Assembly: GCA_023263945.1 (NCBI GenBank)
Contig: JALQTW010000001.1
Location: forward strand, 117,741-181,740
Reading direction: 5' to 3'
Origin: Patescibacteria group bacterium
GTDB lineage: Bacteria > Patescibacteriota > Gracilibacteria > Peribacterales > Peribacteraceae
DNA: 64,000 bases
Part shown: piece by piece, positions 1 through 64,000 of the stretch
Numbering within the stretch: the first letter of the stretch is position 1
Layout of the letters: each line of letters starts with the position of its first letter
Translations under genes and position numbers: made by a program
The notes under the pieces: generated by a model
Told to the model about the DNA's origin: nothing
What the model saw: only the letters and a program-made list of their open reading frames with translations
Database searches by the model: none

Positions 1-60
1 GCTGAAGAAAAAGAAGAAGAGAAACCGGAAACGAAGGCTGAAGAAGTGAAATCGGAGTAG
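1..60 (+). CDS. 3' end of an upstream CDS (partial, start outside the window); Glu/Lys-rich tail AEEKEEEKPETKAEEVKSE*
   Basis: Frame 1 is open from the window edge to TAG at 58-60. Too short for a family call. Confidence 0.3.
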   Translation, partial: AEEKEEEKPETKAEEVKSE

Positions 61-71
61 AATGAGCGCCA

Positions 72-2387
72 ATGCAGCTTCCAGATCTCTCATTACTTGT
101 TTTAGACACAGAAACAACAGGCTTTGTGCCGCGTACACATCGCATTATTGAATTTGCAGCAATGAAAATTCAAGGAGGAGAAATGACAAAAGAATACGAG
201 CAGTTACTTGGTATTAAAGGAGAGGTTCCCCCTCACATAGAAGTCCTCACGCGCATTCGTACGGAAGATCTTGCAGGGAAGCCCGTATTTTCGTCCATCG
301 CTTCCACGATTGAAGACATGCTCAGCGATGACCCTATCATTGTGGGACAAAACATCGGGTTTGATATCGGCATGATTAAGGGGGAGGGGCTCGATCTCAC
401 CGATCGTCCTTGGATTGATACATCCATGTTGGCATCGCTTGTGTTTCCGGAACTGGAAAGTTATTCGCTTGGGTATGTGAGCTCGGTTCTTTCTCTCAAT
501 CACACACCAAAGCACCGTGCGCTTGGTGATGTACGCGCAACAACAGAACTTCTCGCAAGATGTTGGGAGAGACTTTTGGAACTCCCGAAACAAGAGCGAG
601 ATCTCCTCATCAGTCTCTCCACAAAAGGACCGGAAGGCTACAAGCGCTTCTTTGCAGCACTTCCGGAGTCATCATCTCCAACGAAACCGATGTGGCTCAC
701 TGCGCCAGCATATCCTTCTGCTTCAAAGAACAACACCATCGTTGAGCTTACAGCTCCTCCCACGAAAGAAATTTCTCTTCTGGAAGAGCCTTTGGGGGCA
801 TCGTTCCTTTCTGAGGTGCTCGCATCGGTTGTGAAGAAAAAAGATGGTGTGCGTCACTGGGTTGCTGTGAAAAATCTGGAAGCAGCCATTCATCGAACAG
901 GAATTCCAGACGGTGTTTCTGTGTTAGTGCCCCCGCATCTTCTCATCGACCCGGTTCATCAGGAACGATTTCTCGCTCAACAGGAATTTACCGCGGATGA
1001 ACTCACACTCGCGATCAAATTGCATCTTTATAAGCCAGTGAAGCAGGCGGATATGCCCATTCATGGTGATGAGCGCCATGTGTTTGAAGGAAAGCTGGCT
1101 GCCAAATGGGGAAGCGATGCATATTTATCGCAAGAACTGACTGATGTCATTCTTTTAGATCACCGTTCTCTTCTGAAACATCTTCATGAAGAAGAATTTG
1201 CACGAACAGGAACGCATCACATGATTCTTGATGATGCATCCATGTTGGAAGATACCGCAACAAAAGCGTGGGGATGGTATGTGAATGTCTCGTCGCTCCG
1301 CGCAGCATCGATTGGCGATACGCAACTCACAAAATTCACCGATCTCTTACAGCTGTGGATTGAAAAAACACGCTCAGGGACAGATCTCCGGTACATCGTG
1401 GGGAGTGATCTCCTGTCGCGCGAAGCGGAAGGACTGCGTACACAACTTGCAGATCTTCACATAGAGCATGAACCCGTGGCGTCCATGATGGAGCATCTTT
1501 CTGCCATCCTCAATCCTGATAACCTCGGTGGCCGTATTGTCTACATAGAGGTTTATATGGATGGAGGCCAATACTTGAATTCAGTGCCACTCGATATCGC
1601 GACGGAGCTGAAAAATGCACTCTACGATCGTTTTCCCACAACACTGCTCATTCCTCCTCAGAGTGATAAAAATCTCCACGCCATTCTTCCTCGTGGAACA
1701 CAGACACAGGTTACGAAACAATCATCACTGGAGTCACGCGTTGCTGTTTGCTTCCCCGATAATTGCGATTTGGAAAAGCGTATTGAATCGTGTGAAGGGA
1801 AAACGATCATTCTTGTTTCCGGGAAGCGGACGATCGAGGACATGTACATCAAGTACGCGGAAGATCTGGAGAAAAAGAATGTGACACTCCTGTGTCAGGG
1901 TCTTTCTGGTGGGCAAGGCCGCATGCAGGCTGAATTTTTAGCTGCCCCCGCACCCGTGCTGATGCTCATGACACCGTGGATGTATGAGGGGTTGGATCTT
2001 CCACCGAATTCAGTCGATCACCTGGTGATTCATGCACTGCCCTTTGATCATCCTTCCCATGCGGTCATCAGCAGGCGCAGTGAGAGATTCCAGAATGCCT
2101 TCATCGAGTATTCCTTCCCGCGCTTGCTACACCGTCTCTTCCGCTTGCTCCGTACGTTTGCACGTCATACACAACCATCCGGCGATGTCTGTGTGACCGA
2201 TACACGCATTGCAACGCGGGATTACGGGAAGGATATCAAGGGTTATCTCGAACAATTCTCCAGGAAAGGATCGACAATAAAAGAAGAGAAAACTGTTCCA
2301 TCAGAATCAATCGAAAAGCCGAAGCTAGTGAAAAAAAGGAGTGTGAAAAAGAAGGGGGATGAGCTGGAGCAGCAGACACTCTTTTGA
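72..2387 (+). CDS. dinG: DnaQ-like 3'-5' exonuclease fused to a DinG/Rad3-like helicase-like domain
   Basis: 771-aa ORF. The N-terminus has the DEDDh motifs (LVLDTETTG, VGQNIGFDIGM, HRALGDVRAT). The C-terminal two thirds resembles the DinG core (HALPFDHP ... RLLRTFARHTQPSGDVCVTDTRI). I could not find a GxGKT/S Walker A. Confidence 0.6.
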   Translation: MQLPDLSLLVLDTETTGFVPRTHRIIEFAAMKIQGGEMTKEYEQLLGIKGEVPPHIEVLTRIRTEDLAGKPVFSSIASTIEDMLSDDPIIVGQNIGFDIGMIKGEGLDLTDRPWIDTSMLASLVFPELESYSLGYVSSVLSLNHTPKHRALGDVRATTELLARCWERLLELPKQERDLLISLSTKGPEGYKRFFAALPESSSPTKPMWLTAPAYPSASKNNTIVELTAPPTKEISLLEEPLGASFLSEVLASVVKKKDGVRHWVAVKNLEAAIHRTGIPDGVSVLVPPHLLIDPVHQERFLAQQEFTADELTLAIKLHLYKPVKQADMPIHGDERHVFEGKLAAKWGSDAYLSQELTDVILLDHRSLLKHLHEEEFARTGTHHMILDDASMLEDTATKAWGWYVNVSSLRAASIGDTQLTKFTDLLQLWIEKTRSGTDLRYIVGSDLLSREAEGLRTQLADLHIEHEPVASMMEHLSAILNPDNLGGRIVYIEVYMDGGQYLNSVPLDIATELKNALYDRFPTTLLIPPQSDKNLHAILPRGTQTQVTKQSSLESRVAVCFPDNCDLEKRIESCEGKTIILVSGKRTIEDMYIKYAEDLEKKNVTLLCQGLSGGQGRMQAEFLAAPAPVLMLMTPWMYEGLDLPPNSVDHLVIHALPFDHPSHAVISRRSERFQNAFIEYSFPRLLHRLFRLLRTFARHTQPSGDVCVTDTRIATRDYGKDIKGYLEQFSRKGSTIKEEKTVPSESIEKPKLVKKRSVKKKGDELEQQTLF

Positions 2388-2498
2388 AAGGACCAATAAA
2401 AAAGAAGCCAAGAACCAAACAATACAAAAAAGAAAAATTCAAAATAAATTTTTTGTGTTTTCACTTACTTGGCTCTTGGTTCTTTTGTATTTTTTCTT

Positions 2499-3893
2499 TT
2501 AATCTGCCCCATCACCCTTCAGCACAACAAAAATCGTCCTCCACAGAATCCATACATCAAGAAGCAAGGACCATTCTTCAATATATTGAAGATCAAGGCG
2601 TACCTCGTCATCGAATTTTAAGTTCGATCGTCCTGAAATCTGTGCAAGTCCTGTCATTCCGGGTTTCACCGTGAAGACACGCCGTGCGTAATCGTTGTAA
2701 TTATCCACTTCATCGGGCAGATGTGGCCTGGGCCCAACAAGGGACATCTGCCCCAGGAGCACATTGAAGAGCTGCGGCAGTTCATCCAGCGTCCAATGCC
2801 GGAGAAAAGCACCGACCCCCGTCACACGCGGGTCATTCTTCATTTTGAAGAGAGGGCCATCGTTCCTGTGACTCAGTGTTACGAGTTTCTCTTTTCGCGC
2901 GTCGGCATCTTTCACCATTGTGCGGAACTTGATCATAGGAAACTTTGTCCGTGCAAATTGCCCGATACGTTTACTGAAATAGAGGATGGGCCATCCGCTT
3001 GTGAGAAGAACAAGCAAGCCAATGAGAAGGAGAAGAGGGCTCAAGAGGATGATAAACAGGATGCTCATGAGGACATCGAAAAGGCGCTTCCATACACGTC
3101 CCCAACCATCCAGTGGTGTTGGTTCAAATGTCAAAATAGGCATCACACCGAAACGTTCCACACTCAAGAGGTGAGGAACATCCACAAAAACGGGAGGCAG
3201 AAAAGAATAGTGAATGTGGTGACTCCGGCAGTACTCAATAAGGGAAAGTGTATCGTCATTCTTCGGATTTGCATCCGTATGCAGTACCACATCAATCGTT
3301 TTTCGTGATGCAATTTTTCGCATATCGGTGAGATCCATACAATGTCCGCTGTATCTGTATCTACGATCTAAAAGAAGCATCCGTTCAACCGAAGAGGGAA
3401 GTGCTGTGCGGCCGAAGGAACAGACGGTCCGTATTCCAATTCCCCGTTCCAAAAGCTCTCGTTGAATAACAAGCAGTAGCCCCCGAATAGACACAGAAAA
3501 CACGACAGAAAGAAATGTTGCCTGTAACAAAAGAATCCGAGAAAAGAAAAGCTGTTTTTGAACAAGGAAGTACCACGCGATGATGATGGCAAGCCACAGA
3601 CACGCAACAATGATGATCTTCTGTATTTCTTTCCAAAACCCCAACGTGAATTTGATGGCATACAATCGGATAATGGCACTCAGTGCGATGAAGAGCGCTA
3701 CGGAGGCAAGAGCGAAATCTTGTATATAAAGAGGAAAGGGCGGCAGGGTTGTTGGTGGCGTGAGGAGCTGTATCCATGGGAGTAAGTCGATATTCATCTC
3801 ACGGAGTCTGTACGCAACAATGAGCGCCAAAAAAACTGCTGCTGCATCCAGAGGGACTTTCAGGACCCCGAAGAGGACTTCGATGCGCTTCAT
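2499..3893 (-). CDS. polyprenyl-phosphate sugar phosphotransferase (bacterial sugar transferase, WbaP/EpsL-like)
   Basis: 464 aa with N-terminal TM helices. C-terminal block [20 protein letters not shown] ... KFRTM ... [38 protein letters not shown] is typical of the family. Confidence 0.8.
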
Positions 3894-3922
3894 GTCTTGA
3901 TAGTATCAAGAAGAGGGCATCT

Positions 3923-3951
3923 TTGTCTTGAAAAGACAAATACGGTATAAT
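3923..3951 (+). promoter_or_regulatory. candidate sigma70-type promoter of rnpB (TTGTCT-17-TATAAT)
   Basis: TTGTCT at 3923-3928, 17-nt spacer, TATAAT at 3946-3951, about 7 nt before the proposed RNA 5' end. Confidence 0.45.
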
Positions 3952-3957
3952 GATGAT

Positions 3958-4372
3958 CTGCTCTTTGGATGATCGCGCTACCTTTAAAAGGTAACGAGGA
4001 ACGTCCGGACACCGATGGAACGCCATATGGGTAACACCCATCCATGCACGCTGAATTCATAATCGTGCATGAGGACCAGTGCCACAGAGACGAACCCGTA
4101 CCGGAGCGCAAGCGACTGGTACTGGGTATGTGAAACGCCTCCGGCTTGAACGGAGGTCTGAGCATCATGTGGATCTTTGATCCGCCAACAATGTTCACGA
4201 CGGTAAACTCATGGTGGTGCAAGGAGGATTTGGGTAGAAGGAGAAAGCGAATGGTTCCGTTCGCCCTTCACCCCTCCGCTTGATCCGTCCAGTAATGGAT
4301 TGGACAGAGAGATGATCATCACCCCGCAAGGGGATACAGAATCCGGCGTACAGAAGGGCAGGATAAAGAGCA
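3958..4372 (+). ncRNA. rnpB: RNase P RNA, bacterial type A
   Basis: Conserved blocks are present: GAGGAACGTCCGGAC (P4 5' strand), GCCACAGAGACGAA, GGTAAACTC, ACAGAATCCGGCGTA (P4 3' strand). Terminal TGCTCTTT/AAAGAGCA pairing forms P1. All ORFs in 3799-4422 are short and mutually overlapping. End coordinates are accurate to about 10 nt. Confidence 0.85.
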
Positions 4373-4390
4373 TCGAAAGGTGCTTTTTTT
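4369..4390 (+). terminator. intrinsic terminator after rnpB
   Basis: AGCATC-GAAA-GGTGCT hairpin followed by a T7 run (4384-4390). Confidence 0.5.
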
Positions 4391-4400
4391 GAAACATCCA

Positions 4401-4472
4401 ATACAAAAGAGCCAAGAACCAAACTGGGTATATTCGATAACTAGTAAACTAATCAACCAATCAACCAAGAAC
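4401..4472. repeat. single-armed word array: ATACAAAAGAGCCAAGAACCAAAC (4401-4424) plus AACTAATCAACCAATCAACCAAGAAC (4447-4472)
   Basis: A 14-mer GCCAAGAACCAAAC also occurs at 2407-2420. A 19-mer AACTAATCAACCAATCAAC also occurs at 20684-20702. No complementary arm is nearby. Confidence 0.6.
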
Positions 4473-4535
4473 GATTCTTCTTGTATCCCTTCATCCCAAT
4501 GGTAGAGTATGTCCTAAGCTCCCCCTCGCCCCCCC

Positions 4536-5297
4536 ATGCCCCACGACGGTTTCGATATCCATCGTGTCCTCAACAAATATTCTCTTACCTTTATTTTGGT
4601 GGTGTTCTTCCTGGTGTCTGCATTGATGTTTGCGTATGCCATGAAGTTGCGTTCTATTTCTCACTCCATCAATTTTTCTGTTGCAGCACAGGCGGGGGAT
4701 CAACTTTTGAATCCCGCAGGACGTAATTTGCCTTCTCAGCACAAGCCACCCGTTCCAGGAGTAGGTCCTACGGAAGGGAATGCAAATGCTTCGCTGAAAA
4801 TCGTAGAATTTACAGATTACCAATGCACGCTCTGCGGACGGTACTTCACAGAGACGTATCAACAACTCAAGGAGAATTACATCGATACTGACAAACTTCG
4901 CTACGAAGTTCGCAACTTCCCGCTCACGAACATTCATCCGAATGCTATGGCCGCTGCAGAAGCTGCGGTGTGTGCTCGTAGACAGGGAAAATTCTGGGAT
5001 ATGCATGCAAAGTTATTCTCCAATCAGAGCAGATGGGGAGATCTTGCAGATCCACTCCCTTCCTTTAAAGACTATGCTACCCAAATTGGTCTGAATGCAG
5101 ATACGTTTGGTGATTGTCTTGATCAAAATCAGCCACAGAAAGAAATTGAGCAGGATATGGCAGATGCCGAGCGAGCAGGGATTGATGGCACGCCAAGCAT
5201 GTGGATCTTTGGCGCAAAAGACAGGGTTCAACAGGTGAATGGAACGTATCCCTACCGGTACTTTGTCCGTCAATTTGCTCGTCTTCTTCGACCATAA
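4536..5297 (+). CDS. membrane-anchored DsbA-family thiol:disulfide oxidoreductase
   Basis: 253 aa with an N-terminal TM helix (SLTFILVVFFLVSALMFAYA) and a thioredoxin-fold CxxC motif in FTDYQCTLCGRYF. Confidence 0.75.
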   Translation: MPHDGFDIHRVLNKYSLTFILVVFFLVSALMFAYAMKLRSISHSINFSVAAQAGDQLLNPAGRNLPSQHKPPVPGVGPTEGNANASLKIVEFTDYQCTLCGRYFTETYQQLKENYIDTDKLRYEVRNFPLTNIHPNAMAAAEAAVCARRQGKFWDMHAKLFSNQSRWGDLADPLPSFKDYATQIGLNADTFGDCLDQNQPQKEIEQDMADAERAGIDGTPSMWIFGAKDRVQQVNGTYPYRYFVRQFARLLRP

Positions 5298-5308
5298 CTT
5301 TCCTCTCT

Positions 5309-7435
5309 ATGCCGTCCCCCAAGCGCTCATCATCTTTGCATCGCGGATACACCATTCTTGAAATGGGTGTTGTGGTGGGACTGCTTGCACTCATCAGTGC
5401 TGTTGTGGTTCCAGACCTCCAGAGCATCCGCTTTAGTAATGACTTGAGCATTGCAGCGACATCGGTCATGCAGGGAGTGAACACCGCAAAAATTCTTGCG
5501 CAGTCCGGAAAGGGCGGCTCCGACTGGGGCTTCAACGTTCCGCATGAAAGAGTCTTCCAGGGAAGCACCTATGACACACGAAATGCAGCGGGAGATCTTT
5601 CGTTCGATCTCCCCGATACGGTAAGCGCTAGCGGACTTTCCGAAGTGACGTTCACGCAATTGGACGGCTACATCAACCGCACCGGTGTGATTATTCTTAC
5701 CGCTCTCAACGGAAAGAGCATTGGTATTGCGATTGATGATCAGGGGATCCCAACACCTGTGGAAGTAACTGATGAACTTGTCGAAGAGGCTACTCAAAGC
5801 AGTTCCTCTTCATCGGTCTCTTCTGTTGTATCCAGTGCGTCTTCCAGCGCTTCTTCACTACAAGTGGCAACAGCGGTCACACTCACATCATCGCCCAACC
5901 CATCTACATATGGATCGACCGTGACACTCACGGCAACGGTTTCACCCAGTACGCTGGCTGGAACAGTGACGTTCCGTGACGGTTCCACAACACTGGGAAC
6001 TGCAACACTTGCAGGAGGAACAGCTGTTCTCACAACGTCATCGCTCATTGTGGGAAATCACAGTTTAACGGCAACGTATGGCAACAATAATTACACGAGT
6101 AACACCAGTAATACACGCATTCACACGGTGAACAAAGCAAGTTGTACTATTGCACTGGCATCATCCTTAAACCCCGCAACGCTGGGGCTTTCCGTACGAT
6201 TTACCGGAACCGTATCACCAACCAGTGCAACGGGAAGCATTACGTTCCGTGAAGGTTCTACAACCGTGGGAACAGCCACCATGGTGAGTGGATCTGCCTA
6301 CGTTGATATCGCCACGCTCACTGTCGGTGCGCATGTGCTCACTGCCGTGTACAGCGGAAATTCGAATTTTAATACATGTACCAGTGCATCGCTCACGCAG
6401 ACTATCAGTGCCCCTGCCAACTCCTCGAGCTCATCAAGTTCTGCGCCGCCTTCTTCCAGTTCTTCGTCCGTTGCAAGTTCCACACCCACCTCCAGTGCTG
6501 CAAGCTCCGTGGCGTCCAGCACTCCTTCCAGCTCTTCCACTCCACCTTCTTCCAGTTCTAGTTCTTCGCAAATATCTTCCTCTTCCTCAAGTTCTTCTAC
6601 TCCACCATCTTCCTCTAGTAGCAGTTCGTCATCCGCCGGTGGTGTTGCCTGGCAAAACCAGAACGTTGGCGTACTCATTCTAGATGCCACTTCTGCGGGA
6701 TCTCTCACACTTTCCGGAAATGGCCACTTGAATATTGCCAATGCAAATGGAACCGTGACGGTGAACTCCAGTCATGCGCAAGCGGTGAAAGTTTCCGGCA
6801 ATGGTATTGTGACTGCCACCACGCTTAACATTAAAGGAAATCCGGGCCGTCAGGTAACGGGAAACGGACATATTTACGCAACCATCAATACGAATGTGCT
6901 CCCAAGTGCGGATCCTCTTGCATCGCTTACTATTCCAACCCCTCCTTCCCAGAGTTACTCCGCTGTTAATGTAACTGGTAACAATCAACTCACTATCAAT
7001 CCGGGTACATATGTAGGAGGTATCAAGGTGTCTGGAAACGGCCGTCTCACCATGAATCCGGGAATTTACTATTTGCAAGGAGGGGGCTTCAAACTGTCCG
7101 GTAATGCCATTGTGACTGCGAACGGCGTCATGATCTACAGTGCGCCATCTCTCTCGACGGACATTATTTCTCTTTCCGGAAATGCAAACCTGACCATTTC
7201 CCCCATGTCCACGGGTATTTATGCGGGTATTTCTATTTTCCAACGGCGTACGTCGAACTTGGGAATCACCATCGACGGGAACGGCATCATCAACCTAGAT
7301 GGTGTGTTCTACGGAGCAGCATCCACGCTCACGCTTGCAGGCAATGCGAACGTGAACCTGCAGTGCCTTCCAAACCCCCGCTTCATTCTGAACAAACTGA
7401 ACTTCACCGGAAACGGTCAGTTCAACGTCCAGTAA
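5309..7435 (+). CDS. giant pilin-like surface protein: prepilin signal, two Ig-like repeats, Ser-rich linkers, TadG-like beta-helical C-terminus
   Basis: An internal ATG at 5309 gives MPSPKRSSSLHRG|YTILEMGVVVGLLALISAVVVP, a class III signal with Glu at +5. Two roughly 90-aa repeats follow (T.TATVSP..A.G.VTFRDGSTTLGTAT...). There are poly-Ser tracts and C-terminal SGNG/SGNA repeats with PGTYVGGIKVSGNGRLTMNPGIYYLQGGGFKLSGNA. Confidence 0.65.
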   Translation: MPSPKRSSSLHRGYTILEMGVVVGLLALISAVVVPDLQSIRFSNDLSIAATSVMQGVNTAKILAQSGKGGSDWGFNVPHERVFQGSTYDTRNAAGDLSFDLPDTVSASGLSEVTFTQLDGYINRTGVIILTALNGKSIGIAIDDQGIPTPVEVTDELVEEATQSSSSSSVSSVVSSASSSASSLQVATAVTLTSSPNPSTYGSTVTLTATVSPSTLAGTVTFRDGSTTLGTATLAGGTAVLTTSSLIVGNHSLTATYGNNNYTSNTSNTRIHTVNKASCTIALASSLNPATLGLSVRFTGTVSPTSATGSITFREGSTTVGTATMVSGSAYVDIATLTVGAHVLTAVYSGNSNFNTCTSASLTQTISAPANSSSSSSSAPPSSSSSSVASSTPTSSAASSVASSTPSSSSTPPSSSSSSSQISSSSSSSSTPPSSSSSSSSSAGGVAWQNQNVGVLILDATSAGSLTLSGNGHLNIANANGTVTVNSSHAQAVKVSGNGIVTATTLNIKGNPGRQVTGNGHIYATINTNVLPSADPLASLTIPTPPSQSYSAVNVTGNNQLTINPGTYVGGIKVSGNGRLTMNPGIYYLQGGGFKLSGNAIVTANGVMIYSAPSLSTDIISLSGNANLTISPMSTGIYAGISIFQRRTSNLGITIDGNGIINLDGVFYGAASTLTLAGNANVNLQCLPNPRFILNKLNFTGNGQFNVQ

Positions 7436-7450
7436 TTTCCCCACCTTTTT

Positions 7451-7990
7451 ATGCGCAAAGTGAAAGCACGATCTCACGCACGGGCACACGCAAAGGCACT
7501 TCCCTTCAAAACAATTGCGTATCCCGTCATCAGCATCGCGGTCATTGTGATTGTCGCCCTGGCATCTATGGTGCTGGCTCAAGAAGAACAGCCTCAGCAG
7601 GAAAGTGTGGATTCTATTGAGGCCTCTGGCACGGAACAAGTTGCGGTAACAGGAGCACTGGTGAGTGGAGATGTCCTGGGTGAGGACAACAGTGAAATTA
7701 TTCTGGCGTCAGACCCTGATGAAGGAATGACGTCTGTTGTGAGTGGAGATCTCACTGCGAACGATAACAATGAAGTCTCCGGTGACACGATTCACGTGAA
7801 AGGAAATGTTACTGCCAGCAATAACAGCCGTGTTCGTCTGACGGCATCGGTCGTGGATGGGAATGTGACCATTTTCGATGCCGCAGAGGTTTCTATCGAC
7901 TCTCAAACAGTCGTTCAGGGCGATATAGAAGGTGTCCTGCTTCGCAGCGAAGATGGATACAGTGTGTATGGAGCGTATCCAGCGGAGTAG
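7451..7990 (+). CDS. hypothetical membrane-anchored protein with short beta-helix-like repeats
   Basis: 179 aa with a basic N-terminus plus a TM helix (YPVISIAVIVIVALASMVLA), then repeated V.GD/V.GN segments. It starts 15 nt after the giant pilin-like gene. Confidence 0.45.
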   Translation: MRKVKARSHARAHAKALPFKTIAYPVISIAVIVIVALASMVLAQEEQPQQESVDSIEASGTEQVAVTGALVSGDVLGEDNSEIILASDPDEGMTSVVSGDLTANDNNEVSGDTIHVKGNVTASNNSRVRLTASVVDGNVTIFDAAEVSIDSQTVVQGDIEGVLLRSEDGYSVYGAYPAE

Positions 7991-8027
7991 TCAGAGAGGC
8001 AATCAACTGGTAGGGTAGGCGCGGTTT

Positions 8028-8102
8028 GCCGCCTTAGCTCAGTGGTAGAGCAACCGCCTTGTAAGCGGTGGGTCCCGAGTTCAAATCTCGGAGGCGGCTC
8101 CA
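8028..8102 (+). tRNA. tRNA-Thr (anticodon UGU), CCA encoded
   Basis: Cloverleaf by hand: acceptor GCCGCCT/AGGCGGC, D stem GCTC/GAGC, anticodon stem ACCGC/GCGGT with loop CTTGTAA, T arm CCGAG-TTCAAAT-CTCGG. Confidence 0.9.
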
Positions 8103-8201
8103 TCCCTGTCTGCCGACAGGCAGGCGGCTTCGTCTAATTACTATGACGCGATATTGCCGCTCCAGTATTTAGGACTTCAGAAATCTGATACAATCAATAG
8201 C

Positions 8202-8525
8202 ATGAAAACATCAACAAAAGGCCTGTGTGTTGTATTTTTCACGGTACTTAGTATCTTTCTTATCATTCTAACCCCACTCCTTATAAAAAGGGGTTTGCAC
8301 TTTATAGCAATGCGAGGATTGGACTTTGAAAAAGATTCCTGCCAAAAAATTTATGATATAAGTAAAATATGCCCTCCACAGCGGTGCAATCAGCTTTTTG
8401 TGTCCTGTATTAATTGCGCAAATGGTAGCGTTTGCACAGAAAAAGATAAAATGAGAGATTTCTTTCATCCTGTTTTTTCCCAGAGTCCAGATTCGAGTGG
8501 AGCTATCCTAGGGCCTTCAGAATGA
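8202..8525 (+). CDS. hypothetical small Cys-rich membrane-anchored protein (AT-rich gene)
   Basis: ATG at 8202 gives MKTSTKGLCVVFFTVLSIFLIILTPLL followed by a region with 8 Cys. Local GC is clearly lower than in the neighbours. No family recognised. Confidence 0.35.
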   Translation: MKTSTKGLCVVFFTVLSIFLIILTPLLIKRGLHFIAMRGLDFEKDSCQKIYDISKICPPQRCNQLFVSCINCANGSVCTEKDKMRDFFHPVFSQSPDSSGAILGPSE

Positions 8526-8641
8526 GATAGAGAACTGCCCAACCGCCTCCAAAAACGAGTGCAATGAGGAGTGCCTTGAAAAGGGTGTTCATAGAGAGGG
8601 GAAAGCATGAGTATACTCTATTTTCCCTTCTCTCGCTTCTA

Positions 8642-10810
8642 TTACAGCGTGAGGGTAAACGTTGTTCCCTTTCCTTCTTCACTCTGAATATCCATTTTTA
8701 CATGAATGACATCGGCAGCAATCTTCGCAATGTAGAGACCTAGGCCATTTCCATCTGTGTCCACCTCCCGTGCGTTATCAGCACGGAAGAGTTTCTCGAA
8801 AATCTTACTCTGGTCTTTCTTTGGAATGCCAATACCGTGATCCTCTACGGAAATAGAGAGAGAGGTATCTTTTTCCTGCACATGAATCGTCACGTTGCTT
8901 CCATCATGAGAGTATTTAATGGCATTGCTGATGATATTCTGCAGAATGAGCTCCAGAAGCTCTGGGTCTGTCCTGCGCATAAGCGTTCCTTTTGTTTGGA
9001 AGTCTTCACACAGCTTGATGGACCGTGTTTTACACTCAAAGAGGAACGTCTTCTCAATTTTACGGATCAATTCAATGACATCAATGGACGTTTCATCATG
9101 AACAGTAAACGTTCCCAATTCCAAGTTCGCAACGTGAAGAAGCGATGTCACCATGCGAATCATACGGTCGTTCGCGGCACCAATTTCCTGCACACTCTTC
9201 TGCTTTTCTTCATCCAATGCACCTTCATCACCACCCAGAAGCATTTCCACATACCAGCGAATGCTGGAGAGAGGAGTGCGGAGCTGGTGTGATGCGAGGG
9301 AAATGAACTGCGACTTCATTTGATCAATACGACGGTCTTCTGTGACATCGCGGAAGAGGGCAATAACACCAAGACATTCACCATTCTTCATAATGGGTGC
9401 TGTTGTGATGAAGATCGGTGCATTTTTGCCGTTCTTTTTCATAATCGAGTAACCAGGATCCAACACCGGTACAACCGGTTCATGGCTTTCCAAAGCGCCC
9501 TTCATCGGGTGATCATTATCGGGGAGTGCTGTGCTGTCTTTTGTAAGGAATCTCAGGATTTCTGTATACGAAATACCTTTTGCTTCGTCTTCTTTCCATC
9601 CTGTGAGGAGACTTCCTGCGTCGTTTAAAAGGATCACGTCGCCTTTTCGATCTGTCACGAGCAAGCCGTACTGAAGGCTCTTAAAGATGGCATCATCTTG
9701 AGCATTCTTTTCCAATACTTCCCGCGTGCGTGCACGAACACGCTCTTCCAGGTTGTCATAACTCTCCTTCAAGCGGCTTGTGAGATCAAAAGCAGTTTGA
9801 TCCACCACTTCCAATTCGTTTCCCGTGAAGATCGTTCGTTCAAAATTCCATTTCTTCGTCTCCAATCCTGAGAGTTTCTGCTTGAGCGAAAGAAGTGGGG
9901 CAGTAATGCGACGTGCCATACTTCCTACAATGGCAATCGAAAGGACAATAATCACCAGACCACCTCCGAACATGGCAAGCGCAAGGCGCCAGATGGGAAT
10001 ATAGGTTTGGTAGCGGTCCACCGTAGCAATAAGCCCCCATCCAACCGAAGGAATATTGCGGGACACGGCGAACACTTTGATATTTGCGTAGTCATAATCT
10101 TCCCGCTCGAATTCATCTCCACGCACAGCCCGACTTGCAAGATCGTCAGATGCGTTTTGAAGAGTGCCGATATATACCATGGAAGGAGAAAGACTGGTTT
10201 CATCACTTGTAAAGAGAAGAACGTCATCTTGGTGTGCTATGACAAGAGACACACGTTCCGCCTCTTCCGTAGATGTAAAGAGACTGGAAAGCAGAATACG
10301 GGTATCAAACACGGCGGCAAGGTTTCCTGTTTGTCGCCCCTTTTCGTGGCGGGGGGTCATGATGATGTACCGGGAGAATCCATCCTGTGTAATAACAGGA
10401 AGAAGAACCGTGGAATCAATTCCCGTGTATTGATCGATTTCATCCAATACATCCTGGGTGGGGAAAGTACCACTTTCCAAAGAAACAGCTCCTGTTTGTG
10501 ACACGCGAAGCAGACTTTCAAAACCAAGAAGCTTCTTGAGAGTGAGTGGGGCCGTGCTCTCTTCTTTTTCTGCAACAACGGCAACCTGTTCGCGTTGCTT
10601 CGTAAGAATGGTCTCTATGAGAGATTCATGACCAGCAACGAGCGAGCGAAGTTGATCGAACGTGTTTCTCCGAATTTCATTCCGTGCAAGCAAGAACGCC
10701 GTCACCACCATCAAGAACACCGTGAGAGCAACAAGGAGCGTCACTTGCACGAAGAGTGTGAAGCGAAGGGATGACCAGGAGCGTGTTTTTGTGGGTGTTT
10801 TGAGATTCAT
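8642..10810 (-). CDS. sensor histidine kinase (two TM helices, extracytoplasmic sensor, HAMP, PAS, HisKA, HATPase)
   Basis: 722 aa. H-box is SHQLRTPLSSIRWYVEML. The N/G boxes are NIISNAIKY ... DHGIGIP ... GNGLGLYIA. It is one of the few genes here with an SD-like AAGAGGA 5 nt upstream. Confidence 0.85.
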   Translation of the reverse strand: MNLKTPTKTRSWSSLRFTLFVQVTLLVALTVFLMVVTAFLLARNEIRRNTFDQLRSLVAGHESLIETILTKQREQVAVVAEKEESTAPLTLKKLLGFESLLRVSQTGAVSLESGTFPTQDVLDEIDQYTGIDSTVLLPVITQDGFSRYIIMTPRHEKGRQTGNLAAVFDTRILLSSLFTSTEEAERVSLVIAHQDDVLLFTSDETSLSPSMVYIGTLQNASDDLASRAVRGDEFEREDYDYANIKVFAVSRNIPSVGWGLIATVDRYQTYIPIWRLALAMFGGGLVIIVLSIAIVGSMARRITAPLLSLKQKLSGLETKKWNFERTIFTGNELEVVDQTAFDLTSRLKESYDNLEERVRARTREVLEKNAQDDAIFKSLQYGLLVTDRKGDVILLNDAGSLLTGWKEDEAKGISYTEILRFLTKDSTALPDNDHPMKGALESHEPVVPVLDPGYSIMKKNGKNAPIFITTAPIMKNGECLGVIALFRDVTEDRRIDQMKSQFISLASHQLRTPLSSIRWYVEMLLGGDEGALDEEKQKSVQEIGAANDRMIRMVTSLLHVANLELGTFTVHDETSIDVIELIRKIEKTFLFECKTRSIKLCEDFQTKGTLMRRTDPELLELILQNIISNAIKYSHDGSNVTIHVQEKDTSLSISVEDHGIGIPKKDQSKIFEKLFRADNAREVDTDGNGLGLYIAKIAADVIHVKMDIQSEEGKGTTFTLTL

Positions 10811-10886
10811 GGATTTCCTCTTATTTTAGCACAAAAACGGAGTTTTTTCCATCTCAAAAAAGCCTCTTAAAAGGCATTTAGCGCTC

Positions 10887-10911
10887 AAAGAAAAAGGCTC
10901 CTTTCGGAGCC
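10887..10911 (-). terminator. intrinsic terminator after the major pilin gene
   Basis: On the minus strand: GGCTCC-GAAA-GGAGCC followed by TTTTTCTTT. Confidence 0.7.
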
Positions 10912-10937
10912 CTTTCTTCTCGTTTTGAGGCGAGTGA

Positions 10938-11381
10938 TTAGCGCGTAACGGTGATGGACGCACTGTTCTCTGCACTTGGTGCAGCAACCGTAATGCGCGA
11001 CGTTGTCGCGTCCTTTACGATCGTGTAATCCGTGCTGTTTGCATCCGTGGAGGATGGGTCAGCAGGCATTGCCACAACGTACGAGCCTGTAAGCACATCG
11101 AGATCGATGAGGCTTGTACAGCTTGTTGCCGTTGTGCGGCAAATTTCCGTTGCCGTGGTCGTAATAGTACTTGGAATCTGACCGTTGTGGTCGATCGAGT
11201 ACTGGTACACGGCGTTCAGAATCGTGTTCACGTCTGAGCGGCGCTGTGCATTGCGGGCATCACCCAACTGCTTGGTCGGGTTGATAGCCACAATCACGAT
11301 TGCAGCCAAGATCGCGATGATTCCGATGACGAGGAGGAGTTCAATCAAGGTGAACCCTCCACGAGGAGAACGACGGATCAT
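10938..11381 (-). CDS. type IV pilin (candidate major pilin)
   Basis: An internal ATG at 11381 gives MIRRSPRGG|FTLIELLLVIGIIAILAAIVIVAINP, a canonical class III signal with Glu+5. It is the last gene of the pilus operon and has a strong terminator. Confidence 0.8.
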   Translation of the reverse strand: MIRRSPRGGFTLIELLLVIGIIAILAAIVIVAINPTKQLGDARNAQRRSDVNTILNAVYQYSIDHNGQIPSTITTTATEICRTTATSCTSLIDLDVLTGSYVVAMPADPSSTDANSTDYTIVKDATTSRITVAAPSAENSASITVTR

Positions 11382-11516
11382 AGAAAGGGGGGAGAAAATG
11401 AGAACACCATCAAGAAAATGATGGTACAACAGCGATTGTAGCAATTATTTGTTCAGTGTCCATAGGATTTTAAGAAAAGAACAAACAGAGGTTTTTCAGA
11501 TATTTGATTGCTTGAA

Positions 11517-11551
11517 AAAGAAGACAGAAGTCAGAAATCAGAAGACAGACG
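11517..11551. repeat. single-armed CAGAAG-word array upstream of the major pilin gene
   Basis: AAAGAAGACAGAAGTCAGAAATCAGAAGACAGACG. It shares the 13-mer CAGAAATCAGAAG with 51880-51892 (and its reverse complement at 51390-51402), and the 10-mer CAGAAGTCAG with 52728-52737. Confidence 0.6.
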
Positions 11552-11560
11552 ATGAATCCC

Positions 11561-12193
11561 TCAACACGAAATAGCCCCCGATCCCGTTTTACAGACCCCA
11601 CTCTGACAGTACGGCCACTTGTAATCGTGAGAGGTGCACGCGGGAGCACTGCATCCGGAACATCCGCCGGATTCGTATGTTCTATCTTGCGGAAGGAGAG
11701 CGCTGCCATCAAAATGTTTTGTGTACGTAATGGGTTTTGGAAGAGGAATGATTGTTTCCAGATCGAATGAAAAGGTCATACTTTTCGATACAGACCCAGA
11801 AACATTCCGGAACACCAGATTTTTCATGATGACATTCTCCGGAAGGACGTAATCCACCGTTCTCTTTTGAACCATGATGAGGTTGCCTGTGGAGGACTTT
11901 GCAAAAACTGTTGCATATTCATTTTCTAGCCGCATTTGAAGCGCAAGAATGGCTCCTGTTGCTCCGGCAGAGGGTGAAAGGATTCTTTCTGCATTGTGAA
12001 TAGAGCGCGAAAAAAGTTGGACTGTTTTTGCGCCGTGTTGTTCAAACTCTGCAATAGAACCCTGACGAACACGGGTGTCTTCTGTTGCAAGTAGCATGAA
12101 GACAAGGGCCGTGCTCACGAAGGCGAGAAGACCCAAGAAGAGGAGAAACTCCACAAGGGTGGTGCCAGATCTGAGAACAAATGTTAGCCGCAT
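11561..12193 (-). CDS. minor pilin / pseudopilin
   Basis: MRLTFVLRSG|TTLVEFLLFLGLLAFV is a prepilin-type signal with Glu+5. It overlaps the upstream gene by 10 nt. Confidence 0.6.
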   Translation of the reverse strand: MRLTFVLRSGTTLVEFLLFLGLLAFVSTALVFMLLATEDTRVRQGSIAEFEQHGAKTVQLFSRSIHNAERILSPSAGATGAILALQMRLENEYATVFAKSSTGNLIMVQKRTVDYVLPENVIMKNLVFRNVSGSVSKSMTFSFDLETIIPLPKPITYTKHFDGSALLPQDRTYESGGCSGCSAPACTSHDYKWPYCQSGVCKTGSGAISC

Positions 12194-12606
12194 AGAGAAA
12201 TTTCAGGAACTTCTTGCCAGGAGGACACTTCTATCTGAGGGAGAAGTGTATCGATAAGTATCTCCAATCGTGAAACAGTAGACCCCACCTGTGCTTCTGT
12301 ACACAATGTCCGGTTCCAGTTTCCAGATCCTCCAATAGGATAAATAGAACATGTGACATTCGTCGTAAATGCGGAGATGGTTACGTTTCCTGTATAGGTA
12401 GGATCATTATGAAGAGCGAGGAGTGCGTAATCTGCACACGCTTCTGCCGCATTGCGTGCACGGAAAGATTCATCCACAGAATAGGCAGTGAGCTCGGAGG
12501 AATTCCCAAGAAGAATCAAAGATGCCGTAATCACCGACGCAATTGCTCCAATAATGAGGATGGAGATGAGCAGGAGGTAGCCGTTTTTGGAGCGATGGAG
12601 CATCAT
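12184..12606 (-). CDS. minor pilin-like protein (PilX-like, no Glu+5)
   Basis: The start at 12606 forms an ATGA overlap with the upstream stop. MMLHRSKNG|YLLLISILIIGAIASVITASLILL. Confidence 0.5.
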   Translation of the reverse strand: MMLHRSKNGYLLLISILIIGAIASVITASLILLGNSSELTAYSVDESFRARNAAEACADYALLALHNDPTYTGNVTISAFTTNVTCSIYPIGGSGNWNRTLCTEAQVGSTVSRLEILIDTLLPQIEVSSWQEVPEISLCG

Positions 12607-14051
12607 GACCCAGGAGAGAGAATACGAAGTTGTGTAGGGGTGACGATGAATAATTTGTCCCGTGACCAATCGTAATAAAGCCCGTTCACATTTCCTCCCG
12701 CGTTATAGGACACAAGAGAAGGAGAACCTCCGCGCATGAGAATGGGGAGATCCAAAATGCGCACCTGCGCATTCGTCGCCGTATCACCAACGAAGAGGTA
12801 CGTTCCTGCAGGGTCCATCGCAAGACCATTCACGTCTCCTACTGCATCAAAAGTCCAGGGTCCTGGAGGGCTACTTGGAAGTGCAGAGTCTTCAATGGAG
12901 TATCCATTGATTGTCATGATGGAACTTCCGTACACGCGCCCGATGATCACACCGGTTTCGGTTGTGATAACAGAGAGTCCATCGTAGACATCGGTGAGAT
13001 CAATACCAATTCCTGTTACGAACGAGAGATCGGTGGGATCGAACACATCCACCACTTTGAGTTCTCCAGGATCATCACTTGTTGCGGTGTAGGCATAGCC
13101 ATCGTGGAGAGCAATGCTGCGCACATCACCGGTCATATTCAGGGAATCCTCAAATGCGAGACTTCCCGGACTTATGGTCAGTGTGAGCAATTCATCACCA
13201 CTCACTTGCTCGTTCGTTCCCACGTATAAGGTAGAGCCGTAGACAGCAATAGATCGTGCCGTGACAGATCCTGCAATGTTATAACTTCCACTCAGAACAC
13301 CAGGACTCATTGTCGATGGTGAGCGCGTATCGAAGACCATCACTTCATTGGACGCATTATCGGTTGCTATAAAAAGTTTGTATCCATCGGCGACAATGCC
13401 GTACCCCGATGCACCGAGATCGAACGTTGAATTGATACGTGTTGGACTTGCAGGATTGGTAATATCAAATATGTAGAGGCCTTTTCCGCCTGCGGCGTGA
13501 TCGGACGTGACAAACGCGTAATTCCCGGAAACCGCAATGTTGTGAAAATCCGGCGTACCACCGGGAGTATTGGAGCCCGTAAGAAGAACGCTGTGCCAGT
13601 TACCGGGGTTTGTCACCGCCTGCCAGTTACTGAGATACGTGGTCACCGTAATAGAACCACTCTCATGAGGATTAAAATTCCACGTTGCACGGGATGTTGC
13701 TTCCCAGATATTTGTTCCACGGGATGTCAGTGTTAAGGTGAGCTGATATCCATCGCTTGTTGTGGTACTTCCAGAGCTGTTCAGAACCCATCTGCCAGAA
13801 CTGTTAATGGCAACTCCATGAGTGCCGGCTGTGAGAGAGGAAAAGCCGTCATCGCGAATGGCACGAAGGGCACTCAGTTGTCTGTCTGCCAAGACCGTTG
13901 CGCGAAGCCGGTTTCCGCTTGCAACCGTGCTTTGTTCTCCTTCAATGAGGACAAGTCCAACACCTCCCAAAAAAATCGCAAACAGAGCGATTGCAAGAAT
14001 CCCTTCCAGAAGAAGGGAACCACCGTGCCGTTTCTGATGCATGTTCTTCAT
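12603..14051 (-). CDS. pilin-like protein carrying an LVIVD-repeat beta-propeller
   Basis: ATG at 14051 forms an ATGA overlap with the upstream stop. MKNMHQKRHGG|SLLLEGILAIALFAIFLGG has Glu+5. The body has repeated blades (GNYAFVTSDHAAGGKGLYIFDITNPASP; GYKLFIATDNASNEVMVFDTRSPS; DGYAYTATSDDPGELKVVDVFDPTDL; GTYLFVGDTATNAQVRILDL). Confidence 0.65.
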   Translation of the reverse strand: MKNMHQKRHGGSLLLEGILAIALFAIFLGGVGLVLIEGEQSTVASGNRLRATVLADRQLSALRAIRDDGFSSLTAGTHGVAINSSGRWVLNSSGSTTTSDGYQLTLTLTSRGTNIWEATSRATWNFNPHESGSITVTTYLSNWQAVTNPGNWHSVLLTGSNTPGGTPDFHNIAVSGNYAFVTSDHAAGGKGLYIFDITNPASPTRINSTFDLGASGYGIVADGYKLFIATDNASNEVMVFDTRSPSTMSPGVLSGSYNIAGSVTARSIAVYGSTLYVGTNEQVSGDELLTLTISPGSLAFEDSLNMTGDVRSIALHDGYAYTATSDDPGELKVVDVFDPTDLSFVTGIGIDLTDVYDGLSVITTETGVIIGRVYGSSIMTINGYSIEDSALPSSPPGPWTFDAVGDVNGLAMDPAGTYLFVGDTATNAQVRILDLPILMRGGSPSLVSYNAGGNVNGLYYDWSRDKLFIVTPTQLRILSPGS

Positions 14052-14875
14052 AGAATTGGCTCTGGAGGAAGACATTCCTGTTTTTCAAAGCGAATGCGAA
14101 GAACGGCATCTTGGAAATCTCCTGCCGCAGGATCATCCAACTCCGCAAGAATGATGATGTCTCCTTCTTCTCCTGCAATGTGTCCGTTGGATGTGAGAAT
14201 ACTCTGCAAGAAAGGCTTTGACGGAGTCGAGAGAATGGCAGCAGGAATGGAATCACCTGCAGTGAGGACAAGAATGTGACTGTCGCCTTCTCCCGTTGTG
14301 ACTTTCTTCTGGTAGGACCATCCGTATCTGCCTTCAAGGGTGAGGAGCATTCTTCCGCCACCTGAAATATTGGAGACTACATCGGACTCACCTCCACGAA
14401 TCGCTTTGAGGGCAAAGAGAGGGCGCCACGTTGCCCCGTTATCCGTACTGATGCTTGCATGAACATCCACCCGGGGACCGCGATACCCCACGGTACTCTC
14501 TGAGCCCAACGCTTCTACGTGTGCGGTGACGTTCACAGCGGGTGTGATACCTCCATCACGATCAATCGTAGGCAATGCAATACATGATGTGTCTGATGGG
14601 ATACTCATTCCAGATGAGGAAGAGGATGAATTTGTTTCTGGGGTAAAAGGCTGTTGTGGTGTGTGATGCAGAGTGGCAGGTTCCTTCTCTTGCCCAAGAG
14701 GCATATCGAGAGGCATGAGAGACGGCATGCGAGTCAAAATGGATGCATCGATGTGCAGATTCTTCGTTGTCATCACAAACACGGCAGCCATAGTTGCAAG
14801 CAATCCCATGACAACAACAAATTCAGCAGTACTGAATCCTTTCAAAAGCCGGTGAATCATTGGATGAAATCTCAT
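14048..14875 (-). CDS. minor pilin / pseudopilin
   Basis: MRFHPMIHRLLKG|FSTAEFVVVMGLLATMAAVFV has Glu+5. It starts 2 nt after the pilC stop. Confidence 0.6.
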   Translation of the reverse strand: MRFHPMIHRLLKGFSTAEFVVVMGLLATMAAVFVMTTKNLHIDASILTRMPSLMPLDMPLGQEKEPATLHHTPQQPFTPETNSSSSSSGMSIPSDTSCIALPTIDRDGGITPAVNVTAHVEALGSESTVGYRGPRVDVHASISTDNGATWRPLFALKAIRGGESDVVSNISGGGRMLLTLEGRYGWSYQKKVTTGEGDSHILVLTAGDSIPAAILSTPSKPFLQSILTSNGHIAGEEGDIIILAELDDPAAGDFQDAVLRIRFEKQECLPPEPIL

Positions 14876-14877
14876 AA

Positions 14878-16131
14878 TTAACGACCAATAGAACCAACAA
14901 CGGAATAAATAGGAACAATAATGGCGAAGGCAACAGTTCCCACAACGCCTCCAATGAAAAACAGAAGCATTGGTTCCAAAATAACAGGAAGCTTGTGCGC
15001 TGTTTCTTCCGCCTTCTTTTCGTAAATATCCGCAATTTTCAGGAGCATATCTGCAAGTGCGCCAGATTTTTCACCGGTGACGACAAGCTGCTGCACAGAA
15101 ACAGGCAGCAACTTATCAGATCCGCGCATACGCCCGAACGATGTAGCGAAGGAATTTCCCACATTCACTTCATCTGCCAGTTTGAAATAGAATTTTTTGT
15201 AAGCAACGGTATCGGTCACCTCGGCAAGCGAGTGAATGGAATCTACAAGAGGAACTCCGGCACGAAGGAGACTTCCCAAAATCACACCAAAACGTGCAAT
15301 GGTTGCCTGCTTTGCAAGTGCACCAACACCGGGAATGTGGAAGATGAGCTTTTGTGTAGGTCCTTTGAGTGGTGTGTATTTACAGAGAATGACAATGACA
15401 ACACAGACAACGCCAAAGGAGGGAACTGCAACAGAGCCATGTGCAGAGAAGAAGTTTGCAATCCAGATGATGATGCGTGTCACAAGTGGAAGCTTTGCAT
15501 GAAGCGAAAGAAGTACACCCACCAGTTTGGGCAACACAAACCACGCAAGGCCCAGTGTGACCACGATGGTGAGAGAAAGCACAATGGTCGGATAAATCAT
15601 TGCCATCTTCACTTTTTGCTTGAGTCCATGATCTTTCTCCTGCTGCTCTGCAAGGTGAGCCATGTTCTTGGAGAGGGAACCCGACTCTTCACCAATGCGA
15701 ATGAGGGCAAGCTCGTACGGAGCAAACAGATGCTGGTTGTCCATAGATCTCCAGAGAGGACTTCCGTTCGAAACCTCCTCCATGATCTGCTTGATAATTT
15801 TACGCATGGGTTTGGATTTCACTTCGGCAAGAATGGTACTGAGTGCATCTGTCACATTCAGTCCTGCCGTTAACAGAATGGCAAGATTCTGAATGAAGCG
15901 GGAACGCTCTTTCCCCATACCAAAGTGGCTGATGGCACCCAAAAGGTGAGATAAATCACCAGACTTTTTTTTGGTAGCAGGCTTTTTAACAGGTTCCTGT
16001 TTGGGAGCTTCCGGGGGGGGTGTTTTTGCTTCTTGTTTGAGGTCTGCAACAGACTTCTTTAATTCAGAAATAGGTGGAGCTGGTTGCGGCTCCGGAGATT
16101 TCTTCCCTTTGGAGAAAGAAAAAATATTCAT
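14878..16131 (-). CDS. pilC: type IV pilus platform protein (GspF/PilC family)
   Basis: 417 aa with two T2SS-F-type repeats and 3 TM segments. It overlaps pilB by 4 nt. Confidence 0.85.
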   Translation of the reverse strand: MNIFSFSKGKKSPEPQPAPPISELKKSVADLKQEAKTPPPEAPKQEPVKKPATKKKSGDLSHLLGAISHFGMGKERSRFIQNLAILLTAGLNVTDALSTILAEVKSKPMRKIIKQIMEEVSNGSPLWRSMDNQHLFAPYELALIRIGEESGSLSKNMAHLAEQQEKDHGLKQKVKMAMIYPTIVLSLTIVVTLGLAWFVLPKLVGVLLSLHAKLPLVTRIIIWIANFFSAHGSVAVPSFGVVCVVIVILCKYTPLKGPTQKLIFHIPGVGALAKQATIARFGVILGSLLRAGVPLVDSIHSLAEVTDTVAYKKFYFKLADEVNVGNSFATSFGRMRGSDKLLPVSVQQLVVTGEKSGALADMLLKIADIYEKKAEETAHKLPVILEPMLLFFIGGVVGTVAFAIIVPIYSVVGSIGR

Positions 16132-17915
16132 GATGTATGAGACGTGGTGTCATCTTTTTTCGCTTCCATGGAAACAACTTCCGGAGGAGCCGCAATACGA
16201 AGAAGTTCTTCAATGGTTGTGAGTCCTGCTTTCACTTTTTCCAAGCCGTCTTCAAACAGATAGTGCATTCCTGCTCCACGTGCCTTGGACATAATTTCCG
16301 TAGACGAAGCACGTTTCACAATGAGATCTTCAATAGCAGGGGTTACTTCCAGAAGCTCATAAATACCAACACGACCGCGATACCCCGTATTTCCACACGA
16401 TGTACAACCCTTTCCGCGGTAGAGCACAATCGGTTCATTTGCAGGGAAGTATGACTCTGCGCCTACGAACAACTGACGCGCATCTGTTGGCTCCACGCTG
16501 TAACTGAAACGGCAGTGGGGACAAATGCGTCGTGCAAGACGCTGCGCCACAATCACCTCCAATGTGGATGCAAGCAAGAACGGCTCTACACCCATTTCGA
16601 TGAGGCGGGGGATGGCGGTTCCGGAATCATTCGCGTGGAGGGTTGAAAAGAGCAAGTGCCCTGTAAGCGCTGCGTTCACGGCAATAGATGCTGTTTCTGC
16701 GTCACGAATTTCACCCACCAGAATGATGTCCGGGTCCTGACGCACAAGAGCACGAAGACCTTTTGCGAAGGTGAGATCGGACGCTGCATTCACCTGAATG
16801 TGATTGATGCCGGGAATTTTGTATTCCACCGGATCTTCAATCGTCGAAATGTTCACATCCGGGCGGTTACGCATCTTGAGAAGTCCATAGAGCGTTGTGG
16901 ATTTACCTGCACCGGTTGGTCCGGTCGTGAGAATCATGCCGAACGGCTTGTGTGCCGCACGTTCCAGAATTTCACGGTAGGAATCCGAAAATCCAAGATC
17001 TGCAAGGGTGAGTGTTCGCACGTATTCGGAGAGCAAACGCATCACCACTTTTTCACCGTCCACAATCGGCACAATGGATACACGAACGTCCATGGTTCCG
17101 GCTTTGGAGTGATAGCGAATGGCACCGTCTTGTGCGGCGTAGTGTTCATCGATGCGCAGGTTCGCTTCAATCTTGATGCGGTTCACAATGCCTTCGTAGA
17201 ATTGTTTTGGGAGTCGTCCTGCTTCGTGCATCACACCGTCCACGCGGAAGCGAATCACCACATCTCCCTCTTGTGGTTCAAAGTGAATGTCCGATGCGCG
17301 GAGTGTCATGGCATCATCAAAAATTTCGTTGAGAATTTCCGGCGCAATTTTTGTCTGGCCTTCAATGAGCGATTGAAAGCGCGTTGAAAGAGGTTTTCGG
17401 TAGTACGAGAATCCTGCCTCAATGGAGTTCTTCGGCGCATATACGAGCTTAATAGTTCCCGAGAAAGGTTTTATATCCGCTTTTGGTTTACTGCCCCATA
17501 GACTCTTTCGCATCGACTTCTTTTCGCCAGCAGGTTCAATGAACTGTGGTTGTCCAATGTTCTGTTTCAACGTTTCTGTGAGTTCGGGAATGGTGGGATC
17601 CGACGTAGCAACCGTCACGGTTTCGTTTTCCCGCTTTACGGCAAGAACCGAGAGAGAACGAGCACACTCTTCCGGAAGAAGTTCGGCAACATCTGGAGTA
17701 GGAGGATGTGCGGGAATATCGTAGAACGGAAGTTTGTAATGTTCAGCCAAAGCATTTTCCAAAAGCTCACGGGTAAGAAGTCCCTGTTCAAACAGGACCA
17801 TCTTCAGATCAATCTTTCGCTCTGCTGCTTCTGCAAGAACTTTCTGCAATTCCTCTGGTGCAAGGTAGTTCTGCTCTAGCAGGATTGCGCCCAATTGTTC
17901 GTTTGTGAGTTGCAT
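16128..17915 (-). CDS. pilB: type IV pilus assembly ATPase (GspE/PilB family)
   Basis: 595 aa with an N-terminal T2SSE_N-like domain, Walker A GPTGAGKST, Asp/His boxes, and the tetracysteine motif CPHC...CTSC. Confidence 0.9.
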   Translation of the reverse strand: MQLTNEQLGAILLEQNYLAPEELQKVLAEAAERKIDLKMVLFEQGLLTRELLENALAEHYKLPFYDIPAHPPTPDVAELLPEECARSLSVLAVKRENETVTVATSDPTIPELTETLKQNIGQPQFIEPAGEKKSMRKSLWGSKPKADIKPFSGTIKLVYAPKNSIEAGFSYYRKPLSTRFQSLIEGQTKIAPEILNEIFDDAMTLRASDIHFEPQEGDVVIRFRVDGVMHEAGRLPKQFYEGIVNRIKIEANLRIDEHYAAQDGAIRYHSKAGTMDVRVSIVPIVDGEKVVMRLLSEYVRTLTLADLGFSDSYREILERAAHKPFGMILTTGPTGAGKSTTLYGLLKMRNRPDVNISTIEDPVEYKIPGINHIQVNAASDLTFAKGLRALVRQDPDIILVGEIRDAETASIAVNAALTGHLLFSTLHANDSGTAIPRLIEMGVEPFLLASTLEVIVAQRLARRICPHCRFSYSVEPTDARQLFVGAESYFPANEPIVLYRGKGCTSCGNTGYRGRVGIYELLEVTPAIEDLIVKRASSTEIMSKARGAGMHYLFEDGLEKVKAGLTTIEELLRIAAPPEVVSMEAKKDDTTSHTS

Positions 17916-17918
17916 GGT

Positions 17919-18362
17919 TTAGGCAGGGGGAAGAAGTGCTTTCACACGTGTGACAATGTCTGCAATGGGAGTGTTGGATTTCACAAAGTAATCTGCGGCA
18001 CCAAGTTCTTTTGCTTTCTTGCGGTCTTCCTCCTGTCCCAAGTTACTCAGCACGATGACGGGCATGGAAATATTGTTCGACTTCATTTCATTGAGAACCG
18101 TGAAGCCATCTACCCGCGGCATGATGAGATCCAACAACATCATTCCGTAGCCAGGGTTCTTTAATTCGGCAATTGCCTCCTCGCCGTTCATCACCACTTT
18201 CACGTTGTATCCCTCATGCTTCAGCTTCATTTCCAGTGCATGCGCCAACGGCTTCTCATCTTCCACCACCAACACAATGCCCTTGGCACTAGGCACAGGG
18301 GTACTTGGTGCTGCTTCTGGAGCCACCGGAGCCGAGAATGGAGTTAGTGTTTGTTCGTCCAT
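17919..18362 (-). CDS. stand-alone response-regulator receiver domain (CheY-like)
   Basis: 147 aa. IVLVVEDEKP ... MMLLDLIMPRVDG ... VIVLSNLG ... GAADYFVK. No output domain. It is the first gene of the pilus operon. Confidence 0.8.
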   Translation of the reverse strand: MDEQTLTPFSAPVAPEAAPSTPVPSAKGIVLVVEDEKPLAHALEMKLKHEGYNVKVVMNGEEAIAELKNPGYGMMLLDLIMPRVDGFTVLNEMKSNNISMPVIVLSNLGQEEDRKKAKELGAADYFVKSNTPIADIVTRVKALLPPA

Positions 18363-18386
18363 ACGGGGACTTCAAGAAATCCTTTT

Positions 18387-18415
18387 ATTGTAGCAGAAAA
18401 ACCCTTTTCGGGCAA
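18387..18415 (-). promoter_or_regulatory. candidate promoter of the REC-pilB-pilC-pilin operon (TTGCCC-17-TACAAT)
   Basis: Read on the minus strand. The -10 lies 24 nt upstream of the REC ATG. Confidence 0.35.
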
Positions 18416-18444
18416 TGGCGTTCTTGCTATGCTTTTTCCGCTCC

Positions 18445-19956
18445 ATGAAGCCCCTTGCACTCATTTCCGTGTCTGAGAAGTCGGGAATTGTTGAATTTGC
18501 GCAAGGATTAGCCAAAAAAGGGTGGGAAATTGTCTCTACAGGAGGAACGTTGGATCTACTTCAAAAAAATGGCTTGGAAGTACTCTCGGTTGAAGACCTT
18601 ACGGGATTCCCCGAATGTTTCGGTGGACGCGTGAAAACATTGCATCCCATGATTGCGGGTGGCATCTTGTTCCGTCGCGATCATGCGGATGATGTGAAAC
18701 GAGCAGCGGAGCTAAAAATTCGTCCTATCGATCTTGTCGTTGTGAATTTGTATCCGTTTGCAGAGACCATTTCGAAACCGAACGTGACGCGAGAAGAGGC
18801 AATTGAACAAATTGATATTGGCGGACCGACACTCTTGCGCGCTGCTGCAAAAAATCATCAGGATGTCACCGTTGTGTGTGATCCATCCGATTACTCCCGC
18901 GTGCTCGATGTACTTGATCAAGAAAAAATAGTATCGGAACTGAGAAAGGAACTTGCAACAAAAGTGTTTCTTCACACCGCACACTACGATAGTTTCATTA
19001 CCTATTATCTGTCCGGAGGGACGAATGACGGGCTTCTTCTGACCAAGGGAAAACGGCTTCGGTATGGGGAAAACCCGCATCAGACAGGAATGTATTATTC
19101 GTATGCAGGTGACGAACAAGAACACTGGAAGGTACATCAAGGAAAGGAACTGAGCTATCTCAATCTGCTTGATGCTGATGGCGCATGGAATACCGTCGTT
19201 GAATTTGAAGATCCAACGGTCGTGATGGTGAAGCATGCAAATCCCTCCGGCATTGCATCGCGCTCAACAATCGAAGAAGCATTTCAAGCGTCATACGACG
19301 CCGATCGTCTTTCTGCGTTCGGGGTGATCATCGCGCTGAACTGTCCCTGCACGAAAGAGATTGTGCAAAAAATGATCGATCAAAAGATGTTCGTGGAAAT
19401 TCTTCTTGCTCCAGTATACGACAGCGATGCGCTTGAACTCCTCAAGAGTAAGCCAAATCTTCGGGTTCTCCAGATGGGAGATTATAATGTGCCACAGCGA
19501 AAAATTCTCTTCCGTTCCGCTCTCTGCGGCATCCTGATGCAAGATTTGGATATGAAAGTCATCACAGAAAAAGATCTTACGGTCGTGACCAAGAAAAAAC
19601 CAACGGAAGAACAAATTCAGGATCTCCTCTTTGCATGGAAGTGTGTGAAGCACTCTAAATCGAATGCTATTGTCTTTGTAAAAGATCGCGTCACTGTCGG
19701 TATCGGTGCAGGGCAAACAAGTCGCGTAGATGCAACGTGGATTGCCGCAAAACGTGCAGGAGAGAAAGCAAAAGGTGCTGTCATGGCGAGTGATGCCTTC
19801 TTCCCATTTCCAGATTCTGTTGAAGAAGCAGCCAAGAACGGCATTGCTGCGATTATTCAGCCAGGAGGATCGATCCGCGATGAGGATGTGATCAAGAAAG
19901 CGGATGAACTCGGCATTGCCATGGTGACGACGGGGGTGAGGGCGTTTTGGCACTAG
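18445..19956 (+). CDS. purH: bifunctional AICAR transformylase / IMP cyclohydrolase
   Basis: The internal ATG at 18445 gives MKPLALISVSEKSGIVEFAQGL...STGGT (MGS-like domain). The AICARFT domain continues to the C-terminal GGSIRD...MVTTGVRAF.H. Confidence 0.9.
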   Translation: MKPLALISVSEKSGIVEFAQGLAKKGWEIVSTGGTLDLLQKNGLEVLSVEDLTGFPECFGGRVKTLHPMIAGGILFRRDHADDVKRAAELKIRPIDLVVVNLYPFAETISKPNVTREEAIEQIDIGGPTLLRAAAKNHQDVTVVCDPSDYSRVLDVLDQEKIVSELRKELATKVFLHTAHYDSFITYYLSGGTNDGLLLTKGKRLRYGENPHQTGMYYSYAGDEQEHWKVHQGKELSYLNLLDADGAWNTVVEFEDPTVVMVKHANPSGIASRSTIEEAFQASYDADRLSAFGVIIALNCPCTKEIVQKMIDQKMFVEILLAPVYDSDALELLKSKPNLRVLQMGDYNVPQRKILFRSALCGILMQDLDMKVITEKDLTVVTKKKPTEEQIQDLLFAWKCVKHSKSNAIVFVKDRVTVGIGAGQTSRVDATWIAAKRAGEKAKGAVMASDAFFPFPDSVEEAAKNGIAAIIQPGGSIRDEDVIKKADELGIAMVTTGVRAFWH

Positions 19957-19959
19957 AAA

Positions 19960-20026
19960 AGTTCTTGGTTTTTAGTTCTTGGTTATTGGTCTTTCTCCAA
20001 TAACTAATAACCAACAACTAATAACT
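19960..20026. repeat. quasi-palindrome between the convergent genes purH and recR
   Basis: Left arm AGTTCTTGGTTTTTAGTTCTTGGTTATTGG (19960-19989). Right arm CCAATAACTAATAACCAACAACTAATAACT (19997-20026). About 24 of 30 positions pair. It contains the 17-mer AACTAATAACCAACAAC, also found at 27639-27655. Confidence 0.7.
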
Positions 20027-20623
20027 TTATAGTTTTCTCCTCCCTGCAATCGCTTCACGGAGCGTTACCTGATCCGCAAATTCAATATCTGCACCCATGG
20101 GAAGACCATGAGCAAGACGGCTAATGGTCGGAACTTTTGATGATAATTCTTGCCGGATGAATGCTGCGGTTGCTTCACCTTCGGTATCAGGATTTGTCGC
20201 GATGATGAGTTCATTGATCGATCCATCCTTACAACGATCAATCAGTTCTTTCATCTTGAGTTGCTCTGGACCCATCCCGTCGAGTGGAGAGAGGACACCA
20301 TGAAGTACGTGATACAAACCTCGATACTTCGTTTTCTCGAACGCCACGACATCGAGTGGACTCTCAACGACCAGAATCATCGACCGGTCACGCGAAGAAT
20401 CCTGACAAATGGGACACAACTCTTCGCTACTTACCATCTGACACGATGCACAGTAATGGATTTCTTTTTTCAGGTTTTGAAGCGCTTCCCCAAGCCGCTC
20501 CGGTGATGCTTTACTAGACCTCAAAAGGTGAAATGTAAGGCGTTCTGCGGACTTTGGGCCAATGCCGGGAAGCTTTTGAAGTTCCTCGATGGTGCGCTGG
20601 ATTTGGGGAGGGAGGAGGGGCAT
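20027..20623 (-). CDS. recR: recombination protein RecR
   Basis: 198 aa with an HhH N-terminus (LQKLPGIGPKSAERL), zinc finger C..C...C..C, and a Toprim domain. Confidence 0.9.
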   Translation of the reverse strand: MPLLPPQIQRTIEELQKLPGIGPKSAERLTFHLLRSSKASPERLGEALQNLKKEIHYCASCQMVSSEELCPICQDSSRDRSMILVVESPLDVVAFEKTKYRGLYHVLHGVLSPLDGMGPEQLKMKELIDRCKDGSINELIIATNPDTEGEATAAFIRQELSSKVPTISRLAHGLPMGADIEFADQVTLREAIAGRRKL

Positions 20624-20626
20624 AAA

Positions 20627-20703
20627 AAGTTGATTGGTTGACTGGTTGATTAGGAGACAAGCAAGTAAACCAGTAAACCAGGCAACTAATCAACCAATCA
20701 ACT
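20627..20703. repeat. quasi-palindrome between recR and smpB
   Basis: AAGTTGATTGGTTGACTGGTTGATTAG ... CTAATCAACCAATCAACTT. The arms can pair in two registers. It shares a 19-mer with 4447-4465. Confidence 0.7.
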
Positions 20704-21143
20704 TAAGAATCCTCACCACGTCTTACTCTTCTTTCCACTTCTCGATCTCGTATTCTCTGCCTCTTATCTAACTTCTTTCTTCCTCGTCCAATACCAAGGA
20801 ACAATTTAATAAATCGTCCTGCGCGTACTTCTAAGGGAATAATCGTCATTCCCTTTTCCTGTTCGATAGCTGTAAGCCGCGCCAGCTCCGATTTTTTGAT
20901 GAGCAATTCGCGATCTTGTTTTTCATCGTACTCGCCACTCACCGTCGCAAAGCGATAGGGTGCGATAGATGCATTCTTGAGCACGGGCGTGCCACCTCGA
21001 AAGGACACGTACGATCCGCTTAAATGAATGTGCCCCGCACGGCACGACTTCACCTCCTGACCACTCAGGACAATGCCGGCTTCAAGAGTATCTATTATCT
21101 CAAAGTCGAACCGAGCCTTTTTGTTCTGTGCGACAACTTTCAT
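20703..21143 (-). CDS. smpB: SsrA-binding protein SmpB
   Basis: 146 aa. KKARFDFEIIDTLEAGIVLSGQEVKS ... basic C-terminal tail. Confidence 0.9.
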   Translation of the reverse strand: MKVVAQNKKARFDFEIIDTLEAGIVLSGQEVKSCRAGHIHLSGSYVSFRGGTPVLKNASIAPYRFATVSGEYDEKQDRELLIKKSELARLTAIEQEKGMTIIPLEVRAGRFIKLFLGIGRGRKKLDKRQRIRDREVERRVRRGEDS

Positions 21144-21173
21144 GTGCTGCAGTATGCCCTGAAGAGGGGATGT

Positions 21174-21201
21174 TTGTTAAAATTATAAAATATGATATAA
21201 T
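21174..21201 (+). promoter_or_regulatory. strong candidate promoter with extended -10 (TTGTTA-16-TGaTATAAT)
   Basis: TTGTTA at 21174-21179, TG at 21193-21194, TATAAT at 21196-21201. Confidence 0.5.
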
Positions 21202-21249
21202 GTTAATAGTTGTTTTTCTCCAAGTTCCTGTTTATGGAAGGAATCTGAC

Positions 21250-21423
21250 ATGACGTACACGGTCGACTCGAACTGGTTGCTTCGGGATGTTCAGTTCGAT
21301 GACAACTGGGATGCAGCGGTGGAGGCCTCCAACCGCCACATCCGTGAGTACGAAGCACGCCAACGAGAAAAGCGCCGCGCCCAAGATGAACGACGTCGCG
21401 CTCGCCGTCTCGTGGCTGCCTAA
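21250..21423 (+). CDS. small hypothetical protein (57 aa, Arg-rich C-terminus), or a small RNA
   Basis: Hand-translated ORF below the track cutoff: MTYTVDSNWLLRDVQFDDNWDAAVEASNRHIREYEARQREKRRAQDERRRARRLVAA*. It is preceded by GGAAGGA and sits between a promoter and a terminator. Local GC is much higher than in the flanks. Confidence 0.35.
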   Translation: MTYTVDSNWLLRDVQFDDNWDAAVEASNRHIREYEARQREKRRAQDERRRARRLVAA

Positions 21424-21452
21424 CCTTCCGGGAACAGGGAAGGGCAACAGGA

Positions 21453-21483
21453 CCCCGTGCGCACTGCGTGCGGGGTTTGTTTG
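21453..21483 (+). terminator. intrinsic terminator
   Basis: CCCCGTGCGC-ACT-GCGTGCGGGG (10 bp including 2 G.U pairs) followed by TTTGTTTG. Confidence 0.55.
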
Positions 21484-21626
21484 ACAAATGTGTCAATAAT
21501 ACTTATCATTATCCTAGTGTTATCATCGAATTTCCTCTTTTGAGGGTGATTCATCCTTTTGGATCAAACGTGATAGCACTTCCAATCTTGGGTGCTTTCA
21601 CAATTCTTTTGGGATCGCACCCATTT

Positions 21627-22445
21627 TTATAGTCCAATCAACTGAAGATACGCATCGCCCACTCCCAAGTAGGCGGCGAATGCTCCTATTGCCAGAAAAG
21701 GGCCAAAAGCGAGCCTGCTCTTTCGTGTTGCGCGGTCCATGGCAATCAAAATGACCCCTACACATGCACCTGTCATATACGCGATTGCCAGCATAGGAAT
21801 TGTTTTTGAAAGTCCTAACCAGAGGCCCAAACTGAACCCTAAGAAAATATCGCCACTTCCCACAATTTTTCCGCGACTGATAAGCCATTGGAATCCAAAC
21901 CATGCTGCACCCACACATGCTCCCAAGAGAGGAGAAAGAAATTGCTGCTCAAGCCACATGGTTCCCAGTGCACCAATTGCAATGATTGCTGTGAAGGCAT
22001 CTGGAATCATCATTTCATAGGCATCGAACACGGTTACCAGAAGAATTCCCCAGAAGACGATTACCGTCATGATTGCCAAAGGGAGATTGTTGCTATGAAG
22101 AAGATACGCAGCAATGAAGAGAATCATCGTTGCAAGCTCCGTGAGTGGGTAGCGCAGTCCAATCGGTTTCTTGCACCGTCTGCAGCGCCCTCCCAAGAGC
22201 ACAAAACTCAAGACAGGAATCAGGTCATACCAGGCAATCACTTTCTTGCAGTGTGGACATTTGGATCTTCCATCAAGCGGTTTCCCTTTGGCCGTTCGGA
22301 TCAAAAGGACGTTTGAAAAACTGCCGACCACAAGTCCGCTTACGGCAAAGAGAATGAGAATAACAGTATGAGGGGGCACCGGTTTAGTGTAGCGGAGCCC
22401 TCTTCTTCCGTGAAAGAGAAACACCAGCAACACCTGCTGCAACAA
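21627..22445 (-). CDS. pilD: prepilin peptidase / N-methyltransferase (peptidase A24)
   Basis: CPHC...CRRC box, multiple TM helices, catalytic-Asp contexts DAYEMMIPD and GSGDIFLG. The track start (22445) overlaps the upstream gene by 62 nt. An in-frame GTG at 22379 would remove the overlap. Confidence 0.8.
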   Translation of the reverse strand: MLQQVLLVFLFHGRRGLRYTKPVPPHTVILILFAVSGLVVGSFSNVLLIRTAKGKPLDGRSKCPHCKKVIAWYDLIPVLSFVLLGGRCRRCKKPIGLRYPLTELATMILFIAAYLLHSNNLPLAIMTVIVFWGILLVTVFDAYEMMIPDAFTAIIAIGALGTMWLEQQFLSPLLGACVGAAWFGFQWLISRGKIVGSGDIFLGFSLGLWLGLSKTIPMLAIAYMTGACVGVILIAMDRATRKSRLAFGPFLAIGAFAAYLGVGDAYLQLIGL

Positions 22446-22902
22446 TGCTGATCATCCAGAGTCCTACTCCAGACTGTGAAAGTGCAGGGTGCTTCTTTAC
22501 CGTTGTTTGCATGACAGCATCGTTCTGAACAGCAACAGGTTGCATCACCACACCATTTGCCTGATTTTCCAAACGCATATCACGACGTGCATTCATGAGT
22601 GCGGCAATGGCAACGGTATCGTTGATGGAAGACTGCGAGGAAGACGATGAAACGGTTTGTGCTTCCAATGCATTTGCAAGTGTTTGCGCTCGATACGCAA
22701 TTTGCCGGACGGATTTATCGTCCACATTCTTATTTGCGAATCGCATGCTATCTACATTGGACTCTGCAATAGGGCTGGAAGGACGAATGAGAAATGCCTG
22801 ACTGTTCGAAAATGCATCAATGCCGGCATAGACCATAAGGGCAATACCAATACCCACAAGGGCACCAAGAAGTTGTTTGAGGAGAGGGGATGTTTGCGTC
22901 AT
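22384..22902 (-). CDS. hypothetical protein with an N-terminal TM helix and a C-terminal TM helix plus basic tail
   Basis: 172 aa. N-terminus LLKQLLGALVGIGIALMVYAGI. C-terminus PALSQSGVGLWMISIVAAGVAGVSLSRKKRAPLH. Confidence 0.5.
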   Translation of the reverse strand: MTQTSPLLKQLLGALVGIGIALMVYAGIDAFSNSQAFLIRPSSPIAESNVDSMRFANKNVDDKSVRQIAYRAQTLANALEAQTVSSSSSQSSINDTVAIAALMNARRDMRLENQANGVVMQPVAVQNDAVMQTTVKKHPALSQSGVGLWMISIVAAGVAGVSLSRKKRAPLH

Positions 22903-22908
22903 CTCTCT

Positions 22909-22937
22909 ATTCTACCATAAAATGATGTTTTTTTCAA
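22909..22937 (-). promoter_or_regulatory. candidate leaderless promoter (TTGAAA-17-TAGAAT-6 nt-ATG)
   Basis: Read on the minus strand: -35 at 22932-22937, -10 at 22909-22914, ATG at 22902. Confidence 0.45.
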
Positions 22938-23315
22938 TCACGGCATGAGGCTACTTTTATAGCGCTCTGGCTCGAATGCTTCAGCTCTTTCCATGGGGAT
23001 CGAAAGATCCCTTTCAGAGATGCCGGGTGGAAGCTGTTGATCGTACCCAAGAAGCAGGAGATCGGGCTTATAGAGTCGCAGTGGTTCCAAAAAATCATCC
23101 GAGTTTCCTAGAACAACGTGCACATCAGGAAATTCTTTTTGTATCGTCAACGACCTCTCTTCCTCAGACTGCCGTGGAGCGCGACCTTTAATTTTCTCCA
23201 CATTTGCATCGCGTCCAACAATCACCGTTACATCACCGCGCTTCATGGCTTCCCGTATTAAAAATCGATGCCCCTCGTGGAGATGATCGAAGGTACCAAA
23301 AATCATCACGTTCAT
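22938..23315 (-). CDS. cytidylyltransferase-family nucleotidyltransferase (HxGH motif)
   Basis: 125 aa. MIFGTFDHLHEGHRFLIREA resembles the TagD / RibL / PPAT-like fold. The substrate cannot be assigned. Confidence 0.55.
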   Translation of the reverse strand: MNVMIFGTFDHLHEGHRFLIREAMKRGDVTVIVGRDANVEKIKGRAPRQSEEERSLTIQKEFPDVHVVLGNSDDFLEPLRLYKPDLLLLGYDQQLPPGISERDLSIPMERAEAFEPERYKSSLMP

Positions 23316-23345
23316 ACTGAAAGGATAGCAGGAAACGTGTGATCT

Positions 23346-25376
23346 TTATTGATCGGTCGAGTCTGCTGTTCCCGCTGTTGGAACCGGAGCCTGCAGATCA
23401 ACCGAAAACAGGCGCTTGTCATCCAATACATAGAGTCGAGCATCATCTGGATCTACATAGATATCTTTGAGCGTTCCAAGATCCTGCGATTCCAAAACGT
23501 ACTGACGAATATAAGAAGACTCACCAAGATCAGAATCACTGGAAGCCACCACAATGCGGCCTTCCTTGGGATTTAGGAAGTAGAGGTTGCCCGTAGGAGA
23601 GGGTTTGAAGACTTTCGTCATGCCAAGCAGCGCACCTTCCGGAAGATTGCGGATTGTGAATGGCTTCTGCTCACCGCGGAGAAGCTTCACCACCTGACCA
23701 TCATCTTTCAGAATGTAGACGTCTCCATCAATGGCCATATCCACAGCTCCCTTCAAGTCTCCATTCACGTTGTACTCACTGGCCGGACTGTAGCGGTTAT
23801 TGAGGCGTTCATATTTGTAAATCTGATTCTTCTCCGGGGAGAGAAGGTACAGGTAACGAAGATATGTCTTGATATCGGTGCCGCTCATCCACCCTGCGGG
23901 ATCTTCCGTCTTCATAATCGTCGGTTCACCGTTAATCACTTCAATGAGACTGTTGCCTGTTGTCATGAAGAGACGACTTTGGAAGCGGGGGAAGGCGGTG
24001 CCATCCAGAATCAGTTCCTGATCGTCCAACTTCACGGGGTCATCCGCAACGTTTAAGAGGACGCGATACATTTGCTGCCGGTCATACACAAGGAACTCGC
24101 CGTCCGAAAGCCCCATGAGTCCCTGTGCCTCTATGTTTGCATTCTTTGCACTCAGGTTCACAACTAAACGTGGTGGAATACGGACAATGTTATTCAGCTC
24201 CTCTTTCTTCTGACGAATGCGATCCAGCAAATTGAGTGCTTCTCCACGGTACAGGCCGCTCTCGTTCTCCATCACCTGTTTTGCCCTATCTTCTGCTCTG
24301 TCCAGAATGGCATTAGCACTGTCATTATCGCCTGTGAGCTGGCGATTCTCCGCTGTTTTGATGTCCGTATCAATCTGCTCCACGAGCGTCTTTAATTCTT
24401 CACGAGACTGACTCTTTTGAGAGAGGAGAGACAGTTGAATAACAATCCAGAAGACCAGGAAAATGCCAACAGCACTTGCAAGAAGAAGAAGATGCGCACG
24501 GCGCTTTCTCTTGGGATCGCGAAGATCACTCAAGAAAGAATCCATTCTGTCACGAAGCCCCATCATCGTATTTCCGCTCTTTCTCTCCTTTCTTTCAAGA
24601 AGTTTCGGCATCTTCACATTGAGTCGTGGCAGGGAAGGGAGAGAGATCTTGGAAAGCAAATTCATCGCGCTGCTTTTTCCTTGTCTTGCGCTGCGACCTG
24701 CTTTCATAGGGAGCTCCCTTCCTCTTCTAGAACCTTCTCCAATACCCATAAGGGCTGCCTGCTTATCGGCATGCACTGCTATATGGAGCAGACAGGCAAT
24801 CTCTTTTTCACTGGAGAGTTCGCTCACAATTTCCTTTAACACATCGCCGCCATGGGTTGTTACTTGTGCAAGCTGCGCGGGCGTAAACGTGCGAAGGAGA
24901 CGCTGTGTACTCAAAATAACGTGATCCTTTCCTTCCAGTGGACCGCTCGCAATGTGTACAAAGGAGGGGATAGGCTTTCCACGCGAGTATTCGGTAATTT
25001 GTGCGGTTGTTCCTTCGCGAATCAAATAAGCTTCCGCACGACCGGCATGAGACAAATGGAGCATGCCGTCTTCTTCAAACACTCCTACAAGAGCGTGAAT
25101 ATCACGGACGGCACCGCTTAAGATAAGCCCGCGGAAAAGACCATTCAGTTCTTTAAGAGCACCCTCCAGGCGGGTGTATGCATCGCCATCACCTTCTGCA
25201 ACGGCACGCTGCAGAATAGAGGTAGATTCCTCCTGGAGTGTCTCTTTCCCGCTCGTACGACCTTCACTATGAAGGATCAAAAACACCTTTTCACCAGTCT
25301 CCTCACCAAGAACAACGGGCACAAGATCTGTGCCTGCTGGCTCGCGGGTTCGTCCTGATGAGACATCGATATTCAT
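23346..25376 (-). CDS. hypothetical single-pass membrane protein: cytoplasmic N-domain, coiled coil, extracytoplasmic beta-propeller-like repeats
   Basis: The internal ATG at 25376 gives MNIDVSSG.... TM helix is AHLLLLASAVGIFLVFWIVIQLSLL. The C-terminal half has about 6 repeats of the type GDVYILKDDGQVVKLL / ARLYVLDDKRLFSVDL. Confidence 0.5.
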   Translation of the reverse strand: MNIDVSSGRTREPAGTDLVPVVLGEETGEKVFLILHSEGRTSGKETLQEESTSILQRAVAEGDGDAYTRLEGALKELNGLFRGLILSGAVRDIHALVGVFEEDGMLHLSHAGRAEAYLIREGTTAQITEYSRGKPIPSFVHIASGPLEGKDHVILSTQRLLRTFTPAQLAQVTTHGGDVLKEIVSELSSEKEIACLLHIAVHADKQAALMGIGEGSRRGRELPMKAGRSARQGKSSAMNLLSKISLPSLPRLNVKMPKLLERKERKSGNTMMGLRDRMDSFLSDLRDPKRKRRAHLLLLASAVGIFLVFWIVIQLSLLSQKSQSREELKTLVEQIDTDIKTAENRQLTGDNDSANAILDRAEDRAKQVMENESGLYRGEALNLLDRIRQKKEELNNIVRIPPRLVVNLSAKNANIEAQGLMGLSDGEFLVYDRQQMYRVLLNVADDPVKLDDQELILDGTAFPRFQSRLFMTTGNSLIEVINGEPTIMKTEDPAGWMSGTDIKTYLRYLYLLSPEKNQIYKYERLNNRYSPASEYNVNGDLKGAVDMAIDGDVYILKDDGQVVKLLRGEQKPFTIRNLPEGALLGMTKVFKPSPTGNLYFLNPKEGRIVVASSDSDLGESSYIRQYVLESQDLGTLKDIYVDPDDARLYVLDDKRLFSVDLQAPVPTAGTADSTDQ

Positions 25377-25448
25377 ACAGGGTGAAACGCTACACGGAAG
25401 AGAAGCGCGCGGCAAGAGGAGAGAAGGTTACAGGATGAATCGGAGGAA

Positions 25449-25481
25449 GTTTATTCATTTACTGGTTTATTCGTTTATTTG
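25449..25481. repeat. single-armed word array GTTTATTCATTTACTGGTTTATTCGTTTATTTG
   Basis: Stuttered TTTATTC/TTTACT words in the divergent spacer. Confidence 0.4.
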
Positions 25482-25596
25482 TTAAAGGCTCTTTCATTCT
25501 CGATAGTGTGAGAGATAAAGAATATCAAAAACAAATTTTTGGAGGAAAAATTCGTTAAGAGAAAGCCAAAAGAAAGGGGTCATGACAAGAAAGTGC

Positions 25597-25625
25597 TTGC
25601 TTCTTTTCCTTTGTGAGAGTACAGT
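25597..25625 (+). promoter_or_regulatory. candidate rnj promoter (TTGCTT-17-TACAGT) with a roughly 48-nt leader
   Basis: TTGCTT at 25597-25602 and TACAGT at 25620-25625, preceded by TGTGAGAG. Confidence 0.35.
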
Positions 25626-25673
25626 AGATGTGACGTCTTATCTGAGACACTTTCCGATTTATTCCTTAATTCG

Positions 25674-27557
25674 ATGAAATCCATCCAGGACTGGGTGAAA
25701 CAAAAGATCAGTCCAACACAACAAAAGAACTCTGTAGCGAATTCACCCGCTATCCAGAGAAATCATTCGCAGAAGCCGCGTGTTCCACATCTGCAAAGAC
25801 CGCAGCAGCGCCCAGGTACTACGCAACGTCCTGGGAATCCTCATCGTCCTCCGCAGACCCAAAAAGAGCGCCCTGTTTCTATGCCGCAAGGCAAGGGACT
25901 TAAAATCTATCCTTTGGGAGGATTTGAAGAAGTAGGACGCAACTGTCTTGTGATAGACGTAGACGGCGACCTCTACATTGTGGATACCGGTCTTCAGTTT
26001 CCCGAAGAAGACATGCCGGGTATCGACTATTTAATTCCTGATATTTCCGCGCTGAAAGGTCGCGAGAAGAACATCAAAGCGATTCTCTTCACGCACGGTC
26101 ACTTGGACCACATTGGTGCCGTACAGCACGTGATTGCGGGACTCCAATTTCCGCCATGTTACGGCACACGCCTGACGATGGCGTTCGTTCGAAAGCGTCT
26201 TGATGAAGAAAAACTCACGAGCCGCACAAAACTGAATGTTGTGGAATTTGGAAAAAAGATTCCTCTGGGTCGTGTACAAGTAGAGTTTCTCCGCGTGACA
26301 CACAGTATTCCAGACTCTGCGGCCATTGCGATCCACACGCCCCACGGGACGATTGTCCACACGGGAGACTTCAAATTCGACTTAACGCCGATGAACGAAC
26401 CTCCTGCAGACTTTCAACGCCTTGCAGAATTGGGTGATGAAGGCGTTCTTGCCATCATCGCAGACTCGACCAATGCAACGAAACCGGGGAATGCACTCTC
26501 TGAGAAAAATATTTCGGAGACACTCTTCAACCTCATGCGTGATGCAAAGGGTCGTCTCATCATTTCTACCTTCAGCTCTCTTCTAAACCGTCTCCAGCAG
26601 ATCATCGAGCATGCAAAGACGCTCAATCGAAAAATCTTCGTTGTGGGTCGTTCCATGGAAGAGAACATTGATATCTGTATGAAGCTTGGGTACATCAATC
26701 CTCCACGTGGACTCATTCGCAAAATGGGACCGGGTATGGAGAAGATTCCCGATCGTGAAATCCTCATTCTCACAACAGGTTCCCAAGGAGAAGAGCGCGC
26801 TGGCCTTGCCCGTATGGGCCTTGGCACGCATCAGCATGTGCGTGTGAAAGAAGGGGATACGGTCGTCTTGAGCAGTAATCCTATTCTTGGAAATGAACGT
26901 GCTGTTGCGAAAGTGGTGAATAATCTCCACTTACTCGGCGCCCGCGTCTTCACGAATCAGGAACTTGCTCTGCACACAACAGGTCACGGGTACGCAAATG
27001 ACATCATGCTCATGCACCGTCTGGTTCGCGCAAAACACATCATTCCAGAACACGGTGAACCATATATGAGAGCTGCGCATGCAGATCTCGCTCGTTCGAT
27101 TGGATACCCGGACAATCAAATCCACTTGCTCACGAACGGAGAAATTCTGGAGTTTGACCAGCAGAAAAATGCACGTCGCTCCAAGACGAAACTTCCCGCC
27201 AACGATATTATGATCGACGGCCACGGAAAAGGTTCTGAAGGGCAGCGCATTCTAGATGATCGTCGCATGATGAGTAATGCCGGTATCATGGTGATTACCA
27301 TCAAAGCGTATGCAGATTCCATGCGCATGATGGGAGATCCACTTCTCCTCTCGCGTGGGCTCATCTACGGTTCCGAGCAGCAATCCATCACGCAAGAGGC
27401 GATTCAGATAGCCAAAAAAGCGTATCAAGAAGAGCTGGATCGTGGGGAAAAAAGCATCAAGAACCTCAAATATGCTGTCTCCGGCGCTTTATTCCGATTC
27501 TTCCGAAAGAAATTGGATAGAGAGCCGATGGTGATGCCGATTATAGTGGAGGTTTAA
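25674..27557 (+). CDS. rnj: ribonuclease J (metallo-beta-lactamase / beta-CASP)
   Basis: 627 aa. FTHGHLDHIGAV motif with beta-CASP and C-terminal domains. It has an unusual roughly 70-aa basic Pro/Gln-rich N-terminal extension. Confidence 0.85.
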   Translation: MKSIQDWVKQKISPTQQKNSVANSPAIQRNHSQKPRVPHLQRPQQRPGTTQRPGNPHRPPQTQKERPVSMPQGKGLKIYPLGGFEEVGRNCLVIDVDGDLYIVDTGLQFPEEDMPGIDYLIPDISALKGREKNIKAILFTHGHLDHIGAVQHVIAGLQFPPCYGTRLTMAFVRKRLDEEKLTSRTKLNVVEFGKKIPLGRVQVEFLRVTHSIPDSAAIAIHTPHGTIVHTGDFKFDLTPMNEPPADFQRLAELGDEGVLAIIADSTNATKPGNALSEKNISETLFNLMRDAKGRLIISTFSSLLNRLQQIIEHAKTLNRKIFVVGRSMEENIDICMKLGYINPPRGLIRKMGPGMEKIPDREILILTTGSQGEERAGLARMGLGTHQHVRVKEGDTVVLSSNPILGNERAVAKVVNNLHLLGARVFTNQELALHTTGHGYANDIMLMHRLVRAKHIIPEHGEPYMRAAHADLARSIGYPDNQIHLLTNGEILEFDQQKNARRSKTKLPANDIMIDGHGKGSEGQRILDDRRMMSNAGIMVITIKAYADSMRMMGDPLLLSRGLIYGSEQQSITQEAIQIAKKAYQEELDRGEKSIKNLKYAVSGALFRFFRKKLDREPMVMPIIVEV

Positions 27558-27596
27558 ACAAGGGAATGCTCGGCAAATGAAAAGGAGTGATGAAAA

Positions 27597-27662
27597 GTTA
27601 TTAGTTTTTAGTTATTGGTTCTTAGAAAAGAAACCAAAAACTAATAACCAACAACCAAAAAA
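27597..27662. repeat. quasi-palindrome between the convergent genes rnj and pyrC
   Basis: GTTATTAGTTTTTAGTTATTGGTTCTTAG ... CCAAAAACTAATAACCAACAACCAAAAAA. GTTATTAGTTTTT (27597-27609) pairs perfectly with AAAAACTAATAAC (27636-27648). Confidence 0.7.
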
Positions 27663-27665
27663 TCC

Positions 27666-28937
27666 TCAGTTGATGACTTTCATCACCCGCCCCTTCACTT
27701 TCATTCCTTCGAACGGCGTCCATCCACATTTGGAATGAAGATCCTTCGCATGAATAGTCCATTCAACGTTTGGATCGATGATGACGATCGATGATGTTCC
27801 AACTTCGATCGGGTTTTTTTCGAGATGGAAGATTCTGTTTGGATTTTCGAAACATAATCGGTAAAGATCGATCGGTGATAGTTTTTTGAGCAACAGAGGG
27901 ATCATCGTCTCCACTCCCGGTACGCCACTCAGCGCTTTAAGAGGATCTCCTGCCTGTTTTTCCGCAAGCGTATGCGGTGCGTGATCTGTTGCGATGCAAT
28001 CCACAGTGCCATCGTGAATGCCTTTCCAAAGAGCTTCCTGATGATCTTTTGTTCGAAGTGGGGGGTTCATCTTCCCAAGTGTTCCGAGTTTTTTGTAATC
28101 ATCGACCGTGAGAAACAAATGATGCGGAGCAACTTCACAAGTGATGGTCACTCCTTCTTTCTTCGCTGCTCTTACGAGATCAATCCCTTGCTTTGTTGAA
28201 AGATGTGCAACGTGAAAGTGTGTTTTGTATTTCTTCGCGAGATCGATTGCGTGTTGGATCGCTTTTGCCTCTGCCTCAGGAGGACGTCGCTCCGAGTGAG
28301 TCGCAACAGATGTTTCTTTACTATCCGCTACCCGCTGAACGCTACCCGCTATCGTACCAGCATCTTCACAGTGCCCCACAAGCGTGATGCCAAGCTCTGC
28401 ACATGCTTCGAACACCGCAGGAAGAAGCCCTTCTTCAATCTTCTGGTTTCCGGTGGAGTGATCGAAATAGACTTTCACACCACAGCAGCGCTTCCGAAGC
28501 CTCTGCATCTCTTCGGAGGAACTTGTGAAGAGCTCACGGAGCCCTAATAGATGCTCTTCTTTCGTAATGCCGAAGAAGAAACGAAGATCGATGTCATGAA
28601 TCTCCGATGCACGTCTTACTTTGTCAGCGAGTGCAGCAACTGTCACCGTTGGAGGATTCGTATTCGGCATTTCACACACCGTGAGTACTCCTCCCGCTCT
28701 TGCAGAGGCTGCTTCTGTCTTCATCGTTGCTTTTTCTTCATAGCCTGGCTCCCGAAAATGCACATGACAATCGATGAAGCCGGGGAAGATGAGCTTCCCA
28801 GAAGCATCGATCGTTTCATCGGCAGGTGTATCAATCAATCCGATCTCCACAATCCTTCCATCGCGGAGCAGAAGATCTGCTTCCTCCAAACCGTCCGAGC
28901 GGATGATGGTGCCATTTTTAATGAGAATGCTCGTCAT
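27666..28937 (-). CDS. pyrC: dihydroorotase
   Basis: 423 aa. PGFIDCHVHFREPG metal-binding motif with amidohydrolase fold signatures throughout. Confidence 0.85.
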   Translation of the reverse strand: MTSILIKNGTIIRSDGLEEADLLLRDGRIVEIGLIDTPADETIDASGKLIFPGFIDCHVHFREPGYEEKATMKTEAASARAGGVLTVCEMPNTNPPTVTVAALADKVRRASEIHDIDLRFFFGITKEEHLLGLRELFTSSSEEMQRLRKRCCGVKVYFDHSTGNQKIEEGLLPAVFEACAELGITLVGHCEDAGTIAGSVQRVADSKETSVATHSERRPPEAEAKAIQHAIDLAKKYKTHFHVAHLSTKQGIDLVRAAKKEGVTITCEVAPHHLFLTVDDYKKLGTLGKMNPPLRTKDHQEALWKGIHDGTVDCIATDHAPHTLAEKQAGDPLKALSGVPGVETMIPLLLKKLSPIDLYRLCFENPNRIFHLEKNPIEVGTSSIVIIDPNVEWTIHAKDLHSKCGWTPFEGMKVKGRVMKVIN

Positions 28938-28942
28938 CGTGT

Positions 28943-29041
28943 AGATATAAGATATAAGACTTAAGACGTAAGTTGAAAGCTAGAAAATAGAAGGGACACG
29001 TTTTTGGTTTCTTAAGTCTTTTATCTTCTGTCTTAGATCTT
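28943..29041. repeat. quasi-palindrome inside the pyrB-pyrC intercistronic spacer
   Basis: AGATATAAGATATAAGACTTAAGACGTAAG ... CTTAAGTCTTTTATCTTCTGTCTTAGATCTT. The core AAGACTTAAG (28956-28965) pairs perfectly with CTTAAGTCTT (29011-29020). Confidence 0.65.
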
Positions 29042-29064
29042 TTCATAACAATATCAACCTTCAC

Positions 29065-29982
29065 CTACGCTTTTCCAAGCAACATTGCTACAAGCGCCAT
29101 GCGTACAGCGATGCCATTTCCCGCTTGCCTGAAATATGCGGCATTGGGCAATACGTCCACATCATTCGTGATTTCTCCCACACGGGGGAGTGGATGCATG
29201 ATGGTTGCCTTTGTTTTTTCTGCGAACTCCTTCCTCACAATGTACTTCAGCTTCAGGCGTTCATATTCCTTGGGATCGTCAAATCGTTCCTTTTGGACAC
29301 GTGTGACGTAAAGCACGTCAGCCTTGAGTGCATCTTCCAGATCATCCGTTTCCGTAAAGGAAATTCCTTTTTCCTTGTAGTACGATGTTACCTTCTCGGG
29401 CATCGTCAGTTCCTTTGGTGACACCAGTGTGCAATGGATATCTTTATAGAGTCCCAGCAGATACGAGAGGGAATGGACTGTGCGTCCAAATTTTAGATCT
29501 CCGACCATCGCAATGCGGAGTCCATCAACCTTTTTGCGCTCCTTCTGGATGGTATACAGATCCAACAGTGCTTGCGTTGGGTGTTGCCCAGGACCATCTC
29601 CCGCGTTGATGAAGGGGACGGAGCTTACTTTTGCTGCGCGTTCGGCGCTTCCTTGTTCCGGGTGACGCATGCAAATGATGTCTGCGTACTGGCTCGCAAC
29701 GACCATCGTGTCTTCAACAGATTCTCCTTTATAGAGAGAGCTAAATTGCAATCCATCCGCAGTCACTTTTGTTCCGCCAAGACGGAGCATGGCTGTTTCA
29801 AAGCTTAATCGTGTTCGTGTGGATGGTTCATAAAAAAGAGAGGCGAGGATTTTTCCTTTCAAAAGGTCCGATCCACCTTTCTTCAAAACTTGTTCCATAT
29901 CTGCGCTCACACTCATGATTAAATCGGTGTCTTTACGGGTCAGTTGCCGTGTCGACACCAGGTGTTTAAAGGGAAGGGGCAT
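29065..29982 (-). CDS. pyrB: aspartate carbamoyltransferase catalytic subunit
   Basis: 305 aa. FYEPSTRTRLSFE, HPTQALLD and HPLPR motifs. Confidence 0.9.
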   Translation of the reverse strand: MPLPFKHLVSTRQLTRKDTDLIMSVSADMEQVLKKGGSDLLKGKILASLFYEPSTRTRLSFETAMLRLGGTKVTADGLQFSSLYKGESVEDTMVVASQYADIICMRHPEQGSAERAAKVSSVPFINAGDGPGQHPTQALLDLYTIQKERKKVDGLRIAMVGDLKFGRTVHSLSYLLGLYKDIHCTLVSPKELTMPEKVTSYYKEKGISFTETDDLEDALKADVLYVTRVQKERFDDPKEYERLKLKYIVRKEFAEKTKATIMHPLPRVGEITNDVDVLPNAAYFRQAGNGIAVRMALVAMLLGKA

Positions 29983-30396
29983 CTAAGATGAAAGTGTAGC
30001 GGTTCCGAGAGATGTTGTCGATGAGGAACGCAGTTCATTCTTACTGGCAAGTTGCGCTCTTGCCCTCTTATAAAATACGTGTAGATCTTCTTTATATCGT
30101 TTCTTTGCTGTATCGAAATCTACCGCACCATTCAATACATATTGGATGAGTGTTTGATAATATTCTGTATTTCCTTGTGTATAGTCCTGGATACTTGGTT
30201 TTATAATGCGGCCGCTTCCACGTTCGTAATACCCCGAAAGATTGCATTGATTTCTTGCTTCTTCTTCCGTTTCTACCCCAATACTTTGTAGCCAAAATCG
30301 ATATAATCGATAATTCTCTTCGAGATAAGGAAGCTGAGCAGATACTTCTTGTAAGTCGTCCGGAGGCAGAAGCCGCAAGTGGAGCTCTTTTGACAT
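29983..30396 (-). CDS. hypothetical protein (137 aa), first gene of the pyrB-pyrC transcription unit
   Basis: Its stop codon directly abuts the pyrB ATG. No recognisable family. Confidence 0.5.
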   Translation of the reverse strand: MSKELHLRLLPPDDLQEVSAQLPYLEENYRLYRFWLQSIGVETEEEARNQCNLSGYYERGSGRIIKPSIQDYTQGNTEYYQTLIQYVLNGAVDFDTAKKRYKEDLHVFYKRARAQLASKNELRSSSTTSLGTATLSS

Positions 30397-30403
30397 TATT
30401 AAT

Positions 30404-30432
30404 ATTTAACATTAAAAATAATAAAATGTCAA
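30404..30432 (-). promoter_or_regulatory. candidate leaderless promoter (TTGACA-17-TTAAAT-7 nt-ATG)
   Basis: Read on the minus strand: -35 at 30427-30432, -10 at 30404-30409, ATG at 30396. Confidence 0.5.
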
Positions 30433-30455
30433 TATACCTGTATACTTGCATTATT

Positions 30456-31196
30456 ATGCCTCTAAAGCAGGATACATTAAAGCAGTTCGTCAAGGCAGGG
30501 GAACAGAAAACAGTGTTTCTTTTGCTTGATGAAGCGTCCTCGAGGGAATGTGTTTTCATTTTGGAAGATCATGCGGATATTCATGTGGTTGTTCTCGCGC
30601 AGGGATCTGGATCGTTCTCGTATCGGTCGAGCCTTGCAGATCATGCTCATATTCATTGGCACATCATCACAAAAGGATCGAACGATGCACATCATGAACT
30701 TATTTCCGAATGCACAGGTGATGATGCTGTGAGCACAGTCGACTGGATTTTTCTTGCGAAGAAGGAAGAAAAAATGGACATCAGTGTGAAGAATGTCTTT
30801 TTAGGAAAACGTGGAGGAGGAGAAGTGACTATCAAAGGAATTGCGCAGGAGAAGGGGAATGTACGAGCGTATGGCTTGATCGATATTGGGCCACAAGGGG
30901 GTGGAACGAATACATACCTTACAGAAGATGTGTTGATGCTGGATCCCACCGCAAAAGTGGATGCCATTCCCGCACTGGAAATTAAAACGAATGATGTGAA
31001 AGCGAGTCACAGTGCAACGGTAAGTAGAGTGACGGAGGAGGATTTGTTTTATTTTGCTGCACGAGGTATTGCAGAAAAACAAGCACGGAGAATGTACGTG
31101 GATGGTTTTTTAAGCGATCTTCTTATCAAGATTCCCACTCCTGCATTTCAGGAGAAAGTAGCGATTGCCCTTCAGCAGAACACAACGTTCCATTAA
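30456..31196 (+). CDS. sufD: SufD/SufB-family Fe-S assembly protein (short, SufD-like)
   Basis: The internal ATG at 30456 gives MPLKQDTLKQF.... The C-terminal block DAIPALEIKTNDVKASHSATVSRVTEEDLFYFAARGIAEKQARRMYVDGF is typical of SufB/D. TATACT lies 9 nt before the ATG. Confidence 0.7.
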   Translation: MPLKQDTLKQFVKAGEQKTVFLLLDEASSRECVFILEDHADIHVVVLAQGSGSFSYRSSLADHAHIHWHIITKGSNDAHHELISECTGDDAVSTVDWIFLAKKEEKMDISVKNVFLGKRGGGEVTIKGIAQEKGNVRAYGLIDIGPQGGGTNTYLTEDVLMLDPTAKVDAIPALEIKTNDVKASHSATVSRVTEEDLFYFAARGIAEKQARRMYVDGFLSDLLIKIPTPAFQEKVAIALQQNTTFH

Positions 31197-31500
31197 GTGC
31201 CATCCAGGTTCTTTTGCGATATACCGTTACTTCTCCCCCCTGAAGTGTTGGTACATGTAACGTGACTTCAACTTCTATGGCATTTCTATCCAGATCAAAC
31301 TGTCCTGAGCACACATAATGGATGCCCTGCCTAAATTCCTCTCGTGTTGCAGGAATATGCACTTTCTTCCCTTCAAATGTTGTCTCTCCGCCCTGACAGA
31401 ATATCTCTCCTTCTAATTCATCCCACAATAACTCTTCTACCCGATGTTGAACGTCAGGCTCTGGGGTATAAGAAGCAATTTCTAAAGTTCTTTTATACAC
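31126..31500 (-). CDS. hypothetical protein (124 aa)
   Basis: An ORF immediately downstream of the 16S gene on the same strand. It overlaps the convergent sufD-like 3' end by 71 nt. Confidence 0.4.
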   Translation of the reverse strand: MYKRTLEIASYTPEPDVQHRVEELLWDELEGEIFCQGGETTFEGKKVHIPATREEFRQGIHYVCSGQFDLDRNAIEVEVTLHVPTLQGGEVTVYRKRTWMALNGTLCSAEGQSLLSPEMQEWES

Positions 31501-31567
31501 TGCTCATGTTGTACTCTTCTCTTCTTGAAAATCAAGATATGAAAAAGCACATCGCTCAAATTCACTT

Positions 31568-31583
31568 CATCGTGTAGTAGAGA
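31568..31583 (-). other. 3' half of the 16S precursor processing stem
   Basis: CATCGTGTAGTAGAGA on the plus strand is the exact reverse complement of 33410-33425. Confidence 0.7.
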
Positions 31584-31774
31584 TTCAACAACCTATCGAG
31601 CCTCCATCGTCTTTCAGACTCCAGCTTCCCCAAGAGGGGAGAGGCTGAAATCTGATGACGAGGAGTGTATCCTCGTTCAATTGGCAATTTTTTGTCCATC
31701 CGCGTAAACGCAGACGAGATCAAAGCATCATCACCTGATACGGGTGAGAGGATGCGCCAGAGAAAACTCCCTGG

Positions 31775-33242
<1,468 letters not shown>

Positions 33243-33409
33243 GAATTCTTTCCTCATCGCGGCGATTGCGGCGAAGTCCGTAAGGACGAAGCCGGAAGCC
33301 GGATGATGGTCATTAAAGTGACCGATAGTGTGGATTCATTATTTAGCGTGGCGAATACCAAACCACGTTTAAACTCAATATAAATAGATAGAGTATTTGG
33401 TCGTATATG

Positions 33410-33425
33410 TCTCTACTACACGATG
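33410..33425 (-). other. 5' half of the 16S precursor processing stem
   Basis: TCTCTACTACACGATG on the plus strand is a 16/16 complement of 31568-31583. The two halves bracket the mature 16S, as expected for an RNase III stem. Confidence 0.7.
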
Positions 33426-33537
33426 CTGTGAAGGAGCGTGTGTGAGGCTCGTCCCAAACGGGATGAGTCACGCGCTCCTCATGTTATTGAGAGCGTGTAG
33501 CCACGAAAGAATGGAGTGGCGTTCTCACAGCCGCGTT

Positions 33538-33566
33538 ATCTTAATAAGGGGAGGGAGCAGCGTCAA
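33538..33566 (-). promoter_or_regulatory. candidate 16S rRNA promoter (TTGACG-17-TAAGAT)
   Basis: Read on the minus strand: -35 at 33561-33566 and -10 at 33538-33543, upstream of the processing-stem 5' half. Confidence 0.4.
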
Positions 33567-33603
33567 GGGTAGAAGGGGACTTTTTAGTGGGGCTTTTTCA
33601 TGC

Positions 33604-33633
33604 TTGACGATCATAGTCTCTGTGAAATACAGT
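33604..33633 (+). promoter_or_regulatory. candidate rpsF promoter (TTGACG-18-TACAGT) with a roughly 45-nt leader
   Basis: TTGACG at 33604-33609 and TACAGT at 33628-33633, preceded by TGTGAAA. Confidence 0.35.
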
Positions 33634-33685
33634 ACGGCTCCGCTTCCCCTTCTGCATTTGCAGGACGGGCTCGCCCACAAGCACT

Positions 33686-34243
33686 ATGCCAACTCTCATT
33701 CCATCATCGGAAGACACGAAAGTGTACGAGGTCTGTGTGATGACACAGCCCGATTTAATGGAAAAGGCAGAGAATCAATTGAATAAAGAGATTGATGGCA
33801 TTTTCAGTGAAGCAGGTGCCAAGGTTGTGTTCAAAGATTTGTGGGGCAAGCGCGGGCTTGCGTACAAAGTGGGTGGTCATGACGAGGGAAAGTTCACCGT
33901 GTTTTACATCGATGCAGATCCATCAAAAATTCGCGCTTTGGACTCGGCACTTCGTCTTGAAAAAGGAGTTCTTCGTCATATGATCGTTATCCCTCCCAAA
34001 GGATACGAAGCAGTGAGTTATGCAGAGAAGTACGAAGCATGGCTCAAGAACCGCGAAACCATGAGCGAAATGCGCGCACGCGAAAAGGCAGAGAAGATGG
34101 AAGAGCGCGTTCGTGAGAAGGCAAAGATGGAAGCAAAGCGCATGGAGGCAAAGAAGAAAGAGAAAAAGGTTGCACCCAAGGCTCCTGCTGCATCGCTTGA
34201 TACAGAACTGGATAAACTTCTTTCGGATCAAGACCTCATCTAA
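33686..34243 (+). CDS. rpsF: 30S ribosomal protein S6 with a Lys/Glu-rich C-terminal extension
   Basis: YEVCVMTQPDL ... WGKRGLAYKV..H.EG.F.VFY core, followed by a roughly 80-aa charged tail. Confidence 0.85.
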   Translation: MPTLIPSSEDTKVYEVCVMTQPDLMEKAENQLNKEIDGIFSEAGAKVVFKDLWGKRGLAYKVGGHDEGKFTVFYIDADPSKIRALDSALRLEKGVLRHMIVIPPKGYEAVSYAEKYEAWLKNRETMSEMRAREKAEKMEERVREKAKMEAKRMEAKKKEKKVAPKAPAASLDTELDKLLSDQDLI

Positions 34244-34245
34244 CT

Positions 34246-34488
34246 ATGGCTCACAAGAAGCAACAACAGCAACAGCAAACGCCTCCTGGCCACAAGCCAT
34301 GCCCATTCTGCGGTACAGAGGTAAAGTACTTTGATTACAAAGACTACCCCACACTCAAGCCCTATATCGACTATTTCGGAAACATCCGCAAGCGCTATTA
34401 CACAGGAGTCTGCTTGAAGCACCAGAAGATGTTGAAGACGGCAATCGAACGAGCGAGGTTTATGGCGATGTTGGCGTATCGCAAGTAG
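34246..34488 (+). CDS. rpsR: 30S ribosomal protein S18
   Basis: 80 aa. CPFCGTEVKYFDYKDYPTLKPYI ... RKRYYTGVCLKHQKMLKTAIERARFMAML. Confidence 0.9.
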   Translation: MAHKKQQQQQQTPPGHKPCPFCGTEVKYFDYKDYPTLKPYIDYFGNIRKRYYTGVCLKHQKMLKTAIERARFMAMLAYRK

Positions 34489-34568
34489 TTACACGGTAGC
34501 AGGTTACATGGTAGCAAGATGTGACTTGCATTTTTTATCGTGCAACGTGCTACCCTGCAACGTGCAAC
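34488..34568. repeat. quasi-palindrome after rpsR with a small terminator at its centre
   Basis: Arms are GTTACACGGTAGCAGGTTACATGGTAGCA (34488-34516) and TGCAACGTGCTACCCTGCAACGTGCAAC (34541-34568), built from GTTRCA/GGTAGCA words. The centre is GCAAG-ATGTGA-CTTGC plus ATTTTTT (34514-34536). Confidence 0.6.
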
Positions 34569-34598
34569 TTTCATTCATCACTTGTTCAAATTCTACAT

Positions 34599-35315
34599 AT
34601 GTCGGGTCACAGCAAATGGCATAACATTCGGGTCAAGAAAAATGCTAGCGATGCAAAGCGTGGAAAGATTTATACGCGCCATGCACGCTTGATCGAAATT
34701 GCTGCACGAACGGGTGGAGACCCTACATCGAACACTACTCTTCGAACAGCCATCGACAACGCGAAAGCGGAGAATGTACCGAATGACAATATCGACCGTG
34801 CCATCAAGAAGGGAACAGGTGAGCTGAAAGGAGAAGCGATGCAGGAAGTAGTGTATGAGGCCTATGGCCCGGGAGGGGCGGCATTCATTATTGCGTGTTT
34901 AACGGATAACAAGAACCGGACACTCTCAAATGTAAAACTCGTGCTTACAAAAAACGGAGGAAGGTTTGCAGAGAGTGGATCGGTCGTATGGATGTTCGAA
35001 CGAAAAGGATTGATTGTCGCTTCCGGCATTCCTTCGGAGAAGGTTGAAGAGATCGAATTAGAATTGATCGACGTGGGTGCGGATGATTTTTCCTTTGATG
35101 ATGGTCACTTGGAAGTGATCACAGCGATGTCCAAATGGACAGCCGTGCGCAATGCATTGAAATCGGAGGGATTTTCGATTGAATCAGCAGGGCTCTCGTT
35201 TATCCCAAAAGATCCACATTTGGTCGATGAAGAAATGATGGGAAAAATCGAGAAACTCATTGAAGCGCTTGAAGAAGACGATGACGTGAGTGAAGTGTTT
35301 ACGAATGCGCAATGA
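34599..35315 (+). CDS. yebC: YebC/PmpR-family transcriptional regulator
   Basis: The internal ATG at 34599 gives MSGHSKWHNIRVKKNASDAKRGKIYTRHARLIEIAAR..., a family hallmark. Confidence 0.85.
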   Translation: MSGHSKWHNIRVKKNASDAKRGKIYTRHARLIEIAARTGGDPTSNTTLRTAIDNAKAENVPNDNIDRAIKKGTGELKGEAMQEVVYEAYGPGGAAFIIACLTDNKNRTLSNVKLVLTKNGGRFAESGSVVWMFERKGLIVASGIPSEKVEEIELELIDVGADDFSFDDGHLEVITAMSKWTAVRNALKSEGFSIESAGLSFIPKDPHLVDEEMMGKIEKLIEALEEDDDVSEVFTNAQ

Positions 35316-35325
35316 AAGCGTATAT

Positions 35326-35649
35326 CTACATTTCCTCAATTCTTACGCCATCGGTTATTGTTATGCCTTTCCTCTCAGCTTGTTCGAATAACTGTCGCAT
35401 TTTTGCGTTTTCAACCTCCCAAAGCTGTCTCACCACATTGGAAGGAAGAGACTGGAGTGTTCTTGCGGCATATGTTAAATTGTGCACGTCGCATCGATTT
35501 GATGTAACGCCGCCCCTTCTTCGTGGCTGAAATACCATTATGAGTAGTTTACCCTTGTCTCCTGTCACCATGTCAAGAGGGCGCGTGATGATATGGGCGA
35601 GATATTTACAAATGCGTGATAGAGAAAAAACGATCAGATAATCGGTCAA
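35326..35649 (-). CDS. hypothetical protein (107 aa)
   Basis: A TTG-start ORF overlapping the PBP stop codon. Lower GC. No family recognised. Real start uncertain. Confidence 0.3.
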   Translation of the reverse strand: MTDYLIVFSLSRICKYLAHIITRPLDMVTGDKGKLLIMVFQPRRRGGVTSNRCDVHNLTYAARTLQSLPSNVVRQLWEVENAKMRQLFEQAERKGITITDGVRIEEM

Positions 35650-44593: not shown

Positions 44594-45844
44594 TTGCACT
44601 TCATGAAACCCCTCTTTCGTACAGCTACTATCGTTTTTTTGCCGCTTCTCACACTCGTTTTGGGTGTGGCTGGCGGTATGAGTTACATGAAGCATCAACA
44701 GGAGATGCAATATGGAGAGCTCGCGAATTTTTATGGTGGGCAGGCGGGGAGTGGGAACACGGTCATGCATGATCCTGAAACGGAGGTAGATCTCACCATC
44801 CTCTGGGATGTGTGGAGGCGGCTTCAGACAAATTACATTGAACCGAAGGAGCTGAAGATTAATGACATGGTATATGGCGCCGTACACGGTGCGGTGGATG
44901 CTATTGGAGATCCCTATACGGTCTTCATGACGCCTACAGAAAACCGGGATTTCCAGTCTGCATTGAATGGTCACCTGGAAGGAATTGGTGCGGAACTATC
45001 ACTGAAAGAAGGTTCCATCACGGTGGTTGCTCCTATTAAAGGATCACCAGCCGCACGTGCAGGACTCCTGCCCAATGACATCATCACGAAAGTGGATCAT
45101 CAGAATATTGAAGGACTTCGTTTGGATGAAGTGGTTTCCAAAATTCGTGGAAAGAAAGGAACGAGTGTTGTGCTGACGTTGTATCGTGACGGAGAAGTGG
45201 AACCGATCGATCTTTCTATCGTCCGTGACAGCATTCAAATTCCCAGTGTGGATTCCAGCATCATCGAAACATCGTCAGGATCCATTGCTCTCATTGCGCT
45301 CAATTTCTTTGGTGATGACTCTGTGTCCGAAATGCGAAAAGCTGTGAATGCTATCGATCAAAAACAAGTGAAAGGTGTTATTCTAGATCTCCGTTTCAAT
45401 GGAGGAGGTCTTCTGGATGCCGCAGTGGATATCACATCCATGTTCCTTAAATCTGGAAAAGTCGTAGAAGTGGAGCGCCGCGATGCACCGCTGGAAACCC
45501 ACTTTGTGAATGGTCAGCCTATTCTGCCCACTCTCCCCATGGTTGTTCTGATCAATGAGGGGTCTGCATCTGCATCAGAAATCGTTGCAGGGGCGCTGCA
45601 AGATAACAAACGTGCAACCATCGTTGGTACACAGAGCTTTGGGAAAGGAACGGTGCAGGAGGTTCTAGACTTACCAGGAGGAGCGAGTCTCCGTGTGACG
45701 GTTGCTCGCTGGCTCACGCCGAATGGACTGAATCTTGGCAAAAAAGGTGTGACACCGGATATCGTTTCCAAGAGAACAACGGAGGACTATGAAAATGATA
45801 GGGATCCGCAACTAGAAAAGGCGGAGGAGGTATTGTTGAAGTAG
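44594..45844 (+). CDS. carboxy-terminal processing protease (peptidase S41) with a PDZ domain
   Basis: 416 aa with an N-terminal TM helix, a PDZ domain (GSPAARAGLLPNDIITKVD), LDLRFNGGGLL, and the catalytic context GSASASEI ... GKGTVQ. Confidence 0.85.
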   Translation: MHFMKPLFRTATIVFLPLLTLVLGVAGGMSYMKHQQEMQYGELANFYGGQAGSGNTVMHDPETEVDLTILWDVWRRLQTNYIEPKELKINDMVYGAVHGAVDAIGDPYTVFMTPTENRDFQSALNGHLEGIGAELSLKEGSITVVAPIKGSPAARAGLLPNDIITKVDHQNIEGLRLDEVVSKIRGKKGTSVVLTLYRDGEVEPIDLSIVRDSIQIPSVDSSIIETSSGSIALIALNFFGDDSVSEMRKAVNAIDQKQVKGVILDLRFNGGGLLDAAVDITSMFLKSGKVVEVERRDAPLETHFVNGQPILPTLPMVVLINEGSASASEIVAGALQDNKRATIVGTQSFGKGTVQEVLDLPGGASLRVTVARWLTPNGLNLGKKGVTPDIVSKRTTEDYENDRDPQLEKAEEVLLK

Positions 45845-45850
45845 CTAGAA

Positions 45851-45903
45851 GCTAGTTGCTAGCAGCTAGAGAGGTTTATCGTAAAAAGAAACTAGCGACT
45901 AGC
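45851..45903. repeat. CTAG-word hairpin between the convergent S41 protease gene and ndk
   Basis: GCTAGTTGCTAGC (45851-45863) pairs at 11/13 positions with ACTAGCGACTAGC (45891-45903). Flanking GCTAGAAGCTAG / CCTCTAGTAAC words extend it. Confidence 0.6.
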
Positions 45904-45920
45904 CTCTAGTAACTACTTTC

Positions 45921-46340
45921 TTAGTATGAAAATAATTCTTCGTCTTTAAAAAATCTCTTTATTTCTTTCTCCGCTGTCTCTGCACTATCCGACGCATGGG
46001 CAACATTGACCATCATGTCCGTACCAAATTCTGCGCGGATTGTTCCTGGTGCCGCTTTGCGGCTATCGGTCACTCCTAACATATCGCGCATGGTTGCAAT
46101 CACGTTGTTTGCTTCCAATGCGAGGGCGATGACGGGCTTGGATGTCATGAACTCTTCAATCTCCGGATAGAAGGGTTTATCCGCAACGTGTGCGTAATGT
46201 TCCTTCCAAAGCGATGCATCAGGCTCAATCATCTTGCAGCCGATGATACGGAATCCCGCTTCCTCAAAACGTGAAATGACTTTTCCACAGAAACGGCCGG
46301 CAACGGCATCTGGCTTTAAGAGGATGAGTGTGCGTTCCAT
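45921..46340 (-). CDS. ndk: nucleoside diphosphate kinase
   Basis: 139 aa. MERTLILLKPDAV ... NVAHASDS. Confidence 0.9.
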   Translation of the reverse strand: MERTLILLKPDAVAGRFCGKVISRFEEAGFRIIGCKMIEPDASLWKEHYAHVADKPFYPEIEEFMTSKPVIALALEANNVIATMRDMLGVTDSRKAAPGTIRAEFGTDMMVNVAHASDSAETAEKEIKRFFKDEELFSY

Positions 46341-46371
46341 AGAGTGCGAGGATGGTAGCGGAAAGAATATT

Positions 46372-46433
46372 AGAATAATAGAGTAATAGAATAATAGGAA
46401 TCACGACCTAGTACTCTAGTATTCTATTATTCT
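46372..46433. repeat. 26-bp imperfect hairpin between the M16 peptidase gene and ndk
   Basis: AGAATAATAGAGTAATAGAATAATAG (46372-46397) pairs with CTAGTACTCTAGTATTCTATTATTCT (46408-46433) at 22/26 positions, with a 10-nt loop. Confidence 0.7.
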
Positions 46434-46454
46434 CCACTTTTTACTTTCTATGCC

Positions 46455-47714
46455 TCAATCCAGTAAGTGGAGTAATGCTTCCTTTTTCTCTTCTTTTCCA
46501 ATCACGGCAAGGCGCAGGTTGCTTGTGATGAGGAGTTTTCGTGCCAGTGCATTCACTTGATCCAGCGTCACATCGTCAATCGCTTTCATGTAATCTGGAA
46601 TATCCCGCACTTTGGGGTAGAGCAGTTGTTGTTTCCCATAGAAATGAGCACGCTCTTCGGAATCTTCCAGGGAGAGTGTTACTTTTCCTTTCAAGAAATC
46701 CTTCGCACGTTTCAGTTCATCTTTTGTAATGCCATCTTTCGCACACACGTCGTACTCATGGCGAATCAGGCTAATCGCTTCATGCAGACGGCTTGTATCT
46801 ACTCCTGCACGGGTCGAGAGAATGCCGACGTCCATGTAGTTATCCGTTGATGTCGAAATGTAATAGCACATGCCTTTTGCCTCGCGGATGTTGAGGAACA
46901 TGCGGGAACTCATGGAGCCACCAAGAACAGCCGCCAAAATCTTCTGCGCAAAGTGATCTGGATCTTGCGAGGAGACTCCCTGCACTCCCAGTACAAGGTG
47001 TGCCTGCTCGGTTGGCTTTGTTCTTAGGAAGAGCCTTTCTGTAGGGCAGGCGCCAAGAGGTTGCCATTCGCGTGCTTTCTTGCCACCCACAGAGCCAAAA
47101 TACGTCTCTGCAAGTTTCATGCCATCTTTCTCTGTAATGTTTCCTGCAAAGGTCACCACTAAGTTATCTGGTGTATAGAACGAATTCTTATGCCGCATGA
47201 AATCCTTCTGATTTACGGAACGAATGACGTCTTCTGTTCCAATGGTGTCCCAGCCAAGCGGCTGATCTCCAAAAAGAAGCTGCTCGAAGTCCCATCCTGT
47301 CTGATACATGGGTGTATCCTGATACATCCTGTACTCCTCAATAATCACACCACGTTCTTTCTCAATTTCTTCTTGTGGGAATGTTGCATGAATCAACATG
47401 TCTGAAAGAACATCGCAGGCAAGCTCTGTGTGTGTTGCTTCTACCTTCACATAATACCCCGCATATTCTTTGCCTGTGAATGCATTGAAGTCTCCGCCTA
47501 TGGCATCAATGGCCATGCTAACCTGCGCAGCAGATGTGTATTTCTTTCCCCCCTTGAAGAACATGTGTTCTAGGAAGTGACTGATGCCGCGCTCAGCGTT
47601 CACTTCGTAGCGCGAACCGGCACCGGCAAACACGAGCACCGTGACAGCAGCGGTTCCTTGAACGGGAGCTATCAGAACAGGAAGACCAGAAGGGAGACGA
47701 TTGAGGGTGAACAT
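46455..47714 (-). CDS. M16-family (pitrilysin/insulinase-like) zinc peptidase
   Basis: The internal ATG at 47714 gives MFTLNRLPSGLPVLIA.... It has the HFLEHMFFKG (HxxEH) motif. The longer track ORF would read through palindromic repeats. Confidence 0.8.
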   Translation of the reverse strand: MFTLNRLPSGLPVLIAPVQGTAAVTVLVFAGAGSRYEVNAERGISHFLEHMFFKGGKKYTSAAQVSMAIDAIGGDFNAFTGKEYAGYYVKVEATHTELACDVLSDMLIHATFPQEEIEKERGVIIEEYRMYQDTPMYQTGWDFEQLLFGDQPLGWDTIGTEDVIRSVNQKDFMRHKNSFYTPDNLVVTFAGNITEKDGMKLAETYFGSVGGKKAREWQPLGACPTERLFLRTKPTEQAHLVLGVQGVSSQDPDHFAQKILAAVLGGSMSSRMFLNIREAKGMCYYISTSTDNYMDVGILSTRAGVDTSRLHEAISLIRHEYDVCAKDGITKDELKRAKDFLKGKVTLSLEDSEERAHFYGKQQLLYPKVRDIPDYMKAIDDVTLDQVNALARKLLITSNLRLAVIGKEEKKEALLHLLD

Positions 47715-47722
47715 CGGGGGGA

Positions 47723-47751
47723 AGTCTAAGGCGGAACATGCCAAATACCAA
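47723..47751 (-). promoter_or_regulatory. candidate leaderless promoter (TTGGTA-17-TAGACT-8 nt-ATG)
   Basis: Read on the minus strand: -35 at 47746-47751 (inside the CCAAATACCAAA word), -10 at 47723-47728, ATG at 47714. Confidence 0.45.
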
Positions 47752-47773
47752 ATTCTAAATTCCAAACGGGAGG

Positions 47774-47823
47774 TAGCGGCAGCTCCGGAGCTGCCGCTAG
47801 CAGCGAGCCATGGCTCGCTGCTA
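47774..47823. repeat. two abutting perfect 26-nt palindromes
   Basis: TAGCGGCAGCTCCGGAGCTGCCGCTA (47774-47799) and TAGCAGCGAGCCATGGCTCGCTGCTA (47798-47823). They share the central TA, and each is its own reverse complement. Confidence 0.9.
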
Positions 47824-47831
47824 CAAAGATA

Positions 47832-47860
47832 TTGGCAACCTATCATCTCTCCTCTACAAT
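47832..47860 (+). promoter_or_regulatory. candidate leaderless promoter of rpmH (TTGGCA-17-TACAAT-9 nt-ATG)
   Basis: -35 at 47832-47837, -10 at 47855-47860, ATG at 47870. Confidence 0.5.
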
Positions 47861-47869
47861 GCCGCGGTC

Positions 47870-48013
47870 ATGTTAGGAAAGACACGTTGGCGTCGGCGTC
47901 TCCGCAGGCACGGATTCCTTGCTCGGAGCAAAAGTAAAACAGGTCGCAAAGTCCTGAAACGTCGTCGTGCACAGGGGAGGAAAAGAATCGCGGTGCAGAA
48001 GAAATTGAAATAG
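47870..48013 (+). CDS. rpmH: 50S ribosomal protein L34
   Basis: The internal ATG at 47870 gives MLGKTRWRRRLRRHGFLARSKSKTGRKVLKRRRAQGRKRIAV... Confidence 0.85.
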   Translation: MLGKTRWRRRLRRHGFLARSKSKTGRKVLKRRRAQGRKRIAVQKKLK

Positions 48014-48080
48014 CCACGAGCTGTGAGCTTTGAGACACGAGCTACGAGTTTTTCTCGTATCTCGAAACTCGTGCCTCAAG
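48014..48080. repeat. CACGAG/CTCGTG-word quasi-palindrome and terminator after rpmH
   Basis: The centre is GCTACGAG-TTTTT-CTCGTATC (48041-48061). The outer words CACGAG (48015, 48036) pair with CTCGTG (48068-48073). Confidence 0.6.
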
Positions 48081-48096
48081 GGTGTATCCTCATTCC

Positions 48097-48408
48097 ATGC
48101 TTGAAGCCCTCCACCGTGTCAGTGCATTCTTCTTCTATCTCTTTGCATGCTTGGCAATTGGAGGAGCAATGCTTTTGCACCGAGACGGAACACCTGCATT
48201 CTGGATTCCCATCGTCCATTCGTTCGATCTTCCATTGATTCTAGTGGCCATGATCTATGGAGGAACAAGTTTGTATGGAGGGCTCGTTCAAAGGGGTATG
48301 CATTCGCGCACGCTCATGCTGGTTATTGCTGTACCTCTGCTTCTTCTCTTTGTACTGTTTGTTTTTTTGAATTTTGCATTCCCCGTGACGCTTCCGTCCG
48401 CACCCTAA
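48097..48408 (+). CDS. hypothetical small membrane protein (3 TM helices)
   Basis: ATG at 48097 gives MLEALHRVSAFFFYLFACLAIGGAML.... The track start is a GTG at 48082. Confidence 0.45.
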   Translation: MLEALHRVSAFFFYLFACLAIGGAMLLHRDGTPAFWIPIVHSFDLPLILVAMIYGGTSLYGGLVQRGMHSRTLMLVIAVPLLLLFVLFVFLNFAFPVTLPSAP

Positions 48409-48940
48409 TGGTACGATCTGGAAAATCCAGGAACTGATTCACCGCACGCGCTACCGTGAAGAGGTAATCGCTCAATCGATTCACATAGACGATAAGTGCC
48501 GTATTCACGTCTTCATCCTGCATCAAATCTACAATCCATCGTTCAGCACGACGACAGACGGTTCGTGCATTGTGGAGGAGCGATGCAGATTCAGATCCAC
48601 CAGGCAGAATGAAGGTCGTCAGCTCGGGCAGATTCTTCGTATGAAGATCAATCCATCGTTCCATGTCTGCAACTTTTTCCAGTCCCATGCGCGGAACATT
48701 CACCGGTTCTTTGAGAGGTGTTGCCAGGTCCGATCCTACTAAAAAAAGTGTATGTTGAATGTCATCCAACTCTTCGCGAATGCTCTGCGGCAAATCATGT
48801 CGTGACAGAATGACCCCTAAGAGGGAATTGAGTTCATCAATCGTCCCGTATGCGTGAAGACGTGCGGCTGCTTTGGAGACGCGATCTCCTCCGAAGAGGC
48901 CCGTGGTGCCTTTATCGCCTGCGCGTGTGTAGATCTTCAT
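48323..48940 (-). CDS. PduO-type ATP:cob(I)alamin adenosyltransferase family protein
   Basis: MKIYTRAGDKGTTGLFGGDRVSK...YGTIDELNS... are family hallmarks. It overlaps pheT by 4 nt and the convergent membrane-protein ORF by 86 nt. Confidence 0.8.
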   Translation of the reverse strand: MKIYTRAGDKGTTGLFGGDRVSKAAARLHAYGTIDELNSLLGVILSRHDLPQSIREELDDIQHTLFLVGSDLATPLKEPVNVPRMGLEKVADMERWIDLHTKNLPELTTFILPGGSESASLLHNARTVCRRAERWIVDLMQDEDVNTALIVYVNRLSDYLFTVARAVNQFLDFPDRTIRVRTEASRGMQNSKKQTVQREEAEVQQ

Positions 48941-51294
48941 GCGTTTTTGAGCAGAGCCACTATTTTACCATGAACGGGGCTCACATCACTCTCGGTCAAT
49001 GTTCTGTCTGGTGCACGGTACGTAAACCGCAGTGTGATGCGCTCATCGTTTCCTTTCTTATAGAGATCGACCGTCTGAATATCTTCCAGAAGTGCATCCA
49101 CTCCCCGTAGTTTCTTGAGAAGTTCCTTCATCGCACTCTTCTTCGTGAGCGCGATAGTTTCATCGTACGAAATGGCCGGGAAGGGAGGAACTGTTTTCGT
49201 CACTTTTGTAGTAGGTTCCCTTTGAAGAAGAAGATCCACATTCAATGTTGCCGCTGCAATAGGGTAAGTGAATCCAAATGCAGCTTGAATGGAAGGATGA
49301 AGTGTGCCGATAGTTCCTACTTTTGTTCCCTGAACAAGAACATCGGCTCGTTGCCCTGGATGAAGTTGTGCATCGCCCTTCTTCAACTGTTGGAGCTCTG
49401 CGGAATGTCCGGCCGCGTTCAGCGCTCGAATGAGATCTTGTTTGAGGAGGAGGAAAGGATGATTCAGAAGTCCCGGTTCGTTTTTACTTGCAAGTACAAG
49501 CGTGAGCGCAAATCTCTCCGGAGAACCTGCTTCAAACACATTTCCCATTTCAAATCCCCGAAGCGCATTCGACGCTGCCGGAAGCTCGCGGCTCAGAACA
49601 TCCAGAAGAGAAGGGAGAAGACTTGGATGCATGAGAGAGAGTTCTTCTCCAAGAGGATTCTGAATGGCGATGCAGCTTGCAGGATCAAACCCCGCTTTTG
49701 TGAGGAGTTCAGGACTGCTAAACGCAAGATTCACAAACTCGATCCATCCATCTTCTTTGAGGGCAGATCGCACATCGGCAATACGAGGATCTCGCACGGG
49801 TGGTTCCAGTCTTGCTGCAGGCATGTCTGCCTTGATGGCGTTGTACCCCACCATGCGTGCAATCTCTTCCACAATATCAGCAGGTTGCGTGAGGTCATGC
49901 TGCCTCCAGAGAGGAGGTTTGATGGAAAGTTTTTTCGTTCCTGTCACTGCGCACCCAACATCTTTCAAAATTTGGATAATCTTTTTGGAAGGAATCTCCT
50001 GTCCGATCATTCGATCGATAAAAGATTGCTCGACGGTGATGGTCTTCGGTTTTCCGTTTGTTCCCCATGTTTCCAATTTCGATGTGATCGTCGCTCCCGG
50101 TAATAGTGTCAGGAAAAGATCCAAAGCCCTGTAAAAGCCCTGTTCACAGGTGACTGGTGCAATATCTTTCTCATAGACCGTTGCGGCATCGGTCCTGTGG
50201 CCCGTTGCAATGATCGCCTTACGAATACTGGCACCGTGAACAACAGCACTGTGGAGAAAGACTGTTCGGGTTGAATCCTTTGTGCCACTTCGCAGTCCCC
50301 CCATGATGCCAAGGAGATCGAAAATACCTTCATCATCGCTTATCACCACAGCACCTTCGGATAGAACTCGTTCAACACCATCAAGTGTGATAATTTTCTC
50401 GCCCTCTTCTGCTATACGCATGGTGATGTTTCCCTGAAAATCAGCAGGATCAAAACTGTGGAGCGGCATTCCTTGTTCGTACTGCACGTAATTTGTGATG
50501 TCGATTGGCAGATTGATCGATCTACACCCACATGCAGCAAGTCGTTCCCTCATCCACGCAGGTGTTTCCGACATGTCATCAAAAGAAATAGTGCATGCCA
50601 GGTAGCGTGGAATGAGTTTTGGAATGCGCGATGTTATTTTGAAGGGGAGAGCATTCTTGGGAAACGTTGGACGTTTTGCAGATTTTTCCTTCTTCCAGGT
50701 TGCAAGCCCCAGTGCAACACACTCGCGTGCCACACCAACATGCGAAAAGAGATCTGGTCGGTTCGTAATGGCGTGGTTATCAATATGGAAGACAACATCA
50801 TCCATGTTTAGTGCTTGTTTGAGAGAAGTACCTACTTTTAGATCCATCGAGGAGAGATCCACAATCGGTCGTTCTCCATCTTCTGGTTTTGGAGCGAACG
50901 GAAGTTCCAATTCTTCCGCGGCGCAAATCATTCCTTCACTCGCTTCCCCACGAATCTTCACAGGCTGTAGTTCCATCACTTCTCCGCCATGCCACTTCAC
51001 TGTTGCTCCACTGTGCGCAAAGGCAACAAGCATACCTTCATAAAGATTCGTTCCTCCGCAAACAACGCGCTTTGTTCCTTTATCAGTTTGCACATCAACG
51101 AGGGACAATTTGTCAGCATTCGGATGCTTCGCGATCTTCATGACTTTTCCTACAACACAGTGTTGTAAGAAGCGTCCCTGTAATTCTGTGTCATCCACCT
51201 CTCCCGTGCCTTTTGTCAGTGCATCAGCAATCTTCAGGGGATCATTCTCTTTCCAGGTGATGAAGTCGGAGAGCCAATTTCGGGAGATCTTCAT
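48937..51294 (-). CDS. pheT: phenylalanine--tRNA ligase beta subunit
   Basis: 785 aa. MKISRNWLSDFI..., with tRNA-binding, B3/B4, B5 and FDX-ACB-like regions. pheS is not adjacent. Confidence 0.9.
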   Translation of the reverse strand: MKISRNWLSDFITWKENDPLKIADALTKGTGEVDDTELQGRFLQHCVVGKVMKIAKHPNADKLSLVDVQTDKGTKRVVCGGTNLYEGMLVAFAHSGATVKWHGGEVMELQPVKIRGEASEGMICAAEELELPFAPKPEDGERPIVDLSSMDLKVGTSLKQALNMDDVVFHIDNHAITNRPDLFSHVGVARECVALGLATWKKEKSAKRPTFPKNALPFKITSRIPKLIPRYLACTISFDDMSETPAWMRERLAACGCRSINLPIDITNYVQYEQGMPLHSFDPADFQGNITMRIAEEGEKIITLDGVERVLSEGAVVISDDEGIFDLLGIMGGLRSGTKDSTRTVFLHSAVVHGASIRKAIIATGHRTDAATVYEKDIAPVTCEQGFYRALDLFLTLLPGATITSKLETWGTNGKPKTITVEQSFIDRMIGQEIPSKKIIQILKDVGCAVTGTKKLSIKPPLWRQHDLTQPADIVEEIARMVGYNAIKADMPAARLEPPVRDPRIADVRSALKEDGWIEFVNLAFSSPELLTKAGFDPASCIAIQNPLGEELSLMHPSLLPSLLDVLSRELPAASNALRGFEMGNVFEAGSPERFALTLVLASKNEPGLLNHPFLLLKQDLIRALNAAGHSAELQQLKKGDAQLHPGQRADVLVQGTKVGTIGTLHPSIQAAFGFTYPIAAATLNVDLLLQREPTTKVTKTVPPFPAISYDETIALTKKSAMKELLKKLRGVDALLEDIQTVDLYKKGNDERITLRFTYRAPDRTLTESDVSPVHGKIVALLKNA

Positions 51295-51340
51295 GAGGGT
51301 AGGGTAGCGGGAGGAGGCAATGGAGGGTAGAGGGATCTCT

Positions 51341-51417
51341 GAAGAAGGCAGAAGACAGAAGGCAGAAATTAGATAACTTAAAACTCTGCCTTCTGATTTC
51401 TGGTTTCTGACTTCTTT
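51341..51417. repeat. CAGAAG-word hairpin between the lipoprotein gene and pheT
   Basis: GAAGAAGGCAGAAGACAGAAGGCAGAAAT ... CTGCCTTCTGATTTCTGGTTTCTGACTTCTTT. CAGAAGGCAG (51356-51365) pairs perfectly with CTGCCTTCTG (51386-51395). Confidence 0.7.
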
Positions 51418-51842
51418 TACTCCTTTATCTCAAACTGCAATGCACGTGCATCCCCATTCGTTTCGTCACCCACTTTCACCACCATCATGTACTGGCCTAC
51501 CGGCCAGTCAGACTCTTTATTTAGCTCAAACTTTGCGAGATCTAAATTGGGACTTGCCGTCACGGAATACGATGTGAAGTAATTTTTATCGTCTCCAAAT
51601 TTCCAGAAAGCAACAACGGGCACTTCCCCTTTTACATTCTCGATCTGTGCATTGAAGACGATGTGCCTATCGGAAGGCTTAAAGACCAACGCGGAGTTTT
51701 TAATCTGATCATGTTCATCGCGCTCAAGACCTGCGCTCAGTGTTCCTACCGTTGTCTCCGGCGCATCCTTCACCTGCCCAGAAACAGATGCCTGACAGGC
51801 GGTGAGGAAGAGGAGAGTCGATGCAAGAATGAGTTTCTTCAT
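51417..51842 (-). CDS. hypothetical lipoprotein
   Basis: 141 aa. MKKLILASTLLFLTAC has a lipobox (LTAC). No family recognised. Confidence 0.65.
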   Translation of the reverse strand: MKKLILASTLLFLTACQASVSGQVKDAPETTVGTLSAGLERDEHDQIKNSALVFKPSDRHIVFNAQIENVKGEVPVVAFWKFGDDKNYFTSYSVTASPNLDLAKFELNKESDWPVGQYMMVVKVGDETNGDARALQFEIKE

Positions 51843-51870
51843 GCAATAAGGATATAACAGGTGATTGATG

Positions 51871-51899
51871 AAAAGAAGACAGAAATCAGAAGGCAGAAG
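51871..51899. repeat. CAGAAG-word arm upstream of the lipoprotein gene
   Basis: AAAAGAAGACAGAAATCAGAAGGCAGAAG. The 17-mer at 51880-51896 is the exact reverse complement of 51386-51402. Confidence 0.8.
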
Positions 51900-52003
51900 C
51901 CAGTGTGGCGGAGAGGCCGGCTCCGCTCCGCTTCGCCGAGCCTGATTCCTTTAAATGTGACAAGCCATCTCGGCGTAGTCCCGCGTAGCGGGACGAAGTC
52001 GGA

Positions 52004-52093
52004 TGGCGGAGAGGGGGGGATTCGAACCCCCGAGACCCTTGCAGGTCTACACGCTTTCCAAGCGTGCGCACTAGGCCACTATGCGACCTCTCC
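52004..52093 (-). tRNA. tRNA-Ser (anticodon GGA), long variable arm, CCA encoded
   Basis: Minus strand: acceptor GGAGAGG/CCTCTCC, anticodon stem CACGC/GCGTG with loop TTGGAAA, variable arm AGACCTGCAAGGGTCT, T arm GGGGG-TTCGAAT-CCCCC. Confidence 0.9.
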
Positions 52094-52155
52094 ATTTGTT
52101 GACAACTTAAGAACACGGGGCAGTATACCCAAAGTACTTTTTCTATCCATATCTT

Positions 52156-52443
52156 ATGTCTGACTTATTGGAATTACGCATAACGGCTTTGGAGCAAGAG
52201 ATGAAGGCTGTTCGCGATCGAAACGAGCGTGTTGAATTAGATAAGACATGGGAAACAAGCTGGATCCGAATGATCGTCATTACCATTCTTACCTACGTTT
52301 TTGCCTCCACTTTCTTATACCTCATTGAAGTTCCTCATTATTTTTTGAGCAGTATCGTTCCGGCGTTCGGATTTATTCTCTCCGTACAATCGATCCCCAT
52401 GATAAAAAAATGGTGGATATCTAAAAGATCTAACAACCAATAA
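52156..52443 (+). CDS. hypothetical small membrane protein (coiled-coil N-terminus, 2 TM helices)
   Basis: 95 aa. A TTGACA-17-AGTATA promoter-like site lies at 52098-52126. Confidence 0.5.
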   Translation: MSDLLELRITALEQEMKAVRDRNERVELDKTWETSWIRMIVITILTYVFASTFLYLIEVPHYFLSSIVPAFGFILSVQSIPMIKKWWISKRSNNQ

Positions 52444-52458
52444 CTAACAACTAAAAAC

Positions 52459-52668
52459 TTACACCGGCTTTCCCTCACTCATCCTCTTTGCCAATGTCCT
52501 CAAGTACGCTGTCGAAACCTTCATTGTTTTGTACGTTCCTGTTTGAGGGTCAAATACGCGCTTCTTCTGAATATTTGCACGGAAGACACGGCGTGTTGCG
52601 CGCAGCGAGTGGCTGCGGCGGTTTCCGCTGGAGTTTCCTTTGCCGGTCTTTTCACAACGATGAGCCAT
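52459..52668 (-). CDS. rpmB: 50S ribosomal protein L28
   Basis: 69 aa. MAHRCEKTGKGNSSGNRRSHSLRATRRVFRANIQKKR. Confidence 0.85.
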   Translation of the reverse strand: MAHRCEKTGKGNSSGNRRSHSLRATRRVFRANIQKKRVFDPQTGTYKTMKVSTAYLRTLAKRMSEGKPV

Positions 52669-52677
52669 TGGGAGGGT

Positions 52678-52706
52678 ACTCTAGCGAGGAAATAAGAGGG
52701 GGTCAA
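52678..52706 (-). promoter_or_regulatory. candidate leaderless promoter of rpmB (TTGACC-17-TAGAGT-9 nt-ATG)
   Basis: Read on the minus strand: -35 at 52701-52706, -10 at 52678-52683, ATG at 52668. Confidence 0.45.
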
Positions 52707-52715
52707 TGCTCCTTT

Positions 52716-52785
52716 CAGAGAAGAAATCAGAAGTCAGTAGGCAGAAGGCAGCAAGAAAACTGTCTTCTGACTTCTGCATTCTTTC
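52716..52785. repeat. CAGAAG-word hairpin in the divergent rpmB / M50 protease spacer
   Basis: CAGAAGTCAG (52728-52737) pairs perfectly with CTGACTTCTG (52767-52776). The inner pair GAAGGCAG / CTGTCTTC matches at 7/8. Confidence 0.7.
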
Positions 52786-52818
52786 CCATTCTCGCGTATA
52801 CTACAACTCTCTCATTCT

Positions 52819-53484
52819 ATGGAATTTTTAACTCCCCCTTTCATCATCGCCATCCTCCTCGCTCTTTCTTGGCATGAGGCAGCACATGCGCTCATCGCAT
52901 ATCGGCTTGGCGACCCCACCGCGAAGTATGAAGGCCGTCTGACACTTAACCCCATCGCGCATTTGGATCCACTTGGCACACTCATGTTTTTATTTGTTGG
53001 ATTTGGATGGGGCAAACCTGTGCCGGTCAACCCGCGCTACTTCAAACACTACAAACGCGACACTGCCCTTACGGCGCTTGCAGGGCCGGTGAGTAATCTG
53101 ATCTTGGCCTTCGTTGCATTCATTTTGCTGGCATTCTTTTTTCCAGCAGCACTTTCAGGATCCGTCGATTCTCTTGTGCATCCCGTGAGCGGAGGAATGG
53201 CATGGCGGAAATTTCTTGTTGAGGTTCTCGCAAATTCACTCTTCCTCAATCTTGGCTTGATGGCGTTTAACTTACTTCCCATCGCTCCGTTGGATGGCTC
53301 CAAAATTATTGCACCATTTATTCCGGCAGGATTTGATGAAATGTATGAGCGATTCTTGCGCCAAGGTCCGTTTATTCTTCTTTTTCTTCTTGTCGCTGAA
53401 CGAGCATTCAACTTTCCGTTTTTGATTTATTGGATTGAGGGGATTATGAATGGGGTCTTGAAGATCATGGGAATTTTTGTTTAG
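52819..53484 (+). CDS. site-2 protease family (peptidase M50) membrane metalloprotease
   Basis: 221 aa. HEAAHALIAYRLGD (HExxH), NLLPIAPLDG, and multiple TM helices. Confidence 0.8.
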   Translation: MEFLTPPFIIAILLALSWHEAAHALIAYRLGDPTAKYEGRLTLNPIAHLDPLGTLMFLFVGFGWGKPVPVNPRYFKHYKRDTALTALAGPVSNLILAFVAFILLAFFFPAALSGSVDSLVHPVSGGMAWRKFLVEVLANSLFLNLGLMAFNLLPIAPLDGSKIIAPFIPAGFDEMYERFLRQGPFILLFLLVAERAFNFPFLIYWIEGIMNGVLKIMGIFV

Positions 53485-53495
53485 TCCGTAGAATT

Positions 53496-53852
53496 CTAAG
53501 GAAATAACAATGTATTCACTTTTTCTTGCAGATCATCAATTTTTTTTGCTGCCTGAGAATCATTATCTCTGATGTATAAAATACAAGCACATTCCATAAT
53601 TGTATTCAGTGTACCTAACACATCGTGACGAACGAGTGAGGCGCGAACTTCGTCACTGACAGATGTAATTTTCGTTAACGCAATCGCGCGACAAAACGTA
53701 TCAAGAACTTCGCCATTCTGACTCAAACGAAACGGTTCATTATTATGAGCAATGCATTCTTCATCCATAGCGTCGAGAATTTCTCGAGCTTCTTGCTCGG
53801 ATTCTATAGCCTTACTGAGTAGCTCGTGAAAGGAGGTAGGGCCATTTGCCAT
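53496..53852 (-). CDS. hypothetical protein (118 aa, helical)
   Basis: A clean ORF with lower GC. No family recognised. Confidence 0.4.
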   Translation of the reverse strand: MANGPTSFHELLSKAIESEQEAREILDAMDEECIAHNNEPFRLSQNGEVLDTFCRAIALTKITSVSDEVRASLVRHDVLGTLNTIMECACILYIRDNDSQAAKKIDDLQEKVNTLLFP

Positions 53853-54008
53853 AATATATACATTTTAAACATATTTTGATTTTTAATCAATGGAGCCGCT
53901 GAAACTAGAAAAGTCCATTGCAACAAGTTTATGCTGCATAGCAGTAAGCTCTCTAGTTTGCTCCCAAGATGCATGCTCAAAGTGCTCAACTCAATAGAGT
54001 GGAAATGA

Positions 54009-54050
54009 TTGCTTTCCATGATAATTCCATATAGAATAATCATGTATTCT
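54009..54050 (+). promoter_or_regulatory. candidate toxin-antitoxin promoter (TTGCTT-17-TAGAAT) overlapped by an inverted repeat AGAATA-6-TATTCT
   Basis: -35 at 54009-54014, -10 at 54032-54037, inverted repeat at 54033-54038 / 54045-54050. This is the typical layout of an antitoxin operator. Confidence 0.4.
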
Positions 54051-54061
54051 CATCATTTTCT

Positions 54062-54346
54062 ATGCTTTCTGAATTCATCTCCATTACAAACCTCCAACGG
54101 CATCTGAAAAAAGTTTTTTATTCCAACAAACCTATCCATCTTGTCTTGAGCAATAATGAAGTGAGCGGCATTGTGTTTTCCAAAGAGGCCGCGGAAAAAC
54201 TCTTGGAATCTGGCGCACTGGATCAACTACGCGAAGAATTATGGGAACTGGACGATAAGGAGACGAGAGATCTTGTAATCCGCAGCAGAAAAGGAAAAAC
54301 GAAATCTGTTCCATTTCGTGATTTTGCGAAGGAATATGGCATATAA
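54062..54346 (+). CDS. type II antitoxin (Phd/YefM-like)
   Basis: 94 aa, immediately upstream of and overlapping the RelE-like gene by 11 nt. N-terminus: ISITNLQRHLKKVFYSNKPIHLVLSNNEVSGIVFS. Confidence 0.6.
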   Translation: MLSEFISITNLQRHLKKVFYSNKPIHLVLSNNEVSGIVFSKEAAEKLLESGALDQLREELWELDDKETRDLVIRSRKGKTKSVPFRDFAKEYGI

Positions 54347-54605
54347 TATTCTCATTGAAGATATCCGCGTATGGAAGAAAGATTGTGCTTCTATTCCACG
54401 CGATCGGCTGCAGCTCGTTGTTCGAAAAATCTACGCTTTAGAGAAAGATCCGTGGGCTAACAATGTTCAGGTAAAACAATTGAAGGAATATGGCATTGCA
54501 GATTTCCGTTTGCGTGTTGGTGACTATCGCGTGCTATTCAATAAAGATGAGGATACAAAAACAATCCAGCTTTTACGGCTGCTACATCGGTCGAAGTTAT
54601 ATTGA
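54336..54605 (+). CDS. type II toxin, RelE/ParE family
   Basis: ATG at 54336. 89 aa: MAYNILIEDIRVWKKD ... DFRLRVGDYRVLFNKDEDTKTIQLLRLLHRSKLY. Confidence 0.7.
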   Translation: MAYNILIEDIRVWKKDCASIPRDRLQLVVRKIYALEKDPWANNVQVKQLKEYGIADFRLRVGDYRVLFNKDEDTKTIQLLRLLHRSKLY

Positions 54606-54612
54606 CTCAATG

Positions 54613-54687
54613 TGGAGCCGCTGACGGGAATTGAACCCGTGACCCCCTCCTTACCATGGAGGTGCTCTACCCCTGAGCTACAGCGGC
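54613..54687 (-). tRNA. tRNA-Thr (anticodon GGU), CCA encoded
   Basis: Minus strand: acceptor GCCGCTG/CAGCGGC, D stem GCTC/GAGC, anticodon stem CCTCC/GGAGG with loop ATGGTAA, T arm ACGGG-TTCAATT-CCCGT. Confidence 0.9.
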
Positions 54688-54714
54688 AAATTGTTTTGAA
54701 TCGAATAAGCCTGC

Positions 54715-54752
54715 CGAGTCTACAAGCTATACGCTACAGGCTACAAGCTATG
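54715..54752. repeat. single-armed word array TCTACAAGCTATACGCTACAGGCTACAAGCTATGAC
   Basis: CTACAAGCTAT is repeated, with a CTACAGG variant. It lies between tRNA-Thr and the sufU stop. Confidence 0.45.
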
Positions 54753-55149
54753 ACAGCATCTCCGTCCAACTTCTTTCCTTCTCGCCCCCTCCCTTCCGTA
54801 CAGCATTCTTCACGGTGTGCAGTGCAAGGAGGGCACACTTGATGCGGCGTGGGCCAACAGGGACACCAAGAAGATCATGCATGAATTTCGGTTCCAATTG
54901 ATCAATCTCTTCAAGTTTTTTACCAATCAATTCTTCGCTGATCATCGACATCCCTGCTTGACTGATGGCACACCCTTCACCGCTCCAGCCAATTTGTTCA
55001 ACCTTTCCATTATTGATGATTAATTGAACAGTCAATTCATCACCGCAACTGGGGTTTTTCTCTTTATGTTCAATGGTGGGATTTTCAAGAGATGTCTTTC
55101 CACGTGGGTGCCTGTAATGGTCCAGAATATTTTCGGCGTAGAGATCCAT
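54748..55149 (-). CDS. sufU: SufU/IscU-type Fe-S cluster scaffold
   Basis: The internal ATG at 55149 gives MDLYAENILDHYRHPRGK ... NPSCGDELTV ... GEGCAISQA ... RIKCALLAL. Confidence 0.85.
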   Translation of the reverse strand: MDLYAENILDHYRHPRGKTSLENPTIEHKEKNPSCGDELTVQLIINNGKVEQIGWSGEGCAISQAGMSMISEELIGKKLEEIDQLEPKFMHDLLGVPVGPRRIKCALLALHTVKNAVRKGGGEKERSWTEMLS

Positions 55150-55371
55150 AAAAGGTATAGAATAGTAGCATGCAACCCGTCGATAAAGTACGGGACACAG
55201 ATGCAAACATGGCCCGGTGGCTTGTGAGTATTTGGGATGTTTATCGCTACTCATCACATGTCATTGGCACCAGAAATGCACTTCGGGGATTGTTTCTCTC
55301 TTCCCTACAAGACAAAAGAGGCATTTTATCTGAAGAGATGTATGACAGGTTATATCTGTTTGCGCAGGCCT

Positions 55372-56613
55372 TTATGCAGATCTTGCAGCAGAATGAGAGC
55401 CATCAAGTTGATGAATACTCTCCTCAAACAATTTCGCAAACTGATCCAATTCCTCAGCAGAATTATACACACCCACAGACAACCGAGACGACGCTAGAAC
55501 CCCCAGACGCTTGTGCAGCGGTTGCGTGCAGTGATGTCCCGCCCGAAGCATCACTCCTTCCTGACTTAGGAGTTGTGTCAGATCATGTGGGTGAATGCCA
55601 TCGAGCGTAAAGCTGATACAGCTGACTTTTTGAAAGGGATTGAGAGCACCGAGGATTGTGACAGGTTTCACGGTAGCACGTTGCAGGATATCGAGGATGT
55701 GAGTCAGGAGTGATTGTTCATGTTTTTGAATTTCATCGAATCCGATTTGTTCGATCCATTCCATCGCCGTACGCAATCCCACTGCTTCGGCAATGGCAGG
55801 AGTTCCTGCTTCAAATTTTCGTGGAAGTTCCGCTGTCGTAAAGTGATTGGTTGTTACTTCTCCAATCATGTCGCCACCACCTAAGAAAGGAGGCATTTTT
55901 TCGAGAAGATTTTCTTTTCCGTATAACACTCCAATTCCTGTAGGGCCATACATTTTATGACTGGAGAAAGCCAAGAAATCACAGTCAAGCTTTTGTACAT
56001 CCATGCGTTCATGTAGAGCCATCTGTGCAGCGTCAATCATGATCACAGCACCTTTTGTATGTGCGAGTTCGATCATCGTTTCGATGGGTGATCGAATGCC
56101 AAGAACGTTGCTTACAGCAGATACACTCACGAGTTTTACAGGATGATCGGCAAGAATTTTTTTGTATTGATCGAGATCGATCATTCCATCGTTGTTGATA
56201 TCAACCCACTCAATTCTTACACCAAGTTCATCTTTCAGCTGCAACCATGGAACAATGTTGGAGTGATGCTCCAGAATCGTCAGAACAATGACATCATCTT
56301 TTTTCAGGATCGATCGTCCATATGTTTTTGCAACAAGGTTGATGCTCTCGGTCGTATTCCTTGTGAAAATAACTTCATGAGATTTTTGTGCGTTGATGAA
56401 TTTCTGCACGACCTTCCGCGCATCGTCATATGCAAGAGTCGCGGCCTCTGCCAGTTTGTGCACGCCTCGATTAATATTTGCATTCGATGTTTTGTAAAAC
56501 TGGTCCATTGCATCCAGTACAACCTGTGGTTTCTGTGTGGTTGCGGCGTTATCCAGATAGATAAGATTAGGTTGAAGTAACGGAAACTGCCTACGAATGG
56601 AGTTAATATCCAT
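55372..56613 (-). CDS. sufS: cysteine desulfurase, SufS type (class V aminotransferase)
   Basis: The internal ATG at 56613 gives MDINSIRRQFPLL...IYLDNAATTQKP. Motifs: SSHKMYGPTGIGVLYG (PLP Lys) and RAGHHCTQP (catalytic Cys). Confidence 0.9.
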   Translation of the reverse strand: MDINSIRRQFPLLQPNLIYLDNAATTQKPQVVLDAMDQFYKTSNANINRGVHKLAEAATLAYDDARKVVQKFINAQKSHEVIFTRNTTESINLVAKTYGRSILKKDDVIVLTILEHHSNIVPWLQLKDELGVRIEWVDINNDGMIDLDQYKKILADHPVKLVSVSAVSNVLGIRSPIETMIELAHTKGAVIMIDAAQMALHERMDVQKLDCDFLAFSSHKMYGPTGIGVLYGKENLLEKMPPFLGGGDMIGEVTTNHFTTAELPRKFEAGTPAIAEAVGLRTAMEWIEQIGFDEIQKHEQSLLTHILDILQRATVKPVTILGALNPFQKVSCISFTLDGIHPHDLTQLLSQEGVMLRAGHHCTQPLHKRLGVLASSRLSVGVYNSAEELDQFAKLFEESIHQLDGSHSAARSA

Positions 56614-56622
56614 TGAGAGGAG

Positions 56623-56650
56623 ATTATAAATGCCAAAGGCCAAATACCAA
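56623..56650 (-). promoter_or_regulatory. candidate leaderless promoter of sufS (TTGGTA-16-TATAAT-9 nt-ATG)
   Basis: Read on the minus strand: -35 at 56645-56650 (inside the CCAAATACCAAA word), -10 at 56623-56628, ATG at 56613. Confidence 0.5.
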
Positions 56651-56734
56651 ATGTCAAACAATAGGAAACAAATGACAATTTGCTCTTAATCTTTAAGTGT
56701 TGTTTGGCCCTTGTCCTTTGGCATTTGGCATTTT
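56628..56734. repeat. quasi-palindrome filling the divergent spacer between sufS and the GT-C membrane protein gene
   Basis: AAATGCCAAAGGCCAAATACCAAATGTCAAACAA (56628-56661) and TGTTTGGCCCTTGTCCTTTGGCATTTGGCATTTT (56701-56734) pair at about 24/33 positions. The 14-mer GCCAAATACCAAAT also occurs at 47740-47753. Confidence 0.7.
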
Positions 56735-56757
56735 CATCCTGTATCCTCAGGACCTCT

Positions 56758-59622
56758 ATGACCGATTCGACTATCAGACGCCTGAGCATGGTGCTCTTCG
56801 GCCTCACCTTGGTGTGGGGCCTTGGGACGTTCATTATCTATTTGGGCGTTCCCGTGCATGGGCTTGTCTATATGACAGATGCACAAAATCAGGCGGTGCT
56901 GCAGGCTTGTCCTGGGGACGGAGCAACGTTGGGAAATCAATTGTGCAGAGGAATTGAGCTTCTCTTCCCTTTTATTGGTCGTCTCTTTGCAACGTCTCAA
57001 CCTCTGTGGGGATACGTCATTATCTCGCTTCTTGCGTATGGCATCTTCCTCCTTGTTCGTGCATTTAAGACAGGACGTTTTGTCATCGAAACAGTGATCA
57101 CACCACTGCACCTCGTTGGAGGATTTGTTCTCTCTATTTGGCTCTTTGGAACGGTGTTGTCATTTGGCTCTCTCTATCGAGATCTCGATGGAGCTCCCTT
57201 CCGTCGCTTCTATGAACCGACGCCGCAGGTTTACAGTTCTGCAGGCGAAGAGGCGCTGAAGGAATTGCAGGACAACTATCAATCACTACTCAATCGCGGT
57301 TGCCTGAGCGAGTTCGCAATGACGAATAATGGAGCGAAAGTGTACAACTTAAGTCCTTTTTGTATTCAGGGGGCGATGTTCGTTCGTGTTGGAACGCAAC
57401 TTGCACTCATCTTCCTCCTCTTCTTTAACTTTCTCATTGCAGGTCGGCTTGTTCTTCGCCTTCTCACCAAAAAGGGAGGGGAAGAATTTTCTCCACTTCT
57501 GGAATGCGTGTTCAGTTTGAGTTTGGGGTCGTTGGTATGGGTTATTGCTTTGTGGGTTCTGGCTGCATTGGGACTGCTTCATGCTCCCATTGAGCTTGCA
57601 CTGTTCTTTGGACTTCCGCTTGTTGCCTTTCCGCAGAGTTTGTATTGGCTCAAAAGCAGCGTACAGAGAAAAATCTACGTTGATGAATCCACGGGCCATC
57701 TCATGTGGCTTCTTGTGTGGCTTCTCATCAGTTACCTTGCACTGAACTTCCTGAACGTAGTGCGTCCTTTCCCCATCGGCTGGGATGATCTTGGAAGTTA
57801 TTTGAATCGTCCCCATCTTCTTGCAAGTTACGGGTCGTTCATTCCGTCCATGCCCACCTTCCAATGGGAGTATCTGGCGGCAATGGCATATTCCATGTTT
57901 GGCCTTGAGAGTATCGCAGGATCTACCTTCGCCATGATCATCAACTGGTCGGCAGGATTCCTCTCTGTTCTTGCTGCATACGCGTTTGGTCGTGTGTTCT
58001 TTGGTCAGAAAGGGGGAATTCTTGCTGCTATTCTGTATTACTTCCTGCCGATGACAGGGCATTTTTCGTTTGCGGATATGAAGATTGATAACGCGTCTTT
58101 CTTCACGTCTGCCCTGAGTGCGCTCGCTGTGTTTATCTATCTCTTTGGAACACCGGGACTGGAATCTCAAGAACATCTAAAAGGTAAAAAAATACTTCTC
58201 CTTCTGGGAGGAGCACTTGCTGCATTTGCATTCGCCATTAAACCGACAAGCGTTCTTATGATTCTCCTCCTCCTTTCTGTTCTCACAGGAAGTGCGATGG
58301 GGGCGTTTGGATTTGCTGCTGTTGCAGTCGCTTCATTTGTTGTCATGACAGCGTTCACACCGTTTAGCATCAATGATATTGCAGAAAAATTGGGAATGCC
58401 TCTCGCAGCGGATCCTGTCTTTGTGCGGCATGTAGCCATGCTTGTTTTTGGTGTCATCGCGCTCATTCTGGGAGCCTTTTCTCTGCGCAAACATCACCAT
58501 CATTGGAAGGCTGCTGTTCTATCCATCCTTTTCTTTGCCATAGGAATGGGTGCTGCGGCGCTTCCATGGATGGCACATAACGCGTGGAGTTATGGGTACA
58601 TCAGAGTCTCCTCCCTTATCAGTTATAAAAACACGCTCTCTCCGTACATGACATTCCTTCAGAAAGAGGACGTGCCGGAAGATCTTGGACTTCCTGAAAG
58701 CAAGATCCATTACCTCCCTCCAGAGCTCAAATTGAACCCTGAAGATCCCGCCTGCAAAACCTCTGCAAAAGTAGAAGAGCTGGATCGCTACTGGGGTTTT
58801 GGAACAGGGTGGAAGCATTACCTCACTCTTCCATGGAGAGCGGTCATGAATAGTGATGCCGTTGGGTACTACGTTACCCTTATGCCAGCATTGCTGCTTC
58901 TTCCGCTTCTTTTGTTGCTTCCATACTTCTGGTCCAGAGAAGGGAGGTGGCTTCGGTTCCTCTTTGCAGGATCATTCGTGTTTCTCATTCAGTGGATTTT
59001 CGTTGCAAACGGCATCATCTGGTATGGGCTTGGCATGTTCCTGGGTTTCTCCATCGCATTGGAAGCACTTGTGCGCAAAGCCCCCGATCCTCCCAATCGC
59101 ATTCTTGCGGGAGTGCTCATCACGCTCTCCATCCTTGTCTGTCTGGCAAACCGCATGTGGCAGTTTGATGTGCAAAAGAATCTCTTTGAGTATCCACTAG
59201 GGAAGGTGAGTGCAAGTGGCATTCGTGAAGTAACCATTCCTCTCTATGACAATATTCGCGATAGCGTTGTCTCACGTCATGAATCCATGCCAGAGCGCCC
59301 CTACACATACCGCATGGGGACCTTCATTCCGTACTTCATTCCAAAAAATGCAGAAATCTTCCCCATTGCGGATAATCAGTTGCAGTTCTTCAACTGTATC
59401 GATCAAGAGAGAGACCACGCGCTTACCCTCAAGCGTCTGCAGGCTCTTGGTTTCAACAGCATGATTTTCGATACGAATACGGCCACCATCGAAAAGGATG
59501 AAAACGGAACACTCCACCAGAAAGTGAATGCATTCCTGAGCTTTGCAAACGACCCTTCCCTGGGTCTCACGCGTGTATACAGTGAACCGGAACTAGGCAT
59601 TGCGTACCTGCTTCTTCCGTAA
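56758..59622 (+). CDS. large polytopic membrane protein, probable GT-C-fold glycosyltransferase (PMT/ArnT-like)
   Basis: 954 aa from the ATG at 56758, with more than 15 predicted TM helices interrupted by loops and a soluble C-terminal domain of about 120 aa. It lies immediately upstream of a GT2 polyprenyl-phosphate sugar synthase-like gene. The family call is by architecture, not by a motif I can name. Confidence 0.5.
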   Translation: MTDSTIRRLSMVLFGLTLVWGLGTFIIYLGVPVHGLVYMTDAQNQAVLQACPGDGATLGNQLCRGIELLFPFIGRLFATSQPLWGYVIISLLAYGIFLLVRAFKTGRFVIETVITPLHLVGGFVLSIWLFGTVLSFGSLYRDLDGAPFRRFYEPTPQVYSSAGEEALKELQDNYQSLLNRGCLSEFAMTNNGAKVYNLSPFCIQGAMFVRVGTQLALIFLLFFNFLIAGRLVLRLLTKKGGEEFSPLLECVFSLSLGSLVWVIALWVLAALGLLHAPIELALFFGLPLVAFPQSLYWLKSSVQRKIYVDESTGHLMWLLVWLLISYLALNFLNVVRPFPIGWDDLGSYLNRPHLLASYGSFIPSMPTFQWEYLAAMAYSMFGLESIAGSTFAMIINWSAGFLSVLAAYAFGRVFFGQKGGILAAILYYFLPMTGHFSFADMKIDNASFFTSALSALAVFIYLFGTPGLESQEHLKGKKILLLLGGALAAFAFAIKPTSVLMILLLLSVLTGSAMGAFGFAAVAVASFVVMTAFTPFSINDIAEKLGMPLAADPVFVRHVAMLVFGVIALILGAFSLRKHHHHWKAAVLSILFFAIGMGAAALPWMAHNAWSYGYIRVSSLISYKNTLSPYMTFLQKEDVPEDLGLPESKIHYLPPELKLNPEDPACKTSAKVEELDRYWGFGTGWKHYLTLPWRAVMNSDAVGYYVTLMPALLLLPLLLLLPYFWSREGRWLRFLFAGSFVFLIQWIFVANGIIWYGLGMFLGFSIALEALVRKAPDPPNRILAGVLITLSILVCLANRMWQFDVQKNLFEYPLGKVSASGIREVTIPLYDNIRDSVVSRHESMPERPYTYRMGTFIPYFIPKNAEIFPIADNQLQFFNCIDQERDHALTLKRLQALGFNSMIFDTNTATIEKDENGTLHQKVNAFLSFANDPSLGLTRVYSEPELGIAYLLLP

Positions 59623-59623
59623 C

Positions 59624-60292
59624 ATGCGACTTGCTGCGGTTATTCCGGCCTTCAATGAGGGGAGCAGGATTGGTTCCGTCATCCAAGCGGTTGCACCCTA
59701 TGTGCATGCTGTCATTGTCGTGGATGATGGCTCTCATGACGAGACTGCATCTGTTGCTGCATCGCATGGAGCGACGGTGCTCACGCATCGTGAAAATTGC
59801 GGCGCGGGAGCTGCCACTATGACGGGGTTAGATGCTGCGCGTCGCATGGAGTTTGATGCCGTCATTACAATTGATGCCGATGGGCAACATAATCCGGCGG
59901 ATATTCCACGCCTGATTGAATCGTTGCAAACAGAAAAGTCCGATCTTGTCATTGCAAACCGCTTTGGCCAGAAGAATTCGATCCCCACAATCCGTCGCCT
60001 CTTTAACGCCATTGGGAATGTGGTGACGTTTGCCGCGACGGGCATGTATCTCTCGGATAGCCAATGTGGTTTTAAGCTCTTTGGTCCCAAAGCGCTTCAA
60101 GAGGTGGACCTGAAAATGTCCGGCTTTGAATTCTGTACAGAAATCATTCGTGAAGCGGTTCAAAATAAATGGAAAGTGACATCGATCCCCACCAAAGTGG
60201 TGTATTCTGACTACACCCTGGCAAAAGGACAGTCGTTTGCAGGTGGCGTGCAGACGGCACTCAAGATCCTCCTCCGTTCCTTCCTCCGATGA
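59624..60292 (+). CDS. GT2 glycosyltransferase, polyprenyl-phosphate sugar synthase-like (DPM1/GtrB-like)
   Basis: ATG at 59624, 1 nt after the upstream stop. AAVIPAFNEGSRIG ... VVDDGSHDET ... ITIDADGQH ... QCGFKLF. Confidence 0.8.
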   Translation: MRLAAVIPAFNEGSRIGSVIQAVAPYVHAVIVVDDGSHDETASVAASHGATVLTHRENCGAGAATMTGLDAARRMEFDAVITIDADGQHNPADIPRLIESLQTEKSDLVIANRFGQKNSIPTIRRLFNAIGNVVTFAATGMYLSDSQCGFKLFGPKALQEVDLKMSGFEFCTEIIREAVQNKWKVTSIPTKVVYSDYTLAKGQSFAGGVQTALKILLRSFLR

Positions 60293-60621
60293 CTATCACT
60301 CCCTACCAAATCATCGTTCCGCTTATCTCTCTCTTCCTTGTCGCGTATGCCTGGAGCCTTGTCATGCGTCAGAAGAAGACGCTATGGGAAGGGTGTCTGT
60401 GGACACTTTTTTGGGGAGTTATTTCCTGCCTCGCATTGTTTCCAAGCAGCCTTCAGTACGTGAGCCGCATCACGGGGATTCGGCGCAATGAAACGGCGGT
60501 TGTTGTCACTGCAATCGGTGTGCTCTTCTTCATGATGTTCTATGTCATTATTCGTATTGAGGAGCTACAACAGCGAATCACCAAGCTAACGAGGGAGGAT
60601 GCGCTGAAAGACCTCAAGTAA
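60289..60621 (+). CDS. DUF2304-like small membrane protein
   Basis: 110 aa with 3 TM helices plus a C-terminal amphipathic helix (RIEELQQRITKLTRE). It overlaps the GT2 gene by 4 nt, the usual partner arrangement. Confidence 0.55.
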   Translation: MTITPYQIIVPLISLFLVAYAWSLVMRQKKTLWEGCLWTLFWGVISCLALFPSSLQYVSRITGIRRNETAVVVTAIGVLFFMMFYVIIRIEELQQRITKLTREDALKDLK

Positions 60622-60679
60622 GAATTGAGAATTTAGAATTGAGAATAAAAAGGATATCTCAATTCTGTATTCTCAATTC
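60622..60679. repeat. 22-bp GAATTGAGAAT-word hairpin
   Basis: GAATTGAGAATTTAGAATTGAG (60622-60643) pairs with CTCAATTCTGTATTCTCAATTC (60658-60679) at 20/22 positions. Confidence 0.75.
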
Positions 60680-60738
60680 ACAATTCTTCCTTTCGCCGGT
60701 CTTTTCTGAGGCTCGTGGACCCGCTACGATACATCTTC

Positions 60739-61887
60739 ATGGACCACCTCACAAAAACTGCTTCCAGAGCTCTTGCTACGGGTAAGAAGATTCTTCTTGT
60801 AAGCCCGTACTGGCTGGAAGATCACCGCTGGATGATCAGCTCTGTGAAATTAAGCGAACTTTGGCAGAGAATGGGGTATTCGGTGACGGTAGTGTGTATG
60901 GGATCGAAAAATCATAGTGAGATGATGTCTGAAACGCTCACAGTGCATTATCGAAAAGATTTCTTTTTTCCAGATCCCTTGAATTACGGCATCGCATTCG
61001 GATTTTCTAAGTATGTAGAGAAAGTCGCACGAGAACTGCAGCCCGATCATGTGATCATCAACAAGGTCTTGTTTTGGTCTTCGCTCGCCATCTTCAGATT
61101 AAAGAAGATGGGTTATTCTGTGTTGCTCGTCACAGATGCACTTGTCGGCATCACGTGGAAACCACGTCATTGGTATTCGAAAGTTATCATGTCTCTTGGT
61201 GCATGGACAGTGGGGAAGAGGGTTCTCCGCGCAGCGTCCCGCATCGTCTTTTTTCATCCTCAGCCATTGGATGTTTTACAGAAGCTGATGATCGATCAGA
61301 AAAGTATTGTCATTCCTACAGGTATCGATCCATCCCTGTTTTCGACGGGTGATCGATCATCGATTCTTCGTATCACGTATGTCGGTCGTCTGGAATCTGT
61401 AAAAGGAGTGGATGATTTTTTGGCAGCAGCGAAGAATGTGAAGGAGAAACATCCCGAAATTGTCATCCAGGTGGTCGGTTGGTACAAAGATCGCCACGAT
61501 CTTGTAGAGAAATATCAATCTCTTGTGACGTTTACGGGTCTTTCGCGAGATATTCCTACGGTCCTCCGTGATACCGATATTTTTGTTCTCCCAAGTTACT
61601 CAGAAGGTCTCAGTAATGCGCTGATGGAAGCCATGGCGAGCAATTGTGCGTGCATAGCAACAGAAGTAGGAGGGAATACGTTTTTGATTGAAAACAATGT
61701 TTCAGGACTTCTCTTCAAGCCGGGGGATAGAACGACATTACAAAGTCATCTCGAAACATTGATCAATGACGTATCACTTCGTACAACACTCGGTGCCGCT
61801 GCGAGGACACGTATTGAAACAATTTTTTCATGGGAGCATGTCATGAAACACTACGCACAGATGTTCGAAACAATGAAGAGAGAATGA
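60739..61887 (+). CDS. GT4-family (group 1) glycosyltransferase
   Basis: ATG at 60739. C-terminal block: VGRLESVKGVDDF ... FVLPSYSEGLSNALMEAMASNCACIATEVGGN. Confidence 0.8.
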   Translation: MDHLTKTASRALATGKKILLVSPYWLEDHRWMISSVKLSELWQRMGYSVTVVCMGSKNHSEMMSETLTVHYRKDFFFPDPLNYGIAFGFSKYVEKVARELQPDHVIINKVLFWSSLAIFRLKKMGYSVLLVTDALVGITWKPRHWYSKVIMSLGAWTVGKRVLRAASRIVFFHPQPLDVLQKLMIDQKSIVIPTGIDPSLFSTGDRSSILRITYVGRLESVKGVDDFLAAAKNVKEKHPEIVIQVVGWYKDRHDLVEKYQSLVTFTGLSRDIPTVLRDTDIFVLPSYSEGLSNALMEAMASNCACIATEVGGNTFLIENNVSGLLFKPGDRTTLQSHLETLINDVSLRTTLGAAARTRIETIFSWEHVMKHYAQMFETMKRE

Positions 61888-61960
61888 TGAGAAATTTTTG
61901 ATCATCTTTTTCAATTCGATCAATCCATCATTTGTTGCTTCCGATGTATACTTTCTCTCC

Positions 61961-63025
61961 ATGAAGCAGAAGATTGTCATCGTTTCCGCGTTTTTGCGTC
62001 CTATGCGCAGCGGTGCCGAAGCAATGGTGGAAGAAGTATCGGTTCGTTTGCGTGATCGGTACGATATTGTCATTGTCACAGCGCGTATGAAGAGGAAACT
62101 TCCCAAGGAAGATCTTCTTGAAGGGACCGTTCGTGTTCGACGAATTGGCCTTGGATTTTCCTTTGATAAATGGCTCTTTCCCTTCCTTGCATTTTTCGCT
62201 GTACGAAGGGAAAAACCTGCTATTGTTCATGCCGTTCTGGAGTCCTTTGCGGGGTTCTCACTGGTCTTCCTGAAGCTCTTCTATCGCTCGCCAAAACGTC
62301 TGCTCACATTGCAAAGCACGAACACCACATTATTGTTACGGGCCATCCACCGGGCAGCAAATGCTATTACCGGTATCAGCTCGGTTCTTCTCCTTCGTGC
62401 ACGAAAATTTGGACGAGATGACGTGATCTACATTCCAAATGGGATCGATCTCCCCGCCATTGAAGAATCTCTCACCAAATTTCAGCGTATTCATGGTCGT
62501 ATTCTCTTTGTCGGTCGCTTGGAGCACGTGAAAGGAGTAGATGTTCTTCTCACAGCGTTTGCGGAATTAACAGATTCAGACCTCTCACTGACTATTGTCG
62601 GAGATGGAAGTGAACGGGAGAAGCTGGAGCAACTCGCGCAGGAACTCCGCATTGCAGATCGTGTGATGTTCCTTGGAAAACTGTTGCCTCTCAAAGTGTA
62701 TGACCAATACGCAAGCGCAGAACTCTTCATCGGCCTCTCCCGCAGTGAGGCGCTTGGAAACGTGTTTTTAGAGGCTCAGGCAGCCGGTTGCGCTGTGATT
62801 GCATCAAACGTGGGAGGTATTCCGGAAATTGTGAAAGATCAGGTCACGGGCATCCTCGTTCCACCGGATGATCCAGATAAAGCCGCCCAGGCAATCCATC
62901 AGCTTCTCATGAATATTTCGCTTCGTACGTCGCTTATTACAGAAGCACGTGAGCATGTGAAAAAATTTGATTGGGATTTGATCGCAGAGAGGTATGCGAA
63001 AGTGTATGAAGGGCTTATAGGATGA
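61961..63025 (+). CDS. GT4-family (group 1) glycosyltransferase
   Basis: ATG at 61961. VGRLEHVKGVDVL ... SEALGNVFLEAQAAGCAVIASNVGGIPEIV. Confidence 0.8.
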   Translation: MKQKIVIVSAFLRPMRSGAEAMVEEVSVRLRDRYDIVIVTARMKRKLPKEDLLEGTVRVRRIGLGFSFDKWLFPFLAFFAVRREKPAIVHAVLESFAGFSLVFLKLFYRSPKRLLTLQSTNTTLLLRAIHRAANAITGISSVLLLRARKFGRDDVIYIPNGIDLPAIEESLTKFQRIHGRILFVGRLEHVKGVDVLLTAFAELTDSDLSLTIVGDGSEREKLEQLAQELRIADRVMFLGKLLPLKVYDQYASAELFIGLSRSEALGNVFLEAQAAGCAVIASNVGGIPEIVKDQVTGILVPPDDPDKAAQAIHQLLMNISLRTSLITEAREHVKKFDWDLIAERYAKVYEGLIG

Positions 63026-63026
63026 G

Positions 63027-63093
63027 AGTTATTGGTTCTTAGTTTTTGGTTGTTGGTTCGTCAACTAATAACTAAGAACTAAAAACCAAAAAC
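63027..63093. repeat. 31-bp quasi-palindrome and terminator between the convergent GT4 and gmk-fusion genes
   Basis: The AGTTATTGGTTCTTAGTTTTTGGTTGTTGGTT arm, a CGTC loop, then AACTAATAACTAAGAACTAAAAACCAAAAAC (63063-63093). 25 Watson-Crick pairs, 3 G.U pairs and 3 mismatches, followed by TTTTTT on the plus strand. Confidence 0.75.
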
Positions 63094-63101
63094 TTTTTTA
63101 T

Positions 63102-64000
63102 TTATCCTTCTACAAGTCCTCGAATCCTCTCAGCACAAACATCTAATTCGTCATTCACCAAAAGATGGTCGAACAAATGCGGATATGTCTCGAATGCAGC
63201 AAGATCTGTTTTGGCGACTTCGATACGTTCCTTGATTTGCTCTTCCGTATCACGTCCTCGTGAGCGGAGCCGATGGAAGAGGGAAGAGAGCATCCTGCGA
63301 CGGCTATTCCCGGGAGGGAGGAGACCACAACTCAAAATGGCGCGTCGTCCCAAATTTTTCTCGAGCCCCTGTAGTAGGTGAATATCGGTTACGACAATGG
63401 GGAGCTTGCCTGCGTTCCACATGGCCTCAATATCGCTCTTGATGTATCCATAGCGTCGATCTTCCGTGGTGGATTGCATAGTCGTTTCGGCAATCATTTC
63501 TCCTGTTGCAAGAAGCTCATCAAATTTTTTCGATGTAATGTACGTGTAAGGTTCCACTTCTTCTCTCTTCGGCTTGCGAGTGGTGTAGATGGGTACTTGC
63601 TCTGCATACGATGAGAAAAGATGCAGGAGCGTTCGTGTGATGGTCGTTTTCCCAACACCAGAAGGCCCCGTGAGTGCCAGGACGTAATGCTGAATTTTGA
63701 TCTGTGGCTCCCGTGCAGCTGCAATGACCACATATTTTCGATCATAGACAATCAGGCCGTTCTCCAGTGTGCGGATTTTTCGAAGACGTGGAGAGACACT
63801 TGCTCCAATCTGGGGAGCAAGGCCGTCTTCTGTCAATTGAGCCATCACTTTCGTCCCATTTTCGAACGCAATAAGAGCAACAGTGTATGGTTTCTGGCCA
63901 AATCCTTTCGGGGCATTTCGAATAGTGGTGAAACTCACAATGGTGCCATCTGCATTCTTTGATGCATGTGTCTTCTTCAGCTGCCTGTGAAGCGAAGGTG
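63102..64000 (-). CDS. gmk: OB-fold (DUF35-like) domain fused to guanylate kinase; 5' end outside the window
   Basis: The reading frame stays open to the window edge upstream of the GTG at 63938. N-terminal part: GTIVSFTTIRNAPKGFGQKPYTVALIAFENGTKVMAQL. C-terminal part: GPSGVGKTT ... YTTRKPKREEVEPYTYITSKKFDELLATGEMIAE. Confidence 0.65.
   Translation of the reverse strand, partial: PSLHRQLKKTHASKNADGTIVSFTTIRNAPKGFGQKPYTVALIAFENGTKVMAQLTEDGLAPQIGASVSPRLRKIRTLENGLIVYDRKYVVIAAAREPQIKIQHYVLALTGPSGVGKTTITRTLLHLFSSYAEQVPIYTTRKPKREEVEPYTYITSKKFDELLATGEMIAETTMQSTTEDRRYGYIKSDIEAMWNAGKLPIVVTDIHLLQGLEKNLGRRAILSCGLLPPGNSRRRMLSSLFHRLRSRGRDTEEQIKERIEVAKTDLAAFETYPHLFDHLLVNDELDVCAERIRGLVEG

Follow-up and report, generated by a model that had tools for sequence, protein, structure and literature searches.

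The window, that is, the whole stretch of 64,000 nucleotides that was analysed, belongs to a genome of 1.46 Mb with a GC content of 47.7%. It carries an intact tRNA-Thr(GGU) gene, behind whose 3' end a toxin-antitoxin (TA) gene pair lies between two copies of the end of the tRNA. The features of this locus are as follows.

53862-53890, minus strand: promoter of the neighbouring 118-aa ORF, with a -35 box (TTGATT) that directly adjoins the distal repeat
53891-53902, minus strand: distal repeat copy, a displaced or duplicated tRNA 3' end, whose left flank aligns with the tRNA flank of the related genome G001
53903-54008, plus strand: unique non-coding segment of 106 nt between the distal repeat and the promoter; a weak hairpin lies beside the repeat
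54009-54061, plus strand: cassette promoter/operator with TTGCTT (54009-54014), 17 nt and TAGAAT (54032-54037); a promoter-like match was also found in this stretch
54062-54346, plus strand: antitoxin of 94 aa, upstream of the toxin and kept with it in 21 of 200 genomes
54336-54605, plus strand: toxin of 89 aa, assigned to the RelE/ParE superfamily by PF05016 and by a profile comparison with RelE-family structures
54576-54593: terminator-like hairpin within the 3' end of the toxin gene
54606-54612, plus strand: junction of 7 nt (CTCAATG) from the toxin stop to the tRNA 3' end
54613-54624, minus strand: proximal repeat copy, tRNA positions 65-76 including CCA
54613-54687, minus strand: tRNA-Thr(GGU), intact and with an encoded CCA (ARAGORN; Rfam tRNA model, 68.7 bits)

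The word TGGAGCCGCTGA, which is the reverse complement of the last 12 nt of tRNA-Thr(GGU), has exactly two copies in the window, one at 53891-53902 and the other at 54613-54624, with a spacing of 722 and with 710 bp bracketed between the copies. It comprises the last base of the T-stem, the 3' acceptor strand, the discriminator and the encoded CCA, and the boundary of the repeat is exactly this CCA. A longer match joins TCAATGGAGCCGCTGA (53887-53902) to TCAATGTGGAGCCGCTGA (54607-54624), which agree at 16 of 18 positions with a 2-nt indel and follow the pattern TCAA[TG]TGGAGCC...; the TCAA(TG) of the junction may thus belong to a longer duplication of 16 to 18 nt. Both the exact repeat of the tRNA 3' end and its extension had been claimed in the original prediction, and both were found in the sequence. 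Three independent assemblies agree completely over the locus, and in one of them a 28-kb contig covers it; it is therefore not an assembly artefact. Exact-protein look-ups returned nothing beyond identical copies of the locus.

The second gene of the pair matched Pfam PF05016 (ParE_toxin) with 25 bits against a cut-off of 23, and a profile built from 18 homologues matched the RelE-family structures 1wmi (E=4.7e-6), 3bpq and 3g5o over the full length, with E-values of 5e-6 to 5e-5. The scores for TIGR02385 and NCBIfam were below their cut-offs, and a contig scan with the toxin found only a distant relative in Dyadobacter. Judged by these profile matches, the protein is a member of the RelE family, as had been proposed. 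The proposal that its partner is a Phd-like antitoxin was not confirmed: the N-terminus showed a weak YafN-like match with a score below the cut-off, no Pfam or PDB match was found, and the AlphaFold2 model (pLDDT 62) gave no significant fold match in Foldseek. Upstream of the antitoxin, a 10-nt inverted repeat formed by CATGATAATT (54018-54027) and AATAATCATG (54036-54045) overlaps the promoter, and this layout of promoter and inverted repeat is conserved upstream of the antitoxin in 19 loci; the fold z-score of the promoter/operator DNA was -1.9. In having the antitoxin first, two overlapping genes (here by 11 nt) for proteins of about 90 aa each, a palindromic operator over the promoter and a toxin whose profile matches RelE-family structures over the full length, the cassette resembles the RelE/ParE type II modules (RelBE, YefM-YoeB and aRelE-aRelB), whereas it differs from them in an antitoxin that has no detectable family by sequence or fold.

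The remaining part of the insert is the 106-nt segment. It had no homologue in the 200 family genomes, in its own genome or in any fetched locus, showed no coding similarity, and had a fold z-score of -1.3, which is not significant. Because the homology between cassettes begins only at about 54008, this segment lies outside the conserved cassette. It may be what is left of a different insertion that came before the cassette. There was no integrase between the repeats or near the locus in the window, and no remnant of one within the 710 bp, in agreement with the earlier statement that the islet contains no such ORF.

To look for the empty site, we turned to G001, which is the only genome of the same genus in our collection. 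In G001, the genes for an M50 peptidase, tRNA-Thr(GGT), a NifU-like protein and a cysteine desulfurase (SufS-like) are found in the same order and the TA pair is absent; the tRNA end is followed by 42 nt and then by the start of a 214-aa ORF. About 50 nt beside the G001 tRNA end aligned with about 50 nt beside the distal repeat (score 10 versus -0.8±3.6 for shuffled sequences, p=0.001), and the flank of the proximal copy gave no alignment with the G001 tRNA flank (p=0.24). The promoter of the 118-aa ORF has a homologous position in G001 and is the ancestral neighbour of the tRNA end, outside the insert. Since the distal flank aligns with the G001 tRNA flank and the -35 box abuts the distal copy, the distal copy marks the former junction between the tRNA and its neighbour, into which the 710 bp have been inserted. 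G001 thus represents the empty site that the original prediction had proposed to look for in relatives, with the tRNA end directly meeting the homologue of the distal flank. A TA-less relative that still carried the downstream repeat would have spoken against this reading; in G001, no second copy of the 12-mer was found near the tRNA. The 118-aa ORF beyond the distal repeat and the 214-aa ORF of G001 showed no homology to each other and no family match for either; because the empty site is followed by a non-homologous gene, the orthology is supported by about 50 nt of flank.

In the whole 1.46-Mb genome, the 12-mer TGGAGCCGCTGA has two further copies, neither of them at a tRNA; one lies within a 584-aa ORF and the other amid short ORFs (<=89 aa) on contig C33. 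The word itself is therefore not unique, and the question was put to all tRNAs of the genome. When the 51 tRNAs were searched within ±60 kb, the terminal 11-mer recurred downstream in the same orientation at 10 of them, while upstream or on the other strand there was no match save between paralogous tRNAs. With the last 25-32 nt, strong downstream matches in the same orientation were obtained at about 10 of 44 tRNAs (on the four tRNA-bearing contigs, among them C11, C22 and C33); each of these matches terminates exactly at the CCA, and the upstream and reverse-strand controls remained at background. Because, paralogues aside, the 11-mer duplicates are found solely downstream on the same strand, a chance match is very unlikely. 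The Thr(GGU) repeat is one member of a systematic class of tRNA-end duplicates and not a coincidence. Leaving aside additional partial copies at tRNA-Ile(UAU), all duplicates at other tRNAs lie less than 100 nt downstream; that of Thr(GGU) is at +711.

The duplicates at about 10 other tRNAs, which are located 48-90 nt downstream with a small palindromic element in between, bracket two-hairpin elements of 70-95 nt that begin right after the CCA. According to a covariance model, such elements are present in 44 of 61 family genomes; they adjoin the CCA of a tRNA in 22 of 29 fetched loci, about half of which have a duplicate of 11-21 nt. One element lies in the window, behind tRNA-Ser(GGA), where model R1 scored 74 bits (cmsearch, filters off). 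The same search over 53880-54612 gave no match, and Rfam has no family for the Thr(GGU) spacer or for the palindromic elements. The Thr(GGU) locus thus shares the layout of tRNA end, insert and duplicate with REP/REPIN-like and tRNA-end palindromic elements, whereas its bracket contains a gene cassette and no two-hairpin element.

A six-frame search with the antitoxin revealed the TA pair in the 21 of 200 family genomes noted above, which represent 15 of 84 genera. The distribution is patchy: the cassette is up to 84% identical in another genus, yet absent from the congener. At four tRNA species, the toxin end lies 6-29 nt from the tRNA 3' end or from its duplicate, as follows.

Thr-GGU (the present locus, G000): toxin stop 7 nt from the tRNA end
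Thr-UGU (G144 and a metagenome contig): toxin stop 6 nt from the tRNA end
Thr-CGU (G105): toxin stop 29 nt from the tRNA end, with a mini-hairpin
Arg-UCG (G043): toxin stop 11 nt from a 13-17-nt duplicate of the tRNA end

Further cassette loci have a tRNA-Thr or tRNA-Arg gene within 250 nt, and a rough binomial estimate for the association with tRNA ends gave p ~1e-10. Survivorship could partly lie behind this association, given that a compact genome offers few insertion-tolerant places. Among the tRNA-adjacent cassettes, a flanking duplicate is retained only at the present locus, and no distal tRNA duplicate was found in G105, G144 or G152. In G043 and G183, the cassette lies outside the bracket formed by the tRNA and its duplicate, the G183 copy being located behind the duplicate and a hairpin; these arrangements indicate that tandem accretion at tRNA ends does occur.

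Away from tRNA genes, the cassette was also found between direct repeats, in the following cases.

G083 (locus L069; also L088-L090): direct repeat of ~70 nt, insert of ~670 bp
G137 (loci L077 and L098): direct repeat of 96 nt, 99% identical, insert of 669 bp
G201 (locus L078): direct repeat of 32 nt, 100% identical, insert of 689 bp

The repeats at these three sites are local sequences unrelated to one another, and the ~70-nt target of G083 is single-copy with contiguous flanks in the congeners G088 and G086. A 90-nt repeat at L093/L094, which reaches from the contig end to 16 nt before the antitoxin start codon, was left out as an unclean case. Across the copies, the duplications span 12, 32, ~70 and 96 nt. 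On the toxin side, the cassette ends no more than about 50 nt from the stop codon, with a distance of 0-11 nt at the junctions of the tRNA ends and of G083; on the promoter side, it ends 0-100 nt upstream of the -35 box. In a comparison of the four repeat-flanked copies, we found no conserved termini, no inverted repeats and no common core. With respect to an IS- or MITE-type transposon, terminal inverted repeats were absent and the length of the duplication was not fixed (12-96 nt). We also rejected the idea that the targets are always hairpins: the 96-nt target folds strongly (z = -6.2) and the 32-nt target not at all.

These observations bear on the nature of the element. Its occurrence at other tRNA genes and at intergenic spots, in the absence of an integrase, indicates that the cassette is a small mobile unit complete in itself, rather than what a classical island has left behind. 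The earlier suggestion of a mobilised cassette is supported in so far as the pair behaves as a unit that moves between genomes, with a patchy presence, copies at other tRNA ends and local duplications elsewhere. In the genome-wide search that had been proposed for recombinases and for more copies of the 12-mer, the two additional 12-mers were not at tRNAs, and only two tyrosine recombinases were found, both with best matches of the XerD/XerC type and 84 and 339 kb from the locus. Besides these, there is one gene for a RAYT-like Y1 transposase, with its own 37-nt hairpin repeats on either side, and there are four for small GIY-YIG nucleases, two of which are directly behind tRNA genes; the genes concerned adjoin tRNA-Ile(UAU) and tRNA-Cys, and one of them lies amid an array of incomplete copies of tRNA-Ile(UAU). 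None of the Xer-like recombinases, the Y1 transposase or the GIY-YIG nucleases of the genome could be linked to the tRNA-Thr(GGU) site. What speaks against integrase-driven integration is that the cassette has no integrase, no core common to its copies and no defined ends. Of the attL/attR reading put forward in the original prediction, the insertion at the tRNA-Thr(GGU) 3' end without an integrase has held, while recombination between classical att sites has not, given the unrelated duplications, the lack of a shared core or shared ends and the fact that the only tyrosine recombinases are Xer-like.

The explanation that we favour, with a probability of roughly 60%, is that the two 12-nt copies are the duplication left by the insertion of a TA cassette of ~710 bp, running from promoter to stop codon, directly behind the CCA by variable target duplication. 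An addiction-type module without a recombinase or defined ends would spread horizontally among Peribacteria and enter intergenic DNA, preferably at tRNA 3' ends, in what may be called 'insertion with variable target duplication'; here the insertion would have parted tRNA-Thr(GGU) from the promoter of its downstream neighbour. We infer the following order of events. First, a staggered break would arise at the tRNA end, with one cut at the CCA or a few nt beyond it and the second cut in the opposite strand, 12-16 nt into the gene. Second, a linear fragment bearing the TA pair, for example from taken-up DNA, would be captured at the break. Third, the single-stranded overhangs would be filled in, so that both the tRNA and the downstream promoter would be left intact. 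The small GIY-YIG nucleases at tRNA genes of this genome are candidates for the source of the break. After insertion, the module would stabilise itself, as the unstable antitoxin is predicted to repress its own palindromic operator and to neutralise a ribosome-dependent toxin that would cleave mRNA. Retro-transposition by a template switch to the CCA end of the tRNA was considered separately and rejected, as the cassette comprises its own promoter and runs antisense to the tRNA.

Other explanations of the repeat have to be weighed against this one. A Campbell-type integration that needs no integrase, in which an excised circle carrying a tRNA-Thr 3' end recombines with the chromosome by short homology and the repeat is the crossover segment, seems unlikely to us. 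It would account for the presence of the cassette, in constant orientation, at three isoacceptors of tRNA-Thr that have GCGGCTCCA or at least GGCTCCA in common at their 3' ends; the repeats of 32-96 nt elsewhere would suffice for RecA-mediated excision and re-integration, and the model of Kobayashi for restriction-modification systems includes amplification and release via such repeats. However, 12 nt is very short for homologous recombination, the cassette is also present at tRNA-Arg genes, whose ends are unrelated, and the repeats away from tRNAs copy local single-copy sequence, so that the first insertion at each site would need another mechanism.

Two further alternatives appear improbable, and to a similar degree. 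According to the first, an element with a tyrosine integrase entered at the tRNA-Thr 3' end and later deletions spared only the TA pair. TA modules often outlast the rest of an island and are often the last survivors in decaying islands, and the stretch from the M50 peptidase gene to the tRNA is not the same in both species of the genus. A direct repeat of the tRNA 3' end up to the CCA is also the standard signature of islands (PMC9897764). Nevertheless, at non-tRNA sites in other genera, the same cassette with the same extent (669-710 bp) lies between local duplications that are unrelated, a pattern for which an att-specific integrase gives no explanation; the 710 bp, including the 106-nt segment without coding similarity, contain no remnant of an integrase; the tyrosine recombinases of the genome are all Xer-like; and the toxin stop, at 7 nt from the tRNA, leaves no room for arm sites on that side. 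The second alternative assumes two events, in which a small non-coding element, of which the 106 nt would be the remnant, made the duplicate and the TA cassette landed later without a duplication of its own. In its favour, brackets around small elements exist behind about 10 tRNAs of this genome, the G043 cassette lies just outside such a bracket and the G183 cassette behind a duplicate and a hairpin, and the 106 nt precede the point at which cassette homology starts. Against it, the 106 nt neither matched model R1, even with filters off, nor had relatives anywhere searched nor a significant fold, and other copies of the cassette also have 0-100 nt of non-conserved DNA between repeat and promoter. 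Finally, a chance repeat without mechanistic meaning, for which one could cite the two unrelated genomic copies of the 12-mer, one of them inside the 584-aa ORF, and the ease of picking coincidences out of a long window, is effectively refuted by the ±60-kb control, in which, paralogous tRNAs aside, no terminal 11-mer of a tRNA recurred other than downstream on the same strand, by the end of the repeat exactly at the CCA, by the homology of the distal flank to the empty site in G001 and by the parallel repeat-flanked copies of the same cassette elsewhere.

The known process closest to insertion with variable target duplication is the 'insertion with long target duplication' described for restriction-modification (R-M) systems (Nobusato et al. 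2000; Furuta, Abe and Kobayashi 2010, PMC2853133). There, gene modules that lack mobility genes lie between direct repeats of varying length, and a genome with the empty site has the repeated sequence only once. The repeats frequently extend across the end of a gene and thereby preserve the adjacent genes; the mechanism is unknown (PMC2853133). The comparisons of G000 with G001 and of G083 with G088 and G086 showed this arrangement here as well, with a module free of mobility genes and a flanking repeat that is present once at the empty site. The cassette has further in common with the R-M cases that it is a small addiction-type module, that the repeat length depends on the site and that inverted repeats are lacking, and some of the reported R-M cases involve tRNA sequence. 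On the other hand, the cargo here is a type II TA pair, a module without DNA-cutting activity of its own; the cassette is strongly biased to tRNA 3' ends; its host is a CPR bacterium; and the repeat at the present locus, of 12 nt (16-18 with the indel), is below the criterion of >30 bp that defines long target duplication (PMC2853133), compared with 32-96 nt in its relatives.

A displaced tRNA 3' fragment is usually taken as the mark of integrase-driven integration (PMC9897764). Islands and prophages integrated at tRNA genes by a tyrosine integrase, with their attL and attR sites, resemble the cassette in the insertion at a tRNA 3' end that leaves the tRNA intact, in the displaced 3' copy up to the CCA at the far side and in the empty site in a relative. 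In contrast to them, the cassette has no integrase and no conserved core or arm sites, uses unrelated targets elsewhere, and forms an insert of only 710 bp.

Mobility as such is known for TA modules, but in nearly all descriptions they travel with plasmids, phages, integrons or islands. In the present case, a bare TA cassette of 0.7 kb appears to move by itself among the genera of an uncultured lineage, with variable duplications and a preference for tRNA ends. The finding extends to TA systems a poorly understood mode of insertion that, to our knowledge, has so far been documented for restriction-modification systems, and several pairs of empty and filled sites are now at hand for the study of its mechanism. 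It also links the cassette to a wider CPR pattern of tRNA 3'-end duplicates around small elements, which may explain how very small genomes that are poor in classical mobile-element genes acquire DNA. A more general idea, which we offer tentatively and regard as possible rather than probable, is that an undescribed integrase-independent pathway operates in Peribacteria, and probably more widely in the CPR, at tRNA 3' ends and some intergenic sites, and that it leaves variable duplications and also places two-hairpin elements (at about a quarter of the tRNAs), GIY-YIG genes, single ORFs and promoter-to-stop cassettes; its enzyme could be a tRNA-directed GIY-YIG nuclease acting together with host repair. 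If this were true, tRNA ends would be the chief entry point for new genes into these minimal genomes.

A family of palindromic elements, found in 44 of 61 genomes of the bacterial family, lies behind tRNA genes. The elements consist of two hairpins, span 70-95 nt and begin directly after the CCA of a tRNA, and an 11-21-nt copy of the 3' end of the same tRNA usually comes after them. Covarying base pairs were observed in both hairpins, and an Rfam search returned no matching family for these elements. The following copies lie in the window and on contigs C11 and C22 of the genome that contains it:

window 51906-52006, palindromic element
C11:448099-448172, palindromic element
C11:592859-592931, palindromic element
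C11:598697-598773, palindromic element
C11:708088-708182, palindromic element
C22:236856-236926, palindromic element

The element at C11:708088-708182 is preceded by a sequence with a tRNA-Gln-like 3' end (…GCTGCCCAGCCA). No tRNA was called there, and this sequence is probably a tRNA remnant.

Further genes beside tRNA genes or hairpin repeats were observed in the same genome:

C22:133317-133865, tRNA-Ile(UAU) array with a GIY-YIG gene
C11:409562-409771, second small GIY-YIG gene, 130 nt behind tRNA-Cys
C33:3290-3921, RAYT-like Y1 transposase locus
C11:402230-403686, TPR-like gene with hairpin words

In the array, tRNA-Ile(UAU) precedes two partial copies of its own sequence, each 77 nt long and without the 5' acceptor and D arm; a GIY-YIG nuclease gene of about 85 aa and then a third partial copy come after these. 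The RAYT-like (IS200-like) transposase gene, which encodes 143 aa, carries 37-nt hairpin-forming direct repeats (…CCCGCGCAAAGGTATTTGCGCTCTGG…) on both sides. A 24-nt hairpin word (CAGAGCGCAAATACTTTTGCGCGG), related to these repeats as a reverse complement, likewise stands on both sides of the 441-aa TPR-like gene.

The encoded CCA is missing from most of the tRNAs called on contigs C44 and C46 of this genome, and the tRNAs of C46 and C57 form tight clusters at the contig ends, unlike those of the large contigs. C44, C46 and C57 may belong to a different organism that was binned with this genome.

Within the toxin-antitoxin (TA) cassette of the window, an exact 15-nt repeat, GAAGGAATATGGCAT, occurs at 54328-54342 and 54482-54496, encoding KEYGI at the C terminus of the antitoxin and again within the toxin.

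The tRNA-Thr(UGU) site, which bears a TA cassette in genome G083, is rearranged in three congeners:

L106 (G085), tRNA inverted relative to the flank
L105 (G087), about 1.2 kb of other DNA
L108 (G089), putative SPFH/band-7-like gene, judged by sequence appearance

At 2064-2804 of L067, a locus of genome G183, a DUF3592 ORF lies between two copies of a 75-nt direct repeat (92% identical), each comprising a hairpin and the tRNA-Thr(CGU) 3' end, and the TA cassette is located just outside the outer copy. In this layout, insertions seem to have accumulated in tandem at a single tRNA end. In L088, a locus grouped with the G083 site, the tRNA-Thr(UGU) 5' end is likewise present in two copies (GAGCTAAAGCGGCTTA twice at about 690-800, separated by a palindromic hairpin); therefore, duplications occur at the 5' borders of tRNAs too.
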